Below are positions 1 through 64,000 of a stretch of 64,000 nucleotides of DNA, piece after piece. Every line of letters begins with the position of its first letter. Position 1 is the first letter of the stretch. The stretch comes from an uncultured Chloroflexia bacterium (GTDB lineage Bacteria; Chloroflexota; Dehalococcoidia; DSTF01; JALHUB01). The stretch lies in the NCBI GenBank assembly GCA_963763495.1, contig CAVXOY010000017.1:51204-115203 (forward strand), in the 5' to 3' direction. A program made the translations under genes and the position numbers. The notes under the pieces are model-generated. The model was not told where the DNA came from. It did no database searches and was given only the letters and a program-made list of their open reading frames with translations.

Positions 1-280
1 CCGCTCCCCAGCCCATCTCCTCGCGGATGATGTGATGTTCAAGGCCACCGAGGCTGACATCACCGAGATTCCCCGATACCAGCGCCAAGTGGTACTCCAA
101 CTCGTGGAACTTGCGGAATACGTCCCAGAGGGCGGAGCCTTTCCGGATCACGTCCTCCGGATCGGCAAGCTTGTCTAGCTGGACGCTCGCCGGCCTTATT
201 ACGTTGGCAGCGAAGCGATGAAACTCCTCCTTGAGGGAAAGCTGAGTGGACGTGAGATCGGGGTTGAGGTCCAGATACAT
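1..280 (-). CDS. acyl-CoA dehydrogenase, N-terminal part (3' end cut by window edge)
   Basis: Minus-strand translation from the ATG at 280-278 reads MYLDLNPDLTSTQLSLKEEFHRFAANVIRPASVQLDKLADPEDVIRKGSALWDVFRKFHELEYHLALVSGNLGDVSLGGLEHHIIREEMGWGS. This is the typical ACAD N-terminal helical domain pattern. A GGAGAGG RBS lies 6 nt upstream. The ORF track does not list it because it runs off the window. Confidence 0.55.
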   Translation of the reverse strand, partial: MYLDLNPDLTSTQLSLKEEFHRFAANVIRPASVQLDKLADPEDVIRKGSALWDVFRKFHELEYHLALVSGNLGDVSLGGLEHHIIREEMGWGA

Positions 281-575
281 GACCCTCTCCATCCTTCGTT
301 CTTCAACCCTCGTTTGCGGGCATCATCGCACCAAGCGCCGAAGGACGCAATCGATTCAGTCAAAGTCAGCTCCAATCTGCCGACCGATCCGGGCACGCTC
401 TTGAGGTGGGCCCAAGCTATCAGCGCCTCAGCCCAACATCCCTCTTGACAAGCGCCTGCCCTTGCCCGAAGATTGCCAAGCCGGGACTACGATGACCGGC
501 CACGATGCCCCCTGTGCGAATCCGGCCGGATTTCGGCGCCCAAGAACGTTGCTGTCTAGAAGAGGAAGAGAGCCA

Positions 576-1116
576 ATGGACTGCCCCAAATGCCACAAAC
601 CCCTTGAGACCGTATCTATCGGTCACGTCCGGGTCGAGCGCTGCCCCCAGTGCGCCGGCACCTGGTATGACAAGAAGGAGCTGCGGGTACTGAAGGACAA
701 GGAGTCCCACGGCGACTATTCCTGGATGGACTTCGACCTGTGGAAGGACGCTGACAAGTTCCGGGCGCGGCGCCAGCAGCGCTACTCTTGCCCCCGCGAC
801 GGACAGCCGCTAACGACAGTACACTACGGCGAATCGCCCATTGCCGTAGACATATGCTCCCAGTGCAACGGTATTTGGCTGGACAAAGACGAGTATGGAG
901 AGATCGTCCGGTATCTCAAGAGACGGCGGACAGCAGAACTCCCCGGTGACTATCTCAATGATATTCGAGAGGAATTAGTCGAGTCTGTTCGAAGCCCGCG
1001 AGGGCCCGCTGAAAGCGATGCGGGACGTCGGCAAGATCCTGTATCTGCTGGAGTTGCGCTTCGTGGTCGAGCACCCAGGCCTAGCTCGTATTCTCCCAGG
1101 GCTGCCGAAGTTCTAG
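576..1116 (+). CDS. tandem zinc-ribbon (zf-TFIIB-type, 2 copies) protein
   Basis: Two copies of CPxC...x17...CPQC/CSQC-xG-W-D-xxEL, the zf-TFIIB/PF13453 pattern. A GAAGAGGAAGAG RBS precedes the ATG at 576. An apparent 1-nt indel near 1000 shifts the frame to a plausible tail ...REGPLKAMRDVGKILYLLELRFVVEHPGLARILPGLPKF ending TAG 1114-1116. The listed ORF continuing to 1373 would overlap the GGDEF gene and is probably out of frame. Confidence 0.55.
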
Positions 1117-1171
1117 CGACTAGGGCTCTCGCCGTACGAAAGGAGCCGCGGCCGGAGCCAGCGGCGGGTAA

Positions 1172-2077
1172 TCACAGCCAGGCGCCTGTCCAGCGTTCCC
1201 GCCGTTTGTTTCTTTCCTCTTTGTCAGCTTCCAAGCTGCGACGGGCGCGGGCCACCAACTCCTCGGAACTGGTTTCGCCTTCCATGCTCGCTGCCACGCC
1301 GATACACATCCCTACCCAGAGAGTGACTTCCTGCCCATTCACGGACAGGGCCGCGGGCTGCCGGGTCACGTAGTGCTCGAGGCGCTCTGCAAACGCGACG
1401 GCGCCCTCCTTGTCGCATTCCAGCAAGATCAGGGCGAACTCATCATCGTGCAGCCGCGTCGCCACGTCGGAGGCGCGCTTCACGGACTCCAGCACCCTGG
1501 CGATGTGGGCGAGCACGGCGTCACCACCCGGCTCACCATACGTTTGGTTGACAGAGGCCAGAGCATTAACATCGATGAGCGCCAGAGATACGGGGGTCCC
1601 ATAGCGCCGCATCCGCTTGTGTTCTTCTTTGATTCGCAGCCAGAAGTACTTTTCGTCGGGCAGCCCGGTAACGGTATCAAGGACCGACGGCTCGACTGTC
1701 CGGACAATCCCTTCTTTGATCGCCCGCAGCCTGTACACGGTCAGCAGGCAGAGCACCAGGACGACCATCATGATGACGATGCTCACCGCCGCCAGATCAG
1801 GAACTTCCTTGGTTGTGCCGATCAAATCCAGCAGCAAGGTAGCGACGACCAGCGCCGTCACCGCCGTCAAATACCGCTTGAGGTCCTTGAGCTCAGTGGA
1901 GGATTTCTCAGCCGCGACCACGGGACTCATCCGGCGCGGCGTGGGGTCTTTGGCCTTCCCCCAGCCGGGAGGCCCTTCCAGCAAAGTCCCACGACGATCC
2001 GAGGGGGCGTCGGCGGCAGGCTGACGCTGCCCTTCCCCATCCTGATGTCGCTCCACCATGACTGCGACCCCCTTCAC
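1172..2077 (-). CDS. membrane-anchored GGDEF-domain protein with degenerate active site (HDDEF)
   Basis: 301-aa ORF with an N-terminal TM segment and a GGDEF-fold domain (GLPDEKYFWLRIKEEHKRMRRYGTPVSLALIDVN...YGEPGGDAVL...). The signature motif reads RLHDDEFAL instead of GG(D/E)EF. An RxxD (RASD) motif lies just upstream. Confidence 0.75.
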   Translation of the reverse strand: MKGVAVMVERHQDGEGQRQPAADAPSDRRGTLLEGPPGWGKAKDPTPRRMSPVVAAEKSSTELKDLKRYLTAVTALVVATLLLDLIGTTKEVPDLAAVSIVIMMVVLVLCLLTVYRLRAIKEGIVRTVEPSVLDTVTGLPDEKYFWLRIKEEHKRMRRYGTPVSLALIDVNALASVNQTYGEPGGDAVLAHIARVLESVKRASDVATRLHDDEFALILLECDKEGAVAFAERLEHYVTRQPAALSVNGQEVTLWVGMCIGVAASMEGETSSEELVARARRSLEADKEERNKRRERWTGAWL

Positions 2078-2242
2078 ACCCTACCATTCGAATAATCGGC
2101 CAATGTCCCCTTAACTGTTAGCAAGAGAGTATCGGGATTCTGATTCAAGTCGCCGGGCATCAGTCGACGCCACGCCGGCGGTATCGACGCTCTACTTCAG
2201 CGGTAGGTGCGCAGGAAGATCAGGATGGGAAGGCAGACGGGC

Positions 2243-2758
2243 TCAGGGCGACCAGGTCACGCCGCCGCAGCGCAGGATGAGATGGCCGCCGCCGGTATCC
2301 GGGAACTCTCCCGTCTCGATGAGCGCCCAGGTCGCTTGACGGTTCGCCGGCGCGTCCTGCATCAGGAGAAACTGGTCAACGCTTCCCGATTTGACGGTGA
2401 CGATGCCCACGATAGTCACGTCGCTGAGCTTGAACACCTCAGGGGCGCCCTCGGACTGCGGGCAAGCGGCGCTGCTGCGGACAAGGTACAGATAGCCGTC
2501 CATCCCATAGGCAGGCGGCCGGCCGAAGTCGTCGCCCTTGACCCACAGATTGACATACCCCGCCGGCGGCCAGACATCGCCGGGGTCCGCCGCGAAGGCG
2601 CGAATCCAGGTGTTGTCGCGTCCGATGCCGCTCAGGTCGTTGGCAACGCGCAGATCGCCGTAGCCCACCTGCCGGCAGGCGATCGCGGCCAGGGCGAGGA
2701 GGACGAGAGCCGGCAGCGCGAGCCACCAGGAACGATGTCGACGAATACCTAGAGCCAT
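2243..2758 (-). CDS. secreted hypothetical protein (signal peptide)
   Basis: 171-aa ORF. The N-terminus MALGIRRHRSWWLALPALVLLALAAIACRQ is a classic signal peptide. No recognisable domain. Confidence 0.5.
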   Translation of the reverse strand: MALGIRRHRSWWLALPALVLLALAAIACRQVGYGDLRVANDLSGIGRDNTWIRAFAADPGDVWPPAGYVNLWVKGDDFGRPPAYGMDGYLYLVRSSAACPQSEGAPEVFKLSDVTIVGIVTVKSGSVDQFLLMQDAPANRQATWALIETGEFPDTGGGHLILRCGGVTWSP

Positions 2759-2950
2759 TGCTGTTCCTCCTTGCTACGGACGATCCTCGCGCCGATTTCG
2801 AGAGCCAGTATACACGAGGGGACACGGCCCGCAACCACCGGCTCGCGGCGAGAGCACGGCCTATTGGCAAGCAGCAACGCACAGGAGTATACTGAGCGAC
2901 ACCCCCGCAGGCAGAGCTAGACTCGCTGCCCAACGGCGGCGACCGAGGAG

Positions 2951-4267
2951 ATGAGCTTGCCGGCCACGCGACCAACCGTCACAATCGCCGACACGACCGG
3001 CGGCCTGCCCGCCGCGTTCGAGGCTATCTTCGCGCCCTACGGCGGCGTCGCTAACGTCATCCCTGCCGGCAGCAAGGTTTATGTCAAGCCCAACGGCGTC
3101 TACTTCTCCCCGGAAACGCACACAGACCCAATGGTAGTCGATGCCCTGTTCGCCTGGCTGGGCGACCACGGCTACCGGCGGCTGGCCCTGATGGAGAACG
3201 CCACCCACGGCGTCGCCACCCGCCTTGTCTTCGCGGCGATCGGCTATGCCGACGTCGCCCGCCGCCACGGCGCCGAGGCGGTCTACCTGGACGAGGGAGA
3301 CACGGCTTCCTACACGCTGGAGGACGAGGAAACCCCGATACGCATCTCCCGCCGGTTCTACGAGACGTTCGTCGACCCGGCGCGGTCGCCCGGCAACTTC
3401 TACCTGACCCTGCCCAAGCTGAAGACCCACTCCATGACGACGGTGACGCTGGGCGTGAAGAACCAGCAGGCGTTCCCGATCCACGAAGACCGCATGCACT
3501 TTCACACCCACGACACGCTGCACGTCCGTCTCGCCCGCCTCTACCGGATGGCGCAGCCCGACTTCTGCATCATCGAGGGGATAACGGCGATCGCCCACGG
3601 GAACGTGCCGCCGCGGACCCTGCTGAACGAGTGCAGCACTCGCCTAGACATCCTCATCGGCGGCCGCGATACGGTGGCGGTGGATACGGTCGGCGCGAAG
3701 GTGATGGGATACGGCATCGAGGAGGTCGAGCACCTGCGCCTGGTCGCGGAATGGGGACTGGGCGAGGGCGATCTCAGCCACATCGAGGTCATCGGCGACC
3801 TCAGCCGCTTCCAGACGCGCTTTCCCTACGCCCTCCTGCGGCGCTTCCACCCCGACGTGCGCATCGTCGAGGGGCGGGAGCGGGCCTGCGTCGAGGGCTG
3901 CAAGGGGAACACCGAATGCGTCCTGGAGATACTGACCAACGACTACGCCGGTCAGGGCGGCTTCAGCATCGTCTTCGGCAAGGGTCTTGAGGAGAGCGAC
4001 CTGGATGATTTGCAGGGCGACATCCTGGTCGTCGGGCCGTGCGCTATCGGCGAGCAGGGGGCGGAGCTGCGGCGGCGCTATCCCAACCGCCGGATCATCG
4101 AGGTGAACGCCCACAACGACCTGCGCGGCATAACCGCCGGGCTGACCACGCTGATGAAGGTCAGGCCGGTGAGCATGGTGCCTCTGAACCCGCTGCGCTC
4201 GCTGTGGTTATTCGGGCAGGCGAAGCTACACGGGCTCAACTCGCGCGTGCCGCCGCTGTTGGGGTGA
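2951..4267 (+). CDS. DUF362-family protein
   Basis: Intact 438-aa ORF. VYVKPNGV...TDP.VVDAL and LKTHSMTTVTLGVKNQ motifs are characteristic of DUF362 proteins. Confidence 0.7.
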   Translation: MSLPATRPTVTIADTTGGLPAAFEAIFAPYGGVANVIPAGSKVYVKPNGVYFSPETHTDPMVVDALFAWLGDHGYRRLALMENATHGVATRLVFAAIGYADVARRHGAEAVYLDEGDTASYTLEDEETPIRISRRFYETFVDPARSPGNFYLTLPKLKTHSMTTVTLGVKNQQAFPIHEDRMHFHTHDTLHVRLARLYRMAQPDFCIIEGITAIAHGNVPPRTLLNECSTRLDILIGGRDTVAVDTVGAKVMGYGIEEVEHLRLVAEWGLGEGDLSHIEVIGDLSRFQTRFPYALLRRFHPDVRIVEGRERACVEGCKGNTECVLEILTNDYAGQGGFSIVFGKGLEESDLDDLQGDILVVGPCAIGEQGAELRRRYPNRRIIEVNAHNDLRGITAGLTTLMKVRPVSMVPLNPLRSLWLFGQAKLHGLNSRVPPLLG

Positions 4268-4420
4268 CCGGCCTGAGCAGCCCTCTCACCACGCGGCTGT
4301 CCTGCAGCTACCCTGAAGCGCTACTCGTTGCCCGACGTGCCGTGTGCGTCTCTGCACCGCTTGTCCTACCATCTCAAGACGATCCTTTGTTGTCGCGATT
4401 CACCCACGCGAACGCGAGAG

Positions 4421-4651
4421 TCACAAAGACACCAATGGTTGCTCCAAGAAGCGATGCGAAGAACACCAATCAACAAAAGTCTCGGCGATCCTGGAGATCA
4501 GCAGACTGAAGACCATGCTACCACCCCAGACGATAACCTCCTGCCCATTCCCAGGTTTGAGGTAGGACGCAAGGAGAAACGTTATTCCGAGAATCAAGAT
4601 TCCGCCGCAATAGAACCAGAGCTCTGCAGCACGGTTTCTCCTTCCAGTCAC
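4421..4651 (-). CDS. small 2-TM membrane protein (hypothetical)
   Basis: 76-aa ORF with two hydrophobic helices, in a locally GC-poor stretch. No homology recognised. Confidence 0.25.
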   Translation of the reverse strand: MTGRRNRAAELWFYCGGILILGITFLLASYLKPGNGQEVIVWGGSMVFSLLISRIAETFVDWCSSHRFLEQPLVSL

Positions 4652-4699
4652 GTGCTGCTCGTCGGTGTCGATGAAGCAGCCCGAACTACCGGAAGAACG

Positions 4700-6010
4700 G
4701 CTGCATTGGGATCACTGCCTTCGAGCGGTCGGGCGTGGTTCGAGCAGAACGCCGCAACAACCGATGCGCAACTCCTGTCTGTCGACTTCGACCGGCGATC
4801 TGTTGGCTGCCGCCGCCAGCGCCGCGCCGTACCGATCCTGGCCACTAGAGCAGCCACGTGTACGCATCTGTTGTGAGCCACGAAATCGACGCTCCATGCG
4901 CCGGCGATGAGCATGTTGTCGACACCCGCGGGATCAGGGCGCGATAGGGGTGCCGTACTCCCGCATCGCGCACCAGGAAGCTTTGGTTCGATGAAGCCGA
5001 AGCAGCCGATCTGATCGTCGAACTGCCTGCTCAGGCAATCATCCGGTCAGCTCGTATCACAGTGATCGCCCTAGCGGGGCTGGCCGACGGACGGCCAGGG
5101 CCGGCGACTAGCACTGCCCAGCCGGCGATGTTCTGCGGAACATCCGCCACATCGAGCATCTTCCGCGCAGGTCTTCCGCCGCGACAGGGCGTCAGCGTCC
5201 AGCCCATCGTTGGGGCCGTAGTTGACGCAGTTGCAGTCCGTCAGCTCGCGGGGGCGCAGCGATGTCGCGAAGAACATCCAGGGGGTGTTTCAACGCGACT
5301 TGTGCAGCCTGTACATCGATATCCCCAACGGACGTATCGGGCAGTAGACATCCCGGCTTCACCGCGTGCGCCAACTGGTTAATCAAGCCGCGGCGCTCGA
5401 AGTCGGCCTCCATCACGTCCAAGTCGACGTTGCACAGCCGGAAGTAGTGCATGATAGGCCCCGCGTTCGCCGGGCTTATAGTGCTGAACGGCGCTCCCGC
5501 ATAGGCGGCCGAATCGCCGTCGCCGGTGCAGTCGACGTATTGCTAGCCCTACAAGGCTGCGGCCCGCCTTGTTCCACACAACGACCCCCTCGACGGGCCG
5601 TCGGCGACCCGGACTCATCGACGACGGTGTGCAGCAGCAGCTTGACACCCGCCTCAAGGCACATCTGCGCGACAACGAATTTGAACGCCTCCGGCTCGAG
5701 GCGTGATCATGCTCAGGAAGTCGCCGCCTCGCTCCACGCGAACGTGTCCCACTCCACCCGAGCTGCCAGTCAGCACTCCTGGCAGGCCCGCAACACGCGC
5801 GTCGTCCGGCCGGGCAGCGCGAATGTGAAGAAATTGTGAGCCCCGTACGCCGGTAATCCCCATTCCCCCCGACCACCGTCTCGACCAACCTTGCGCCGTT
5901 GCAGCCGGCGGCAAAGCCGCGGCATGCCGGCCATGCCGCCACCGGCACCAGAACGTCACAAGGTTGATAACGCGCTTCGTCCACGTTCGGTATGCATCCG
6001 TCCCCACCGA
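4700..6010 (-). pseudogene. decayed FAD-dependent oxidoreductase (PF12831-like) pseudogene
   Basis: Minus-strand fragments in three frames match conserved blocks of the FAD_oxidored family. Near 5990 there is a N-terminal dinucleotide-binding-like DVLVPVAAWPACRGFAAGCNGARLVE (GGMAGMP in the other frame). The middle reads VDCTGDGDSAAYAGAPFSTISPANAGPIMHYFRLCNVDLD. The C-terminus near 4900-4700 reads DNMLIAGAWS and MRTRGCSSGQDRYGAALAAAA (like MPTCMAMGQAAGTAAALAA). There are many frame breaks within 1.3 kb, far denser than elsewhere. Confidence 0.5.
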
Positions 6011-6266
6011 GTATCACCGGTGCGCGAGCACCAAGGATACGCTTCCGCCCGTGTCGGCTCGATGGAACAAATACGCCGTGACCGGCTTCGCGGCACCCCA
6101 TCGCTATCCTTCTAGCGGCAGCGACTTATCCTCGATGACGCGCTGCCAGACCGTCGAAGAGCGCGCAGACTCCTCAACGGAACGCAGTTGACGCGCCTTC
6201 GGGACGTGGTAGAATCCCCCATACGAGGGCAATCGTCGCTTGAAACCCTAAGGACAGGAGGACCCA

Positions 6267-7692
6267 ATGACTGACTTCTCCCAACTCGACGCAACCGCTC
6301 AGGCCGATCTCGTCCGCCGCAAGGAGGTCAAGCCGATTGAGCTTGTAGACGCCGCTATCGAGCGGATCGAGCGGCTGAACCCCGCTCTCAACGCCGTGGT
6401 GACGCCGATGTACGATATCGCCCGCAAGGCGGCCGCAGGGCCTCTTCCCGACGGCCCTTTCACCGGCGTGCCCTTCCTGCTCAAAGACCTGATGGCGGCC
6501 TACGCCGGTGTCCGGTTCACTTTCGGCTCGGCGTTCCTGCGCCACTACGTCCCCGACCACGACAGCGAGCTGGTGGCGCGACACAAGCGCGCCGGCCTCA
6601 TCGTGATTGGCAAGACCAACACGCCGGAGTTCGGCATCGTGCCGACGACGGAGCCCTACTTGTTCGGGCCGACGCGCAACCCCTGGAACACAGAGCACAG
6701 CACCGGCGGCTCGAGCGGCGGGTCGGCGGCGGCCGTGGCGTCGGGGATGGTGCCGATCGCGCACGCCAACGACGGCGGCGGGTCGATCCGGATACCGGCG
6801 TCGTGCTGCGGCCTCTTCGGCCTCAAGCCCACGCGGGGACGCAACCCTCTCGGCCCTGATGTCGGCGACACGCCGGGCGGGCTAGTGGTCGAGCACGCCG
6901 TGACGCGCTCCGTGCGCGACAGCGCCGCCCTGCTCGACGCGACTAGCGGCCCTGACGTGGGCGACCCCTATCTGGGCGCCGCCACCGGCACGCCCGTTCC
7001 TGCAAGAGGTCGGCGCCGACCCGGGCAAGCTGCGCATCACCTTCACGACCCAATCGACAACCGGCGGCGAGGTCCACCCCGACTGCGTGGCCGCCGTGAA
7101 GGACGCGGCGAAGCTTTGCGCCGACCTCGGCCACCACGTGGAAGAGCAGGCGCCACCGGTAAGCGGCGAGATGGTCACGCAGCCGTTCATGGTCCTCTGG
7201 TCGGCAGCGAACGCCATGATGATGGACGGCATGGCCCTCCTGTCCGGTCAGACGGCGACGGCGGAGAAGTTCGAGCCGCTGACCTGGGCCCTCAGCGAGA
7301 TGGGACGCCAGCAGACCGCTCCCGCCTACCTGCTGTCCCTGCAGATGCTGCAGATGATATCCCGTCAGATCGCCAAGGCCTTTGTCGACTTCGACATCTG
7401 GCTGACGCCGACGCTGGCCGAGCCGCCGCTGCCGCTGGGGACGCTGGACTCACCGCCGGACAACCCCATGTGGGGGATGATCCGGTCGGCGAGCTATGTC
7501 CCCTTCACGCCGATCTGCAACGTCACGGGGCAGCCGGCGATGTCGGTGCCGCTCTACTGGAACAGCGACAACCTGCCCATAGGGACGCACTTCGTGGCCC
7601 GATTCGGCGACGAGGCGACTCTCTTCCGGCTGGCGGCGCAGTTGGAGAAGGCGCGGCCCTGGGCGGACCGTCACCCGCCGATCTGGGGTTAG
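6267..7692 (+). CDS. amidase (amidase-signature family)
   Basis: N-terminal 6267.. carries [14 protein letters not shown] and [11 protein letters not shown]-family motifs. The C-terminal part continues in ORF 7087..7692. One frameshift near 6985-6995: the alternative frame reads [43 protein letters not shown] and joins the two pieces. Confidence 0.8.
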
Positions 7693-7827
7693 AGGCACCG
7701 CGGAGCGCTATCAGGGACCTAAGCCGTTCGCGGCAGCAGGCATGGAGGTCGCCGCCGATGGAGCGCAGGGGTGCTGCGCGCGTCGTCATGCCGCTAGAGC
7801 CAGGTGATCCGCCCGACTCGCCGGGCT

Positions 7828-8892
7828 CTAGGCGTAGCGGCCCACTTCCTTGACTACGTCGACTATTCTCTTGAACGCTTCGAGGCTCACGTTGTCCGGC
7901 GTCGAGTGGTCGGTGGCGAAGATGTAGCCGCCGTTCTGCATCAGCACCGGCAGGTTCTCCCGCACCGTCGCCTCCATCCTGTCGACGTCGTCCCAGAGCA
8001 GCGCGTCGAAGCCGCCGTGGAGGAGAAGCCGGTCGCCGTACTCCTTCTTCACGGCGAGCGGGTCGATGCCGGCCTTCACTTCCAGAGGGTTGAGAGCGTC
8101 TAGCCCCATCTCCGCGAGGTCGGGAATGAAGGGCCGGATGTCGCCGCAGGAGTGGAGATAGGCCTTGATCCCCTTGGCGTGGGCCCAGTCGACCGCCCGC
8201 TGATGGATCGGCTTGAGGAGCTGACGGTACGTCCTCAATGAGAAGAACTGGTTCTGCTTGTAGCCCATGTCGTCGTAGAAGAGGATCTCATCGAACTGAT
8301 AGCCGGCGTCCCACATACGATCGAGGAGAGCAAAGCTCAGGTCCTGCTCGGTTCGCCACATGTCAACGCACCACTCAGGGTCTCCGCCAGCGCGACGAGC
8401 TCACGCTCGGTGCCGATGAACCAGGAGTGGGTGACGTCAAAGCCGAACCAGCCGACGACTCTGATCCAAGCGCCCTGCGCCTTCCAGCGCGGCCACCTTT
8501 CCTTCAAGAAGTCCCAGGGTATCCGGTCGTCACTCGGCGTCATCCTCTCCTTTGCTTTCAGCCAATCGTCGGGCGTCTTCACTTGCGCTTCGATGAGAGC
8601 GATCGAGGACTGGCTCCTGATCCATTTCATCGTGGCGCCCCAACCGGTCGTGAAGACGCGGCGTTCTTCGGAGGCTCTCGATGACGCCGGCGGGAAACCG
8701 GGGCGAGTTGTCGACATAGATCACGGGAATGGGGTCCAGGCCAAAGAAGTCGACGTAGCTGGCTTCGCCGAGCCCCTCCCTGCGCCAGCGATCAAGGGTC
8801 GACACCCACGGCTCTTCGTAGATGGGGACTCGATCCGCCTCCCGATGCTGGTACATGCGGCTGACGCGCTCGTGGGTCGTCATCTCCACCAT
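7828..8892 (-). CDS. uroporphyrinogen-decarboxylase (URO-D/MtaA-like) family protein
   Basis: The N-terminus [29 protein letters not shown] is URO-D-like, with a GGAGGA RBS 9 nt upstream of the ATG (complement of 8890-8892). The middle (ORF 8337..8717) and C-terminus (7828..8361 ...[25 protein letters not shown]...) are in other frames, so there are 2 frameshifts near 8700 and 8350. Confidence 0.7.
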
Positions 8893-8945
8893 GAGACTCA
8901 GTCCTCCGAACAGCGGCCAGACCGAAGGGTCAACCCTCGCGCCGA

Positions 8946-10348
<1,403 letters not shown>

Positions 10349-10426
10349 TCAATATCGGTGGACGCCCTCATTGACAACGCGGGCAGCCTGGTCTAGAATC
10401 CGCGCCGAAGCGAAAGGAGAAGAACG

Positions 10427-11922
10427 ATGACTGCTGGAACCAAGCGCCCATCCCACCTGCCGCTCCTCATGGGGATCGTGAGTGCGGCAATAGCGCTGTT
10501 TGCGTCCGGCTGCCTGTGGGGCGTAGTCAGGGACTCGGAAACGGGCAACGGGATCGCCGGAGTCAGCGTGACCTATACTGACAGCAACGGAAACACGGCC
10601 ACAGCTACGACGGAATCCCACGGCTTGTACTCCTTCGACATCGCAGACGGGCCGATACCGGCTGCGGGTCCGGTGAGCTTCGAGGTCAGTAAGACGGGCT
10701 ACGAAACGCTTACCGCCGCCCGCACGGTCCAGTACAACGATAACCCGAACGCAACGCTGGAGAATCTCTCCAGCTTCTGGGAGGTCCAGCACTTCGACCT
10801 GGGGGCGGCAGCGGCGGCCAGCGTGATCGACACTCTCGCATCGGGGCTCAACTTCCCTGCCGGCGTTGTCTATGACTCGGAGGGCAACCTCTACGTCAGC
10901 GAGCGGGACTCCTGCGGGTGATTAGGATCGATGCCGACAGCGGAGCGAATAACAACGACTGCCGGCACCGGCACGTGCGGCTTCAGCGGCGACGGCGGCC
11001 CCGCCAACGGCGCCCAACTCAGCGCCCCGACCGGGCTGGCGCTCGACCGCGACCGGTACCTCGCCGTCACCGACAGCGGCAACTGTCGGGTGCGGATGGT
11101 CGACCTGGACACCAACTTCATCACCACCGTCGCTGGGAACGGCACCTGCGGGTTCATGGGCGACGGCGGCCCGGCCACTTCCGCCAGAATCGCCACGCAA
11201 GATGCGACAGTGCCGTCACTATTCGTTTGGTCAGACGTCGCCTTCGACCGGTCCGGCAACCTGTACATTGGGGACGTATTCAACTGCCGGGTCCGCAAGG
11301 TCGACACCCACGGCACGATATCGACCGTGGCCGGTTCGGGAGCAACGGGCTTCGCCTGCGGAGCGTTCGCCGGCGACGGCGGCCCCGCCACCAGCGCTCG
11401 GCTCTACCACCCGGTGTCGGTGGCGGTCGACGCGGACAGCAACATCTTCATCGCGGAGCTGGGCAACTGCCGGATCCGCAAGGTCAGCGGCGCCACGGGA
11501 AAGAATCAGCACCGCGGTGGGCGACGGCGATTGCGGCGAGTCGGACGGCGACGGCGGCGCGGCGACCGCAGCCAGCCTGGCCAACCCCCGGGGGTTCGCC
11601 ATGGATGCGGCCGGAAACCTATTCATCTCTGAGTTCCGCTTCGTCGGCATGAACCTGCTGGACTGCAACATCCGGCGCGTGAACGTGGACGCAGGCACGA
11701 TTGAGACCGTCGCTGGTTCGGACGACTGCGGCTTCGAGCGGGGACGGCGGCGACGCGACGGCGGCGGAGATCGACACTCCGGCCGACATCGCGCTAGGCT
11801 GCGACGGCACCATGGCGTTTGCGGAAACGACGGGCGGCCGCGTTCGAGTAGTCTCGAATGTCAGCCCCGGCGGCCCGGCGCCCGACTCCGACGGCGATGG
11901 GATCGGCAACATGTGTGAATAG
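10427..11922 (+). CDS. NHL-repeat lipoprotein with N-terminal carboxypeptidase-regulatory-like domain
   Basis: Signal peptide plus lipobox (LFASGC). This is followed by a CarboxypepD_reg-like segment (GVVRDSETGNGIAGVSVTYTDSNG...YSF), then at least 6 NHL repeats (NLYV(S/A)D.GN.R(I/V)R.VD..G.I.TVAG.G..GF.GDGGPA). Three frame breaks occur near 10920, 11500 and 11740. Confidence 0.65.
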
Positions 11923-12012
11923 CGGGTGGTAAACCAGCCGCAGGAACGGAACCTCGACAAACCAGGGTCATAATAGACGTGACCGCCTGCCACTGCGGCG
12001 GGCGGTCATGGC

Positions 12013-12823
12013 ATGTCCCTCGCGGAGTGGGCGATGGAACTGCTTGAGATTGCGGGCCTGAGCTTCCTCGGCGTGCTGGCGTACATGACCGGCGTCTGGC
12101 TGCTGAGCCTTGCCCGCAGGGACGCGAGCGTCGTTGACGTCTTCTGGGGGCTCGGCTTCGCGCTGCTGGCGGCAGCCTATCTCATCGCCACAGACGGATT
12201 CGGCGGCCGCAAGATTCTGATAACCGCCCTCGTCGCCGTATGGGGTCTGCGGCTCTCCATCTACATTCTGCTGCGCAATCGGGGCAAGGGAGAGGACTAC
12301 CGCTACCGGAGATGGCGAGAGCAGGCCGGGGCGAGCTTCTGGTGGATCAGCCTCTTCCGCGTCTTCCTGCTCCAAGGGCTGCTGCTGTGGATCATATCCA
12401 TGCCCATACTAGCGGCCCAGTTCAACAAAGACCCCGGCCACTTCACGGTCTTCGACTTGGCGGGGACGCTGATTTGGGGCGTGGGCTTCTTCTTCGAAGC
12501 GGTGGGAGACTGGCAGCTTGCCCGCTTCAAAGCCGACCCCGCCAACAAGGGGCAGGTGATGCGGAGCGGCCTGTGGGCCTTTACGCGGCACCCCAACTAC
12601 TTCGGCGATGCCACCGTTTGGTGGGGCTACTTCGTGATTGCCGCGGGGACGTTGTGGGGGTTGTGGACGCTCTTCAGCCCCGTCCTGATGACGGTGCTTC
12701 TGTTGAGGGTATCGGGGGTCGCGCTGCTGGAGAAGACCCAGGTCCGGACAAAACCTCGAGTACCGGGACTACATCGAGAGCACGAGCGCGTTCCTACCCC
12801 GACCGCCGCGCAAGCAGCGCTGA
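12013..12823 (+). CDS. DUF1295 / steroid 5-alpha-reductase-like membrane protein
   Basis: Polytopic membrane ORF with ...RHPNYFGD... typical of DUF1295/ICMT-like proteins. A frameshift near 12735 gives the end ...EYRDYIESTSAFLPRPPRKQR stopping at TGA 12821-12823. Confidence 0.65.
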
Positions 12824-12968
12824 AGCTCTCCTCAACTCCAGTCAGGAACCCTTGAGGGTCGAGGGGCTTGCCATTCTCAAGGAAGAGGCCGCCGGAGACT
12901 TATACTCAGAGGGCGTGGTACGATTTAGATAGGACTCAGCCAGCGTAGTGAAATGAAGGGGTGGCTCA

Positions 12969-13811
12969 ATGGCGTTCCCCAGAACAACGATCGGCAACCT
13001 TTCCGTCTCCCGCATGATCATCGGCACCAACTGGGTGCTCGGCTTCTCCCACACCAGCGCCGCCAAGGACAAGCAGATACGAGAGTCGACGACGCCTCAA
13101 CACGTCGCCGACATCCTGGAGGTCTTCCTGGCGGAGGGCATCGATACCGTCATCGGCCTCCTCCAGCATCCCGTTCTTCGCGACGGCATCCGGGAGGCAG
13201 AGCAGCGCACGGGCAAGAAGATGATCGTCATCTCCACGCCGGCAATCGACGTGCGCGACGGCCCGGAGGCGCTCGCCCAGGCGGAGCAGACGTTCGACAA
13301 GGAAGCGGAGCTGGGCACGACCATCTGCATGCCCCACCAGGTCAGCACCGACCGTATGGTCGATATCCGAGAGCGGCGCATCAAGAACATGGACACCTAC
13401 TGCCGGATGATCCGCGAGCGGGGGATGGTGCCCGGGCTGTCGACGCACATGCCGGAGACTATTGTATTCGCCGACGAGACGGACCTGGACGTGGAGACCT
13501 ACCTTTCTATCTACAACGCCGCCGGCTTCCTCATGCACCTGGAGGTAGACTGGACACACCGCATCATCTGGAACGCGAAGCACCCCGTGATCACGATCAA
13601 GCCGCTGGCCGCGGGGCGACTCCTACCCCTGGTGGGACTCGCCTTCAACTGGGCGACGATTCGCGACATCGATATGGTGGCGGTGGGAACGTCGACGCCC
13701 GACGAGGCGCGGGAGATCATCGAGATCTCGCACTCCCTCCTCGAAGGAAGAGCCGAGCGCATCGAGCTTCAGAAGACGCGAAGCAAAGGCACGATAACAG
13801 ACAAGCGATAG
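12969..13811 (+). CDS. conserved hypothetical protein
   Basis: Intact 280-aa ORF with coding-like composition. No family recognised. It lies between a membrane protein and a Gfo/Idh/MocA oxidoreductase. Confidence 0.55.
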   Translation: MAFPRTTIGNLSVSRMIIGTNWVLGFSHTSAAKDKQIRESTTPQHVADILEVFLAEGIDTVIGLLQHPVLRDGIREAEQRTGKKMIVISTPAIDVRDGPEALAQAEQTFDKEAELGTTICMPHQVSTDRMVDIRERRIKNMDTYCRMIRERGMVPGLSTHMPETIVFADETDLDVETYLSIYNAAGFLMHLEVDWTHRIIWNAKHPVITIKPLAAGRLLPLVGLAFNWATIRDIDMVAVGTSTPDEAREIIEISHSLLEGRAERIELQKTRSKGTITDKR

Positions 13812-13841
13812 GAACCACGAAGGATCGGAGCCAACTGAGCG

Positions 13842-14935
13842 ATGACCAACAAAGCTTCCAACAGCGAGCCAGTTCGAGTGGGAATCATAGGCTGCGGCGA
13901 GATCGCCGGGCCATACGTACAGACGCTGCAGCCCTACTCGCAAGTTGAGCTCGCCGGCGTAGCCAGCTCGCACTCAGGAAAAGTGCACCCTCTTTGCCGG
14001 AAAACACGGCTTGCGCGCCTACGAGTCGATCTCCGATCTGCTGGCAGACAAGAGCATCGACCTCGTCCTCGACCTCACCGGCCAGGATGCGCACGCGGAT
14101 GTCGTGGCGAAGTGCCTGGACGCCGGCAAGCACGTGTACTGTGAAAAACCGCTTGCCCTCAACTATCGCGAGGCCGAGCAGTTGGTCGACTCGGGCAAAG
14201 CAAGCGGGATTGCTCCTGGGATCGGCGCCTTCGACCTTCATGGGGGAAGCCCAGCAGACAGCCGCAAAGGTGATCCGCGAGGGACGCCTGGGCACGGTGC
14301 GCCTAGTCTACGCGGAGGTCAACCACTGGCGAATCGAAGCCTGGCATCCATCTCCGCAGCTCTTCTATGCCTGCGGGCCTCTCTTTGACATGGGGCCTTA
14401 CCCGCTCGTCCTGCTTACGAGCATCTTCGGGCCCGCCCGGCGCGTCCAAGCCTGGGGACGCGTTCTCATGCCGGAGCGGCAGACCAAAGACGGGACGCCG
14501 TTCCGCCTGGAGAAACCCGATTTCGTGGTCGCCCTGGTCGAGTTCCGCAGCGGCCCGGTGGCGCGGCTGACGATCAACTACTACACCGACTGGAAGAAGA
14601 AGGAAGGGGAGTTGGTGGAGTTCCACGGCGACCGCGGCTCACTGTATCTGGCGCACGTATCCATCTTCAGCGCCGGCGTGGAGTACGCGGAATTCGGCCA
14701 GTCCTACGAGGCAGTGCCCCTTGTCAAGGAGCCTTTCCGGGGCATTGAATGGGCACGCGGCGTCGTGGACATGGCGGAAGCGCTGCGAGAGGGCCGGCCG
14801 CACCGGGCGACGGGCGAGCAGGCGGCGCACATCATCGAGATCATGGAGGGCACCGCCAAGGCGATGGAGACTGAGCGACCGGTCGATATCACGTCGGACT
14901 TCACGCTCCCAGCGCCGATGGAGTGGGCCACCTAG
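13842..14935 (+). CDS. Gfo/Idh/MocA-family NAD(P)-dependent oxidoreductase
   Basis: N-terminus VRVGIIGCGEIAGPYVQTL... is a Rossmann fold. Then YCEKPLALNYREAEQLVD, and a C-terminal domain through ORF 13994..14935. Frame breaks near 13970 and 14230. Confidence 0.75.
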
Positions 14936-14953
14936 CCCCACCCGCGTCAGGCC

Positions 14954-16751
14954 TTACCCTCCCTGCTCGCTGAAACGGCGGGCCAACCCCTGATAGACCT
15001 CACGCACAACGTCGAAGGCCGCCTTGCGGGTGCGGTGGTCGTCGGCCATCAGCCCCTTCCGATTGTAGCCGCGCTGGTACTTGTTCTGTCGCAGGGGCGT
15101 CCGGAAGTCGTACAGGACCCAGGGAGACGTGCCGACCACGGACGGGGACTGGAGAATCCCGGCGAACTGGCGGCGGTAGAATTCGCTCTGAAACTCCTCG
15201 GTGCGGATCTCGTCCGCGGCGCCGTGGAGGCCGGCAACGCAGTCCGCCCCGAACTCGGAGATGATGATAGGCTTGCCGGATGCCGCCAGACTGGCGAGCA
15301 ACTCCGGCACCTGCTCCACTTTCCCCCAGTACCAGCCCAGGTACTCGTTCACCGCTGCCACGTCCACCTGGGACAACGAGGGGATCTGTGGCCGACGGCA
15401 GTAGGGCGGCGGAGACCAGGCGGCTCGGGTCCATCTCGCGGGCAGTCGCCACCAACTCCGACAGGAAGGCCAGGCGTTCGTCGGTCGGCGGCGTCTCGTT
15501 GGCCACCGACCATATGATGACGCTGGCCCGGTTCCGGTCACGGCTGATCAGCTCGCGCAACTGGTTGCGGGCGCTCGCCAGCACCGCCGCGTTCGCGAAG
15601 TCGATGTGCCAGTAGACGGGTATCTCCTCCCAGAGCAGGAGCCCCATCTTGTCGGCGAGGCGGGCGGCGTTCTCGTGGTGGGGATAGTGGGCCAGCCGCA
15701 GGAAGTTGCAGCCCAGGTCGCGGGCCGCCTCCAGCATCCCGCGCGTATCGTCCTCCGTTGCGGCGCGGCCGTGGCCCGGGAACTCCTCGTGGGCGCAGAT
15801 GCCGCGGAGGAAGACCGGCCGCCCGTTGAGGAGCAGCTTGTCGCCTTCGACCCGCACCTCGCGAAAGCCGACGCTATCCTCCAGACGGTCGCCGCTCTCC
15901 AGCGCCACCTCGACCTCATAGAGATGCGGCGCCTCCGGCGACCAGAGCTTCGGCTCGGCCCCGAACTCCAGCGATGCAGCGCCGTTCTCATCCACGGTGG
16001 CCCTTTCCTTGATTCCGAGAGCAGGCACGCTGACGATCACCTGCTCGCCGGCGGAAGCCGATGTCTCGACGTCCAGCCGCAAACGACGGAGACCATCGCC
16101 GGGCAGGAGGCGCCAGAACGTCCGCTTGACGTGAGAGGGCGGGACCTCGACCAGGCTCACGGAGCGGGTGATGCCGCCGTAGTTGAACCAGTCGCACCAG
16201 AGGGCAGGCAGGCGGTCAGCCTCACGGCGGTTATCGACGACTATCGCCAGGACGTTCTGCGGCTGCAGATAGGGCGTAACGTCGACGCAGAAGGGGGTGA
16301 AGCCGCCCTCATGCCTGCCCAGGAGGTTGCCGTTGAGCCAGAGGGTCGACTCGTAGTTGGCAGCGCCGACGCGGAGGAAGTAGCAAGGGCCGGAGGGCGG
16401 CCCGGCGAACTCCTTGACGTAGAGCGCACAGCCCTCGTAGTGCATCAGCTCCGGTCGCTCCTCATTCCAGCAGCCCGGCACCCTCGCCGTCTGCCAGGCG
16501 CCGGCGGGGAAATCGGCGTGAACCCGGCGCAGGGCCTCGTCCTCCGGCAGACCCAGGAGACCGAAGTAGCGGGCATCGAAGGCGGCGCGCCGTCTGTTGG
16601 CATCGTAGGGGTCGATGTGGAACTTCCAGAGGCCGTCGAGGCTGATCTGAGGCCTGCCGCCGACGTCGATGAGCGAGTCCGCCGTCAGCAGCGGCTCCGC
16701 AAACGCCTTCTTGTAGTCAGGATCGAACGGCGAGAGGGTCTGGGGACTCAT
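14954..16751 (-). CDS. GH2 glycoside hydrolase (beta-glucuronidase / beta-galactosidase-like)
   Basis: The ~600-aa N-terminal sugar-binding and Ig domains plus TIM barrel lie in ORF 15000..16898 (MSPQTLSPFD... start at 16751 with an AAGGAG RBS). They carry WSVANE and C-terminal ...IIISEFGADC...YDFRTP. One frameshift near 15400-15540 joins to ORF 14954..15541. Confidence 0.8.
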
Positions 16752-16970
16752 GACGACTCCTTTTCGACGCTGGGACAAGGGCGAGCTGTGATTTTCGTGC
16801 CGCCTTGAGTATAGCGGGTCGACGCCGCTTGGTCTTCCTCTCGTCCGAACGAGCGAACCTTCCGGCTGGAAGATCACATGCTGCGCCAACGGTGCCACTG
16901 ATTAGTCTGAGCCGAGAAACTGGAAGGCATATACCGGTAACGTGTTTCGCGTGCGTGAGTCTATCCAGCG

Positions 16971-17012
16971 ACGGTGTCAATCATTCTTACTATTCGAAGA
17001 GGAATGATATTG
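16971..17012. promoter_or_regulatory. imperfect inverted repeat in AT-rich divergent intergenic region (candidate operator)
   Basis: TGTCAATCATTC-N15-GAATGATATTGACA sits in the GC-poor spacer between the GH2 gene (minus strand) and the LuxR-PAS array (plus strand). Confidence 0.3.
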
Positions 17013-17226
17013 ACAGTTACATTCAGGAGTGTATAGTCACCATATTGCTGGCCTGACTCTGGAATCTTAGGCCGGGACACTCCGCGCAGCCTTGGTCGGC
17101 CGCGGCAGTGGCTTGTTCGGTTTCCCGGCCGAGGAGACACTTCCCGGGTCAGGTACTGGACGCTTCGGCATCGGAAGCCGCGTGAACTGATGGCTCGGCT
17201 CTTTGCTAGTGTCAGAGAAACATGAA

Positions 17227-17791
17227 ATGGACACGGAGTGGATTTGGGACAGACTCGATCCCATCGAGAAGCGCATAGCTGAGCTTCTTCTGGAAGGGAA
17301 TAGCAACAAGGTCATCGCCACCGAGGTCTCCCTCTCCCGATCCCGTGTGCAGGAGCGCGTCAAAAGGATCACAATTAAGGCGGGGGCAGCCAGCACCAGG
17401 GAAGCCCTCGTGCTCCTGGCGCAGGAAAGGGAGACATCGTCTCTTCTCAGCATCCTCGACCAAGCGACCGATGCCGTGGCAATCTTGCAGGATCGGGCTC
17501 TGCAAGTTCGCCAACAAGGCTCTGGCAAAGCTGCTGGGGTACACCGCCGAGGAGATGGAGGGTATACCCTTCGTGGAGTTCGTGGCTCCCGGGGCCAGGG
17601 ATGAACAGGTAACGCGATATGAACAGCGGCTGAAAGGTGAGCCGTTTCCCGGCCGCTACACGACCCGCGCCCTCTGCAAAACAGGAGAGTCAAAGGAGTT
17701 AGAGGTGACCAGTGGCGGCATGGTCCGCTTCAAGGGCAGGCCCGCCATGATGGCGATCATTGTTGACAGCCAACGAGGAGGCTCGCAGTGA
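17227..17791 (+). CDS. LuxR-type HTH + PAS one-component regulator, paralog 1
   Basis: MDTEWIWDRLDPIEKRIAELLLEGNSNKVIATEVSLSRSRVQ is a LuxR HTH. A C-terminal PAS fold lies in ORF 17345..17791 (frameshift near 17500). Confidence 0.65.
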
Positions 17792-17863
17792 GAAGTGGAG
17801 ACTCCCCGTCTCACCGGCGGCGCGGGCAGCAGTCAAGGAAATGCTACACGGCAGGAGCGCACC

Positions 17864-18484
17864 ATGGAAAGCGGCTGGAAGTGGGATAGGCTTGACCCTT
17901 TCGAGCGGCGCGTAGCTGAGCTGCTGCTAGAAGGGAAGAGCAACGCGGCAATCTGCGCGGAGGTCTTCCACTCCAGAGCACGCGTGCAGGATTGCATCAA
18001 GAAGATCCTGATCAAGACGGAAACGGACAGCACCAGGGGCGCTATCGTTCTGCTGGCTGAGGAAAGGGAGAGCTTGTCTCTGCTTCACGTGCTGGAGCAA
18101 GCGACCGATGGCGTGGCGATCGTCCAGGATCGAGTCCTTAAGTTCGCCAACAAGGCTCTGGCAGAGGCGTGCGGGTATGACGCCGACGAGATGGTGGGGA
18201 TGCCCTTAGCAGAGCTGCTAGCTCCAGGAGTCAGGGAGAGAGCGCTTGGCCACCACGAACTAAGGCTGAAAGGTGAACCGTTTCCTCGCAGCTACACGAC
18301 CAGAGTCCTGTGCAAGGGAGGGCAAGAGAAGGAGCTAATGGTAGCCAACGCAGGGCTTATCCGGTACAGGGGCAGGCCTGCCATCATGACGGTTGCGTTC
18401 GACCCGAAAAAGGCGGGAGAAGAAGCGGGAAATCCCCCTCCCACCGGCGGCGCGGGCAGCAGTCAAGGAAATGCCACGCGATAG
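17864..18484 (+). CDS. LuxR-type HTH + PAS one-component regulator, paralog 2
   Basis: MESGWKWDRLDPFERRVAELLLEGKSNAAICAEVFHSRARVQ...QATDGVAIVQDRVLKF...RYRGRPAIM. Roughly 70% identical to paralog 3. Confidence 0.7.
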   Translation: MESGWKWDRLDPFERRVAELLLEGKSNAAICAEVFHSRARVQDCIKKILIKTETDSTRGAIVLLAEERESLSLLHVLEQATDGVAIVQDRVLKFANKALAEACGYDADEMVGMPLAELLAPGVRERALGHHELRLKGEPFPRSYTTRVLCKGGQEKELMVANAGLIRYRGRPAIMTVAFDPKKAGEEAGNPPPTGGAGSSQGNATR

Positions 18485-18500
18485 GAGCGCAAAATGGAAA
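18433..18500 (+). repeat. direct repeat of the duplication junction (second copy; first copy at 17806-17870)
   Basis: caccggcggcgcgggcagcagtcaaggaaatgc(t/c)acgc...atggaaagcggctgg occurs both upstream of paralog 2 and at the paralog2/paralog3 junction. This marks the tandem duplication unit. Confidence 0.7.
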
Positions 18501-19042
18501 GCGGCTGGGGATGGGATAGGCTTGACCCCTTAGAGCGGCGAGTGGCTGAACTGCTGCTAGAAGGGAAGAGCAACGCGGCAATCTGTGCAGAGGTCTTCCA
18601 TTCCAGAGCACACGTGCAGGACTGCATCAAGAGGATCCTGATCAAGACGAAAACAAACAGCACTAGGAGCGCCATCGTTCTGCTGGCTGAGGAAAGGGAG
18701 ACCCTGTCTCTGCTTCACGTGCTGGAGCAAGCGACCGATGGCGTGGCGATCGTTCAGGATCGAGTCCTAAAGTTCGTCAACAAGGCTTTTGCAGAGGGAT
18801 GCGGGTATGACGTCAACGAGATGGTGGGTATGCCCATGGTGGAACTCTTAGCTCCCGAATCGAGGGACATTGTGGCCAAGCAGTATGAACTGAGGATGCA
18901 GAATGAACCACTTCCTCGCAGATATGAGGCCAGCATCCTGCGCAAGGGAGGACAGAAGAGGGACGCTACGATAACCAGCGCCGGGCTGGTGCGGTACAGG
19001 GGCCGGCCCGCGATCATGGCGGTTGTGGTAGCGCGAGAATGA
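18494..19042 (+). CDS. LuxR-type HTH + PAS one-component regulator, paralog 3
   Basis: MESGWGWDRLDPLERRVAELLLEGKSNAAICAEVFHSRAHVQ... has the same architecture. Intact 182-aa ORF. Confidence 0.7.
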   Translation: MESGWGWDRLDPLERRVAELLLEGKSNAAICAEVFHSRAHVQDCIKRILIKTKTNSTRSAIVLLAEERETLSLLHVLEQATDGVAIVQDRVLKFVNKAFAEGCGYDVNEMVGMPMVELLAPESRDIVAKQYELRMQNEPLPRRYEASILRKGGQKRDATITSAGLVRYRGRPAIMAVVVARE

Positions 19043-19698
19043 GCGGGAAGAGGCGGAGACCGGGCACCCCGCAGACCGCTCAGAGTGCGACTGCTTACGT
19101 CCAACATTTGTCTGAGACATTTGTCTCGTCTTTCGACTTGAAACGCCCTGGGACCCCAAAAGACGATTGACCACCTCGGCAGCGACCCCTACGCTCAAGT
19201 CGGGTCTAGCGCCTCCGCTGGGAACAACGGAATAGCGCTCCCAGAGGAGGCAGCGTGGCAGGGATGCCCCTTGCCTCCTACCACAGTTGGGCTACGGCAC
19301 GGTGGCGGCTCGCAGCCAGCATGAGAACATGCAAAGTCAGACCCTGGTCCAGCGGCACCGTGCCGTAGTTTCCGCTGCGTTGGCGCGACGGCCTCGTACA
19401 AATCACCGCTTCCTTTTTTGCCTCGCGGGGGAGACTAGACAAGAAGCCAGACGGCCCCCAAACACGTGTCCAACCCCAGCAGATCATGACGACTGCCTAG
19501 GTGCCATACATCCGTGGACACACGGATTCTGACATCGGTCGACAAAGAGCAAGTTCAGCCCCCTCTTGCTGGAGGGAGAGGATAGGCTTATCTCCGCGCC
19601 TGCTCGGCGCTGGTGCCAAGAAGCCCCGCCACGGGAAACCCCGCCGCAGTCCTGATGTCCGGACAACCGTCCGGTTAGCTTGATATAGGAGGCTCAAG

Positions 19699-22600
19699 AT
19701 GAAACGGATACGATGGCTGGCAGCGTTTGCACTAGCAGCTTTGGCGGCGCTATTCCTGTTTGGCTCGCCGCATGCCCCTGTGAGCGCACAGGAAATCGAG
19801 CATCGACGATGCCCACAACACGCTGACGGTTAACCGACGCCGATCAGGGCGATTCCGTGATCGTACGTGGCACCTTGACGAATGTCAGTGCCAACAACTA
19901 TCCCAGCGCGCTTACGGCTGTCTTGTTCAGAGAGGTCGGAGGCGATATCGCAGCGGAGCGATATGGACCTCTCCTGGTGGGCGGGCGCCCCCGGCTGGCA
20001 AGCGGCCGGGCCGGCTTTCGCCACCAACTACCCCGGCTATCAGATGGAGATGGAAGTCGGCGGCGCCGGCTTCCCATTGCCGCCCGGATTATGCCGGAGC
20101 GGGGACGTGGATCAAGGCTGTCGCGAACAGGGACTTCGACACAGTCGAGATCAAGGTGATCACCTACGTCGATGCGACCGGCAACCAGCGGTACGACCTG
20201 AACGAGGCGATCATCTCCGAACTGGCCGGGGTCATCGACCAGGACATCCAGATCGATCTGCTTGCGGCTTCAGCCTCGACGCGGTCTCCGTAGATGATGA
20301 TTGGGCAGACTGCGACGTCGGCGATCCGGCTTCCGACGTCCCCGTCGAAGAGGTCGCTTCCGGCAAGTTCTGCCAGATCAACGCTTTCGCCACGATCCAG
20401 GAGGCGATAGACGCGGTTACGCCGGGCGGCACGGTGGACGTCTACCCGGGCACCTATGACCAGGACGAGGCGAACGATCGCGATCCAGATCACAGGGGGA
20501 GCAGGCAGCAACGACTTCAACATCTTCGTCGGCAAGCCGCTGACTATCGAGGGAGTCGACGCCTCGGGCGACCCGATCACGGACTACGACGACGTTGCCG
20601 CCTACGTCATCCCAAAGCGCGATACAGGCGGCGGTCACACCGATACCATCTTCGTCCAGGCGGATGATGTCACCATCACCGGCCTCGACGTTACCGGCTG
20701 GACCGGCGCCAACTACGAGAACCAGAAGACGCTGGAGTCGATCGGCGACAACCTGACCGTGAAGTACAACCAGTTGCACGGCGTGGACGGCGCCGCCGCG
20801 CTCTACATGTACGATGCACGCTTCGACCCGGACACCGACACCTCGCACGTCCAGTCATACCTAATCGAGGCCAACCTACTCGATGGCGGTGGACTCTGGG
20901 GTCAACGGCATCCGCATCTCCAGTGGCCCCGGATGGAGCGGGCCCGTCAGCGGCCGTGTCATCGCTGACAACACGTTCGACAACGACTGCGACGGCATCG
21001 AGTTCGTCGGGCCCGGCGGCTGATCCCTGGGACGTCTACCCCGTCGGCGCCGCCACGATCACGGGCAACAGCTTCAGCAACTCCGACCGCCGGCACGTTG
21101 TCGCCTGGGGTTCGTATGAGGGAGGCCCGGGCTACGGTGACATCGACTGGCAGGGCATCGTCGAGAACAACACCTTCGACAAGGCGGCGATCACCTGGAC
21201 GCCGGGCGGCGACGCCCAGCCGTGGACCCTCGACCCCTTCGTCGACGTCCGCGGCATCTACAGCGCAATCCAGAGGTACGCGATCAACCGCGCCGCGCAG
21301 GACGGCGACACGATACAGGTGCTGCCCGGGCCTCTACCCGGAGACGCTCAACATCGAGGGCCGCAGTGACCTCAGCATCGTGGGCGACGACCGCGACACG
21401 GTAATCGTGAAGCCCACGTCGACCCTCTCGTGGGCCATCCCCGGATACCCGCAGTACGACTCACGCCAGGCAGCGGTGCGCGTCGTCAGTTCGACCGGCA
21501 TCGACCTCTCGAACATGACCTTCGACTTCGACACCGTGAAGGGCAACAACGTCGCCGGCCTCTTCTACTGGGATAGCACCGGCGTCATCAGCGGCAACGC
21601 GCTCAAGAACATGACGGCGTCTGACGCTGCCGGCTTCTACGGAGAGCTGACAAGCTACGTGCGCGCTCCCAGCTACAGCGACGGCGCCCGCGCCGAGGTG
21701 GAGTTCAGCGGCAACGTCTTCACCGAGACGGGCCGGTTGGGAATCGTGACGCACGACTTCGTGCACGCCACGATCCAGGGCAACACCTTCACCAAGACGA
21801 TCAACGACTTCGGCTACGCCATGGAGATAGGCTCGCGCTCGACGGCGACGATAACCGGCAACACTATCTCCGGCTACGACACGCCTGCCGCCTCCGATGG
21901 CAGCTCGGCGGCCGGCATCTACATCGAGAACTCGTTCACCGGCGGGCTGCCGCACATCGTCAAGCCGGTCACGGTCAGCGACAACGAGGTGACCGGCAAC
22001 CAGTACGGCGTGTGGATCGGCAACGAGTACACGGGCTACGCCGGCGACATCGACGTCAACGTCACCCTCCAAGGGAACACGATAAGCGACAACACGGACG
22101 GCGGCGTGTACATCGTCGACGAGGGCCGGTCCGCCGGATCGTCAGTCACGGTCAACGCCAGCGGGAACGACGTGACGAACAACGGCGACGTCGGCTACTG
22201 GTTCAACGCCTACGGCGATGGCGAACTGCACGCCAACGTCAGCGGGGAGACGATCAGCGGCCAGGGCGACGGTGTGCGGATTGACAACACGTCAGGGGGC
22301 AACAACCTCTTTGACCTGCACATCGGGCCCGACAACGAGATCTTCGATAACGACAACGGCATCGCGGGCTTCTCGGTGTCCGGCATCGTTATCAGCGGAA
22401 ACAGTATCCACAACAACGTCAACCGCTCCGGAAGCGCGGGCGTAGGCATCATGTTCTGGGGTGATAGCGACAACGAGCAGATCCTCAACAACGTGGTGTA
22501 CGACAACGACCGGCAGGGCATCTTCTTGGGACACGACACGGAGATCAGCACCGGCAGCACGATCTCCGGCAACACAGTCTACAACAACGGCCGGAACACA

Positions 22601-23722
22601 TACCCGAACCCGCCCGATGCCTCTGCCTACGGCATCCAGCTCTGGAATGCGGACGACAACGTCATCGCCAACAACGAAGTCTACGGCCACGACGATTGGT
22701 TCCCCTACCCACCTCCGTCGACCTTCGACTTCGCCCAGGGGATCTACCTGTTCGACTCCAACGACAACATCCTTACCGGCAACAACCTGCACGACAACAA
22801 CTACGGCGTCGGGGTTTGGGGCCCGGGCAGGGGAGATGGCAGCAACCTCATCAACAACAACACCATTGCAGGCAACACCGGGTACGGCGTGAGGAGCTTC
22901 GATAGTGCCTTCGAGGTCGACGCCACGAACAACTGGTGGGGGCACGTAACGGGTCCGTACCATGCCGACCAAGAACCCGGCAGGGCTGGGCGACGATGTG
23001 AGCGACTACGTGCTCTTCGACCCCTGGCTCACGCACGGGGACCAGGATATGGACGGTGTCCCTGACGCCGTTGACAACTGTCCCGCAGTCTACAACCCCG
23101 ACCAGCTCAACAGCGACGGCGGGCGCCGGCCCAACGGGTCGCAGATACCCGGCGAGTGGGCCAGCAACCCCGCCCAGGACAAGCTGGGAGACGCCTGCGA
23201 CCCCGACAACGACAACGACGCGTTGCCGGACACCAGCGAGAGCGAGTCGTCCTGTCCTTTCCGCCTGAATGGGGACAGCGACGGCGACAGGGTGGTGGAC
23301 GGGTGCGAGGTGGCGAACGGCTACGACCCCTGCTCCGCCGCCAGCAAGCCGCCGTGGGAAGGCGGCTCCGACAGCGACGGGGACGGCTTCGCTGATTGGG
23401 TAGAGCGGAGCGGCTACAACACCTGCGCCTTCGCCGGCGACACAAGGCCCGGCTATACCACCTGCGCCAACCCCACCGACAGCGACAGCGATGGCTGCGC
23501 GGACTGGATAGAGATCGTCGACGTCAACGGCGACAGGCAGTCGCGAACATCCTGGATGTGCAGTGGGTAGCGAAGAGGGCGTTCAACGCTATCCCACCCT
23601 CTGACTCTGACGTCGTATTGGACATGGACAAGAACGGTCGCGTCAACATTCTGGACGCGATGCTGGCGGCGAAGAACTCGACGCTGGTGAGGCCGCACTC
23701 CCCTTGCGCGTCAGAGGGATAG
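19699..23722 (+). CDS. giant secreted parallel beta-helix (PbH1) protein with TSP type-3 repeats and C-terminal dockerin
   Basis: ATG at 19699 with a TAGGAGG RBS, and signal peptide MKRIRWLAAFALAALAALFLFGSPHAPVSAQE. ORFs 19857.., 19882.., 20456.., 20923.. and 21098..23065 (655 aa) carry about 10 PbH1 turns of the GN.(I/V)..N form. ORF 22962..23570 carries TSP3 Ca-binding repeats (DQDMDGVPDAVDNCPAVYNPDQ, DSDGDRVVDGC, DSDGDGFADW, DSDSDGCADW). The C-terminus is a dockerin (DVNGDRQ-VNILDVQWVAKRAF ... DMDKNGRVNILDAMLAAK). About 8 frame breaks join the pieces. Confidence 0.75.
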
Positions 23723-23765
23723 AAGCAAGTGAGGTCTGGTCATCTGACCAGACCAAGGGAAGAGC

Positions 23766-23796
23766 AAAGGGGGCAGTCACTTGGTGGCTGCCCCCT
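23766..23796. terminator. bidirectional hairpin terminator between convergent genes
   Basis: AAGGGGGCAG-N11-CTGCCCCCTT is a perfect 10-bp GC-rich stem followed by TTCATCTT. It sits between the beta-helix gene (ends 23722, plus) and pfk (ends 23858, minus). Confidence 0.5.
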
Positions 23797-23857
23797 TCAT
23801 CTTAATCAAGACGCCGAAGGAGGAACTCAGCGCCTGTCTCCGTCTCTTGCCTCGCGG

Positions 23858-25056
23858 CTAGTCGGCAGTGCGACGAGGCACAGGATGTTTGGCCAAACGC
23901 ACGTACGGCGGCAGGGGTCCCCCCAAGAGGGGGCGGGCATAGCCGACGAAGGCAGGGGTTACGTCGTTGCCGGATGGTGACAGGAAATCGTCAGGCAGAC
24001 GCTTCTCCACGTTTGCCACCTTGGCCAGCTCCACCAGGCCGGTCGTGCACTGGTAGGGCTCCTCGGCGATGCGCTCCAAGGTAACCATGCGATTGGTCAC
24101 GCCGGCTACGGCATGACGGACGGCCATCTCGCCCACCAGCGCCGCCTCTTGCACATCCACAGGCGATGCCGCCGCCATGAACGAGCGCTGGATAGTGCCG
24201 GCCTTGTCGAAGCGCGCCTTTAGTCCGAGGCGCTTCTTGATGAGACCGCAGAGGGTCTCGGCGACACCGCCGCGCTGCGGGTGTCCGAAGGCGTCGACGT
24301 CCGCTGCCGGCCCGGACTCTTCGATGACGTTGCCGCCCTCGTCCCGCAGCGTCTCGCAGAGAGCGACGACTGCATGGCCCAGACGGTCGTAGACACGCTG
24401 AACGTCTTCCAGAAAGCGGTCGAGATTGAGAGGACGCTCCGGCACGTAGATGAGGTGGGGGGCATCGTCTGGGGCCTCGCGGGCCAGCGCCGCGGCGGCC
24501 GTCAGCCAGCCGGCGTTGCGGCCCATGATCTCGATGATCTTGACGCTGTCCACGTTGCCGATCGCCTCGGTGTCACGACCGGCGTCGCGCACAGCTAGGG
24601 CCGTGAAGCGGGCCGCGCTCCCGTAGCCCGGGCAGTGATCGGTATACGGCAGGTCGTTGTCGACCGTCTTGGGGATCCCCATGACGGTGAGATCGTACTT
24701 CTCCTCGGCCGCGAGCTGTCCCAGCCTGTGGGCGGTATCCATGGAGTCGTTCCCGCCGATGTAGAAGAAGAAGCGGACGTTGTGAGCGCGAAAGACATCT
24801 ATTATTCGTTCGAAGTCCGCCGGCGTGAGCTTGTAGCGACACGATCCCAGGATTGCCGACGGCGTGCTCGATAGCCCCGCTATGATCTCCGGACGCTCCT
24901 GGCCCAAGTCGATCATGTTTTCGCGGATGATGCCCAGGATGCCCTCGAGCGAGCCGTAGATCCCCTCGATCTGGGGTGCCTTTGTGCCTCCAGCACCGCT
25001 CCCGCCAAGCTGGCGTTGATGACCGCTGTCGGCCCGCCCGACTGCCCTATGACCAT
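23858..25056 (-). CDS. pfk: 6-phosphofructokinase (possibly PPi-dependent type)
   Basis: N-terminus MVIGQSGGPTAVINASLAG (GGGAGA RBS) then, after a frameshift near 24975, QIEGIYGSLEGILG...FFYIGGNDSM...IPKTVDNDL...IMGRNAGW. These are the PFK family core motifs. Confidence 0.8.
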
Positions 25057-25176
25057 TCTCCCTTTCCGGCCCGCCATTCTATGCTTTCCTCTCAGTCATG
25101 GTCCCCCGTTGCTGCTCACCCGCATACCGCCCCTAGATACGAAATCTTTGCCGGCGCTGTGCGCTACTGTACCGTT

Positions 25177-26020
25177 CTAAACGCCGGCGTAGGCGCAGAA
25201 GCCGCCATCGACGGGGACGGTAACACCGGTGACAAACGCCGACGCCGGACTGACAAGCCACAGCAGAGTGCCCACCAGCTCGTCCGGCGTGCCCATGCGG
25301 CCCATCGGCGTGTGCTCGACAGCGGCCCTGCCCCGCGGACTTAGGTCTCCCGTCTTCGCATCGATCAGCAGGTAGCGATTCAGCTCCGTGAGAAAGAAGC
25401 CGGGCGCGATAGCGTTCACTCGGATGCGAGGGCTGTACTCCTGCGCCATGTGGGTAGCCAGCCACTGCGTGAAGTTCACGATGCCCGCCTTGGCGGCAGC
25501 GTAAGCGGACACTCGGCTAAGAGGACGGAAGGACGTCAGGGAGGCAATGTTGATGATGCAACCTTCCCCCCGCTTCGCCATGTCCCGCCCGAACACCTGA
25601 CAGGCCCGCATCGTGCCGGTCAAATTGACGTCCAAGACCCCTTCCAGCGCCTTCGTGTCAAGGTCGAAGAAAGCGTGCTCCGAGTCAGTCGCGGCACGGG
25701 GATCGCTGCCGCCGGCGGCATTGACCAGGACATCCACTCTGCCAAACTCAGCAGCAACGGCTTCCCCAGCTTGTTCCAGGGAATGTACGGCTCGACACGT
25801 CGCAACTCACGCCGATGGCCTCGCCGCCGGCCGACCGGATGTCCGCCGCCACTCTCTCACACATTTCACCACGACGACTCAATACGGCAACCTTCATACC
25901 GGCGCCGGCCAGCCCGCGGGCTATGGCGCTCCCCAGACCACCAGACCCACCGGTGATCACAGCGATTCGACCGCTAACATCAAAGAGTTCGCGGACGTTC
26001 AGGTTGTCGGCGTTCATCAC
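25177..26020 (-). CDS. SDR-family oxidoreductase (KduD/FabG-like)
   Basis: N-terminus GRIAVITGGSGGLGSAIARGLAGAG (TGxxxGxG). After a frameshift near 25750 come NAAG, the S-Y-K active site (...SAYAAAKAG...) and PG.F.T. Confidence 0.75.
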
Positions 26021-26040
26021 TGTTCCTTTCGATTTCTAGT

Positions 26041-27405
26041 CTAGAGTCGGTAGGCTCTCTTTGCCAGGCGATAGGCAGTGTCTTCGATCATCTCCGTCGC
26101 TTCTCCTCTCTCCACGATCCCCCGCTCGACAAGGCCGGCGATCCACTCTGCATCGATGTAGCGGGCGAGGGCATGACGGGACGGGATTGAGGTGAAGACA
26201 CGCGCGTCGTCGTTGAAGCCGGCCGTGTTGTAGAGGCCGGCCGTTTCGGTAACCTGTTCGCGGTAGCGCCGCATCCCGTTGGGGCTATCGTGGAACCACC
26301 AGGGCGGTCCCAACTTCAGCGCCGGGTAATGACCGGCAAGCGGCGCCAGCTCGCGAGCATAGGTGCTCTCGTCAAGCGTGAAGACGATGAGCGTCAGACG
26401 GGAGTCGTTGCCGTACTTGCTCAGCAAAGGACGAAGATTCTCGGTGAACTCGCAGCGGATGGGGATGTCGGCCCCCTTGTCCATGCCGAATCGCTCAAAG
26501 ATGAGCGGGTTGTGATTGCGGTAGGCGCCGACGTGGAGCTGCATCACCAGCCCGTCCTCGACGCTCATTCGCGCCATCTCCATCAGCATATGAGCCGTGA
26601 AGCGCGTGGCGTCCTCGGATGTCGCCGCGCCCCGCAGCGCCCGCTGGAAGAGCGCCTCCGCCTCGGCCTCCGACAACTCCTCCGTGTAGGCGGTCAGAGT
26701 CGCCTGGTCGGTCGCGACGGCGCCCATCTGCTTGAAGAAGGCGCGACGGTCTTCGATGGCGGTGATGAAGGCCCGATAGCCACCGATGTCGACACCCGCG
26801 ATGCGGCCCAGCGACTCGATGTTCCGCCGCCAGTCAGGCGCAGAGAGGTCGACAACGCCGTCGGGCCGGAAGGTGGGCAGGATGCGTCCCTTCCAGCCGG
26901 AAGCGCGTATGGCCTGATGCTGATCAAGGGGATCGGTGGCGGAATCGGTGGTGCAGAGAACCTCGATGTTGAAGCGCTCATACAACCGGCGGGGCTGGAA
27001 CTCAGGAGCGGCGAGGCAGGCGGCGATGCGATCGTAGATGTCCTGTGCGGACTCGCTCGCCAGCTTCTCCTCGATGCCGAAGACGGAACGTAGCTCATGC
27101 TGGAGCCACCACGCGCTCGGCGTGCCGCGAAAGAGGTGGAAGTTGTCGGCGAAGAGCTGCCATATCTTCCGCGGGTCGCGCTCGACTTCGCCGCCGTCGA
27201 CGCGGGGGATGCCGAGCCGCTCCAACGGAATCCCCTGCGAGTAGAGCATGCGGAAAAGGTAATGGTCGGGGATCAGCAACAGCTCGGTGGGATTGCCAAA
27301 GCGAAAGTCGGGATCGGCGAATATCCTGGGGTCGACGTGGGTGTGCGGGCAGACCAGCGGCAGGCCGGCGACCCTGTCATACAACTGCTGCGCGATCTCA
27401 TTCAT
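26041..27405 (-). CDS. uxaC: glucuronate isomerase
   Basis: Intact 454-aa ORF. MNEIAQQLYDRVAGLPLVCPHTHVDPRIFADPD... (HTH motif) and global UxaC-like organisation. Confidence 0.9.
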   Translation of the reverse strand: MNEIAQQLYDRVAGLPLVCPHTHVDPRIFADPDFRFGNPTELLLIPDHYLFRMLYSQGIPLERLGIPRVDGGEVERDPRKIWQLFADNFHLFRGTPSAWWLQHELRSVFGIEEKLASESAQDIYDRIAACLAAPEFQPRRLYERFNIEVLCTTDSATDPLDQHQAIRASGWKGRILPTFRPDGVVDLSAPDWRRNIESLGRIAGVDIGGYRAFITAIEDRRAFFKQMGAVATDQATLTAYTEELSEAEAEALFQRALRGAATSEDATRFTAHMLMEMARMSVEDGLVMQLHVGAYRNHNPLIFERFGMDKGADIPIRCEFTENLRPLLSKYGNDSRLTLIVFTLDESTYARELAPLAGHYPALKLGPPWWFHDSPNGMRRYREQVTETAGLYNTAGFNDDARVFTSIPSRHALARYIDAEWIAGLVERGIVERGEATEMIEDTAYRLAKRAYRL

Positions 27406-27834
27406 GGGGAATCGAGAGGCCGCCTAGCGGGCAATGCGGACGCGTTTCTCAGTCTTGGCCCGATTCTAGGCTCCTTGTCGTCGCAGCGTCAACCGGCGCG
27501 GGTCTCTAGCTTTCTTTCCTATTCCAGTAGGTGCAGGTTCTCGCTCTTCATCCCTCTGCCTGATGTTGTCCCACGGATCGATGCCCCTACTCCCTTAGGT
27601 CGCGATGGCCCGGCATGTCCTGAGGTTCGCAGGCGTCCATATCATCCAGATGGTATAGGCACCCTCGGAAACGATTTCGGGGGTTTCGGACTCGACACAG
27701 CATGGGTTGCCTGATTCTGCGACATCCGGCGCCGTGGCACACTACTAAGGGAAAGATACTGTTTGAGGAGGCTCGCTACGGAACGGATTGAGCGTCACGA
27801 CCATAAGGGCACTGAGAGAGAAGCGAGGCAGGAG

Positions 27835-29049
27835 ATGGATCTCTTAGCTCAGGCTATCGTAGATACGGCGCGGGAGCCTCTTCTGGTCCTCGACGGGAAG
27901 CTACGCATAAAGGCAGTCAACCGCTCTTTCTACGAGGTATTTCAGATCTCGCCGGAGGAGGCGGCGGATCGCCCGATCTACGAACTGGGCAACCGCCAGT
28001 GGGACATCCCTGAGCTGCGGGAGCTGCTAGAGCATATCCTTCCCAACGGCGGCCAGGTCCAGGACTTCAAGGTTGAGCACGAATTCCCAACGGTCGGGCG
28101 CAGGACTACGCTCATCAATGCCCGCCGGTTCCGTCACCCGGACGACGGCACGCACCTGATTCTCATCGCCATCGAGGATATCACTGAGCGCGCGCAGGCG
28201 GAGGAAGAACTAGGCAAACGCCGCGACGAGCTTGAAAAGATGGTCGCGGAGCGCACCGCCGAGCTCAAGAGAGCGAACGACCAACTACGTCATGACAACG
28301 CGGTGCGCAAGCAGATGGAGGAGAGTCTGGAGCGACGGGTGGCCGAACTCGATGCCTTCACCTACAGCGTCTCCCATGACCTGAAGGAACCCCTGCGCAC
28401 CATCGAAGCGTTGAGCCAGTTCGTGCTGGAAGACTACGCCGACCGGCTTGACGAGCAGGGGCGAGACTATCTGATCAGGCAGGCTAACGCGAGCATACGC
28501 ATGAAGAACCTGATCGACGATCTGCTGACGCTGTCACGGGTCTCACGGCAGCGTGTTCCCCCGATTCGAGTCGATGTCGGTCGGCTGGTTAGGGTGGTGG
28601 TGGAAGAGATGCAGTCTAAGATCGATGCCGAGAACGCGACTGTGGTGGTGGAAGAGATGCCGTCAGAGGTCCTCGGCCACCCGACCCTGCTGATGCAGGT
28701 ATTCGCCAACCTGATAGGAAACGCCATCAAGTTCAACGAAAGCGCAGAACCCCACGTCAGGATCGGTGTTAGGACCACAGAAGGACGCATGGTCACCTTC
28801 TACGTTCAGGACAACGGTATCGGCATCGACCCGCAGTATCATGAGCGCATCTTCGGCGTTTTTCAGCGCCTGCACCGGCGAGAGGAGTACGAGGGGACGG
28901 GCGCTGGACTGGCGATTGTGAGGCGGGCAATGGAGACCCTCGGCGGCAGGATATGGGTGGAGTCAGAGCCCGGCGCCGGAACGACGTTCCTGTTCACGCT
29001 TCCGCTGTGGACAAAAGCGGCCGCTTCCCGCGCAGCAAAAGCAGCATAG
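27835..29049 (+). CDS. PAS-domain sensor histidine kinase
   Basis: A PAS fold follows MDLLAQAIVD. HisKA is FTYSVSHDLKEPLRTIEA, and HATPase_c has N, G1 and G2 boxes (GNAIKF, DNGIGI, GTGAGLAIV). The ATG at 27835 has an AGGCAGGAG RBS. The upstream TTG at 27763 is an alternative. Confidence 0.8.
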   Translation: MDLLAQAIVDTAREPLLVLDGKLRIKAVNRSFYEVFQISPEEAADRPIYELGNRQWDIPELRELLEHILPNGGQVQDFKVEHEFPTVGRRTTLINARRFRHPDDGTHLILIAIEDITERAQAEEELGKRRDELEKMVAERTAELKRANDQLRHDNAVRKQMEESLERRVAELDAFTYSVSHDLKEPLRTIEALSQFVLEDYADRLDEQGRDYLIRQANASIRMKNLIDDLLTLSRVSRQRVPPIRVDVGRLVRVVVEEMQSKIDAENATVVVEEMPSEVLGHPTLLMQVFANLIGNAIKFNESAEPHVRIGVRTTEGRMVTFYVQDNGIGIDPQYHERIFGVFQRLHRREEYEGTGAGLAIVRRAMETLGGRIWVESEPGAGTTFLFTLPLWTKAAASRAAKAA

Positions 29050-29055
29050 GGATGG

Positions 29056-29523
29056 GTGAAGGTGCTAGAAGATCAGCCTGTCAAACCAGCGGAGATTCTC
29101 CTCGTGGACGACAACCCGGATGATGTGGAGATCTCGCTTAGGGCGCTCCGCAAGATGCGGGTAGCCAACAAGGTGCACGTCGTGCGGGACGGGCAAGAGG
29201 CCCTGGATTTCCTCTTCCGTGAGCGGGAGTACAGCAATGGAGCCCGGGCACCTCGGCCGGATCTAATCCTTCTCGACCTGAATCTGCCCAAGGTCAGCGG
29301 CTTGGAGGTGCTCGAGAAGATCAAGGCAAACGATGAGCTCTCAACGATTCCGATAGTCGTGCTCACTATCTCGCAGCGACAGGAAGACGTGCAGAAGAGC
29401 TATGATCTGGGCGCCAACACCTACATAACGAAACTCGTGGACTTCGCCAAGTTCTCGTACGCCATAGACGTTCTTGGCGAGTACTGGAGCGCTATCGCCA
29501 CGCTGCCGCCAAAGGCAACGTAG
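29056..29523 (+). CDS. single-domain response regulator (CheY-like receiver)
   Basis: ILLVDDNPDD...DLILLDLNLPKVSGLEVLEKIK...VLT....K with all receiver hallmarks. GTG start. Confidence 0.8.
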   Translation: MKVLEDQPVKPAEILLVDDNPDDVEISLRALRKMRVANKVHVVRDGQEALDFLFREREYSNGARAPRPDLILLDLNLPKVSGLEVLEKIKANDELSTIPIVVLTISQRQEDVQKSYDLGANTYITKLVDFAKFSYAIDVLGEYWSAIATLPPKAT

Positions 29524-29630
29524 AAGGCGCGGTGGTGGATGAAAAGAACACCATAGCGGGACGCAACAAGACAGTTTCCAGCGGACCAGACGAAGTCAAG
29601 CGCTGGCCGCATCAGGAGGGAGGAGAAGCC

Positions 29631-30576
29631 ATGCAAGCAACCGATACCTGGCCTGTTCCCGGCAGAGAGAACAAGGCGCTTCCTCGTGCGCTGCTCATCG
29701 AGGACAACCCGGTCGACGCAGACATTGTGAAACGAACGCTTGGGGATGCCGGGGTCGCCGCCGTGAAGACAGCCCGAACTGCTGAGGATGGTCTGCGCAT
29801 GTTCAGGCAAGCGAAGTGGGAGTTGGTGCTGCTTGACTACCGGCTCCCCGGCTCCAGCGGGCTCGATGCCCTAGCCCTGTTGCGGCAGATCGACCCCGAT
29901 GTGCCGACGATAGTGCTCACAGGCGTCGGCGACGACCAGGTTGCCGCCGACGCCATCAGGCTGGGCGCCGACGAATACCTCTCCAAGGACACCATTCGCA
30001 CGGTGTTGCCCACCGCGGTCAGGACGTTCCTGGAGGTGAAACGGGCCGATGCGCGCCAGCCACGCTCTCCTCAAGGAGACCGAGCGGCAGGAGGAACTGA
30101 AAAGGGTGATCGAGGCGGGAAAACGGCTTCTCCAGAGTCTGCCTGCCGATTCTGCAGGCTTTGGCAAGGCGCACTCGGCAAGTGAGCGTCGCCGGTTGGC
30201 AACGGCGTTTGCCCGGTTGTACCGCGCCGTCATCACCTATAGCGGTGGCCTGCCCAGTGTCGAGCTGACAGAGCTGTGTCGGGCAGCAGGAGCCAAACGC
30301 CTGAGCGCGCGGCAGATCGCGGAGCTTCATGCCCAGGCAGCCGACCAGGTCATCCGCGAAGAGCCACGCCCCCCAGCCGACCTCGCATCTCGGCTGAACG
30401 AGGGGCTGCTTCTGGCAGTCCTGTGGCTGAATGAAACAGCTTTGAGCTCATGGTCGGCACCAGGCTGCCTACGCAGAGAGAATCTGCGACTGCAGTTAAA
30501 GCATACAAAGAATGTCGGTCATGAAAGCCAACCCGGTGCCACAGCCCGAGCCGGAGATCGATGCGATCATGGATAA
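29631..30576 (+). CDS. response regulator: receiver + C-terminal helical domain of unknown function
   Basis: ATG at 29631 has a GGAGGGAGGAG RBS. The receiver is RALLIEDNPVDADI...LVLLDYRLPGSSGLDALALLRQ...VLTGVGD. After a frameshift near 30045 comes a ~170-aa helical domain (ETERQEELKRVIEAGKRLL...FARLYRAVITYSGG...) with no recognised family. Confidence 0.6.
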
Positions 30577-30706
30577 GACGCTCGAAACGTTCGGAATCAA
30601 GAAGCGGCAGAAGATAGTACAGGATGGCTCGCGCAAACTCGTCAACCGTCACGGCGCCTCCTCGACTCATACGCTCCCTACAGATGCCGCTCTGAGGGAC
30701 ACGTGA
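30512..30706 (+). pseudogene. remnant of a family-5 substrate-binding protein C-terminus
   Basis: ANPVPQPEPEIDAIMDKTLETFGIKKRQKIVQDGSRKLVNRHGA aligns with the C-terminus of the intact SBP downstream (ANPVHLPEPENDAILDKILVTPDINERQKLVLDITRTIIDRHGP). There is no upstream body. Confidence 0.4.
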
Positions 30707-30877
30707 AGGGGCACGAGAACGTGCCGACAGACGATGGTCAACTGCACCTACGATACTTGGCTGGACAGTAGAGAGGAGCGCCTTCGACGGTTCTCGCTTT
30801 GAGAACACATGGACTCCTGAGTTCAAGCACCAGGCTAGGGTCAAGGTGGCTGCAGCGCGGCGTAGGGGTCGCGCCCG

Positions 30878-31252
30878 GTGCCGATAACGGACGACCAGAC
30901 CATCGCTGTCCCGCCGCCACAGGAGGGGATGCCCGCTCCGTCTGCTCCCACCTCGACCCCGGCTCCCACCGCTACCCCGCTGCCAATCGATACGCCGGCA
31001 CCGCCTCCCGGCTTCTTCGATTACGATGGCGTCCTGATCCACTACGAGACGTTTGGCGACGGGTACCCGATCGTTCTGGTGCACGGCTTCATGGGGGCAT
31101 GCAGGGCGACTGGGTGGACACCGGCCTGGTTGATGCCCTCACCGGCGCCAGGCCCCAACTTTGTGCTCCAGGCAGTCAAACTGCTAGAATGCAGGGGGAT
31201 CCTCAGGGATTCCGCCGAGTCCATCCACGTTTTCTGGAAATTGGAGAGTTGA
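30878..31252 (+). pseudogene. alpha/beta-hydrolase N-terminal fragment
   Basis: ...FFDYDGVLIHYETFGDGYPIVLVHGFMG... is the N-terminal hydrolase-fold segment. It is preceded by a Pro/Thr-rich linker and followed by no catalytic core. Confidence 0.35.
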
Positions 31253-31255
31253 CAC

Positions 31256-32857
31256 ATGCTCAGAACCTCTAGGCGGCGTTTTCTCACTACCATGGCGGCG
31301 ACTACTGCCGGAATCCTCGCCACACGCTGCGGCGGTGGCGACGAGAAGGAGAGCGGGACACCCGTAAGCTCGGCGACGCAGGGCCCGATCAAGAAAGGCG
31401 GAATCTATTACCGCGCAAGCACGACCCCCGCGCTGAGCATCGATCCGTTCACAGAAGTGACGATGGGCCTCGCCTATATCGCCTACCTCTATGGCTTCCT
31501 CCTGCATGAGTTCCAGCAGCTCAAGGGCGCGCCTATCCTCGTCTTCGATCATGCCGAGTCCCTGGAGAACCCCGACGATCTGACCTACATCTTCAAGCTG
31601 CGCTCCGGCATCAAGTTCCAGAACCTGCCCCCAGTCAACGGCCGCGCGATCAGCGCTGAGGACGTGAAATACGGCTTCCAGAAGCTCATCGCGGGAGACG
31701 CGACCCCGTTCTGGACCAGCGGCATAACAGACATCTCCGTGTCCGACCCCAGCACCCTCAAGGTGAGCCTCGCCAACGTGTACGCCTATGCGATGGCCGA
31801 GTTCAGCGGCAGCCGCACGGCCATTGTGCCCCACGAGGCCGTGGAGCAATTCGGCGACCTGAAGCACAATGCCATCGGTTCAGGGCCGTTCCTGGCGCGC
31901 AGCGCATACAATGGGAACAGCATCGACATGGAGCGGAACCCCGACTACTACGTCCCGGACATCCCCTATCTCGACGGCATCTCCTGGCGTACCTTCGCCG
32001 ACGACGCCAGCATCCAGGCCGCATTCAAGGCCCAGCAGGTCGATGTCTACGCTCCCCCCAGCAAGATTCAGGCTGACAGCGTGGCCGCAGCCAGCAACCA
32101 CGTCACCATCATCAAGGATCCCAACCTCGCCATCTACATGATCAACCTCAACGAGATCAAGGCGTCGGTACTTCAGGACGTGCGCGTCCGCGAGGCACTG
32201 GACATCTCCCTCGACCGCGACGCCATCATCGAGAAGCTGGCCTTCGGCGATGGCAATTACACCGGCCCCGTATCGTGGGGACTGGAGTTCTGGTCGCTTC
32301 CTCAAGACGAGCTGCGCGAGCGCTACCAGCGAGACGTCGCCAAGGCGCGCCAGCTTCTGGAGGCAGCGGGGGCGAGCGATCTCACCCTGGAGTTGAAGTG
32401 CCAAAACCTGTACTCCGACCTCGCCGCGATGATCAAGGCGCAGGCAGCGGAGGCGGGCATCACCATCAACATCGTGTCGCAGGAACTGGGAACCTGGGTA
32501 TCCGACCTGGTCAGCCAGAACTTCGAGCTTATGGTCGGCGTCGGCCTGCCCTACACCGACGAGAACCTGCCCCTGCAGTTCAACCACACACTGAACTGGA
32601 CCCGTAAAGCCAACCCCGTCCACTTGCCGGAGCCGGAGAACGATGCGATCCTCGATAAGATACTCGTGACGCCGGACATCAATGAGCGGCAGAAGCTGGT
32701 ACTGGACATTACGCGCACGATCATTGACCGGCACGGCCCCTTCCTCTACCTCTACGCGCCCTACAGTTATGTCGCCCGCTGGGACTATATGAAGGGGTTT
32801 GAGGGCGTCCCACCGACGATGACTAACTTCGCCTACGATATCTGGAAGGACAAGTAA
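31256..32857 (+). CDS. ABC-transporter substrate-binding protein, family 5 (peptide/oligosaccharide), Tat-lipoprotein
   Basis: Intact 533-aa ORF. It carries a Tat motif (SRRRFLTTMAATTAGILATRCGG, twin-arginine plus lipobox) and SBP_bac_5 architecture. No cognate permease or ATPase genes are adjacent. Confidence 0.85.
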   Translation: MLRTSRRRFLTTMAATTAGILATRCGGGDEKESGTPVSSATQGPIKKGGIYYRASTTPALSIDPFTEVTMGLAYIAYLYGFLLHEFQQLKGAPILVFDHAESLENPDDLTYIFKLRSGIKFQNLPPVNGRAISAEDVKYGFQKLIAGDATPFWTSGITDISVSDPSTLKVSLANVYAYAMAEFSGSRTAIVPHEAVEQFGDLKHNAIGSGPFLARSAYNGNSIDMERNPDYYVPDIPYLDGISWRTFADDASIQAAFKAQQVDVYAPPSKIQADSVAAASNHVTIIKDPNLAIYMINLNEIKASVLQDVRVREALDISLDRDAIIEKLAFGDGNYTGPVSWGLEFWSLPQDELRERYQRDVAKARQLLEAAGASDLTLELKCQNLYSDLAAMIKAQAAEAGITINIVSQELGTWVSDLVSQNFELMVGVGLPYTDENLPLQFNHTLNWTRKANPVHLPEPENDAILDKILVTPDINERQKLVLDITRTIIDRHGPFLYLYAPYSYVARWDYMKGFEGVPPTMTNFAYDIWKDK

Positions 32858-32966
32858 GGGGCAGCGTTTCAGAGGACGGTATCATCTCGCTGGAGATTTG
32901 CGGCGACTCCACTAAGACCCTGCGACGGCGCCGCTTCGAAGACGGGCTATCCCAGAGGACTGGGCA

Positions 32967-34061
32967 GTGACTGAGAGAGATCGACAGACGTCGCCGTTCC
33001 CCCTATACGCCCATTACCCTCATTTGGAGGCGTCGCTGCCGCGAGTGGCGCTTTCACCCGGCCCCAGCCCAGTGAGGGAACTGACCGGAGTCGGCCACAA
33101 GAGCTTCTGGATAAAGAACGACGGACTCTACGGCACCCTATACGGCGGCAACAAGCCGCGTAAACTGGAACTTGTCCTGCCCGACGCCCAGCTACAGGGC
33201 AAGTCCACGATCATCACCTTCGGCGCGCTGGGCACCCATCACGGGCTCGCCACCGCTCTCTACGCGCGACAACTCGGTCTGCGCACTGTCCTGTTGCTGG
33301 TAGACCAGCCGGTAGACAACACGGTTCGGCGGGAGCTCTGCTGGTTCCAGCAAGCAGGTGCTATTCTGCATCACACTGCCACCGCTCGCCGTACGCAGGT
33401 CTGGGCACGTCTGCTCATGCTACGTTATGTCGACTGGCGGCGCGGCAAGCTACCCTATCTTCTACCGCCGGGAGGGTCGAGCCCTCTAGGCACGGTAGGG
33501 TTCGTCAACGCGGCGTTCGAACTGGCTGACCAGGTGGCAGCAGGAGAACTGCCGGAGCCGGAGACGGTGGTCGTAACACTCGGATCTGCTGGCACGGTGG
33601 CCGGGTTAGCTCTGGGCTTGCGCCTAGCAGGGCTACGCAGCCGGCTCATAGCGGTGCGGATCGGCGCGCACGGAACGCCGGAGATGGTCGCCCACCTGGC
33701 CAACGCCACCGCCGGAGTCATGCGGCAGAGGGGAGCTGACCTACCCGCCGGCGATATCGACCCAGCCTCGATCAAGGTGCTGACCGACTGGGTCGGCAAG
33801 GGTTACGGCCATTCGACACCGGAGGCAGAGCGAGCAATAGCACTGCTTGCGGAGAAGGCGGACCTGACCCTGGAGTACACTTACACCGCGAAGACCGTGG
33901 CAGCCCTTCTGGCGCTGCTGGAGAACGGTCACCTAGACACAGGCCCGACGCTCTACTGGCACACCTACAACGCCCTGCCGGTGCCGCTGGCCGAACCGGG
34001 GCCGGAGGACTATCGCCGGCTGCCGCGATCCCTTCACCGCTTCTTCAATACGGAAGCCTAG
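32967..34061 (+). CDS. PLP-dependent ACC deaminase / D-cysteine desulfhydrase family enzyme
   Basis: GGNKPRKLE (PLP-lysine motif of this family). Two-domain fold type II with glycine-rich loop VVTLGSAGTVAG. Confidence 0.8.
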   Translation: MTERDRQTSPFPLYAHYPHLEASLPRVALSPGPSPVRELTGVGHKSFWIKNDGLYGTLYGGNKPRKLELVLPDAQLQGKSTIITFGALGTHHGLATALYARQLGLRTVLLLVDQPVDNTVRRELCWFQQAGAILHHTATARRTQVWARLLMLRYVDWRRGKLPYLLPPGGSSPLGTVGFVNAAFELADQVAAGELPEPETVVVTLGSAGTVAGLALGLRLAGLRSRLIAVRIGAHGTPEMVAHLANATAGVMRQRGADLPAGDIDPASIKVLTDWVGKGYGHSTPEAERAIALLAEKADLTLEYTYTAKTVAALLALLENGHLDTGPTLYWHTYNALPVPLAEPGPEDYRRLPRSLHRFFNTEA

Positions 34062-34098
34062 GGTCACTCTCCTCTTTCTTCCGTGACTCCGATTGCCC

Positions 34099-34806
34099 CT
34101 AGCTTCCCGCGGCGGAGGGGTCGGCTGCTGCGCCGTCGTCGACGACGCGACCGTCAAGCATGTGCACGATGCGCTGGGCGCGGGAAGCCACGGCCGGGTC
34201 GTGGGTGACCAGGAGAACGGTGAGGCCGCGGCTCTCTTGTAGCTCCTGGAGCAGGTCGAGCGCCAGCTTCCCTGAGGCGGAATCCAGCCGCCCAGTCGGC
34301 TCATCAGCGAGGAGGATCGACGGGGCGTTGGCCAGGGCACGCGCTATCGCCACCCGCTGGCGCTCTCCCCCAGACAGCTCAGCCGGCTGGTTCTTCTCCC
34401 TGTTGCCAAGGCCCACCTGAGCCAGCAGCTCGCGGGCCCGCTTGCCGCGCTCGCCGGCGGAAACGCCCATCTCGAACATGGGCACCTGGACGTTCTCGCT
34501 GGCGCCCAGGGTAGGCAAGAGGTTGTCCAACTGGAAGACGAGGCCGATCTCGCGGGCGCGGTAGCGGCTCAGGTTGTTCTCCTCGGCCAGGTCGCGTCCG
34601 TTTATCCTGACCGTGCCCCCATCCGGACGTTCCAGGGCGGCAATCAGATGAAGGAGCGTCGATTTGCCACACCCCGACGGCCCGACGATGGCGACGAACT
34701 CCCCGGCATTGACCGTCAGATCGACGCCGTCGAGGGCACGGACGAGCCCTCCCTGGAACGTCTTGACCAGGCCGCGAATGTCGATGATGGGGAGAGGATC
34801 ACTCAT
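34099..34806 (-). CDS. ABC transporter ATP-binding protein (MacB/LolD-like)
   Basis: Walker A GPSGCGKST, signature LSGGERQRVAIARA, Walker B ILLADEPTG. ATG (complement of 34804-34806) is 2 nt after the permease stop, so translational coupling is likely. Confidence 0.85.
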   Translation of the reverse strand: MSDPLPIIDIRGLVKTFQGGLVRALDGVDLTVNAGEFVAIVGPSGCGKSTLLHLIAALERPDGGTVRINGRDLAEENNLSRYRAREIGLVFQLDNLLPTLGASENVQVPMFEMGVSAGERGKRARELLAQVGLGNREKNQPAELSGGERQRVAIARALANAPSILLADEPTGRLDSASGKLALDLLQELQESRGLTVLLVTHDPAVASRAQRIVHMLDGRVVDDGAAADPSAAGS

Positions 34807-35914
34807 AGCGCAGGGCCTCCATAGGTGTAAGCCGGACGGCGCGGATCGCCGGGTAGATGGCGCCGAGCAGGGCAACAATGATGGCCACGACGAGAGCCCG
34901 CACGAACACGTCCAGCGTGTACTGCGGTTCCAGCAGACTCCTCACGGTAGGTATGAATAGGATCGCCCTTATGGCAAGCACGCCAAGCGCCGTGCCTACG
35001 GCAGATGCGATGATGCAAAGAAGGAGCGACTCGCCGATAATCATGCGCAACACTCTGCTCCCGCCCCAGCCGACCGCCCGCAGGATGCCGATCTCCCGCG
35101 TACGCTCTAGTACGGACATCACCATCGTGTTCATGACGCCGATGGCGCCGATCCCAACGGCCAAGACGGATATGGCGATGTTGGCGGCATCGAGTATCTG
35201 GATGCCCTGGTCGACCTTGCTGTAATCACCGACATTCACGAGACTCGCCAAGCCGGGGAAGTACTCCTCGATGCTCTTCGCCACCCGGGCCACGTCGGCG
35301 CCACGCTCGACGGTGACAAAAACGCCCGTCACGACGCCGGACTTGCCGGCAATGTCCTGCACGGTTGCCAGGGGGGCGTAAGCGCCTCCGTCCTCATAGA
35401 GCCTTCCCGTCTGGTAGATGCCCACCACGCGGAAGGAGCGATCTTCAATGGTGATGCTGGCGCCAACCTGGACACCAACGTCGTCGGCAGCGCGCTTGCC
35501 GAGGATCACTTCGTCGGTGGCGCCCTGGCTCCACAGTGTACCTTCAACGAGCGGCGGCGGAGCCCCAGCCAAGCCCTCTGCCGTGCGCCCGATCAGGAAG
35601 AAGTAAGGATTGGAGCCAACACGGGCTATGTGAAAGAGCATTCCGTCGGCGCGGGCGACGCCGGGGTGCTTGGCGAGCGCGGCGACATCTTCCTCAGAGA
35701 CGATGCTGAATGAGAGATCGGCAGATCCTTTCTGAGCGACCATGAAGTCGGCATTGCCCAGGCGGATGACCTGACCGGCAGACTGCTTGAAGCTGGTCGT
35801 GACAACACCGAGAGCCACGACAGTCGTAATGCCGATGCTGATCCCCAATACCGTCAGGCCCGTGCGGATACGCTGGCGGACAAGGTTCTTCAGAATGAGA
35901 GCAACGAAGGTCAT
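34799..35914 (-). CDS. ABC transporter permease, FtsX/MacB type
   Basis: 371 aa. An N-terminal TM helix, a large periplasmic domain and three C-terminal TM helices give FtsX-like topology. Confidence 0.8.
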   Translation of the reverse strand: MTFVALILKNLVRQRIRTGLTVLGISIGITTVVALGVVTTSFKQSAGQVIRLGNADFMVAQKGSADLSFSIVSEEDVAALAKHPGVARADGMLFHIARVGSNPYFFLIGRTAEGLAGAPPPLVEGTLWSQGATDEVILGKRAADDVGVQVGASITIEDRSFRVVGIYQTGRLYEDGGAYAPLATVQDIAGKSGVVTGVFVTVERGADVARVAKSIEEYFPGLASLVNVGDYSKVDQGIQILDAANIAISVLAVGIGAIGVMNTMVMSVLERTREIGILRAVGWGGSRVLRMIIGESLLLCIIASAVGTALGVLAIRAILFIPTVRSLLEPQYTLDVFVRALVVAIIVALLGAIYPAIRAVRLTPMEALRYE

Positions 35915-36249
35915 TTTGCGCTCCTCCCTGTGTCGCGGGATTGCCGAGATGCGGCCCTTTCTCTCGAACCGGATGAACTATCATCCCAAGGTGGGCAGTA
36001 GGCCAAAGGCAGCAAGCCTTCCGGCAGATCGGCCGTCTCTTTGCTGCGGCTGCATACCGACTCAGTGTGACCAGAGAGTCAGACTAACCAGTCCAAGAAT
36101 GCCCCATCGCGCCTGCCCCAGTCAATCTCGTCTTCCTCCTGGAACCCCTTGCTTTGCTGGAAGAAGCGACAGCGCTCGCTGAACGCAGGTCAGTCTCGTT
36201 GACGCCTCGGCGAGAGTGAGCGTAGACTCTGCTCGACAGGAGGGGTCTC

Positions 36250-39200
36250 ATGAAGAAGCGTCTCGCCATTGCTGCCATCGGCATCGCCGTCATCGCTCTC
36301 GCCGGAGCTATCACTCTGATACTCATGTCCGGGCGTGGTGACGGTGGCGACGAGAACGGCGGCACATCTGACTCAACCCACGACACAGACAGCGCGGTCA
36401 CCGTGAAGCTGTCTCCGGATGAAGAGGCGACTTTCCAGTTCCAGGATGAGACCCATCATGCACGCCTGCTGGAGATCGCGGGTTCCTCCGCCCGCATCGA
36501 GCTCTCATCGTCTCCCACCATCGTCACGCTCACCACCGGTCATCCCCAGCAGGTCGACCTGACGGACGACAGCACGCCCGACGCGACCGTGGACCTGCAA
36601 AGCGTCGAGTCATCGGCAGGCGCATCACTCGTGGTCGCCCCGCTGACGCTGCGCAAGTGGGACGAGACGGGGTTCCAGACAAACGGCGGACTCGCTCCCT
36701 ACGACATCGACCAGTACTACGAAAGCGACCCCGCACTTGTTGCGGCTCCCAACGGTGACCTCTGGCTCTTCTACATCGCTCAAGATACGCGGATCCACTG
36801 GGAACGCTACCAGCCGGACGGCCAGATCATCAAAGACCCTCAACTGGCCTCGGGGTGGCTACCAGCCGGGATCGACACGGAATCAATGGACATGGAGTTG
36901 TTGCCCAGCGGTCCCGCCGTCACCTACGCGAGCCGGGGACTGTGGCTTATCTCCTACAATAGCGACATGAGCCAGGTCCAATCGGGCCTCTTCATCGGAC
37001 GCTACTTGGACCACCCGTCCGCGGCTGTGCACGAAGACAAGATGTGGATCGCCGCCCAGGGTCAGCCGGAGACGCTGGCGCTGGACGAGACCGGCGGCAG
37101 AAAGAAGATCGTTATCACCGAGATCGGGGCGGGAACGCCGGTCAGCTACCTGCGCCAGCGCTCGGTGACCGACCCCGGCGAAGACCGCGATCTCCGCCCC
37201 GATATCGTCTACGACGCCCAGTCCGGCAAGCTTGTCGTCACCTATGAGCGGGAGAACCACGGCAGCACGAACGCAGAGCTGCGCCTTGCCGTCATCGACC
37301 CGTCCGATTTGACCGTGGAGAGAGATGTGACCGTCGTTCCGGAGATACCGTTCGGCGACACCGTTCAGCGCAACGCCGTCACCATCTTCGACGGCAAGGC
37401 CCTGGTCTTCTGGACTACCGGCGGCGATCCCGACCTCCATCTGGCCACAGTAGACATCACCACCGGAACGTCAACTGTGCTCTGGGAGGGACTGTCTCGT
37501 CGGAGTGCTCCTGATGTGACGGCGCGCTTCGATGTCGATCTGGTAGCGCTATCGTCAGGCCCCGCTCTTGCCTATCTGGACCCCATGACGGAGGGCGGCT
37601 CCGCCTTCCGTTTCCGGTTCTGGCGGTTCTCAGAGAGCGGCTGGGAGGGTGAGCCGGTGACGCTGGAGGGCGGCCCACCCGTCCTTGCCGACGTGCTCAT
37701 CGACCTCAACGCCTTCAAGCAGAACCCACGCAAGGCGATCTGCGGCAGCCAAACGATCCTCGAAGGGGCGGTGTTCAACCGCGGCAGCCGGGTCGCCCGC
37801 AATGTCCAGGTCGAAGCCTTCGTCGATGGAGTCAGCGTCGGCTCAATCACTCTGGACCAGGTCAAGGCGGGCGAGCAGAAGCCCTTCGCGATCGGTTGGA
37901 CGCCGAGCCCCGACCTGACGGCGGAGTCAGTGACGGTAGAATACGTCATCACGACCGAAGCCGAGGAGTACACCCAGGACAACAACCGGGCCTCTTTCAC
38001 CGCCACCGTGCGCCAGAACGGCGTCATCTTCGGCCGCGTCGTCAACTCGTCATCCGACGTGAACCAGGAGAGCAACTGGTATCCCGGCCTGGAGGGCGTA
38101 CGGATAACGGTCGGCGACACGGTGGTGCTGACCGACATCTCCGGCACCTTCACGATCGACGGCCTCCCATTCGGCAGCTACACGATTCAGGCGGAGAAGG
38201 AGGGCTTCAACCCGCTCTCCACCGACTTCGAGGTGACGCGGACGCGCCCCATGGCCCACGTCGGCATGCTCATGGATAACCACGGCGTTCTCCGCATCAA
38301 GGTCGTTGACCAGGACGGCGCCCCCGTTTCCGGCGTCGACGTCTACCTCATCGCCAACCGCCAGATCAACACAGACCGGCAGCAGCGGCGAACTGGGCTA
38401 CGACATCTCCGCCGGCACTTACCACTTCTCTTTCATCAAGCGCGGCTACTGGAGCATCCCCGACAAGGCTCTTGAGGTCGTCCTCGGCCAGGACCGCACC
38501 GAGACGGTCGTAATGCAGGAGGCTACGACGGCTTTCCTCAGCGGCCAGGTCGTGGACAAGTACGGCGTGGGCGTCGCCGGCGCCTCGGTGACGATCAAAG
38601 CCCCGGACGGCACGGTCGCCGGCCAGTTCACGACTGACGGCAACGGCTTCTTCCCGGAGACGGAGCTCGCCGCCAAGCCGGCCAAGACCTACAAGATCAC
38701 CGCCTCTTCCGGCGGACCTCACCGTGGAGCAGGGAGAACAGCTCTACGGCGGCGATCACCGCTCAGCCGTCGTCGCCCTCGTCCCCGACCGGGGCGACCT
38801 CCGCCTCCGCTCGGCAACCGAAGGCTACACCTCCTGGATGATCGAAGCCTCCTTCCCCGGGTTCATGAGCCTCCCCTCCGCAGCGATGTACGTTTGGTAC
38901 GGCAACTACGCCATCAGCGTCGCGACGCTCTACTGGAGCGGAACCAAGGAACTGGCGGGCGTCGACGTCACTGTGTGGGGCGGCACCTATGAGACCCACG
39001 CTACCCAATCGGAGATCGACCTCACGGAGATGAACCAGGACTACGGCGAACTCTTCGAGACGACGGCGATAGAGGGCTTCGGCGGCCTGATCAAGGAACT
39101 GGCGACAGAGCACTCCTCCGACCTGCTCGACATATTCGGCTCAACGAAAGACCTAATCACAGGCGATGCGGCGGAGGATGCCGTCACAACCGGCCAGGGG

Positions 39201-39680
39201 CGTGAGCTCCTCACCTGGAAAGAAGCGCTGGACGACTTCAACGTCAACCCGGAGTTTGACTCATCCGACCCCTTAGGTTCGATGTGGAGCGTAGTAGAGG
39301 CAGTGCCGACGAGCTTCGCGATACCGATCGTCATCGGCGGCAGCAGCGTCCAGGATACGGCCGTACGTGTCGACCAAGTGGACGTCGTCCGGCTGGCAAC
39401 CGGCGAGGTGCTATGGTCGACCGGCCTCTCAGAGTGGTACTCCCACCAGGGACCGGGCGAAATAGCGAACGAAAACGGCAAACACTATGCGTTCACCAAG
39501 CCTGACGTCGAGTACGATGACGTCGTCATCTACGTCTGGCTCACCGTGCAGAAGCTCTCCTACGGCAGCCTGGGCGGTACCTGCTTCGACCAGCGCGAGC
39601 AACAGGTCGTCGTTTTCCATCCCGGGCCGCGCCGTATGGAAGGGCTCATCGCCCCCGGCGACATGTATCGCAACCCCTAG
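36250..39680 (+). CDS. giant membrane-anchored surface protein (CARDB + 3x carboxypeptidase-regulatory-like domains + unknown C-terminal domain)
   Basis: ATG at 36250 with a GGAGG RBS and N-terminal TM anchor (IAAIGIAVIALAGAITLILM). There is a ~450-aa unknown region, a CARDB domain (VEAFVDGVSVGSITLDQVKAGEQKPF...) and three CarboxypepD_reg-like beta-sandwiches (GRVVNSSSD...TIQAEKEGF; RIKVVDQDGAPVSGV...; GQVVDKYGVGVAGASVTI...). The ~300-aa C-terminal domain is in ORF 38724..39680. Two frame breaks near 38370 and 38720. Confidence 0.7.
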
Positions 39681-39731
39681 GCCCGATGCCGGTCGCGCCA
39701 AACAGACCACCAACGCAGAGGAGACAGCGAG

Positions 39732-40701
39732 ATGAACAGCCGCGAGCGCGTTCTGGCCATGATCGAGGGCCGAGAGGCAGACCATCTGCCGCTGATGCCG
39801 ATCACGATGATGTTCGCGGCTGACCGGCTGGGCGTGAAGTACCGTCACTACGTGTGCGACTACCACACGCTGGTCGAGGCGCAGATAAAGACAGCGGGCG
39901 AGTTCGGGATCGATCACGTGTCGGCGATCTCCGACCCGACGAGAGAGGCGCATGACTGCGGGGCGGCGATCCAGTGGTTCGATGACCAGCCGCCGGCGCT
40001 TGTCGAGGAACGAGCCCTGCTGACGGACAAGGCGGTGCTACACGCTCTCAAGCCGCCCGACCCGGCGGAGGGGCGAATGCTCGACCGCGTGCAAGCGATC
40101 GCTCTCTTCAAGGAGCGCGTCGGCGGTGAGAAGCTGATTGAGGGCTGGGTCGAGGGCCCCTGCGCACTGGGCGCCGATCTGCGGGGCATCAACCGGCTGA
40201 TGCTCGACTTCTTCGACGACCCGCCGTTCGTGCGTGACCTCTTCGAGTTCTCGGTCGAGACGGCGTTGCGCTTCGGCCGTGCCCAGATCGAGGCGGGCGC
40301 CGACATCATCGGCGTCGGCGACGCGGCGGCATCGCTGGTGGGGCCGGCGGTGTACGAGGAGTTCGTCTGGCCCTACGAGAAGCAGCTCGTCGACGGCCTG
40401 CACGCGCTGGGAGGGCGGGTCCGCCTCCACATCTGCGGCAACACCCGCCGCATCCTCGACGGGATGGGGCGTCTGGGCGCCGAGATCGTCGACCTGGACT
40501 GGATGGCCCCGCTGTCGGAGGGGCGGGAGAAGATGGGCGAAGCGTCAGGTCCTGCTGGGCAACATCGACCCTGTCAGCGTCCTCCGCAACGGCTCGCCCG
40601 ACTCCATAACGGCCGCGGTCGCGGAGTGCCACCGGCAGGCGGGGCCACGCTACATCGTCGGCGCGGGCTGCGAGGTGGTGCGCGACACGCCGCTGGACTA
40701 A
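39732..40701 (+). CDS. uroporphyrinogen-decarboxylase (URO-D/MtaA-like) family protein, second paralog
   Basis: MNSRERVLAMIEGREADHLPLMPITMMFAA... with global URO-D-like architecture. The C-terminus ...KRQVLLGNIDPVSVLRNGSPDSITAAVAECHRQAGPRYIVGAGCEV follows a frameshift near 40540. Confidence 0.75.
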
Positions 40702-40807
40702 CCTCAGGGCCATGGCCGAGTACGCGCACTCGCACCAGCCATAGCCCGGCTGGCGCCGTATCCGCCTTCAGTAGTATCATTCCCCTATTCCAGCCCCATG
40801 GAGGCGC

Positions 40808-42041
40808 TTGCCCGTGACTCGAGGAGCGTTCACCGGAGCCAAGGTAGTCGAATATGCCACGATGGTCTCCGGCCCCTACTGCGCCAAGCTCTTCGCCGAC
40901 ATGGGCGCCGACGTCATCAAGGTCGAAGAGCCTCCGGCCGGCGACCCGGCGCGGCAGCGCGGCCCCTTCCCCGGCGACCAGCCTCATCCCGAACGGAGCG
41001 GCCTCTTCCTCTACCTGAACACCAGCAAGCGCGGCGTTACCCTCGACCTCGACCGTCCCAGCGGCTGCGAGGCGTTCCGCCGCCTCCTCTGCCTGGGCGG
41101 ACGTACTCATCGACAACCACAGCCCTGACAGGCTCGAATCTCTCGGGCTCGGCTGGGACGAACTGCGCAAACTCAACCCTGGTCTCATCTATGCCTCTAT
41201 CACGCCCCATGGCCGTACCGGCCCCCGCTCCCAGCAGAAGGGGGGCGAGCTCACTTCGTTCCACGCCGGCGGCCTGGGCAGTCTGCTTCCGACCCGATCG
41301 GAGGACACAAGCCGGTCACCTATCAAGGCCGGCGGCTATCCCACCGGCTACAGCACCGGCCTCACCGCCGCCGTCGCTGTGGCTGGCGCGCTGTACGGGC
41401 GCAAGACGAATGGCGCCGGAAGGCTGATCGACGTGTCGGAGCAAGAGGCCATCCTCGCGCTGGTGAGGACAAACGTGGCCGGGACAATATATCATCGCAG
41501 CCCTTGGAGTCGCGTCCCCGAGCGCCCGCCCGCCTTGGGACGGTTGCAGTGTAGCGATGGCTACGTTGTCGCCCTGCTCATCGAAGACCGCCACTGGCAC
41601 GCCTTCGTCGACCTCATGGGCAACCCGGAGTGGGCCTCGGGTCCGGAATGGGGCTCACTATTCTATCGTGCCGGCCACCTCATGGAGATAGCAGACAAGA
41701 TCGGCGAATGGGCTGCTCAGCAGAAGAAGGAGGACGTACACCACAGAGGGGCGGCCAAGGGCTTCGCGATAGGCTCCGTCTACAACGCCGAGGAGGTCAT
41801 GAACTACCGGCAGTACCTTGCCCGCGACTACTTTGTCGAGGTCGATCATCCTCAGGCGGGCAGGTTTCGATATGCCGGCTGGCCCTACAAGATGCCGGCG
41901 TCGCCACCGCTGGTGCAGCGACCGGCGCCCCTGCTCGGTCAGCACAACAAAGAGGTACTTGAAGACCTGCTTGGCTACTCCGCCGATGAGTTCATAAGCC
42001 TCTGCCGGACGGGAGCAGTGTGGAAGGTCGGCGGGCAATGA
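40808..42041 (+). CDS. family III CoA-transferase (CaiB/BaiF)
   Basis: N-terminus GAKVVEYATMVSGPYCAKLFADMGADVIKVE is the CaiB signature. The C-terminus is in ORF 41379..42041. At least one frame break near 41095. Confidence 0.7.
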
Positions 42042-43201
42042 CACAACCACCTGAGGCAAACCTTCCCCCTCTGCATGGGGTGCGCGTCCTCGACTTCACC
42101 TGGGTCTGGGCCGGACCCTACGCGACGATGCTGCTCGCCATGCTCGGCGCTGAGGTCATCAGGATCGAGAGCGAAGGGCGCCTGGATATCATGCGTCGAA
42201 TCATCATCTGGCCGCTGTTCGCTCCAACACCCCAGGTGATCCCCACCAACCAGGGCATGGCCTTCAACTCCATCAACATGAACAAGCTGGGCGTCACGAT
42301 AGACCTTGAGCGCGCAGAGGGGATCGACCTCGTGAAGCGGCTCGTGGGCGTGAGTGACGTCGTGGTGGAGAACATGAGGGCGGGCACAATGGGGCGCATC
42401 GGGCTCGGCTACGAAGAGCTACGCCAAGTCAACCCAAAGATCATAATGCTGGGTTCCAGCGCCCGCGGGGCAACCGGCCCCGAGAGCCACTACGCGGGTT
42501 ACGCCACCGTTCACCACGCCGTCGGGGGCGCCGCCGAGATAACCGGCTACCCCGACGGCCCTCCCAGCACAACCTTCGGCGACGTCGACCTGATGAATGC
42601 CACCGCATCGGCGTTCGCCGTCATCGCCGCCCTTAACCACCGCGACGCGACCGGCGAAGGACAGTTCATCGACTACTCGCAGTGCGAGGGCGTGACCTCT
42701 CTTATTGGTGAGGTATTGCTCGACTATGAGATGAACGGGCGCAGCCCCGGTCGTCAGGGCAACGCCGACGAACTCATGGCGCCTCACAACGTCTATCGCT
42801 GCTGGGGAGTCGACCGCTGGGTTGCCATCGCCGTGGAGACCGACGAGGAGTTTGCCACCCTCGCCCGCGTCATCGGACAACCGGAGCTTGCCGCCGATCC
42901 CCGATTCGCCGATGCCGCCTCCCGAAAGAAGAACGAGGTCGAGCTTGACAAGATCATCACCGAGTGGACGCGGGCTCGTGACCGCGACTTTATAGCAAAC
43001 ACGCTTGCCCGGGAGGGGATCGCCGCGGCTCCGTCACGCGACGCCGAAGACCTGTTCCACGACCCCCACCTGCGCGCTCGCGACGCCTTCGTCGAGATCG
43101 ACCATCCCGAGCTAGGGCCTCGTGAGTTCGTCGGCCCGCCCTGGAAGATGTCGGACTGCGAGATGGAGGCACAGTGCGCTCCTCTTGCTCGGCGAGCATA
43201 A
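42038..43201 (+). CDS. family III CoA-transferase (CaiB/BaiF), second copy
   Basis: Intact. GVRVLDFTWVWAGPYATMLLAMLGAEVIRIE. The start overlaps the preceding gene's stop by 4 nt, so the two are probably cotranslated and may form a heteromer. Confidence 0.8.
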   Translation: MTQPPEANLPPLHGVRVLDFTWVWAGPYATMLLAMLGAEVIRIESEGRLDIMRRIIIWPLFAPTPQVIPTNQGMAFNSINMNKLGVTIDLERAEGIDLVKRLVGVSDVVVENMRAGTMGRIGLGYEELRQVNPKIIMLGSSARGATGPESHYAGYATVHHAVGGAAEITGYPDGPPSTTFGDVDLMNATASAFAVIAALNHRDATGEGQFIDYSQCEGVTSLIGEVLLDYEMNGRSPGRQGNADELMAPHNVYRCWGVDRWVAIAVETDEEFATLARVIGQPELAADPRFADAASRKKNEVELDKIITEWTRARDRDFIANTLAREGIAAAPSRDAEDLFHDPHLRARDAFVEIDHPELGPREFVGPPWKMSDCEMEAQCAPLARRA

Positions 43202-43298
43202 TGACCGCGTATTTCGGGAGCTGCTGGGCATGGGCGACGAGGAGCTGGCGAAGCTCAGGCGCGAGGGAGTGGTCTCACAACCGCCGCAGGCCTGAGAT

Positions 43299-44054
43299 TC
43301 ACTTGACCTTGCCGGCCAACTCTGGGGGCAACCGTCGGATCGCTTCCCGGAGGGTAACGCCGGACATTCGCGGCTTGTTCTCGACCACGAAACGGAAGAC
43401 CTCCTCCGGCTCCCGCCACGCGATATCCCGCAGCACCCAGCCGATCGCCTTGCGGATGAAGAACTCCTTCTCCTCCATCATCTCCCGGGCGAACGAGTAG
43501 AAGAGGGCTTTGTCGCCCTTGCCGCGGCGGAAGAGGAGAAGCTGCGACAGAAGAGAGGCCCGGCGCACCCAGAAGTTGTCGTCGCGGCTCCACCTATGGA
43601 GATACTCAAAGGCGCGCTGGTCTTTCTCAAGCACAGCGCCCACCAGGTGGACTGATATCTCGTCTACCTGGTCCCAGTTGACCGACTCGCGCAGCATCTT
43701 CTCCAGCAGCGGCATGTCGGCGTAATCGAGGAGAGTGCCGTACTCATCGAGGAGGAAGATGGCAAGAGCCCGCTCTTCGTGGAAGTTGCCGGCCCACAAC
43801 ACCCGGCAGAGCTCCAACACGGCCTCTTTGGCAGTATCCTTGTTCGCCCGGCGAAAGCTCTTGGCGATGGACCTGAGTCGAGGAACCGTGACACCGTAGA
43901 AATCGAATGGGCTCTTGAGGTAGCGCTTCTCCTGCACCGCTCTTTCCGGGTCGGCCAACTCCTTGAACTGCCGCCGGAACTCGGAGACCTGTTCCTCGAT
44001 GATCTGAGCCTTCTCTGACACTGCCCTCTCCTCTAGACTGCATCCGCCTGCCAT
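43299..44054 (-). CDS. DNA alkylation repair enzyme (AlkD-like HEAT-repeat glycosylase family)
   Basis: HEAT-like repeats with ...KRYLKSPFDFYGV..., WAGNFHEERALAIFLL and WVRRASLL. Start taken at the internal Met (MAGGCSLEE...) for a family-typical length of 251 aa. The ORF could extend to 44198. Confidence 0.6.
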   Translation of the reverse strand: MAGGCSLEERAVSEKAQIIEEQVSEFRRQFKELADPERAVQEKRYLKSPFDFYGVTVPRLRSIAKSFRRANKDTAKEAVLELCRVLWAGNFHEERALAIFLLDEYGTLLDYADMPLLEKMLRESVNWDQVDEISVHLVGAVLEKDQRAFEYLHRWSRDDNFWVRRASLLSQLLLFRRGKGDKALFYSFAREMMEEKEFFIRKAIGWVLRDIAWREPEEVFRFVVENKPRMSGVTLREAIRRLPPELAGKVK

Positions 44055-44522
44055 TCTGGAGCGCCGACGGCCGGTCGAGATTGAGGTTAGCGGCTGCCGG
44101 GCGGGAGCGCAACAACTGTAGGGTTTCAGGAGATGTGAGACGAAAGGGAGGTGAATGACGTCGGGCCTGGGCTGTAGGTACGATATGACATGTGTCACCT
44201 CCCAGCTACGATGCTACCCTTAATGACCGCCAGCCTCTCAGGAGAAGGGAAACGGCCGACTGTTGCACATTCATACCGAGCTATGGTAGTTTCCAGAAAA
44301 CTTGAAGTAAGTAGATTCAGTTAGGAGAATCTGCCTAGAGAGTTCTTGATCCCCCGCATTTTCTCTCGGGGTCTATTGCGCATTTTGGCCAGTTTGTGAT
44401 AACAAGAACTTGATGAGTTTGGTGGCGGGAAGAACAAGAAGGAAACTTTCATCGTTTGAGAGCGGCAGCAAGCGTTTGGGTTGCCGCAGTGTTTGCATAA
44501 GCCATGATCGTGGAGGGCAGCT

Positions 44523-47500
44523 ATGACGACACTGAGCAGAAGGAATTTTATTAAGCTTTCTACCGTGGGTGGCGGTGGCATCCTCCTGGCAAGCGGGCTA
44601 GGTTTTGCCGAAGGAGCCGACTACCCCCTCCACAAGAAGGTTGGGGAGGGATACACGATCTGTCCCTACTGCTCCTGCGGTTGCGGCCTGATTATTGCCA
44701 CTGATGAGGAGGGGCACGTCACGAACTCGGAGGGCGACCCCGACCACATCATGAACCGCGGCGCCCTCGACCCCAAGTCCATCGCCGTGCAGCAGCTCTC
44801 CACCAGCCCTCTGCGCTTGCACAAGGTGATGTATCGCGCGCCGGGCTCGGCAGAGTGGGAGGAGAAGGAATGGGATTGGGCTGTCAGCGAGATCGCCAAG
44901 CGCGTCAAGAAGACGCGCGATGAGACGTGGGTGTCAACCGTCAAGGTTGAAGACAAGGACGTGGCGGTAAACCGGACAGAGGGGCTCGCCTGCCTGGGCG
45001 GAGCCGCCAACAATAACGAGGATTGCTACCTCTATTCCAAGTTCGCGCGCGGCCTGGGGGTGGTCTATCTAGAACATCAGGCCCGCATATGACACTCGGC
45101 CACGGTGGCCGGTCTCGGCCCCTCATTTGGTCGCGGTGCCATGACAAACGACTGGCTCGACGCCAAGAACTCGGATTGCATCTTCGTCCTCGGCGCCAAT
45201 CCGGCGGAGAACCATCCCGCCTCGATGCTCTGGATAAACGACGGCGCGCGACAAGCGGGGAGCGAAGCTGGTCGTCGTCGACCCGCGCTTGACCCGCACC
45301 GCCGCCAACGCCGATATCTACGCCCCCATCCGCTCCGGCACGGATATCGTTCTCCTGGGAGCGCTCGATCAACTACATGATCCAGAACAAGCTGTACCAC
45401 GAGGAGTACGTCAAGTACTACACCAACGCCCTCACCCTCATCAACCCCGACTATAAGGGCCCGGGCGACCTGGACGGCCTCTTCTCCGGCTACAACGCCG
45501 AGAAGAGAACCTACGACACGGCGACCTGGCAGTACCAGACGGAGAAGAAGACGTTCACGGTAAAGGAGAAGGACCCGGCCACCGGCGTCGAGCGGGAGGT
45601 GCAGAAAGAGGTCAGCGTGACCAAGGTGGCGAGCAGCCTGGATGATCCCCAGTGCGTCTTCGCCATCCTGAGCAAGCACTACTCGCGCTACACGCCGGAG
45701 ATGGTGGAGCGCATCTGCGGCATGTCCCAGGACAAGTTCCTGGAGGTCGCCCAGACCTACTGCGCCACGGGCGCGCCCGACAAGTCCGGCACCATCCTCT
45801 ACGCCATGGGCCAGACCCAGCACACGGTGGGCTCGCAGAACGTCCGCGGCTCAGCGATGATCCAGCTCCTGCTGGGCAACATCGGCGTGCCGGGCGGCGG
45901 CGTCAACGCCCTGCGCGGCGAGTCCAACGTCCAGGGCTCGACCGACATGGGCCTTCTCTTCCACCTACTGCCCGCCTACATCGGGTCGCCGACGGACAAG
46001 GATGTTGATCTGGACACTTACCTCAAGGTCTTCAACAAGACCAGCTACTGGACAACGGCCCCAAGTTCTTCAAGAGCATGCTGAAGGCCTGGTGCGGCAG
46101 CGCCGCGACCAAGGAGAACAGCTACGCCTACGACTATCTGCCGAGGAGGAGCGGCAACTACTCCTGGATCTCGCTCTTCGAGGCGATGTACGCCGGCAAG
46201 ATCAAGGGCATGATCTGCATGGGCCAGAACCCGGCCGTCGCGGGCCCCAATGTCCGCCTGGAACGAAAGGCGCTGGAGAAGCTGGAGTGGCTGGTCGTCA
46301 TGGACCTGTTTGAGACGGAGACGGCCTGCTTCTGGCGAGGCCCTGAGGCCAACCCCAGCGATATCCAGACCGAGGTGTTCGTGCTGCCGGCGGCCGATGC
46401 CATCGAGAAGGCAGGCTGTATCGCCACCAGCGGGAGGCGCTTGCAGTGGCGGCCCCAAGTGGCCAAGGCGCCCGGCGATGCCAAGGACGATATCTGGATC
46501 ATGGACAGGCTGATCAAGGCGATAAAGAGCGAGTACCAGGGCTCGCAGGAGGCCAAGGACCGGCCGATCCTCGACCTGGCCTGGGACTACGGCGACCCAC
46601 CGGACGTCGAGCGAGTGGCCATGGAGATCAACGGCTATGCCCTCGAGGACGTGAAGGACTCGACGGGCAAGGTGCTGTTGGAGAAGGGCAAGCCTATGTC
46701 CGCCTTCGCTACCATCGCTAGCGCGGCCGACCCGGGCACCATCGCCTGCGGCTGCTGGATCTTCGGCGGCTACTTCGCCGACGCCGACGATGGCAACGGC
46801 AACAAGATGCCGGCCGTCAAGCGACGGGGCCAGAAAGACCCCGGCGACATGGGCTTCTACCCCTTCTGGGGATTCACCTGGCCCGCCAACCGGCGCATCC
46901 TCTACAACCGCGCCTCGGCGCAAGCCGGACGGCACGCCCTGGTCCGAGGACAAGAAGGTGATCTGGTGGGACGCCACCGCCGACTCGGGGACGAAGGACG
47001 CCAGCGGCAATCCCATCTCGGCAAGTGGGTAGGGCTATGACGTGCCCGACTTCGCGCCCACGAAGAAGCCCGACGCCAAAGCCGACCCGACAAGACCGGC
47101 CTTGCCACCCAAGCGGGCACGGACCCCTTCATCATGAGGCCGGACGGCAAGGGCGGGCTCTTCGCGCCCTCGGGGACGGCGGCTGCCGACGGGCCCCTGC
47201 CGGAGCACTACGAGCCGCTGGAATCGCCCGTCACCAACCCGCTGTCCGGCACCCAGAACGACCCCGCGATCAAGATCTGGAACACGGACGCGCGACCAGG
47301 AGATCGGCGACGCCGTGGGTACGGCGGACAAGTTCCCCATCGTCTGCACGACCTACCGCGTCTGCGAGCACTGGCAGGCGGGAGCGATGTCGCGCAACCT
47401 GCCCTGGCTGGCCGAGACCCAGCCCGACATGTTCGTGGAGATGAGCAAGGAGCTGGCCGAGGAGAAGGGGATCAAGAACGGCGACCAGGTGCTCGTGTCA

Positions 47501-47722
47501 TCGGCGCGGGGCCAGGTCCAGATGGTGGCCCTGGTGACCGCCCGCTGGAAGCCCATGACGATAGACGGCAAGACGGTACACGAGATCGGGATGCCGTGGC
47601 ACTACGGCTGGCAGGGCGTGGCGACGGGCGCCATCGCCAACGAGCTGACGCCCCACGTGGGCGACGCCAACACGATGATCCCCGAGTACAAGGCGTTCCT
47701 GGTAGACGTGAGGAAGGCATAG
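44523..47722 (+). CDS. fdnG: formate dehydrogenase-N catalytic subunit, selenocysteine-containing (in-frame TGA at 45090-45092)
   Basis: Tat signal MTTLSRRNFIKLSTVGGGGILLA. 4Fe-4S CPYCSCGCG. ...LEHQARI-[TGA]-HSATVAGLGPSFGRGAMTNDW matches the Sec site of FdnG-type enzymes. Collinear FdnG-like similarity continues through ORFs 45377.., 46078.. and 47315..47722 (C-terminus ...TPHVGDANTMIPEYKAFLVDVRKA). About 5 frame breaks join them. Confidence 0.85.
45093..45135 (+). promoter_or_regulatory. candidate SECIS hairpin immediately 3' of the Sec UGA
   Basis: CACTCGGCCACGGTGGCCGGTCTCGGCCCC contains the self-complementary CGGCCACGGTGGCCG. Its position directly after the UGA fits a bacterial SECIS. The fold was not computed. 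Confidence 0.3.
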
Positions 47723-47768
47723 AGGGAATCGACCGCGGCGGCTTCTGCCGAAAAGTTGGAGGGTACAT

Positions 47769-48568
47769 ATGGCGAAGTACGGCTTACTAATCGATGAGAC
47801 AATTTGCACCGGCTGTCGCGGCTGTCAGGTCGCCTGCAAACAGTGGAACGACCTGCCGGCAGTTGAGACCAAGAACACCGGCAGCTACACCAACCCGCCC
47901 TCGCTCAACGCGGACACCTGGCTGATAATCGACTTCAAGGAGGTGGAGGTCGACGGGGAACTCAAGTGGAGCTTCCTCAACCGTCGCTGCATGCACTGCG
48001 AGCACCCCGCCTGCGTCTCCGCCTGCCCCGTGGGCGCCCTGAAGAAGCACGACGATGGCCCGGTGCTCTGGAACGAGGACAAGTGCATCGGCTGCCGCTA
48101 CTGCATGGTGGCCTGCCCCTTCGACGTGCCCACCTTCACCTGGGACGAAGGCTTGTTGGAGGGGGCACGAAGATCCGCAAGTGCACCCTCTGCATCGACC
48201 GGATCAGCAACGGTCTGGAGCCGGCCTGCGTCAAGACCTGCCCTTCCGGCGCCCTCCGCTTCGGAGAGCGCGATGAGATGGTCGCCTTCGCCCAGGAGAG
48301 GCTGGCGAAGTACCCGGAGAAGTACTACAAGGACCAGGGCATTTACGGTCTCAATGAGGTAGGCGGCACGACGGTGCTCTACATCTCTCACATACCGTTC
48401 CAAGAGATGGGCCTGCCCAAGGTCGGCGACAAGGCTGCGGGCGACGTCAGCGAGACGATCATGAAGAGCACGCCGTTCGTCGCCGTCGGCTGGGCGGCCA
48501 TCCTGGCCGGCATCTGGTGGGTCGTTGGACGCCGCAACCAGATGATGAGCAAGAGCGGTTCGAGCTAA
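47769..48568 (+). CDS. fdnH: formate dehydrogenase iron-sulfur subunit
   Basis: Four ferredoxin-like Cys clusters (CTGCRGCQVAC, CMHCEHPACVSACP, CIGCRYCMVACP, CTLCIDRISNGLEPACVKTCP) and a C-terminal TM anchor. One frameshift near 48165. Confidence 0.8.
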
Positions 48569-48592
48569 GTAAGGCGGGAAGGAGAAGTCGCG

Positions 48593-49775
48593 ATGAGCAG
48601 CAGGGAGACAAGCCTGAGCCGTAACAATCATAACACCCGGGCATCTCGTCCTCCTGGGACTGATGGGCCTCGGGTTCGCGGTGGCGATAGGCCGCTACAT
48701 CAGCGGCATCGGCGCCATCAGCAACCTGAGCGACTCTTACCCCTGGGGGCTCTGGATCAGCTTCGACCTTGCTGTGCGGAGTGGCCCTGGCGGCAGGCGC
48801 CTTCGTCACCGCCTCCGCCGTGTACATCCTGGGCAACGAGGATATTCGCCCCGTCCTCCGTCCCGCTATTCTCACCGGCTTCCTCGGCTACCTGATGGTG
48901 GTCTTCGCTCTCATGGTGGACCTCGGTCACCCGGAGCGCATCTGGTATCTGATGATCTTCTGGAACCTCCACTCCGTCATGTTTGAGGTAGGATGGTGCG
49001 TGATGCTCTACACGACGGTGCTGGCGCTTGAGTTCAGCCCGCTGGTCTTCGAGCGGCTGCGGATGTCGCCCATGCTACGTCTGATCCACGCGATCACCAT
49101 ACCGCTGGTCATCCTGGGCACCGTTCTCTCCACCCTCCACCAGTCCTCGCTGGGCTCGCTGTTCGCATTCTGCCCGACAAGCTGAACGGACTCTGGTTCA
49201 CACCCCTCCTGCCGGCGTTCTTCTTCCTCTCGGCGGTGGCGGTTGGCCCGGCGATGGTGATCTTCGAGTCCACTATCAGCTCGAAGGTGTTCAAGCGGGG
49301 GCTGGAGGTGGAGCTTCTGGGCAAGCTGGCGCTGGCGATCCCCGTCGCCCTGGGCGCCTACCTGATACTGAAGATCGGCGACCTGGCCTACGCCGGGGAG
49401 TTGGACCTGATGTTTAAGGGCAATATGGAGACCGCCCTCTTCTGGGTGGAGCTAGGGGGTGGGGTAATCCTGCCCACGATCCTCTTCCTGCTTCCGGCCG
49501 TTCGGCGCAGCTCCACGGGGCTGTTCTGGGGCGCCCTCCTGGTTATCACCGGCGTGGTTCTGAACCGCTTCGACACCAGCCTGATCGGGGTGGCGCGACC
49601 GGAAGGCGCCTCCTACGTGCCCCACATCTTGGAGTTCGTCGTTACCATCTCAGTCGTTGCCGCCGGCGTTTTCGCCTACAGCATGGTAGCACGCTTCCTG
49701 CCCTCTGTTCACCGAGCACGTCACGGAATGACGATGCACCGGAAGGAAGCGCCAGCGGTATCGGCGGGGGGCTAG
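48593..49775 (+). CDS. NrfD/PsrC-type integral membrane subunit of the formate dehydrogenase complex
   Basis: TPGHLVLLGLMGLGFAVAIGRYISGIGAISNLSDSYPWGLWISFDL and 8 predicted TM helices spread across ORFs 48663.., 48769.. and 49236..49775. Three frame breaks. NrfD-like rather than a cytochrome-b FdnI. Confidence 0.65.
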
Positions 49776-49807
49776 GAGGGGACGCCCGGCGCGGGCGGAG
49801 CCCGGCA

Positions 49808-50637
49808 ATGGTTGGCTACGACAAGATTCTGGAGGCACTGGAAGCGGAGGCGGTGCGCCGGCCGGAGATGGCCGATACCATCGACCTCTACCGCAAGCTG
49901 ATCGAGTGCCAGGCCGATGTTCACGCTCCCCAGAACGGCAGCGGCCTCAGCGCCGAGGAAGCTGCCAGCCGACTGGAGCAGGGACAACCGCTGCTGTCGC
50001 CGGATACGGTGGAGATCGACTCTGCGACCTTCGCTGAACTGTGCAGTCGCATAGGGTTTGCCCTCGCTCAGCAGCAGCGGGAGCTGGTCAAACCGCTGGC
50101 TTTGATCCACGCCTGGCTACGGGAGCGGCGTGAGGAGATCGAACGCTGGCGGTGGAGTATCTGCGGGAGGGCCGCGTCAGCAAGGGCGAAGAGGCAGGAC
50201 TGGAGGGCCCCCTCCTCTCCTTCATCTTCACCCATTCCCTCCGTCCCCTGCTGCGGGCCCAGGCGGCGGCTCTTTCTGGTCATGTCAACGACAGCCAGTG
50301 GTATCGCGGCCGCTGCCCCATCTGCGGCGGGGAGCCTGACATCGCCGCCCTGGAGCGCGGCTCGGGACAGCGGCGGCTCCTCTGCTCCCGCTGCGACAGC
50401 GAGTGGGCCTACCTGCGGATCGCCTGCCCCTTCTGCGGCAACGAGGACCCGTCGCAGCTCGCCTACTACCCCAGCGACGACAAGGTGTACCGGCTCAGCG
50501 TGTGCGAGCGCTGCCATCGCTATCTGAAGACGGTCGACCTGCGGGAAACGGCGGGAGAAAAGCTCTTGCCCGCAGAGCGCATCCTCACCGTCGGCATGGA
50601 CGTGGCCGCTGAGAAGGCAGGCTACCGGGGAACGTGA
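49808..50637 (+). CDS. fdhE: formate dehydrogenase accessory protein FdhE
   Basis: Four Cys pairs (CPICGGEPD, CSRCDSEW, CPFCGNED, CERCHRYLKTVDLRE) are typical of FdhE. Frameshift near 50150. Confidence 0.75.
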
Positions 50638-50710
50638 TGGTGAGCCATCTAGCGCCGAGTTCGCGGTTCGCGCCTACCGCGTCGATGATGGGGAAGACTG
50701 CCGCAAGAAG

Positions 50711-51463
50711 GTGATCGGCGAGGCTGTCTGCAACCTCATCGTGAACGGGCAGGAATGGGTTACCTTCTTCTGTACGCCCAGCGACCTCGAGTACTTGGCG
50801 ATCGGCTTCCTCTTCGACGCCGGCGTTATTGAAAGCGCCGACGAGGTAGAGGACGTACGCGTCACCAGCGGACGGCAGAGCCTCGAGGCGCTCGTCGAAG
50901 TAACGCTGCGCCGCAAGGATGTCGATCTCCCCTCTCGCTCGACGCTGACCAGCGGCTGCGGCGGCGGACTCACCTTTTACGACGTCGCCGCCAAGCGCTC
51001 GCCGCTCGCCTCCGACCTCAGAATCACACCCACGCAGGTCTACGACGCGATGCATCAACTGCTGACGGCGAACGCGGCGCTGCACCACGACGTGGGCGGC
51101 TTCCACAGCGCCGCCCTGAGTGACGGGCAGGAACTGCTGTTCGTCGCCCATGACGTCGGACGCCACAACACGGTCGACAAGATCGCCGGCGCCGCCCTCT
51201 CGCGCGGCATCGCCCTGCGAGACCACCTTCTCGTCACCACCGGCCGCGTCTCGACCGAGATGCTGGCAAAAGCGGCGCGGATGGGCGTGCCGATCGTTAT
51301 CTCGCGCAACTCTCCCACAGCGATGGCCGTGAACTTGGCGCGGGAGTGGCAGATCACAATCGCCGGCTACGTTCGCGGCCACCGGATGCACGTCTACTCG
51401 GCCGAGGAGCGCATCGCCCTCCCGCTGCCCCAAGCCTCCGGAGTAGGCAGCGAACACCCCTAG
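50711..51463 (+). CDS. fdhD: formate dehydrogenase sulfurtransferase FdhD
   Basis: ...TSGCGGGLTF...FHSAAL...GRHNTVDKIAGAAL... are FdhD hallmarks. The true N-terminus probably extends upstream to about 50640 (...AEFAVRAYRVDDGEDCRKKVIGE). Confidence 0.8.
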   Translation: MIGEAVCNLIVNGQEWVTFFCTPSDLEYLAIGFLFDAGVIESADEVEDVRVTSGRQSLEALVEVTLRRKDVDLPSRSTLTSGCGGGLTFYDVAAKRSPLASDLRITPTQVYDAMHQLLTANAALHHDVGGFHSAALSDGQELLFVAHDVGRHNTVDKIAGAALSRGIALRDHLLVTTGRVSTEMLAKAARMGVPIVISRNSPTAMAVNLAREWQITIAGYVRGHRMHVYSAEERIALPLPQASGVGSEHP

Positions 51464-51483
51464 CAAGCCTTGAGGAACGGCGA

Positions 51484-52081
51484 TTGAACGTCACGGGCAT
51501 CATCCTGGCCGGCGGCAAGAGCAGCCGCTTAGGCCGCGATAAGGCGTCGGAATCGGTGAACGGGAAGCCGCTGCTCCAATGGGTGACGGACCGGCTGGAG
51601 CAGGTCGCGGCCGAGATCGTCGTCGTGAAGGCGGCCGGACAGCAACTCCCACCCCTCGCCACGCGCCTGCCTCTGACGGTGGCAGAGGACATCTTGCCGG
51701 AGCACGGCCCTTTGGCGGGCATCCACAGCGGCCTGCAGAGCGCCTCCCACGACCTGTCCGTCGCCGTTGGCTGCGACATGCCGCTGCTGTGCGTCCCCCT
51801 GCTGCACGAGCTTTGCCGTCTGGCCGAGGGCTACGACGTGGTGATGCCGACACGCAAAGGCCGACCCCAGCCGTTGCACGCGGTCTACCGGAGAAAGCTG
51901 CGTCGAGGCGATCGAGAAGGAGCTGCGGGCGGGCCACCTGAAGGTGATCAGCTTCCTCGACGCCGTCCGCGTGCGCTACGTCGGCGAGGATGAATGGGCA
52001 CCCTTCGACAGCGAGGGGCTATCGTTCTTCAACGTGAACTCGGATGACGATCTTCGCCAAGCGGCGCTGCTCCTGAAGTAG
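51484..52081 (+). CDS. mobA: molybdenum cofactor guanylyltransferase
   Basis: TGIILAGGKSSRLGRDKA... is the MobA nucleotide-binding motif. Probable TTG start. Frameshift near 51900 joins to the end ...FFNVNSDDDLRQAALLLK. Confidence 0.7.
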
Positions 52082-52160
52082 CCAGAGGGTCGGGCTTCCG
52101 TTGACAGCGGCGCTACAATAACAGCAGTCCCCCGCCGATCCTGATCTCAGGAGACGTGAC

Positions 52161-53174
52161 TTGGCATCGCACCTGAAGCACGGCATCCTGTTCCTTATCC
52201 TGGCCCTCGCGGTCGCGCTGACGGGGCAGCCGGTCGCCGCCGACGGCATCCGCTATCGCGACGAGGTCTTCCCCACCGTCACGGTCGCTCACGACATCGC
52301 CTACGGTCAGGCAATCGACGAGTACGGGCTGCCGGAGACGCTTTACCTCGACCTCTACCAGCCCAGCGGCGACACGGAGCCGCTGCGCCCCGCCTTCGTC
52401 TGGATCCACGGCGGCGGCTTCACCGGCGGCGACAAGGTGGGCGGCCTCGATGTCGAGATCGCCACCCGCTTCGCCAAACGCGGTTACGTCACCACCTCGA
52501 TCAACTACCGGCTGCGTGAGGGCGAATACTTCGAGCCCGGCGACCCCGACCTGCTGCTGGCCATCTTGGACGCCCAGCACGACGCCCAGGCCTCCGTCCG
52601 CTGGCTGCGCGCCAACGCCGCCACCTACGACATCGATCCCGACCGCATCGCTGTGGGCGGGACCTCCGCTGGCGCGATCACCTCCCTATTCGTCACCTAC
52701 AACTCCGCTGACCCCGGCGACAGCGGCAATCCGGGCTACCCGTCCGACACCAGCGCCTGCGTCGACGTTTCCGGCGCGACGGCCGTCGTGCTGATGGATG
52801 CGGGAGAGCCGCCGGTGCTGGTGGTGCACGGGGTAGAGGACACGCGCGTCCTGTACAGCAGCGCTCTGGCCATTGTCGCCCGCGCCGCCGAGGTGGGGAT
52901 ACCGGCGGAGTTCCACTCCCTGGAGGGAATCGGCCACGGCGTGTGGACGCTGTACAAGGAGGACATCATCCTCTGGACCGCGAACTTCCTCTACGTCCAC
53001 GTCATCGACCCGCCGCCCGTCGGGGGGATAGCGGAGCATCCGCAAATCGAGCCCGATGCGGCTACCGGCGGGAGCGGAGCATCGACGGCCGTCGCCATCG
53101 GAGGCATCTTAGCCGTCAGCGCACTGCTGCTGGCGGCGGGAGGGCTGCTCGCGTTCCAGCGACGCAGAGCTTGA
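52161..53174 (+). CDS. secreted alpha/beta-hydrolase esterase with C-terminal sorting-signal-like tail
   Basis: Signal peptide, HGGGF oxyanion motif and GTSAG nucleophile elbow. The C-terminus reads ...PPVGGIAEHPQIEPDAATGGSGASTAVAIGGILAVSALLLAAGGLLAFQRRRA (motif, spacer, TM helix, basic tail). Confidence 0.75.
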   Translation: MASHLKHGILFLILALAVALTGQPVAADGIRYRDEVFPTVTVAHDIAYGQAIDEYGLPETLYLDLYQPSGDTEPLRPAFVWIHGGGFTGGDKVGGLDVEIATRFAKRGYVTTSINYRLREGEYFEPGDPDLLLAILDAQHDAQASVRWLRANAATYDIDPDRIAVGGTSAGAITSLFVTYNSADPGDSGNPGYPSDTSACVDVSGATAVVLMDAGEPPVLVVHGVEDTRVLYSSALAIVARAAEVGIPAEFHSLEGIGHGVWTLYKEDIILWTANFLYVHVIDPPPVGGIAEHPQIEPDAATGGSGASTAVAIGGILAVSALLLAAGGLLAFQRRRA

Positions 53175-53248
53175 CAAAGCCCGTATAATACGTTCGTAAT
53201 CCACAAGTCCGGCGCGACGCCGATCTGCACTCATCTGGAGGCGGGGAG

Positions 53249-55049
53249 ATGAGACATAAGCTTCTGCTTCTGGCAATCACGAGTGGATGCTTTCTGCTGA
53301 TGCCGAGGGGAACGGAGGCCGGGCCCATTGGTGCCTTCACCCAGGTCAGCGCGGGCTTGGTGCACACCTGCGGGGTGAGGACGGACGGCACCGTGGCCTG
53401 CTGGGGACAACGACTACGGGCAGGCGACGCCGCCCGCCGGCACCTTCAGCCAGGTCAGCGCGGGCGACGACCACACCTGCGGGGTGAAGACGGACGGCAC
53501 CCTCGCCTGCTGGGGGGAACGACGTACGGGCAGGCGACGCCGCCTGCCGGCACCTTCACCCAGGTCAGCGCGGGCGGTTGCGCACACCTGCGGGGTGAGG
53601 ACCGACGGCACCGTGGCCTGCTGGGGGTGGAACGACTGACGGGGCAGGCGACGCCGCCCGCCGGCACCTTCACCCAGGTCAGCGCGGGCGTCGTTCACAC
53701 CTGCGGGGTGAAGACGGACGGCACCGTCGCCTGCTGGGGGGACAACGACTACGGGCAGGCGACACCGCCCGCCGGCACCTTCACCCAGGTCAGCGCGGGC
53801 GGCTGTCACACCTGCGGGGTGAAGACGGACGGCACCCTGGCCTGCTGGGGGGACAACGACTACGGGCAGGCGACGCCGCCCGCCGGCACCTTCACCCAGG
53901 TCAGCGCGGGCGACCATCACACCTGCGGGGTGAGGACGGACGGCACCGCTGGCCTGCTGGGGGTACAACGACTACGGCCAGGCGACGCCGCCCGCCGGCA
54001 CCTTCACCCAGGTCAGCGCGGGCGACTACCACACCTGCGGGGTGAAGACGGACGGCACCGTGGCCTGCTGGGGGGACAACACGCTACGGCCAGGCCACGC
54101 CCCCCGGCGGCACCTTCACCGCCAGGTCAGCGCGGGCGGCTATCACACCTGCGGGGTGCGGACCGATGGCACCCTCGCCTGCTGGGGACAACGACTATGG
54201 GCAGGCGACGCCCCCCGCCGGCACCTTCAGCCAGGTCAGCGCCGGCGATGACGCACAACTGCGGGGTGAAGACGGACGGGACCCTCGCCTGCTGGGGGGA
54301 CAACGACCTACGGGCAGGCGACGCCGCCCGCCGGCACCTTCAGCCAGGTCAGCGCGGGCGGCTACTCACACCTGCGCGGTGAGGACGGACGGCACCCTCG
54401 CCTGCTGGGGGTGGAACGACTACGGGCAGGCAACGCCCCCCGCCGGCACCTTCACCCAGGTCAGCGCGGGCCTGTATCACACCTGCGGGGTGAGGACGGA
54501 CGGCACCCTGGCCTGCTGGGGGAGGAACGACTACGGGCAAGGCGACAGCCCCCCGACGGCACTTTCAGCCAAATTAGCGGGGGCGGTTACTTTACCTGCG
54601 GGGTGCGGACGGACGGCACCCTGGCCTGCTGGGGGGACGATACCTACGGGCAGGCGACGCCGCCCACCGGCACTTTCACCCATGTCAGCGCGGGCTATGG
54701 TCACACCTGCGGGGTGCGGACGGACGGCACCCTAGCCTGCTGGGGGTGGAACGACGCGGGGCAGGCATCGCCACCCGAAGGAATATTCACCCAGGTCAGC
54801 GCGGGCTACGCTCACACCTGTGCGGTCAAAACGAACGGTCTCGTCCTCTGCTGGGGGTTGAACGATAACGGGCAGGCCGCCGCCCCCGTCGGCGGGATAG
54901 CGGAGCACGCGCAGCTTGAGCCAGCCGCAGCATCCGACGCGCACGGCTCATCGGAGTCCAACGCCCTCGCTCTTGCGGGAATCGCAGCCGTTGGCGCGCT
55001 GTTGCTGGCGGCGGGCGCCTGGGGCATGAGGAGGAGGCGGGCAGGCTAG
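53249..55049 (+). CDS. secreted RCC1-like repeat protein (about 14 x 37-aa repeats) with the same C-terminal sorting-signal-like tail
   Basis: Signal peptide MRHKLLLLAITSGCFLLMPRGTEA. Repeats read GTFTQVSAG..HTCGVKTDGT.ACWGDNDYGQATPPA. The C-terminus is ...APVGGIAEHAQLEPAAASDAHGSSESNALALAGIAAVGALLLAAGAWGMRRRRAG. Many repeat-internal indels. Confidence 0.75.
53328..54890 (+). repeat. tandem array of 14 near-identical 111-bp coding repeats
   Basis: The unit ggcaccttcacccaggtcagcgcgggc...tgctggggggacaacgactacgggcaggcgacgccgcccgcc recurs with a 111-bp period at high nucleotide identity. Confidence 0.8.
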
Positions 55050-55062
55050 CGGGCCGTAAAGC

Positions 55063-55875
55063 ATGAGCCGCTACACAAGGCTTCCCCGGAAAGGCGCGGC
55101 TGAGCCCTCCTCTAGACGGAGATGGAAGGCTGCGTTCGCTATCATCTTCGCCGTTGTCATCCTGTTCGCTGCGGCTGTGGTCGGGGCGGTTCTCCTCCTG
55201 CGTAGCGACGGCGGACCGTCCTCACCCAAAGCCGCCATCGTCGACCAGCTAAGCCTCAACGAGCCCAACCCGGGGTTCGTCCAGAGCGTCACCGCCACGC
55301 TCCAGGAAATGGGCTACACCGTCGACTACTTCTCCGGCGAGTATGCCACCGTCGACCTCTTCCGCATCCTGCCGGAGCGCGGCTACGACCTGCTCATCCT
55401 CCGCGTGCACTCGGCGCGGGTCAAGGAGTCGCGCGAGGGGGCGCTCACCGAGGAGGTGGCGCTGTTCAGCGGCGAGGCCTACGACGAGAGCAAGTACCAG
55501 CAGGAGCAGTGGTCGTACCGCCTCGACGTGGCCCGCTATCACAACGCCCAGGGAGAGGAGACGCTCGTCTTCGGCATCGGGCCCGACTTCATCCGCGACA
55601 GCATGAAGGGCCGCTTCAAGGGTACGACGGTGATAATGATGGGCTGCGACGGTCTCAGCTCGGACACGGCAGCGGCGGCGTTCGTCGACAAGGGGGCGAG
55701 CGCCGTCGCTAGTTGGAGCGGGCCGGTCTCCGCCGCCCACACGGACGCGGCGACGGAGTCGCTGGTGCGGCGGCTGGTGGTGGACGGCCTCGACGCGCAG
55801 CAGGCGGTGGTCCAGACAGCCGGCGAACTTGGGCCCGACCCGTCCTACGGCAGCACGCTGCTGGTCTATCCATAG
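55063..55875 (+). CDS. N-terminally membrane-anchored extracytoplasmic protein with His/Cys motifs (caspase-fold-like?)
   Basis: Arg-rich cytoplasmic N-terminus and one TM helix (AAFAIIFAVVILFAAAVVGAVLLL). The ectodomain has a strand-His (DLLILRVHSA) and strand-Cys (TTVIMMGCDGLSS) followed by GASAVASW. Intact 270-aa ORF. Confidence 0.6.
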   Translation: MSRYTRLPRKGAAEPSSRRRWKAAFAIIFAVVILFAAAVVGAVLLLRSDGGPSSPKAAIVDQLSLNEPNPGFVQSVTATLQEMGYTVDYFSGEYATVDLFRILPERGYDLLILRVHSARVKESREGALTEEVALFSGEAYDESKYQQEQWSYRLDVARYHNAQGEETLVFGIGPDFIRDSMKGRFKGTTVIMMGCDGLSSDTAAAAFVDKGASAVASWSGPVSAAHTDAATESLVRRLVVDGLDAQQAVVQTAGELGPDPSYGSTLLVYP

Positions 55876-55930
55876 GACTGTCATCCCTCGCCGCGAGCGC
55901 TCAAGCGCCCGACCCTCTATAATGCCATCA

Positions 55931-56685
55931 GAATGAGAACCGCCATCCTCCTACGCTGCCGCCCTGCTCCTCTCAGTCGCCATCGTCGCCTGCAGCGACT
56001 CCGGGTCGCCGAGCCACAGGCAGCGTCGAGCTTGTCGATTCGCTGCCCCACGAGGGGAACGCCTGGGCCGAGGGACTGCTGGTAAGCGAGGGCATTCTCT
56101 GGGAGAGCACGGGGCTCAAGGGAGAGTCGGAGGTGCGCGGCCTCGACAAAGCGACCGGCGCGTGCTGTGGGCCGTCCCCAACCCGCAGGGCTTCTTCGGC
56201 GAGGGGCTGGTGCGCGCCTTCGGCAAGACGTACCTGCTCAGCTACCAGGAGGGCCAAGCCTACCTCTTCGACCGCGACGCCGCGCAGCCCTACGAGCCGT
56301 TTGCCCGCTACGAGGGCGAAGGCTGGGGCCTGACGGCGACGGACGAGTACCTCATCAACTCGAACGGCAGCGCCACCCTGTACTACCGCGACCCGGAGAC
56401 GTTCGAGATCGTGCGCGAGGTGCCCATCCAGTACGAGGGGGCAGCCGGTGGAGCGTCTCAACGAGCTGGAGTTCGACGGGACGTACGTCTGGGCGAACCA
56501 GTGGCAGACCCGCTACGTTTACCGCATCAAGGAGAGCGACCCGTCGCAGGTCACGCGCTTCGAGCTGCCGCCGGATGTCTGCCCGGGCGGCACGCCGAAC
56601 GGCATCGCCTGGGACGAGGAAGAGGATCGTCTTCTACCTCACCGGCCAGAGGTGCCCCGATATCTGGAAGGTGCGATTCCGCTAG
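55931..56685 (+). CDS. glutaminyl-peptide cyclotransferase (beta-propeller type) lipoprotein
   Basis: Signal peptide plus lipobox (MRTAILL...SVAIVACSD). Then ...LPHEGNAWAEGLLVSEGILWESTGLKGESEVRGLD..., ...ATLYYRDPETFEI... and ...NELEFDGTYVWANQWQT...GIAWDEE... These are characteristic of plant/bacterial-type QC. About 3 frame breaks. Confidence 0.65.
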
Positions 56686-56848
56686 CCGCGGGCGGCGTCA
56701 GGCCGGTCAGATCCCAGAGTCCTCTGTAGGTAACGCGGTAGCTCCGATGTCGCACCACCGGCGCCGAATCCGCTCACGCGTCGGGCTTCAAGCAACACCA
56801 TTTCCGCGTATCCTACCCGCAGAGGCCCGACGGAGCAATAAACCCCTC

Positions 56849-59800
56849 CTAGGCGTCGGGAGGCTTGAACTCGCGCGGCAGAGTGATCGTGAAGGTCGCG
56901 CCCTGGCCGGGGCGGCTCTTCACGCTGATCTCCCCGCCGTGCTGCTCAACCGTTCGGCGCACGACGGTGAGGCCGAGGCCGATCCCTCTCAGCTTGGTGG
57001 TGAACATGGGCTCGAATATCCTGTCGAGGCTTTCTGGTGCAATGCCCTCACCGTCGTCAGCGAAGACGATCTCCACGCGATCGCCGGACTGATGAGTCCT
57101 GACGTTGAGCTTGCCTCCTCGCGGCATAGCCTGAACGGCGTTGGTGATCACGTTGAGGAAGGCTCGCCCCAGGCGCTCCTCGTCGCAGACAACCGGTGGC
57201 AGATCGACGCCGAGCCTACGCATGACGCGGACGTTGGCGGGTATTTGCGCCCGCTCCAGAGCCAGGGTGACGACGGCGTTGATGCTGCACGCTGCCGGAA
57301 GGAGCGGCGGCGCCTGTGGCAAACTCCAGGATATCCTCGATCACCGTCTTGGCGCTGGTAACCTCTCGCCCGATAATGGCGACGTGCTTCTGGGCCTTGG
57401 GATCCGTTATCTGCGCCTGATTTCCCAGGAAGTACACGGAGTTGCTGATTACGCCGAGAGGGTTGCGCAGCTCGTGGTCAGGGTGGCCGCCATCTGTTCG
57501 AGGGCGCGCACCATACGTCGCAGCTCGGCGGCCCGCACCTGTTCAGCACGCAACTGCTGCGCCTTATCCTCCGCTTCCCTTCGCTCGGTGATATCCTCCA
57601 CGGTGCCGACCCGAGCGCTCACTTGGCCCTCCAGAGGCGAAAGCGGGATCGTGCGCGCGCGTAGCCACCGTGTCGCTCCTTGCGGAGTGACAATGCGGAA
57701 CTCGGCAATGAACTCCTTCCCTTCGGCGATTGCCTTTGTCCTTTCCACGAGAAGCGCTTCGTTGTCATCAGGATGGACGGACTTCACCCACCCGAATCCC
57801 CGGAGTTCCTGGCTGGGCAACCCGTAGATCGCCAGCAAGCGCTCATTGGAGTAGACCAGCCCATCCTACTGTCCACCAGCATGATGCCGATGGGCGCGGC
57901 GGTGGCCAGGGTTCGGAATCGCTCCTCGCTCTCCCGCAGCGCCTCCTCCGCCTGCTTGCGTTCGGTGTTATCACGTTGAACACTCTCGGAAGCGCGGCCT
58001 CGACTGCTTGAGCGTCTCCTCCGCCTGCTTGCGCTCGGTGATACGGTGCCGACTAACGCCAGCGGCCGACCGTCGTCGCCGCGGACGAGGGCGCGGCTCT
58101 CGCTGAACCAGCGGTACTGGCCGTCCTTGCGCCGCCAGCGGAACCCTTTCCGTAGAGCTATGCGAGATCGAGCCCTACGGCCAAGTAACTCATCGAGTTG
58201 TCGCCTGTACTGAGACCAGTCCTCAGGGTGAACCCGGCGACGGACACCCCGGATCCCCAGGCCGGCGAACTCTTCGGGGGTGAAGCCGGACAGGGGAAGC
58301 ACCGATGGGCTGACATATTCGAAGGTGTTGGACATCCAGCGTCAGATCTGTACACCATGATCGGACGAGACCTCCAGCACCCGGCGGAAGCGTTGCTCGC
58401 TCTCCCGCAGCGCCTCCTCGGCCAGCTTGCGCTCAGTGATGTCACGGGCACTGCCCACTCTGGCGATGGGCTTCCCTTCTCGAGTCGCGGATCAGCACGC
58501 CGTAGTCGCTAAGCCAGTAGTACTCGCCGGTCTTCTTCTTCCAGCGGTATTCGATCGTGGCGCCCGCTTCGTCGTCCAGGGTGTTGTCTAGGAATCTCCT
58601 TATGAAGCCCCGGAGCCGTTCCCTGTCCTCAGGATGGAATCTCTCGAGGACTCCTGCGAACCCCATGGCGGCAAACTCCTCGGTCGTAAACCCGGACATG
58701 GAGAGAACCGATGGGCTGACGTAGTCGTAGGCACGGTCTGGAAGGTTGAGCTTGTAGATGAAGTCGCGCGACACGTCGAGGACGTCGCGGAAGCGTTTCT
58801 CGCTCTGCCGCAGCGCCTCCTCGCCCGCTTGCGCTCGGTGATGTCGTTGGCAATCGCCAACAAGCGAAGCCGTCACCCCCAACCTCGAATCCCTACCGAA
58901 TGACATATCGATATCGCGCTTTCCTCCGGACTTGGTGGAGCATCCCCACTGTCAATCGCACCAATTCGGAACCTCCCTGCTCCGTAATCGTCTCCAGCAC
59001 CCTCTGTCGATCAGACGGGTCAGCCCATAATCCAAGTTCAAGCGCTGTATGTCCTACGACCTCTTCTGCGGCTATACCCCAGTGACCGCAGCGAAACTGT
59101 CATTGGCATCGACTGATCTGTGCGTCGCGCATTCTGATGATACCGATGCCCAGAGGGGCTGGCATGCGAAGACCCTTGGAGAACCGCTCTTCTGATTGCC
59201 GCAGCGCCTCCTCCGCCCGCTTGCGCTCAGTGACATCACTGACCATTCCCAGGATGCAGGGCTCACCACCGATGTCCACCATCACAAATGAGGTAAGCGT
59301 GTCACGTATCTCACCCGATCTCCGGCGAACTTTGCTTTCGAAGTCACGAACCACTCCTTCTTGGGAAAGCGTCTGTAGCATCAGATCACGATCGCTCGGC
59401 TCCGGCCACAGATCGAGTTCTCCGGGGGTTCGGCCTATGACCTCTTCGCGGCTGTGTCCGACTAACTCCAGGAAGCTCTCATTGACATCGATGAATTGCC
59501 TATCGCTAATCCTGGAAATAGCAGATGCCAATGGGGGCGGTGTGAAACACCTTGGAGAACCGCTGCTCTGACCGGCGCAAGGCCTCTTCCGCCTGCCTCT
59601 GCTCCGTCACGTCCCAGCTCATCGTCAGCAGGCAGGGCTCGCCATCAAGCTCGATCATCACCGCTGACACGTGCGCCCAGAGAGTGCCGCCCGTCTTTCC
59701 CCGAACCTCGACTTCAAGATCGCTGATCGCGGCCCCTGCCTGCAGCGCCTGGACCATCTTTTCGCGATCGGTGCTGTCAGTCCATATGCCATGCTCCGCC

Positions 59801-61278
59801 GCGCTGCGGCCGACGACCTCCTCTCGGCTGCGGCCCAGCGCCTCGAGCAGGGTGTCATTCACGTCAATGATCCGTCCGTCGCGCATGCTGCTGATGGCGA
59901 TGCCCAGGGCACTAGAGTGGAAGACCTTGGAGAACCGCTCCTCGCTCTCCCGCAGCGCCTCTTCCGCCTGCTTACGCTCGGTGATGTCGATGTGCTGGAT
60001 CACCGCGTTCGTGACTCTTCCAGCGGCGTCCCGTATCGGGAAAATAGCGACGTCGAGAATGACGGACGCCGTCCGCTGGAAGGTCAGCCCCTCCAACCGC
60101 GAAGTATCATACTCGAGTTCAAACCGGACAGCCCTTCCTTCCCTGAAGACGGCCTCTACCAGAGGGAGAAGCCCTTGTCCCTCCACAATGCTATCTTGGA
60201 GCACGTTATACTTGCCGACGACTTCATCCTCCGTGATGTTCAGCAGGTCACAGCAGGCTTGATTCAGTCTGATAAGCGTGCCGTTCTCGTCGGAAATGCG
60301 AGGGGCAGACGGGCTCTGACCAGATCATCCATATATCCGAAGATGCCCCGATTGCTCGGCAGCGCCTCCTAGCACGTATGCCTAGCGCCCTTGCCGTATC
60401 ACTGCAAACGCCGGGGACGGTGAGCGAAGATGTCGGACGATCCGCTCCTTGACTGGCCAGTTCTCGCGATCACGACCGGTTCCGCAACGCCTCTTCCGCT
60501 TGCTTGCGGCCGGGTAACATCACGGCTGACGGTAGAGGACAAGAGGGCCATACCCGGGAATCCGATAGGGCGCGAAGACGATGTCCCCGTAGCGCCAACT
60601 CCCATCCTTCATCCCCCATCGGACATCGACCTGCCTGCTTGGCTTGCCCTGGAGCGCCTGCTCAAACCCCTCCTGCATGGCGGGCAGGTCTTCTCGGTGA
60701 ATTTGATCCCATTTGTTGATGGCGGACAGCTCATCGCGGGAGAAGCCGAGGCTTCTTTCGGCCGCCGGGTTGGTGTAGAGAGCATGCCCTTGCGCATTCC
60801 ACACCGTGACCGCGTCGGTGAGGTTCTCAGCCAAGAGCCGGTACATCTCCTCGCTCTGCCGGAGCGCCTCCTCTGCCTGCTGAGCGGCGGTCACATCAAG
60901 CCAGGTACAGAGGTAACCGTCGAAGCGGCCTGTTTCATCACGCAGAGCATCGCAGTACACCTGGACCACCTTGTCCAGGCCGGGAGGTGTGGCACGATCC
61001 TCGACGTGCTCGTGGGCCTGCATCTCCTGATAAAGCGGACAGCTCTTGGGAACTCTGTCCGTACCGTAGAAGAGACTCCAGGCCTTCCTGCCGATGATCT
61101 CGTCCCCGGGCTTGCCCAGGAGAGCGCTGAGGCCGCTATTCGCCCTCAATATCTTGTGGTGGCGGTCCTGCAGCGAGACGCCGTGGGTCATCGCATCCAG
61201 GCTCGGCGACCAGTAGCGGTCGACGAGAGAAGCAGCCGGCATCACCGCGACCTTTGGGACTTCTTGCTTCGTGCCCAT
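56849..61278 (-). CDS. multi-PAS (about 6) sensor histidine kinase
   Basis: At least six PAS folds are separated by recurring coiled-coil linkers (EEALRESEERF...). HisKA and HATPase_c lie at the C-terminus (ORF 56849..57322 ...DDGEGIAPESLDRIFEPMFTTK...GLGL...). About 6 frame breaks. Confidence 0.75.
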
Positions 61279-61498
61279 CTTTCCACCTCCAGACGATTGA
61301 ATGACGGGAACGGCCGTGACAGCATGCGGGGTTGGAGGATAGAGGCCTCAGTAGCGTTGGAGGAGAGGAATCATCATGGGAAACCGCCAAAGTGGGTATT
61401 GCCACGCAAGTGCGACCGCGAATAATAGCCGTAAACTAAACAGGCTATCGGAGGCGACAAGGATTTCCCGACATCCCGTGGGATAGCGTAGTTAACTG

Positions 61499-61894
61499 GT
61501 GGGGGATTGTCAAATGTGCACCACAACCTCTCCTAGTCCGAGTGGCCGGGCTACGGTCTTCTGCGGCGCAACCACGCACTCGCCGCAGTCATCGGGGGCT
61601 ATCAACACTACACTGATGGTGGAGATAGAGCTTGACCTGGAAAAGGGAACGGTAGAGGCAGTCTACCTTGACCCGCGGCTTCAGAAATTGCAGGGCATCG
61701 TGGTATCGAAGCTGGAGGCAGCGCCCTCAGAGGACAGCCCACATCCGGAGGTAGAGATCGCAGAGGCGTGCCACTACTACTCTCCCTACCACAAGTTCCT
61801 TGCCCAAGCGCTCGGCATGTCGTCGGCATTTCTCGACGTGCTAACTCAGCCTGCCAGCGAGCCGGAGCAGCTACACCTACTCAGAGCTTCCTGA
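61499..61894 (+). CDS. small hypothetical protein, paralog A (VFCxG ... VEIExD family)
   Basis: 131-aa ORF paralogous to 62210..62545. Shared block: ATVFCGATTHSPQSSGAINTTLMVEIELD vs DSVFCSGSARLPQAYANTPAVLTVEIEVD. Confidence 0.5.
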   Translation: MGDCQMCTTTSPSPSGRATVFCGATTHSPQSSGAINTTLMVEIELDLEKGTVEAVYLDPRLQKLQGIVVSKLEAAPSEDSPHPEVEIAEACHYYSPYHKFLAQALGMSSAFLDVLTQPASEPEQLHLLRAS

Positions 61895-62029
61895 CAGTCT
61901 GACAGCGGCCACCTCCCGAACGGCCGGCTGGACATTCCCGCTCTGCCGCCTCTGCGAAACGATCAAGAAAGCCTGATCTCGCTATCTTGGGCGAAATATG
62001 CGCAATAATACGCACGTCAAGCAGTGTGG

Positions 62030-62160
62030 GGACAGCTAGAGTTAAAAAGCAGGACCTGGGGTCCGGGCTGAGTAACACCAGCCGAATACGGGACAAGTAG
62101 TGATCATGCCCGAAAGCTAGTGCGTCAACCTGAAGGTCCTGCTGGCCAGAGAATAGCCGA
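62030..62160 (+). ncRNA. candidate structured leader RNA upstream of small-protein paralog B
   Basis: GC-poor, non-coding. Long-range complementarity AGCAGGACCT...AGGTCCTGCT encloses about 85 nt. A conserved GCGnAATAATAnnC box at 62000-62013 has a counterpart at 61418-61430 upstream of paralog A. Confidence 0.2.
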
Positions 62161-62209
62161 CAGTCATAGAGGCTGTCAAGCAACAGGAGCGCGTCGGGGA
62201 TAAAACGGA

Positions 62210-62545
62210 ATGGACAGTGTGTTCTGCAGCGGCTCAGCCCGCCTCCCGCAGGCCTATGCGAATACGCCTGCTGTCTTGACAGTAGAGATCGAAGTCGACC
62301 CTAAGACCCGCTCCGTCCTTGCGCTCTTCATCAACCCTGAACTCGGTGGATTGAAGCGCCTGCTCGATTCGGCGATGGTCGGCAGGTCAATCGATGACAT
62401 CCCCTCGCTGAGCGCAGACGCTCTCAAAGAGCGTTACTTCTCTCCTCTTCGGAATGCAGCTCGTGCCGCCCTCCTCCACGCCTGGGAGGCGTTTCAGCAG
62501 TATGAGGGGAAGCAAGAGCCGGCGCTTCTCAAAGAGGCCGGCTGA
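62210..62545 (+). CDS. small hypothetical protein, paralog B
   Basis: 111-aa ORF. See paralog A. Confidence 0.5.
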   Translation: MDSVFCSGSARLPQAYANTPAVLTVEIEVDPKTRSVLALFINPELGGLKRLLDSAMVGRSIDDIPSLSADALKERYFSPLRNAARAALLHAWEAFQQYEGKQEPALLKEAG

Positions 62546-62565
62546 GCCCACTTTTCGCCCGCCGT

Positions 62566-63177
62566 TTACACCAAGTGGTGCCGGATGGCAAGGGCCGCCG
62601 CCGCCGATCTGCTATTGACGCTAAGGCGCGAGAGAATGTCCCCGACGTGTCTCTCCACCGTGCGAGTGCTGAGGCGGAGCTCGCCGGCGATTTCGCGATT
62701 GTGCTTCCCTTGAGCGAGCATTGCCAGCACCTGCAACTCCCGGTGCGTCAGGCCCACCATATGAGGCGTCACGCCCCCGGGCAAGCGGCGGGAAGCGCCC
62801 GGGCGCGCTTGGACACCAATGTCATCGGCGAGCGTCTGAGCTAGCTGGGGGATATCGAGGGGCTTCACGAAAACGTGACGGGCGCCGCTCGCGAGAGCCC
62901 TGCGGACGAACCCGTCGTCGGCGTAGGCAGTGATGACGTATATGTTGTCGCAGGCGCCGGTCTTCCTTATCTCCTCGACGACTGCGAGCCCTTCCTCGCT
63001 CGGGCATTCGCTGGTCGACCAGCGCCGCGTCGTACTTCTCGCGGCGCACAGCAGCCAGCGCCGCCCGGCCATCCTCCACCGTCGTCACGGCGTAGCCCTG
63101 AGCAGCAAAGATGTCACCCAGGGTTTCGCACGTGCCAGGATCGTCGTCGGCTATCAGGACCTTTAGGCTCTCTCCTT
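62566..63177 (-). CDS. NarL/FixJ-type response regulator (receiver + LuxR HTH)
   Basis: Receiver MKARRESLKVLIADDDPGTCETLGDIFAAQGYAVTTVEDGRAALAAV...ALVDQRMP lies in ORF 62822..63088 and upstream. C-terminal LuxR HTH LTHRELQVLAMLAQGKHNREIAGELRLSTRTVERHV. Two frame breaks. Confidence 0.75.
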
Positions 63178-63422
63178 GCCTTCATGATAGCGCGGACTCC
63201 TCACTCCCAAGGAGTAGGAGACTTCGTCCGTGCACTGACCCTGACAGATACATTATACGCGCCTCGTCAAGAGGGTGGAGAGCCAATCGATGAGCGCCGG
63301 GACAAACAGGAGCTGAATCCTCCCCGTGGCGCCGGCATTTGCGGCGCTGGGTGGAGCGTCGAGTGACTCTCATGGCAAACTAGCTGAGTAGGCGTTAGCG
63401 TCGCCGACCGGAAAGGCGGAGC

Positions 63423-64000
63423 ATTGTTCCGGCACACCCACTCGTTCGCGCCCGTCCGGAGATCGATATTGTGGCTGCTCTTGGTGGCAGCCGTCCTCCT
63501 CGCCGCCTGCGGAGGCGCGAGCGAGAAGGGATCAGCGCCGGCCACGCCAACGGCCACGGCGCAGCAGCCGACCGCCTCGCCGACCCCTGCCGCTACTGCC
63601 ACGCCGGAGCCGCTCGTCCGCCTCCTCTTCACCGGCGACATCATTCCCGCCCGCTGCGTATACACCCGCCATCAGGCCTACGGCGACTTCCGCCACGCAT
63701 TCCTGGAGTTGGGCCCGTTCCTGAGCGGAGCCGACATCACCGTGGGCAGCCTAGACTCCCCTCTCTCCGACGCGGGGAGGCCCCTAGGTTGCGTCCACAC
63801 CTACAACCTGCTGGCGCCACCCCAGAGCGTGGAGGGACTTGCCTTCGCCGGGTTCGACGTGCTCACCGTCGCCACCAACCATGCCAAGGACTGCGGCAGC
63901 GCCGGCGGGGCATGCGACGAGGCCTTGCTGGACACCGTCGCCAATCTCCGGGCAGCGGGAATCGCACCCGTGGGAGCGGGAAACAATCTCCAGGAGGCGC
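63423..64000 (+). CDS. CapA/PGA_cap-family metallophosphoesterase lipoprotein (3' end cut by window edge)
   Basis: Signal peptide plus lipobox (LWLLLVAAVLLAACGG), Thr/Pro-rich linker, then LLFTGDIIPARCV...VGSLDSPLSD...TVATNHAKDCG typical of CapA. Probable TTG start. Confidence 0.6.
   Translation, partial: MVPAHPLVRARPEIDIVAALGGSRPPRRLRRREREGISAGHANGHGAAADRLADPCRYCHAGAARPPPLHRRHHSRPLRIHPPSGLRRLPPRIPGVGPVPERSRHHRGQPRLPSLRRGEAPRLRPHLQPAGATPERGGTCLRRVRRAHRRHQPCQGLRQRRRGMRRGLAGHRRQSPGSGNRTRGSGKQSPGG

Follow-up and report, generated by a model that had tools for sequence, protein, structure and literature searches.

PimM/PteF-type regulators of Streptomyces are PAS-LuxR one-component regulators that carry the PAS domain at the N terminus. 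EL222 of Erythrobacter litoralis joins the two domain types considered here in one small protein, with an N-terminal PAS domain that is a flavin LOV sensor, and its PAS β-sheet sequesters the α4 helix of the helix-turn-helix (HTH) domain (summarised in bioRxiv 10.64898/2026.03.15.711900). According to the same preprint, the PAS-first order holds for the vast majority of PAS and LuxR combinations. Regulators with the HTH first and the PAS second were characterised only in 2026, in one heme-binding example, FG214 of Fimbriimonas ginsengisoli (PDB 10jx). FG214 is an HTH-PAS heme one-component switch for which effector release and a monomer-to-dimer transition are experimentally supported; its native target is not known (bioRxiv 10.64898/2026.03.15.711900).

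Here, an HTH-first locus within a 64-kb stretch of DNA (the whole stretch analysed, called the window) is compared with these systems.

RESULTS

An array of three HTH-PAS genes

Three paralogous one-component transcription factors, of types a, b, and d, are encoded here in an operon-like array, laid out as follows.

17227 to 17791, + strand: copy a (copy 1), HTH-PAS gene, 187 aa after removal of one base at 17499
17792 to 17863, + strand: a-b junction, a remnant of the family 3' flank fused to a leader, with ribosome-binding site AGGAG at 17853-17857
17864 to 18484, + strand: copy b (copy 2), HTH-PAS gene, 206 aa, with a C-terminal tail that reads through the junction
18494 to 19042, + strand: copy d (copy 3), HTH-PAS gene, 182 aa

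A preliminary description had claimed three tandem genes here, about 60 to 70% identical. The genes are real, as head-to-tail units that start at 17227, 17864, and 18494 (spacing, 637 and then 630 nt), and the identity was roughly right: units 1 and 2, 1 and 3, and 2 and 3 are 70%, 63%, and 76% identical in DNA and 57%, 54%, and 73 to 75% identical in protein. The first gene had been given as 17227-17791; the unit stands, but its frame is not intact, since 565 nt is not a multiple of 3. No family copy beyond these three was found in the whole window. Orthologues of copy a are intact at 187 aa (95% identical in the related locus L010 and 94% in L012), those of copy b are also 206 aa (P0006, 90%; P0008), and those of copy d are 92% identical (P0001, P0002, and the d copies of L010 and L012). 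The HTH-PAS family is compact, and its named members come from Dehalococcoidia metagenome-assembled genomes.

Domain architecture of the array proteins

All three copies place the HTH at residues about 10-66 and the PAS domain at about 75-180. The PAS assignment is borne out by TIGR00229 scores of 46.8, 43.9, and 51.1 bits (cutoff, 22.9), Pfam PAS or PAS_8 matches above cutoff in every copy, and an AlphaFold2 model of copy d (pLDDT, 90.6) that Foldseek matches with probability 1.0 to many PAS structures. The model places PAS strands at 83-88, 91-95, 143-149, 155-168, and 171-180 and helices at 12-22, 27-34, 38-52, and 57-78, a predicted tetrahelical HTH fold. Taken singly, the window proteins score 21.7, 14.6, and 18.9 bits against PF00196 (GerE), below its cutoff of 23.5. 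The claim of a LuxR-type HTH holds at the level of the family: a 32-member family profile matches GerE (1fse, E=7.4e-6) over residues 10-66, as well as the DNA-binding domains of DosR, NarL, VraR, and VpsT, and PF00196 is precomputed on many homologues. Each protein is composed of an N-terminal LuxR/GerE-type four-helix HTH, a long α4 linker helix, and one C-terminal PAS sensor domain. That this order is unusual, as the preliminary description held, agrees with the prevalence of PAS-first proteins reported in the FG214 preprint.

Two known classes were considered and rejected. The PAS-LuxR (EL222/PimM) type requires an N-terminal PAS domain, and all three copies have the HTH first. A NarL/FixJ-type response regulator does not fit, as matches to NarL, MadR, and similar proteins are confined to their C-terminal DNA-binding domains and the window proteins have no Response_reg match in Pfam or NCBIfam. 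The DNA-binding domains of GerE, NarL, and DosR share the family-profile alignment and the predicted four-helix fold. They differ from those of the window family in that their canonical Ala of helix 2 and His of the recognition helix are both Cys here, and the window family lacks a receiver domain and has an extra N-terminal W-x-W-D motif.

A conserved module downstream of the array

The conserved partner of the array is a module on its 3' side and not the upstream glycoside hydrolase gene described below. The module is present across the family and comprises the following.

19104 to 19132, + strand: candidate operator, a conserved motif with ACATTTGTCT twice and the palindrome GAGACATTTGTCTC at 19114-19127
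19167 to 19195, + strand: P2, promoter-like TTGACC-17-TACGCT (−35 box invariant, −10 box weak)
19203 to 19385, + strand: conserved leader RNA, probably structured, with hairpin H2 and apical GGCAGGGAUGCC at 19257-19268
19699 to 23570, + strand: gene for a large secreted β-helix/NosD/TSP3-repeat protein, in several frames in this assembly

The motif, ACAyWTGTCTCrTyyT, lies 27 to 90 nt 3' of the stop codons of family genes at about 25 loci, whatever gene comes next, and occurs once in the window. Its distance to an invariant TTGAC is 50 nt at 17 sites, 51 nt at 2, and 38 to 39 nt at 5. The shorter spacing is one helical turn less than 50 nt. The motif is absent downstream of L021 and L024, which have a standard recognition helix, and the L007/L029 clade lacks it too. 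No copy was found 5' of the promoters of the arrays themselves. From these sequence relationships, we infer that the HTH-PAS proteins bind the candidate operator at 19104-19132. The TTGAC of P2 is invariant in 10 aligned loci and its distance from the motif is fixed; P2 falls below the consensus scan threshold, as would be expected of an activator-dependent promoter.

The leader that follows is conserved across clades and is predicted to fold stably (minimum free energy, −90 kcal/mol; z=−3.15), and the stem of H2 changes in sequence between clades while its pairing is kept. No Rfam 15 model matched it at E≤1 in a scan of 16700-20200, and none reached its gathering score when the whole window and the equivalent positions of L003, L006, L008, and L025 were searched. 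The β-helix gene has a signal-peptide-like start after the ribosome-binding site AGGAGG and matches Pfam Beta_helix, NosD, and TSP_3. A 1,653-aa L003 protein is 75% identical to its product, the frame changing near 23025, and such a neighbor lies 3' of the regulators at at least 10 loci (L003/4/5, L006, L012, L014, L017, L020, L025, and L034).

The same element could instead be an intrinsic terminator of the regulator gene, with P2 and the leader unrelated to the regulators, a reading that we regard as possible though not likely. Its position, always 27 to 90 nt after the stop codon, would suit a terminator, as would the 5-bp hairpin followed by a U-rich stretch at many loci. However, the hairpin, at −8 to −1.7 kcal/mol, is a weak one, and L019 lacks it yet retains the right-hand sequence. 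The motif sequence persists even where no hairpin can form; it is the primary sequence that is conserved, not a covarying pair of arms. A terminator also has no need of a fixed spacing to a −35 box, at 50 nt or one helical turn less.

Comparison with FG214 and the nature of the signal

FG214, the closest characterised protein, has the same HTH/α4/PAS domain order as the window proteins, as given in the preprint, and a similar size (214 aa versus 182 to 206 aa). Its PAS domain is the best PDB match of the family profile (E=6.5e-8) and FG214 is also a top Foldseek match, at a PAS identity of about 22%. The residues equivalent to FG214 His156 are V, A, and Q in copies d, b, and a, respectively, and that equivalent to His175 is P (or R/S in the HMMER alignment). 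Among 33 family sequences, His occurs at position 156 in one and at position 175 in none; no His is conserved anywhere in the family, nor are the equivalents of FG214 His159 and Met172. With both axial ligands absent, heme binding in the manner of FG214 is not supported; heme had been one of the ligand options in the preliminary description. Because of this absence and the low PAS identity, the analogy with FG214 is limited to architecture. The systems differ further in that the half-site of FG214, GGGGCGGGG, has no relation to the ACAyWTGTCTC motif, in that the preprint sections make no mention of tandem paralogues of FG214 whereas the window family forms arrays, and in host, FG214 being from Armatimonadota. 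The LOV-type NCRFLQ cysteine motif is absent from the window proteins.

Could the proteins nonetheless be redox sensors of the FG214 (heme) or PedR (thiol) kind, acting through Cys31, Cys44, a PAS cysteine, or heme? The best PDB sequence match is the heme-PAS domain of FG214, the Foldseek matches include FixL and DosP, Cys31 is invariant and Cys44 nearly so among 32 family members, and there are weak matches to PedR, a thiol-regulated LuxR-type regulator. We consider such a role unlikely, since the heme ligands are replaced as above, copy a lacks both HTH cysteines, copy d lacks the PAS cysteine, and the PedR matches reach about 14 bits against a cutoff of 120.

The reading frame of copy a

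Copy a is interrupted by a single feature, identified by alignment to L010 and L012.

17499, + strand: extra base that causes a +1 frameshift in copy a

The extra base (GGGC[T]CTGC) splits the gene into open reading frames 17203-17604 and 17345-17791. It is not within a homopolymer. Compared with L012, which is 91% identical, the window has five coding indels, every one a single added base that disrupts a gene intact in L012; besides 17499, one lies at 12758, two are in the oxidoreductase gene, and one is in the glycoside hydrolase gene. Because every coding indel against this close relative is an extra base in the window, the frameshift is most likely an assembly indel.

A true pseudogene in a decaying array, in which only copies b and d function, is a doubtful alternative. 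The frameshift is present in the given sequence, outside a homopolymer, and could be real, and copy a lacks both the family's two HTH cysteines and a canonical AGGAG ribosome-binding site. Against this, the L010 and L012 orthologues are intact and under purifying selection (Nd/Sd, 2/6 and 7/10), the four similar one-base insertions break three upstream genes, and the downstream β-helix gene is likewise split over several frames. These neighboring defects point to systematic assembly error.

Junctions, homogenised tracts, and age of the array

The DNA-level repeat at the junctions, reported earlier as a retained duplication junction, exists, but it forms just the 5' end of a more extensive tract of about 300 to 380 nt that also covers the HTH-coding half.

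17791 to 18170, + strand: homogenised tract, first copy (junction and HTH half of b), partner 18421-18800
18421 to 18800, + strand: homogenised tract, second copy (junction and HTH half of d), partner 17791-18170

A repeat search found 17791-18090 and 18421-18720 to be 89% identical, and a sliding identity profile stays at or above 0.86 over ∼300 to 380 nt before dropping to 0.5 to 0.7 in the PAS-coding half. Between b and d, dS is 0.27 in the HTH half and 0.62 in the PAS half; for orthologues, dS is 0.24/0.018 (b) and 0.26/0.19 (d). The HTH halves of b and d show equal similarity within and between genomes, and HTH halves are under purifying selection (Nd/Sd, about 5/15). The PAS half separates the orthology groups clearly, whereas the HTH half intermingles b and d. 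Relative to L010, the junction of tract 18421-18800 is a chimera of the b-c and c-d types, and such chimeric junctions place the crossovers in the leader. It is largely shown by these comparisons that the junction similarity stems from recombination or gene conversion and that the PAS halves are old and divergent.

Within the a-b junction, TCACCGGCGGCG.GGGCAGCA is also found 3' of the stop codon in single-copy homologues, and AGGAGCGC..ATGG matches the family leader. The segment holds an AGGAG ribosome-binding site 6 nt 5' of each ATG; that of copy d, at 18483-18487, overlaps the copy b stop codon. The 18-aa segment GGAGSSQGNATRQER, taken earlier for a conserved junction peptide, is a translation of this inter-copy leader and is coding solely as the C-terminal tail of copy 2.

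The same mosaic, a homogenised 5' tract beside a divergent 3' half, is seen in tandem arrays shaped by gene conversion and unequal crossing-over, and chimeric junctions and strain-variable copy number are found here too. Compared with such arrays in general, the homogenised part here is exactly the DNA-binding module plus the translation-initiation leader, and the variable part is the sensor pocket.

The upstream region

The following features lie 5' of the array.

14954 to 16752, − strand: GH2 glycoside hydrolase gene, divergent from the array and with a frameshift at 15375 in this assembly
about 16975 to 17015, no strand: imperfect inverted repeat of the preliminary description, TGTCAATCATTC ... 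GAATGATATTGACA, whose right arm contains the P1 −35 box
17010 to 17037, + strand: P1, sigma-70-like promoter TTGACA-16-TATAGT for the array, matching at 11/12 positions
17045 to 17226, + strand: array 5' leader, roughly 180 nt, its length and sequence blocks common to more distant loci

The intergenic region is indeed less GC-rich than its surroundings (0.54 versus about 0.65 to 0.68 in the flanks). P1 is the sole such site in 16600-19400, where 0.4 is expected; L012 has both hexamers and the spacing in identical form, and L010 retains TTGACA. We infer that P1 serves as the array promoter. Evidence for RNA structure in the array leader is weak (z=−1.78; consensus, −15 kcal/mol). In the window, the Glyco_hydro_2_C model is split over two frames of the GH2 gene, which is intact in L012 (640 aa).

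The preliminary description amounts to a recent, redundant triplication, autoregulated through a 42-bp inverted repeat in a promoter region common with GH2 and controlling carbohydrate use, which is now very unlikely. In its favor, the junction repeat exists, the genes immediately 5' of the array are GH2 and a GFO/IDH/MocA oxidoreductase, and the inverted repeat overlaps the P1 −35 box. It fails, however, both on array age and on the repeat. A recent origin is contradicted by the PAS halves of the paralogues, which differ at a dS of 0.52 to 0.94, and by orthologous a, b, and d copies in relatives about 8 to 10% diverged. The 42-bp repeat was not returned by an ungapped repeat search, and with gapped scoring 42 of 200 dinucleotide shuffles equal or beat the region's best repeat, so that it is no more than expected by chance; in L012, 5 of its about 42 positions differ with no compensating changes, and in L010 the left arm is deleted. 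A meaningful operator is not supported there. Nor is a functional tie to the glycoside hydrolase, as GH2 adjoins the array only in the closest relatives (L010 and L012), while distant loci lack it and keep the downstream module.

Copy number among relatives

In a census of relatives, the array varies from 1 to 4 copies, and three independent assemblies show the orders a-b-d, a-b-c-d (L010), and a-c-d (L012). The window thus lacks copy c of L010, and L012 lacks b. An artefactual origin of the array or of its copy number in assembly, whether by collapse or expansion of a repeat or by a chimeric join between strains, is hardly credible. The window has clear indel errors, and the relatives are short-read metagenome contigs, where mis-joining of shared tracts about 90% identical is conceivable in principle. 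However, the independent NCBI assembly L001 contains the end of copy 1, b, d, and both junctions in the same order at 95% DNA identity with no internal gaps, the copies differ by 24 to 37% overall, which makes a collapsed or duplicated read pile impossible, and the chimeric junctions are coherent in each configuration.

DISCUSSION

We propose that the locus is a paralogous array with homogenised DNA-binding heads, encoding PAS-gated switches whose target is the ACAyWTGTCTC site, and we put the probability of this overall explanation at roughly 0.55. As the comparisons largely show, recombination or gene conversion keeps the HTH-coding half and short leader near-identical among copies, and unequal crossovers within the homogenised tract add or delete whole copies, which explains copy gain and loss. 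With PAS halves of long standing that have diverged, the array supplies multiple distinct sensors that share a single DNA-reading head.

On the model of FG214 and EL222, the PAS β-sheet would hold the α4 helix and HTH in a resting, monomeric protein. A signal sensed by the PAS domain, other than heme bound by two histidines, would free α4 and the HTH, and the freed protein would dimerise and bind DNA. Heterodimers among copies may be possible because α4 plus HTH is about 93% identical in b and d. Synteny and geometry suggest as target the site at 19104-19132, whose center lies about 82 nt 5' of the predicted P2 start. P2 would then drive the long structured leader and the giant secreted β-helix gene.

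More tentatively, the array and its 3' flank may form a lineage-specific cassette of several sensors, one head, one activating site, a structured RNA, and a non-heme signal. Homo- or heterodimers would converge on one ACAyWTGTCTC site, set at a constant 50-nt distance from the −35 box, and switch on a promoter whose transcript begins with a ∼180-nt structured RNA absent from Rfam. Preceding the giant secreted β-helix gene or the next regulator copy, this RNA could be a second checkpoint, riboswitch-like or protein-binding, and the PAS domains would sense a non-heme signal not yet described for the HTH-PAS architecture.

The locus represents a separate compact family with FG214-type architecture without the heme ligands, implying that at least one further signal is read through this architecture. 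The array offers a clean natural case of modular evolution, in which the DNA-binding module and translation leader stay uniform, the sensor halves diverge, and whole copies are gained and lost between close strains. The downstream motif, promoter, and leader provide a concrete candidate target; for FG214, no native target is known. The leader may be an undescribed structured RNA class. Small HTH-PAS switches of this kind are candidate biosensor scaffolds.

Three head-to-tail HTH-PAS genes, the first with a shifted frame

Both the ORF listing and the raw sequence confirmed three head-to-tail units, as reported in the preliminary description. A repeat search grouped them into families of three copies spaced 637/636 and 630 nt apart, and no other family member was detected in the 64-kb window by tblastn. 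The units are as follows.

start 17227: HTH-PAS copy 1 (type a)
start 17864: HTH-PAS copy 2 (type b)
start 18494: HTH-PAS copy 3 (type d)

DNA identity between units was 70% (1 versus 2), 63% (1 versus 3), and 76% (2 versus 3), and protein identity was 57%, 54%, and 73 to 75%, respectively. The first unit, described initially as a gene at 17227-17791, is present, but it spans 565 nt and its reading frame is shifted by an extra base at 17499 (GGGC[T]CTGC), so that two overlapping ORFs (17203-17604 and 17345-17791) replace one. Next, indels were examined by alignment of window positions 12492 to 19386 with L012, a 36.7-kb contig from a relative that is 90.6% identical over this interval and carries copies a-c-d (type c being a further paralogue). 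Five of the 13 indels fell inside coding sequence, and all five were an additional single base in the window (12758, 13967, 14189, 15375, and 17499). The ORFs that they hit (the gene at ~12013-12932, a GFO/IDH/MocA oxidoreductase, GH2, and HTH-PAS copy a) are each unbroken in L012; in the window, the Pfam models of the GH2 TIM barrel and of the GFO/IDH/MocA domains are divided between frames, and the beta-helix gene at 19699-23570 occupies at least five frames. In L010, a JGI contig from another relative, copy a is also unbroken (187 amino acids [aa]). Uncorrected assembly insertions fit this indel pattern far better than at least five independent pseudogenization events. Copy a is probably intact in the organism. 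The assembly appears to contain approximately one uncorrected insertion per kb, and ORF-based readings of the window need care.

The PAS assignment was upheld in all three copies, with TIGR00229 scores of 46.8, 43.9, and 51.1 bits (cutoff, 22.9) and Pfam PAS or PAS_8 above the cutoff in 3/3. An AlphaFold2 model of copy 3, built from a 32-sequence family alignment (pLDDT, 90.6; pTM, 0.80), contained four N-terminal helices (residues 12 to 22, 27 to 34, 38 to 52, and 57 to 78) followed by a canonical PAS sheet, and a Foldseek search of the PDB with this model returned PAS domains at a probability of 1.0. The proposed LuxR-type HTH was recovered by the family profile but not by single sequences, which scored 21.7, 14.6, and 18.9 bits against a Pfam GerE cutoff of 23.5. 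Residues 10 to 66 of the family profile matched GerE (1fse; E = 7.4e-6) and the DNA-binding domains of DosR, NarL, VraR, and VpsT, and many homologues carry precomputed PF00196 annotations. On these profile matches, the designation "LuxR/GerE-type HTH" is accepted at the family level. Profile searches found no receiver domain in the window proteins.

A compact family that lacks the heme ligands of FG214

A word-indexed search returned 104 relatives, nearly all 180 to 206 aa long and with identities of 52% or more. Where organism names were given, on homologues that are ~60% identical, all were "Dehalococcoidia bacterium" metagenome-assembled genomes. When representatives were searched exhaustively with the family profile, multi-PAS proteins overwhelmed the output; the full-length family at 50% identity amounted to a handful of clusters, and the family is therefore compact. 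The one locus returned by a contig scan with a single protein was an unrelated PAS locus of delta-proteobacterial type (L002), which was set aside.

Across 32 members, the HTH half was nearly invariant and the PAS half variable. Cys31 (helix 2) is invariant and Cys44 (recognition helix) nearly so, standing in for the canonical GerE-type Ala and His; in PAS, the "LCKGG" segment commonly contributes a third Cys. At positions 31 and 44, copy a carries Ala and Arg, and the PAS Cys is replaced by Arg in copy d. Thiol or metal chemistry at these HTH and PAS cysteines is a possibility.

The best PDB sequence match of the family profile was 10jx, the PAS domain of FG214, a heme-binding HTH-PAS protein from Fimbriimonas ginsengisoli and so far the one characterized prototype of this architecture. 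According to the FG214 preprint (bioRxiv 10.64898/2026.03.15.711900), PAS precedes LuxR in the vast majority of proteins that contain both domains; on that account, the earlier remark that an HTH-then-PAS order is unusual is right. The preprint also identifies His156 and His175 as the ligands of heme b and describes a redox or ligand trigger that frees alpha-4 together with the HTH from the PAS sheet, converting a monomer to a DNA-binding dimer. In contrast to FG214, all three window copies and the family lack both heme ligands: in HMMER and MAFFT alignments, position 156 is V/A/Q and position 175 is P or R/S. On these residues, FG214-style heme binding was rejected, and the family does not belong among heme sensors of that kind. 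Effector release as in FG214 is still the best mechanistic analogy available.

An old array shaped by recombination

To place the array in context, the assemblies L001, L010, and L012 and more distant loci were compared. An assembly artefact is excluded because the same arrangement occurs in L001, an independent NCBI assembly that is 95% identical to window positions 17593 to 19180 with no internal gaps and that shares the end of copy 1, copies 2 and 3, and both junctions. Array size varies among relatives: one to three copies occur at more distant loci, and L010 has four (a-b-c-d), whose a, b, and d match copies 1, 2, and 3 of the window at 95%, 90%, and 92% identity.

The junction repeat noted previously is real but makes up just the 5' end of a longer tract, in which 17791-18090 and 18421-18720 share 89% identity; identity remains at ~0.9 over ~300 to 380 nt (junction, HTH, and start of PAS) and then falls to 0.5 to 0.7. 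The PAS halves form four orthology groups, with 85 to 98% identity inside a type and 53 to 76% across types. In the HTH half, b and d resemble each other within a genome (91%) no less and no more than across genomes (85 to 95%). Synonymous divergence gave the same picture: the dS between b and d was 0.27 for codons 1 to 100 and 0.62 for codons 101 to 178; the corresponding orthologue values were 0.24 and 0.018 for b and 0.26 and 0.19 for d. An alignment of the junctions located the copy losses. The b-d junction of the window consists of the 5' part of the L010 b-c junction and the 3' part of the L010 c-d junction, with the switch point near the AGGAG ribosome-binding site, and the a-c junction of L012 is a-b-type upstream and c-type downstream. 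Recombination dynamics at the locus are established on these comparisons. The simplest reading, from sequence comparison, would be a four-copy ancestor that underwent independent ~630-nt deletions through unequal recombination in the homogenized tract; alternatively, copies may have been gained through the reverse event.

The first part of the junction is the family 3' flank, TCACCGGCGGCG.GGGCAGCA, a sequence that is present after single-copy homologues as well, and the second is the leader beside the ribosome-binding site, AGGAGCGC..ATGG; read-through of the junction segment gives copy b its 24 extra residues. The junction is a fusion of two conserved family pieces, and the PAS orthology groups are sharply separate; the array is old, and the "recent expansion" drawn from the junction is unsupported. 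Three relatives (P0003, P0004, and P0005; 301 to 307 aa) are HTH-PAS-PAS fusions in which the linker motif (E)ERETL.LL marks the start of the second PAS, as though two neighboring array copies had recombined at the linker with loss of one HTH. Such fusions would show that the same recombination acts at the linker too.

Between the window and L010, the type b PAS half (18164-18397 versus L010 1493-1726) had an Nd/Sd of 11/1, and the HTH half had 6.5/14.5 (Fisher p ~0.001), a contrast in which gene conversion inflates the HTH-half synonymous count. The PAS changes cluster in the Falpha-Gbeta segment, the ligand-pocket region of heme-PAS proteins. The type b sensor pocket may be under diversifying selection, or gene conversion may have inflated the contrast; the fast protein change in this PAS would fit sensor diversification.

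The upstream region and the predicted array promoter

A single consensus-like promoter, P1, was predicted between 16600 and 19400.

17010-17037: P1, TTGACA-16-TATAGT (11/12 positions)

Both P1 hexamers are identical in L012, and TTGACA is retained in L010. The locus is established as three paralogous HTH-PAS genes with a conserved P1 and tight copy spacing with ribosome-binding sites. The right arm of a 42-bp inverted repeat, which had been put forward as an operator, has the P1 -35 box at its outer end. The operator proposal did not survive. The repeat was not recovered by an ungapped repeat finder, and when gaps were allowed, the region's best score, which belonged to another repeat, was reached by 42 of 200 dinucleotide shuffles. 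L012 has five substitutions in the ~42 nt, none compensated and no fewer than in the flanks, and the left arm is absent from L010. As for RNA structure in the P1 leader (17045-17226), RNAalifold gave a weak consensus, and z was -1.78.

The suggested link to glycoside hydrolases likewise does not hold, as GH2 adjacency is restricted to the nearest relatives; at more distant loci, the upstream neighbor is either a carboxyl-transferase gene or a tRNA gene together with DUF6391. In several distant loci, ~350 to 550 nt separate a tRNA gene from the first HTH-PAS gene downstream of it (L003, 9387-9459; L006, 9580-9652; L025, 4866-4938), and L003 has a c-di-AMP riboswitch farther upstream (3476-3614). 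Rfam detected no tRNA in the 64-kb window.

In one clade, a perfect palindrome, CTGTCA-N8-TGACAG, precedes every family gene, its right arm overlapping the AGGAG ribosome-binding site.

L003 9972-9991: palindrome
L013 5972-5991 and 7155-7174: palindrome
eight further loci: palindrome

Its role may be that of a lux-box-like operator or, at the RNA level, of a hairpin masking the ribosome-binding site. The window has no match with two or fewer mismatches; its junctions and the sequence 5' of copy a carry degenerate forms.

A conserved motif, promoter, and leader follow the array

Downstream of the array, the following features were mapped.

19104-19127: motif, ACATTTGTCT-GAG-ACATTTGTCTC (two ACATTTGTCT copies within 19104-19132)
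19167-19195: P2 (predicted promoter), invariant TTGAC -35 box and weak -10 box
19203-19385: conserved GC-rich leader (~180 nt)
~19244-19280: hairpin H2 in the leader
19624-19630 and 19639-19645: CCCCGCC direct repeats, 15 nt apart
19659-19674: CCGGAC/GTCCGG hairpin

The motif, ACAyWTGTCTCrTyyT, lies 27 to 90 nt past the stop codon of a family gene at ~25 loci, whatever gene comes next: after the last family gene or, where copies are widely spaced, after each one. It occurs once in the window. Its distance to TTGAC is 50 nt at 17 sites, 51 nt at 2, and 38 to 39 nt, one helical turn less, at 5. TTGAC is invariant in 10/10 aligned loci, with the -10 box 17 nt on. The motif is conserved as sequence and not as structure (in L019 a hairpin is impossible, and in L008 the fold reaches only -1.7 kcal/mol). 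Its center would lie at about -82 (-71 in the shorter form) from the predicted start, a typical upstream-activator position, and we consider it a candidate site for activation by the HTH-PAS proteins. The motif is absent from L007 and L029, which have recognition-helix variants, and also from L021 and L024, which have the standard helix; the correspondence between helix variants and motif loss is only suggestive. Upstream of the arrays' own promoters the motif had no consistent match, and autoregulation is therefore unsupported.

The leader downstream of P2 folds at -90 kcal/mol (z = -3.15). H2 has an invariant apical GGCARGGAUGCC and a stem whose sequence varies by clade with pairing kept, as determined from per-sequence folds, since RNAalifold on MAFFT alignments mis-registers divergent clades. 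Rfam 15 gave no match to the leader in the window and four related loci, and the leader may be an undescribed cis-regulatory RNA. It is followed by a gene for a large secreted Beta_helix/NosD/TSP3 (dockerin) protein in the window, L003/4/5, L006, L012, L014, L017, L020, L025, and L034; a multi-PAS protein follows in L008/9, and the next HTH-PAS copy follows in L011 and L013. Motif, promoter, and leader are established as a conserved module with a beta-helix neighbor.

The CCCCGCC repeats and the CCGGAC/GTCCGG hairpin, just 5' of the beta-helix ribosome-binding site, are kept in L003, L014, L017, and L020, and a single TCCCCGCC is found in L006, L025, and L034. The G-rich half-site reported for FG214 (GGGGCGGGG) has a complement similar to CCCCGCC, which may be coincidence.

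A working model for the locus

In the mechanism that we propose, copies a, b, and d would be transcribed jointly from P1. Contacts between PAS and alpha-4 would keep each protein off until the PAS senses a non-heme signal, upon which the proteins would dimerize; heterodimers are plausible because b and d are ~93% identical through the HTH and alpha-4. The dimers would bind the ACAyWTGTCTC site and activate P2, and the leader RNA would add a second layer of control. The initial observation is real, with the corrections given above. The most interesting leads, the motif and promoter with their fixed geometry and the structured leader that lacks annotation, lie just outside the region first described. 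The locus is a new, non-heme version of the recently described HTH-PAS one-component architecture, organized as an array that has been molded by recombination and that varies in copy number.
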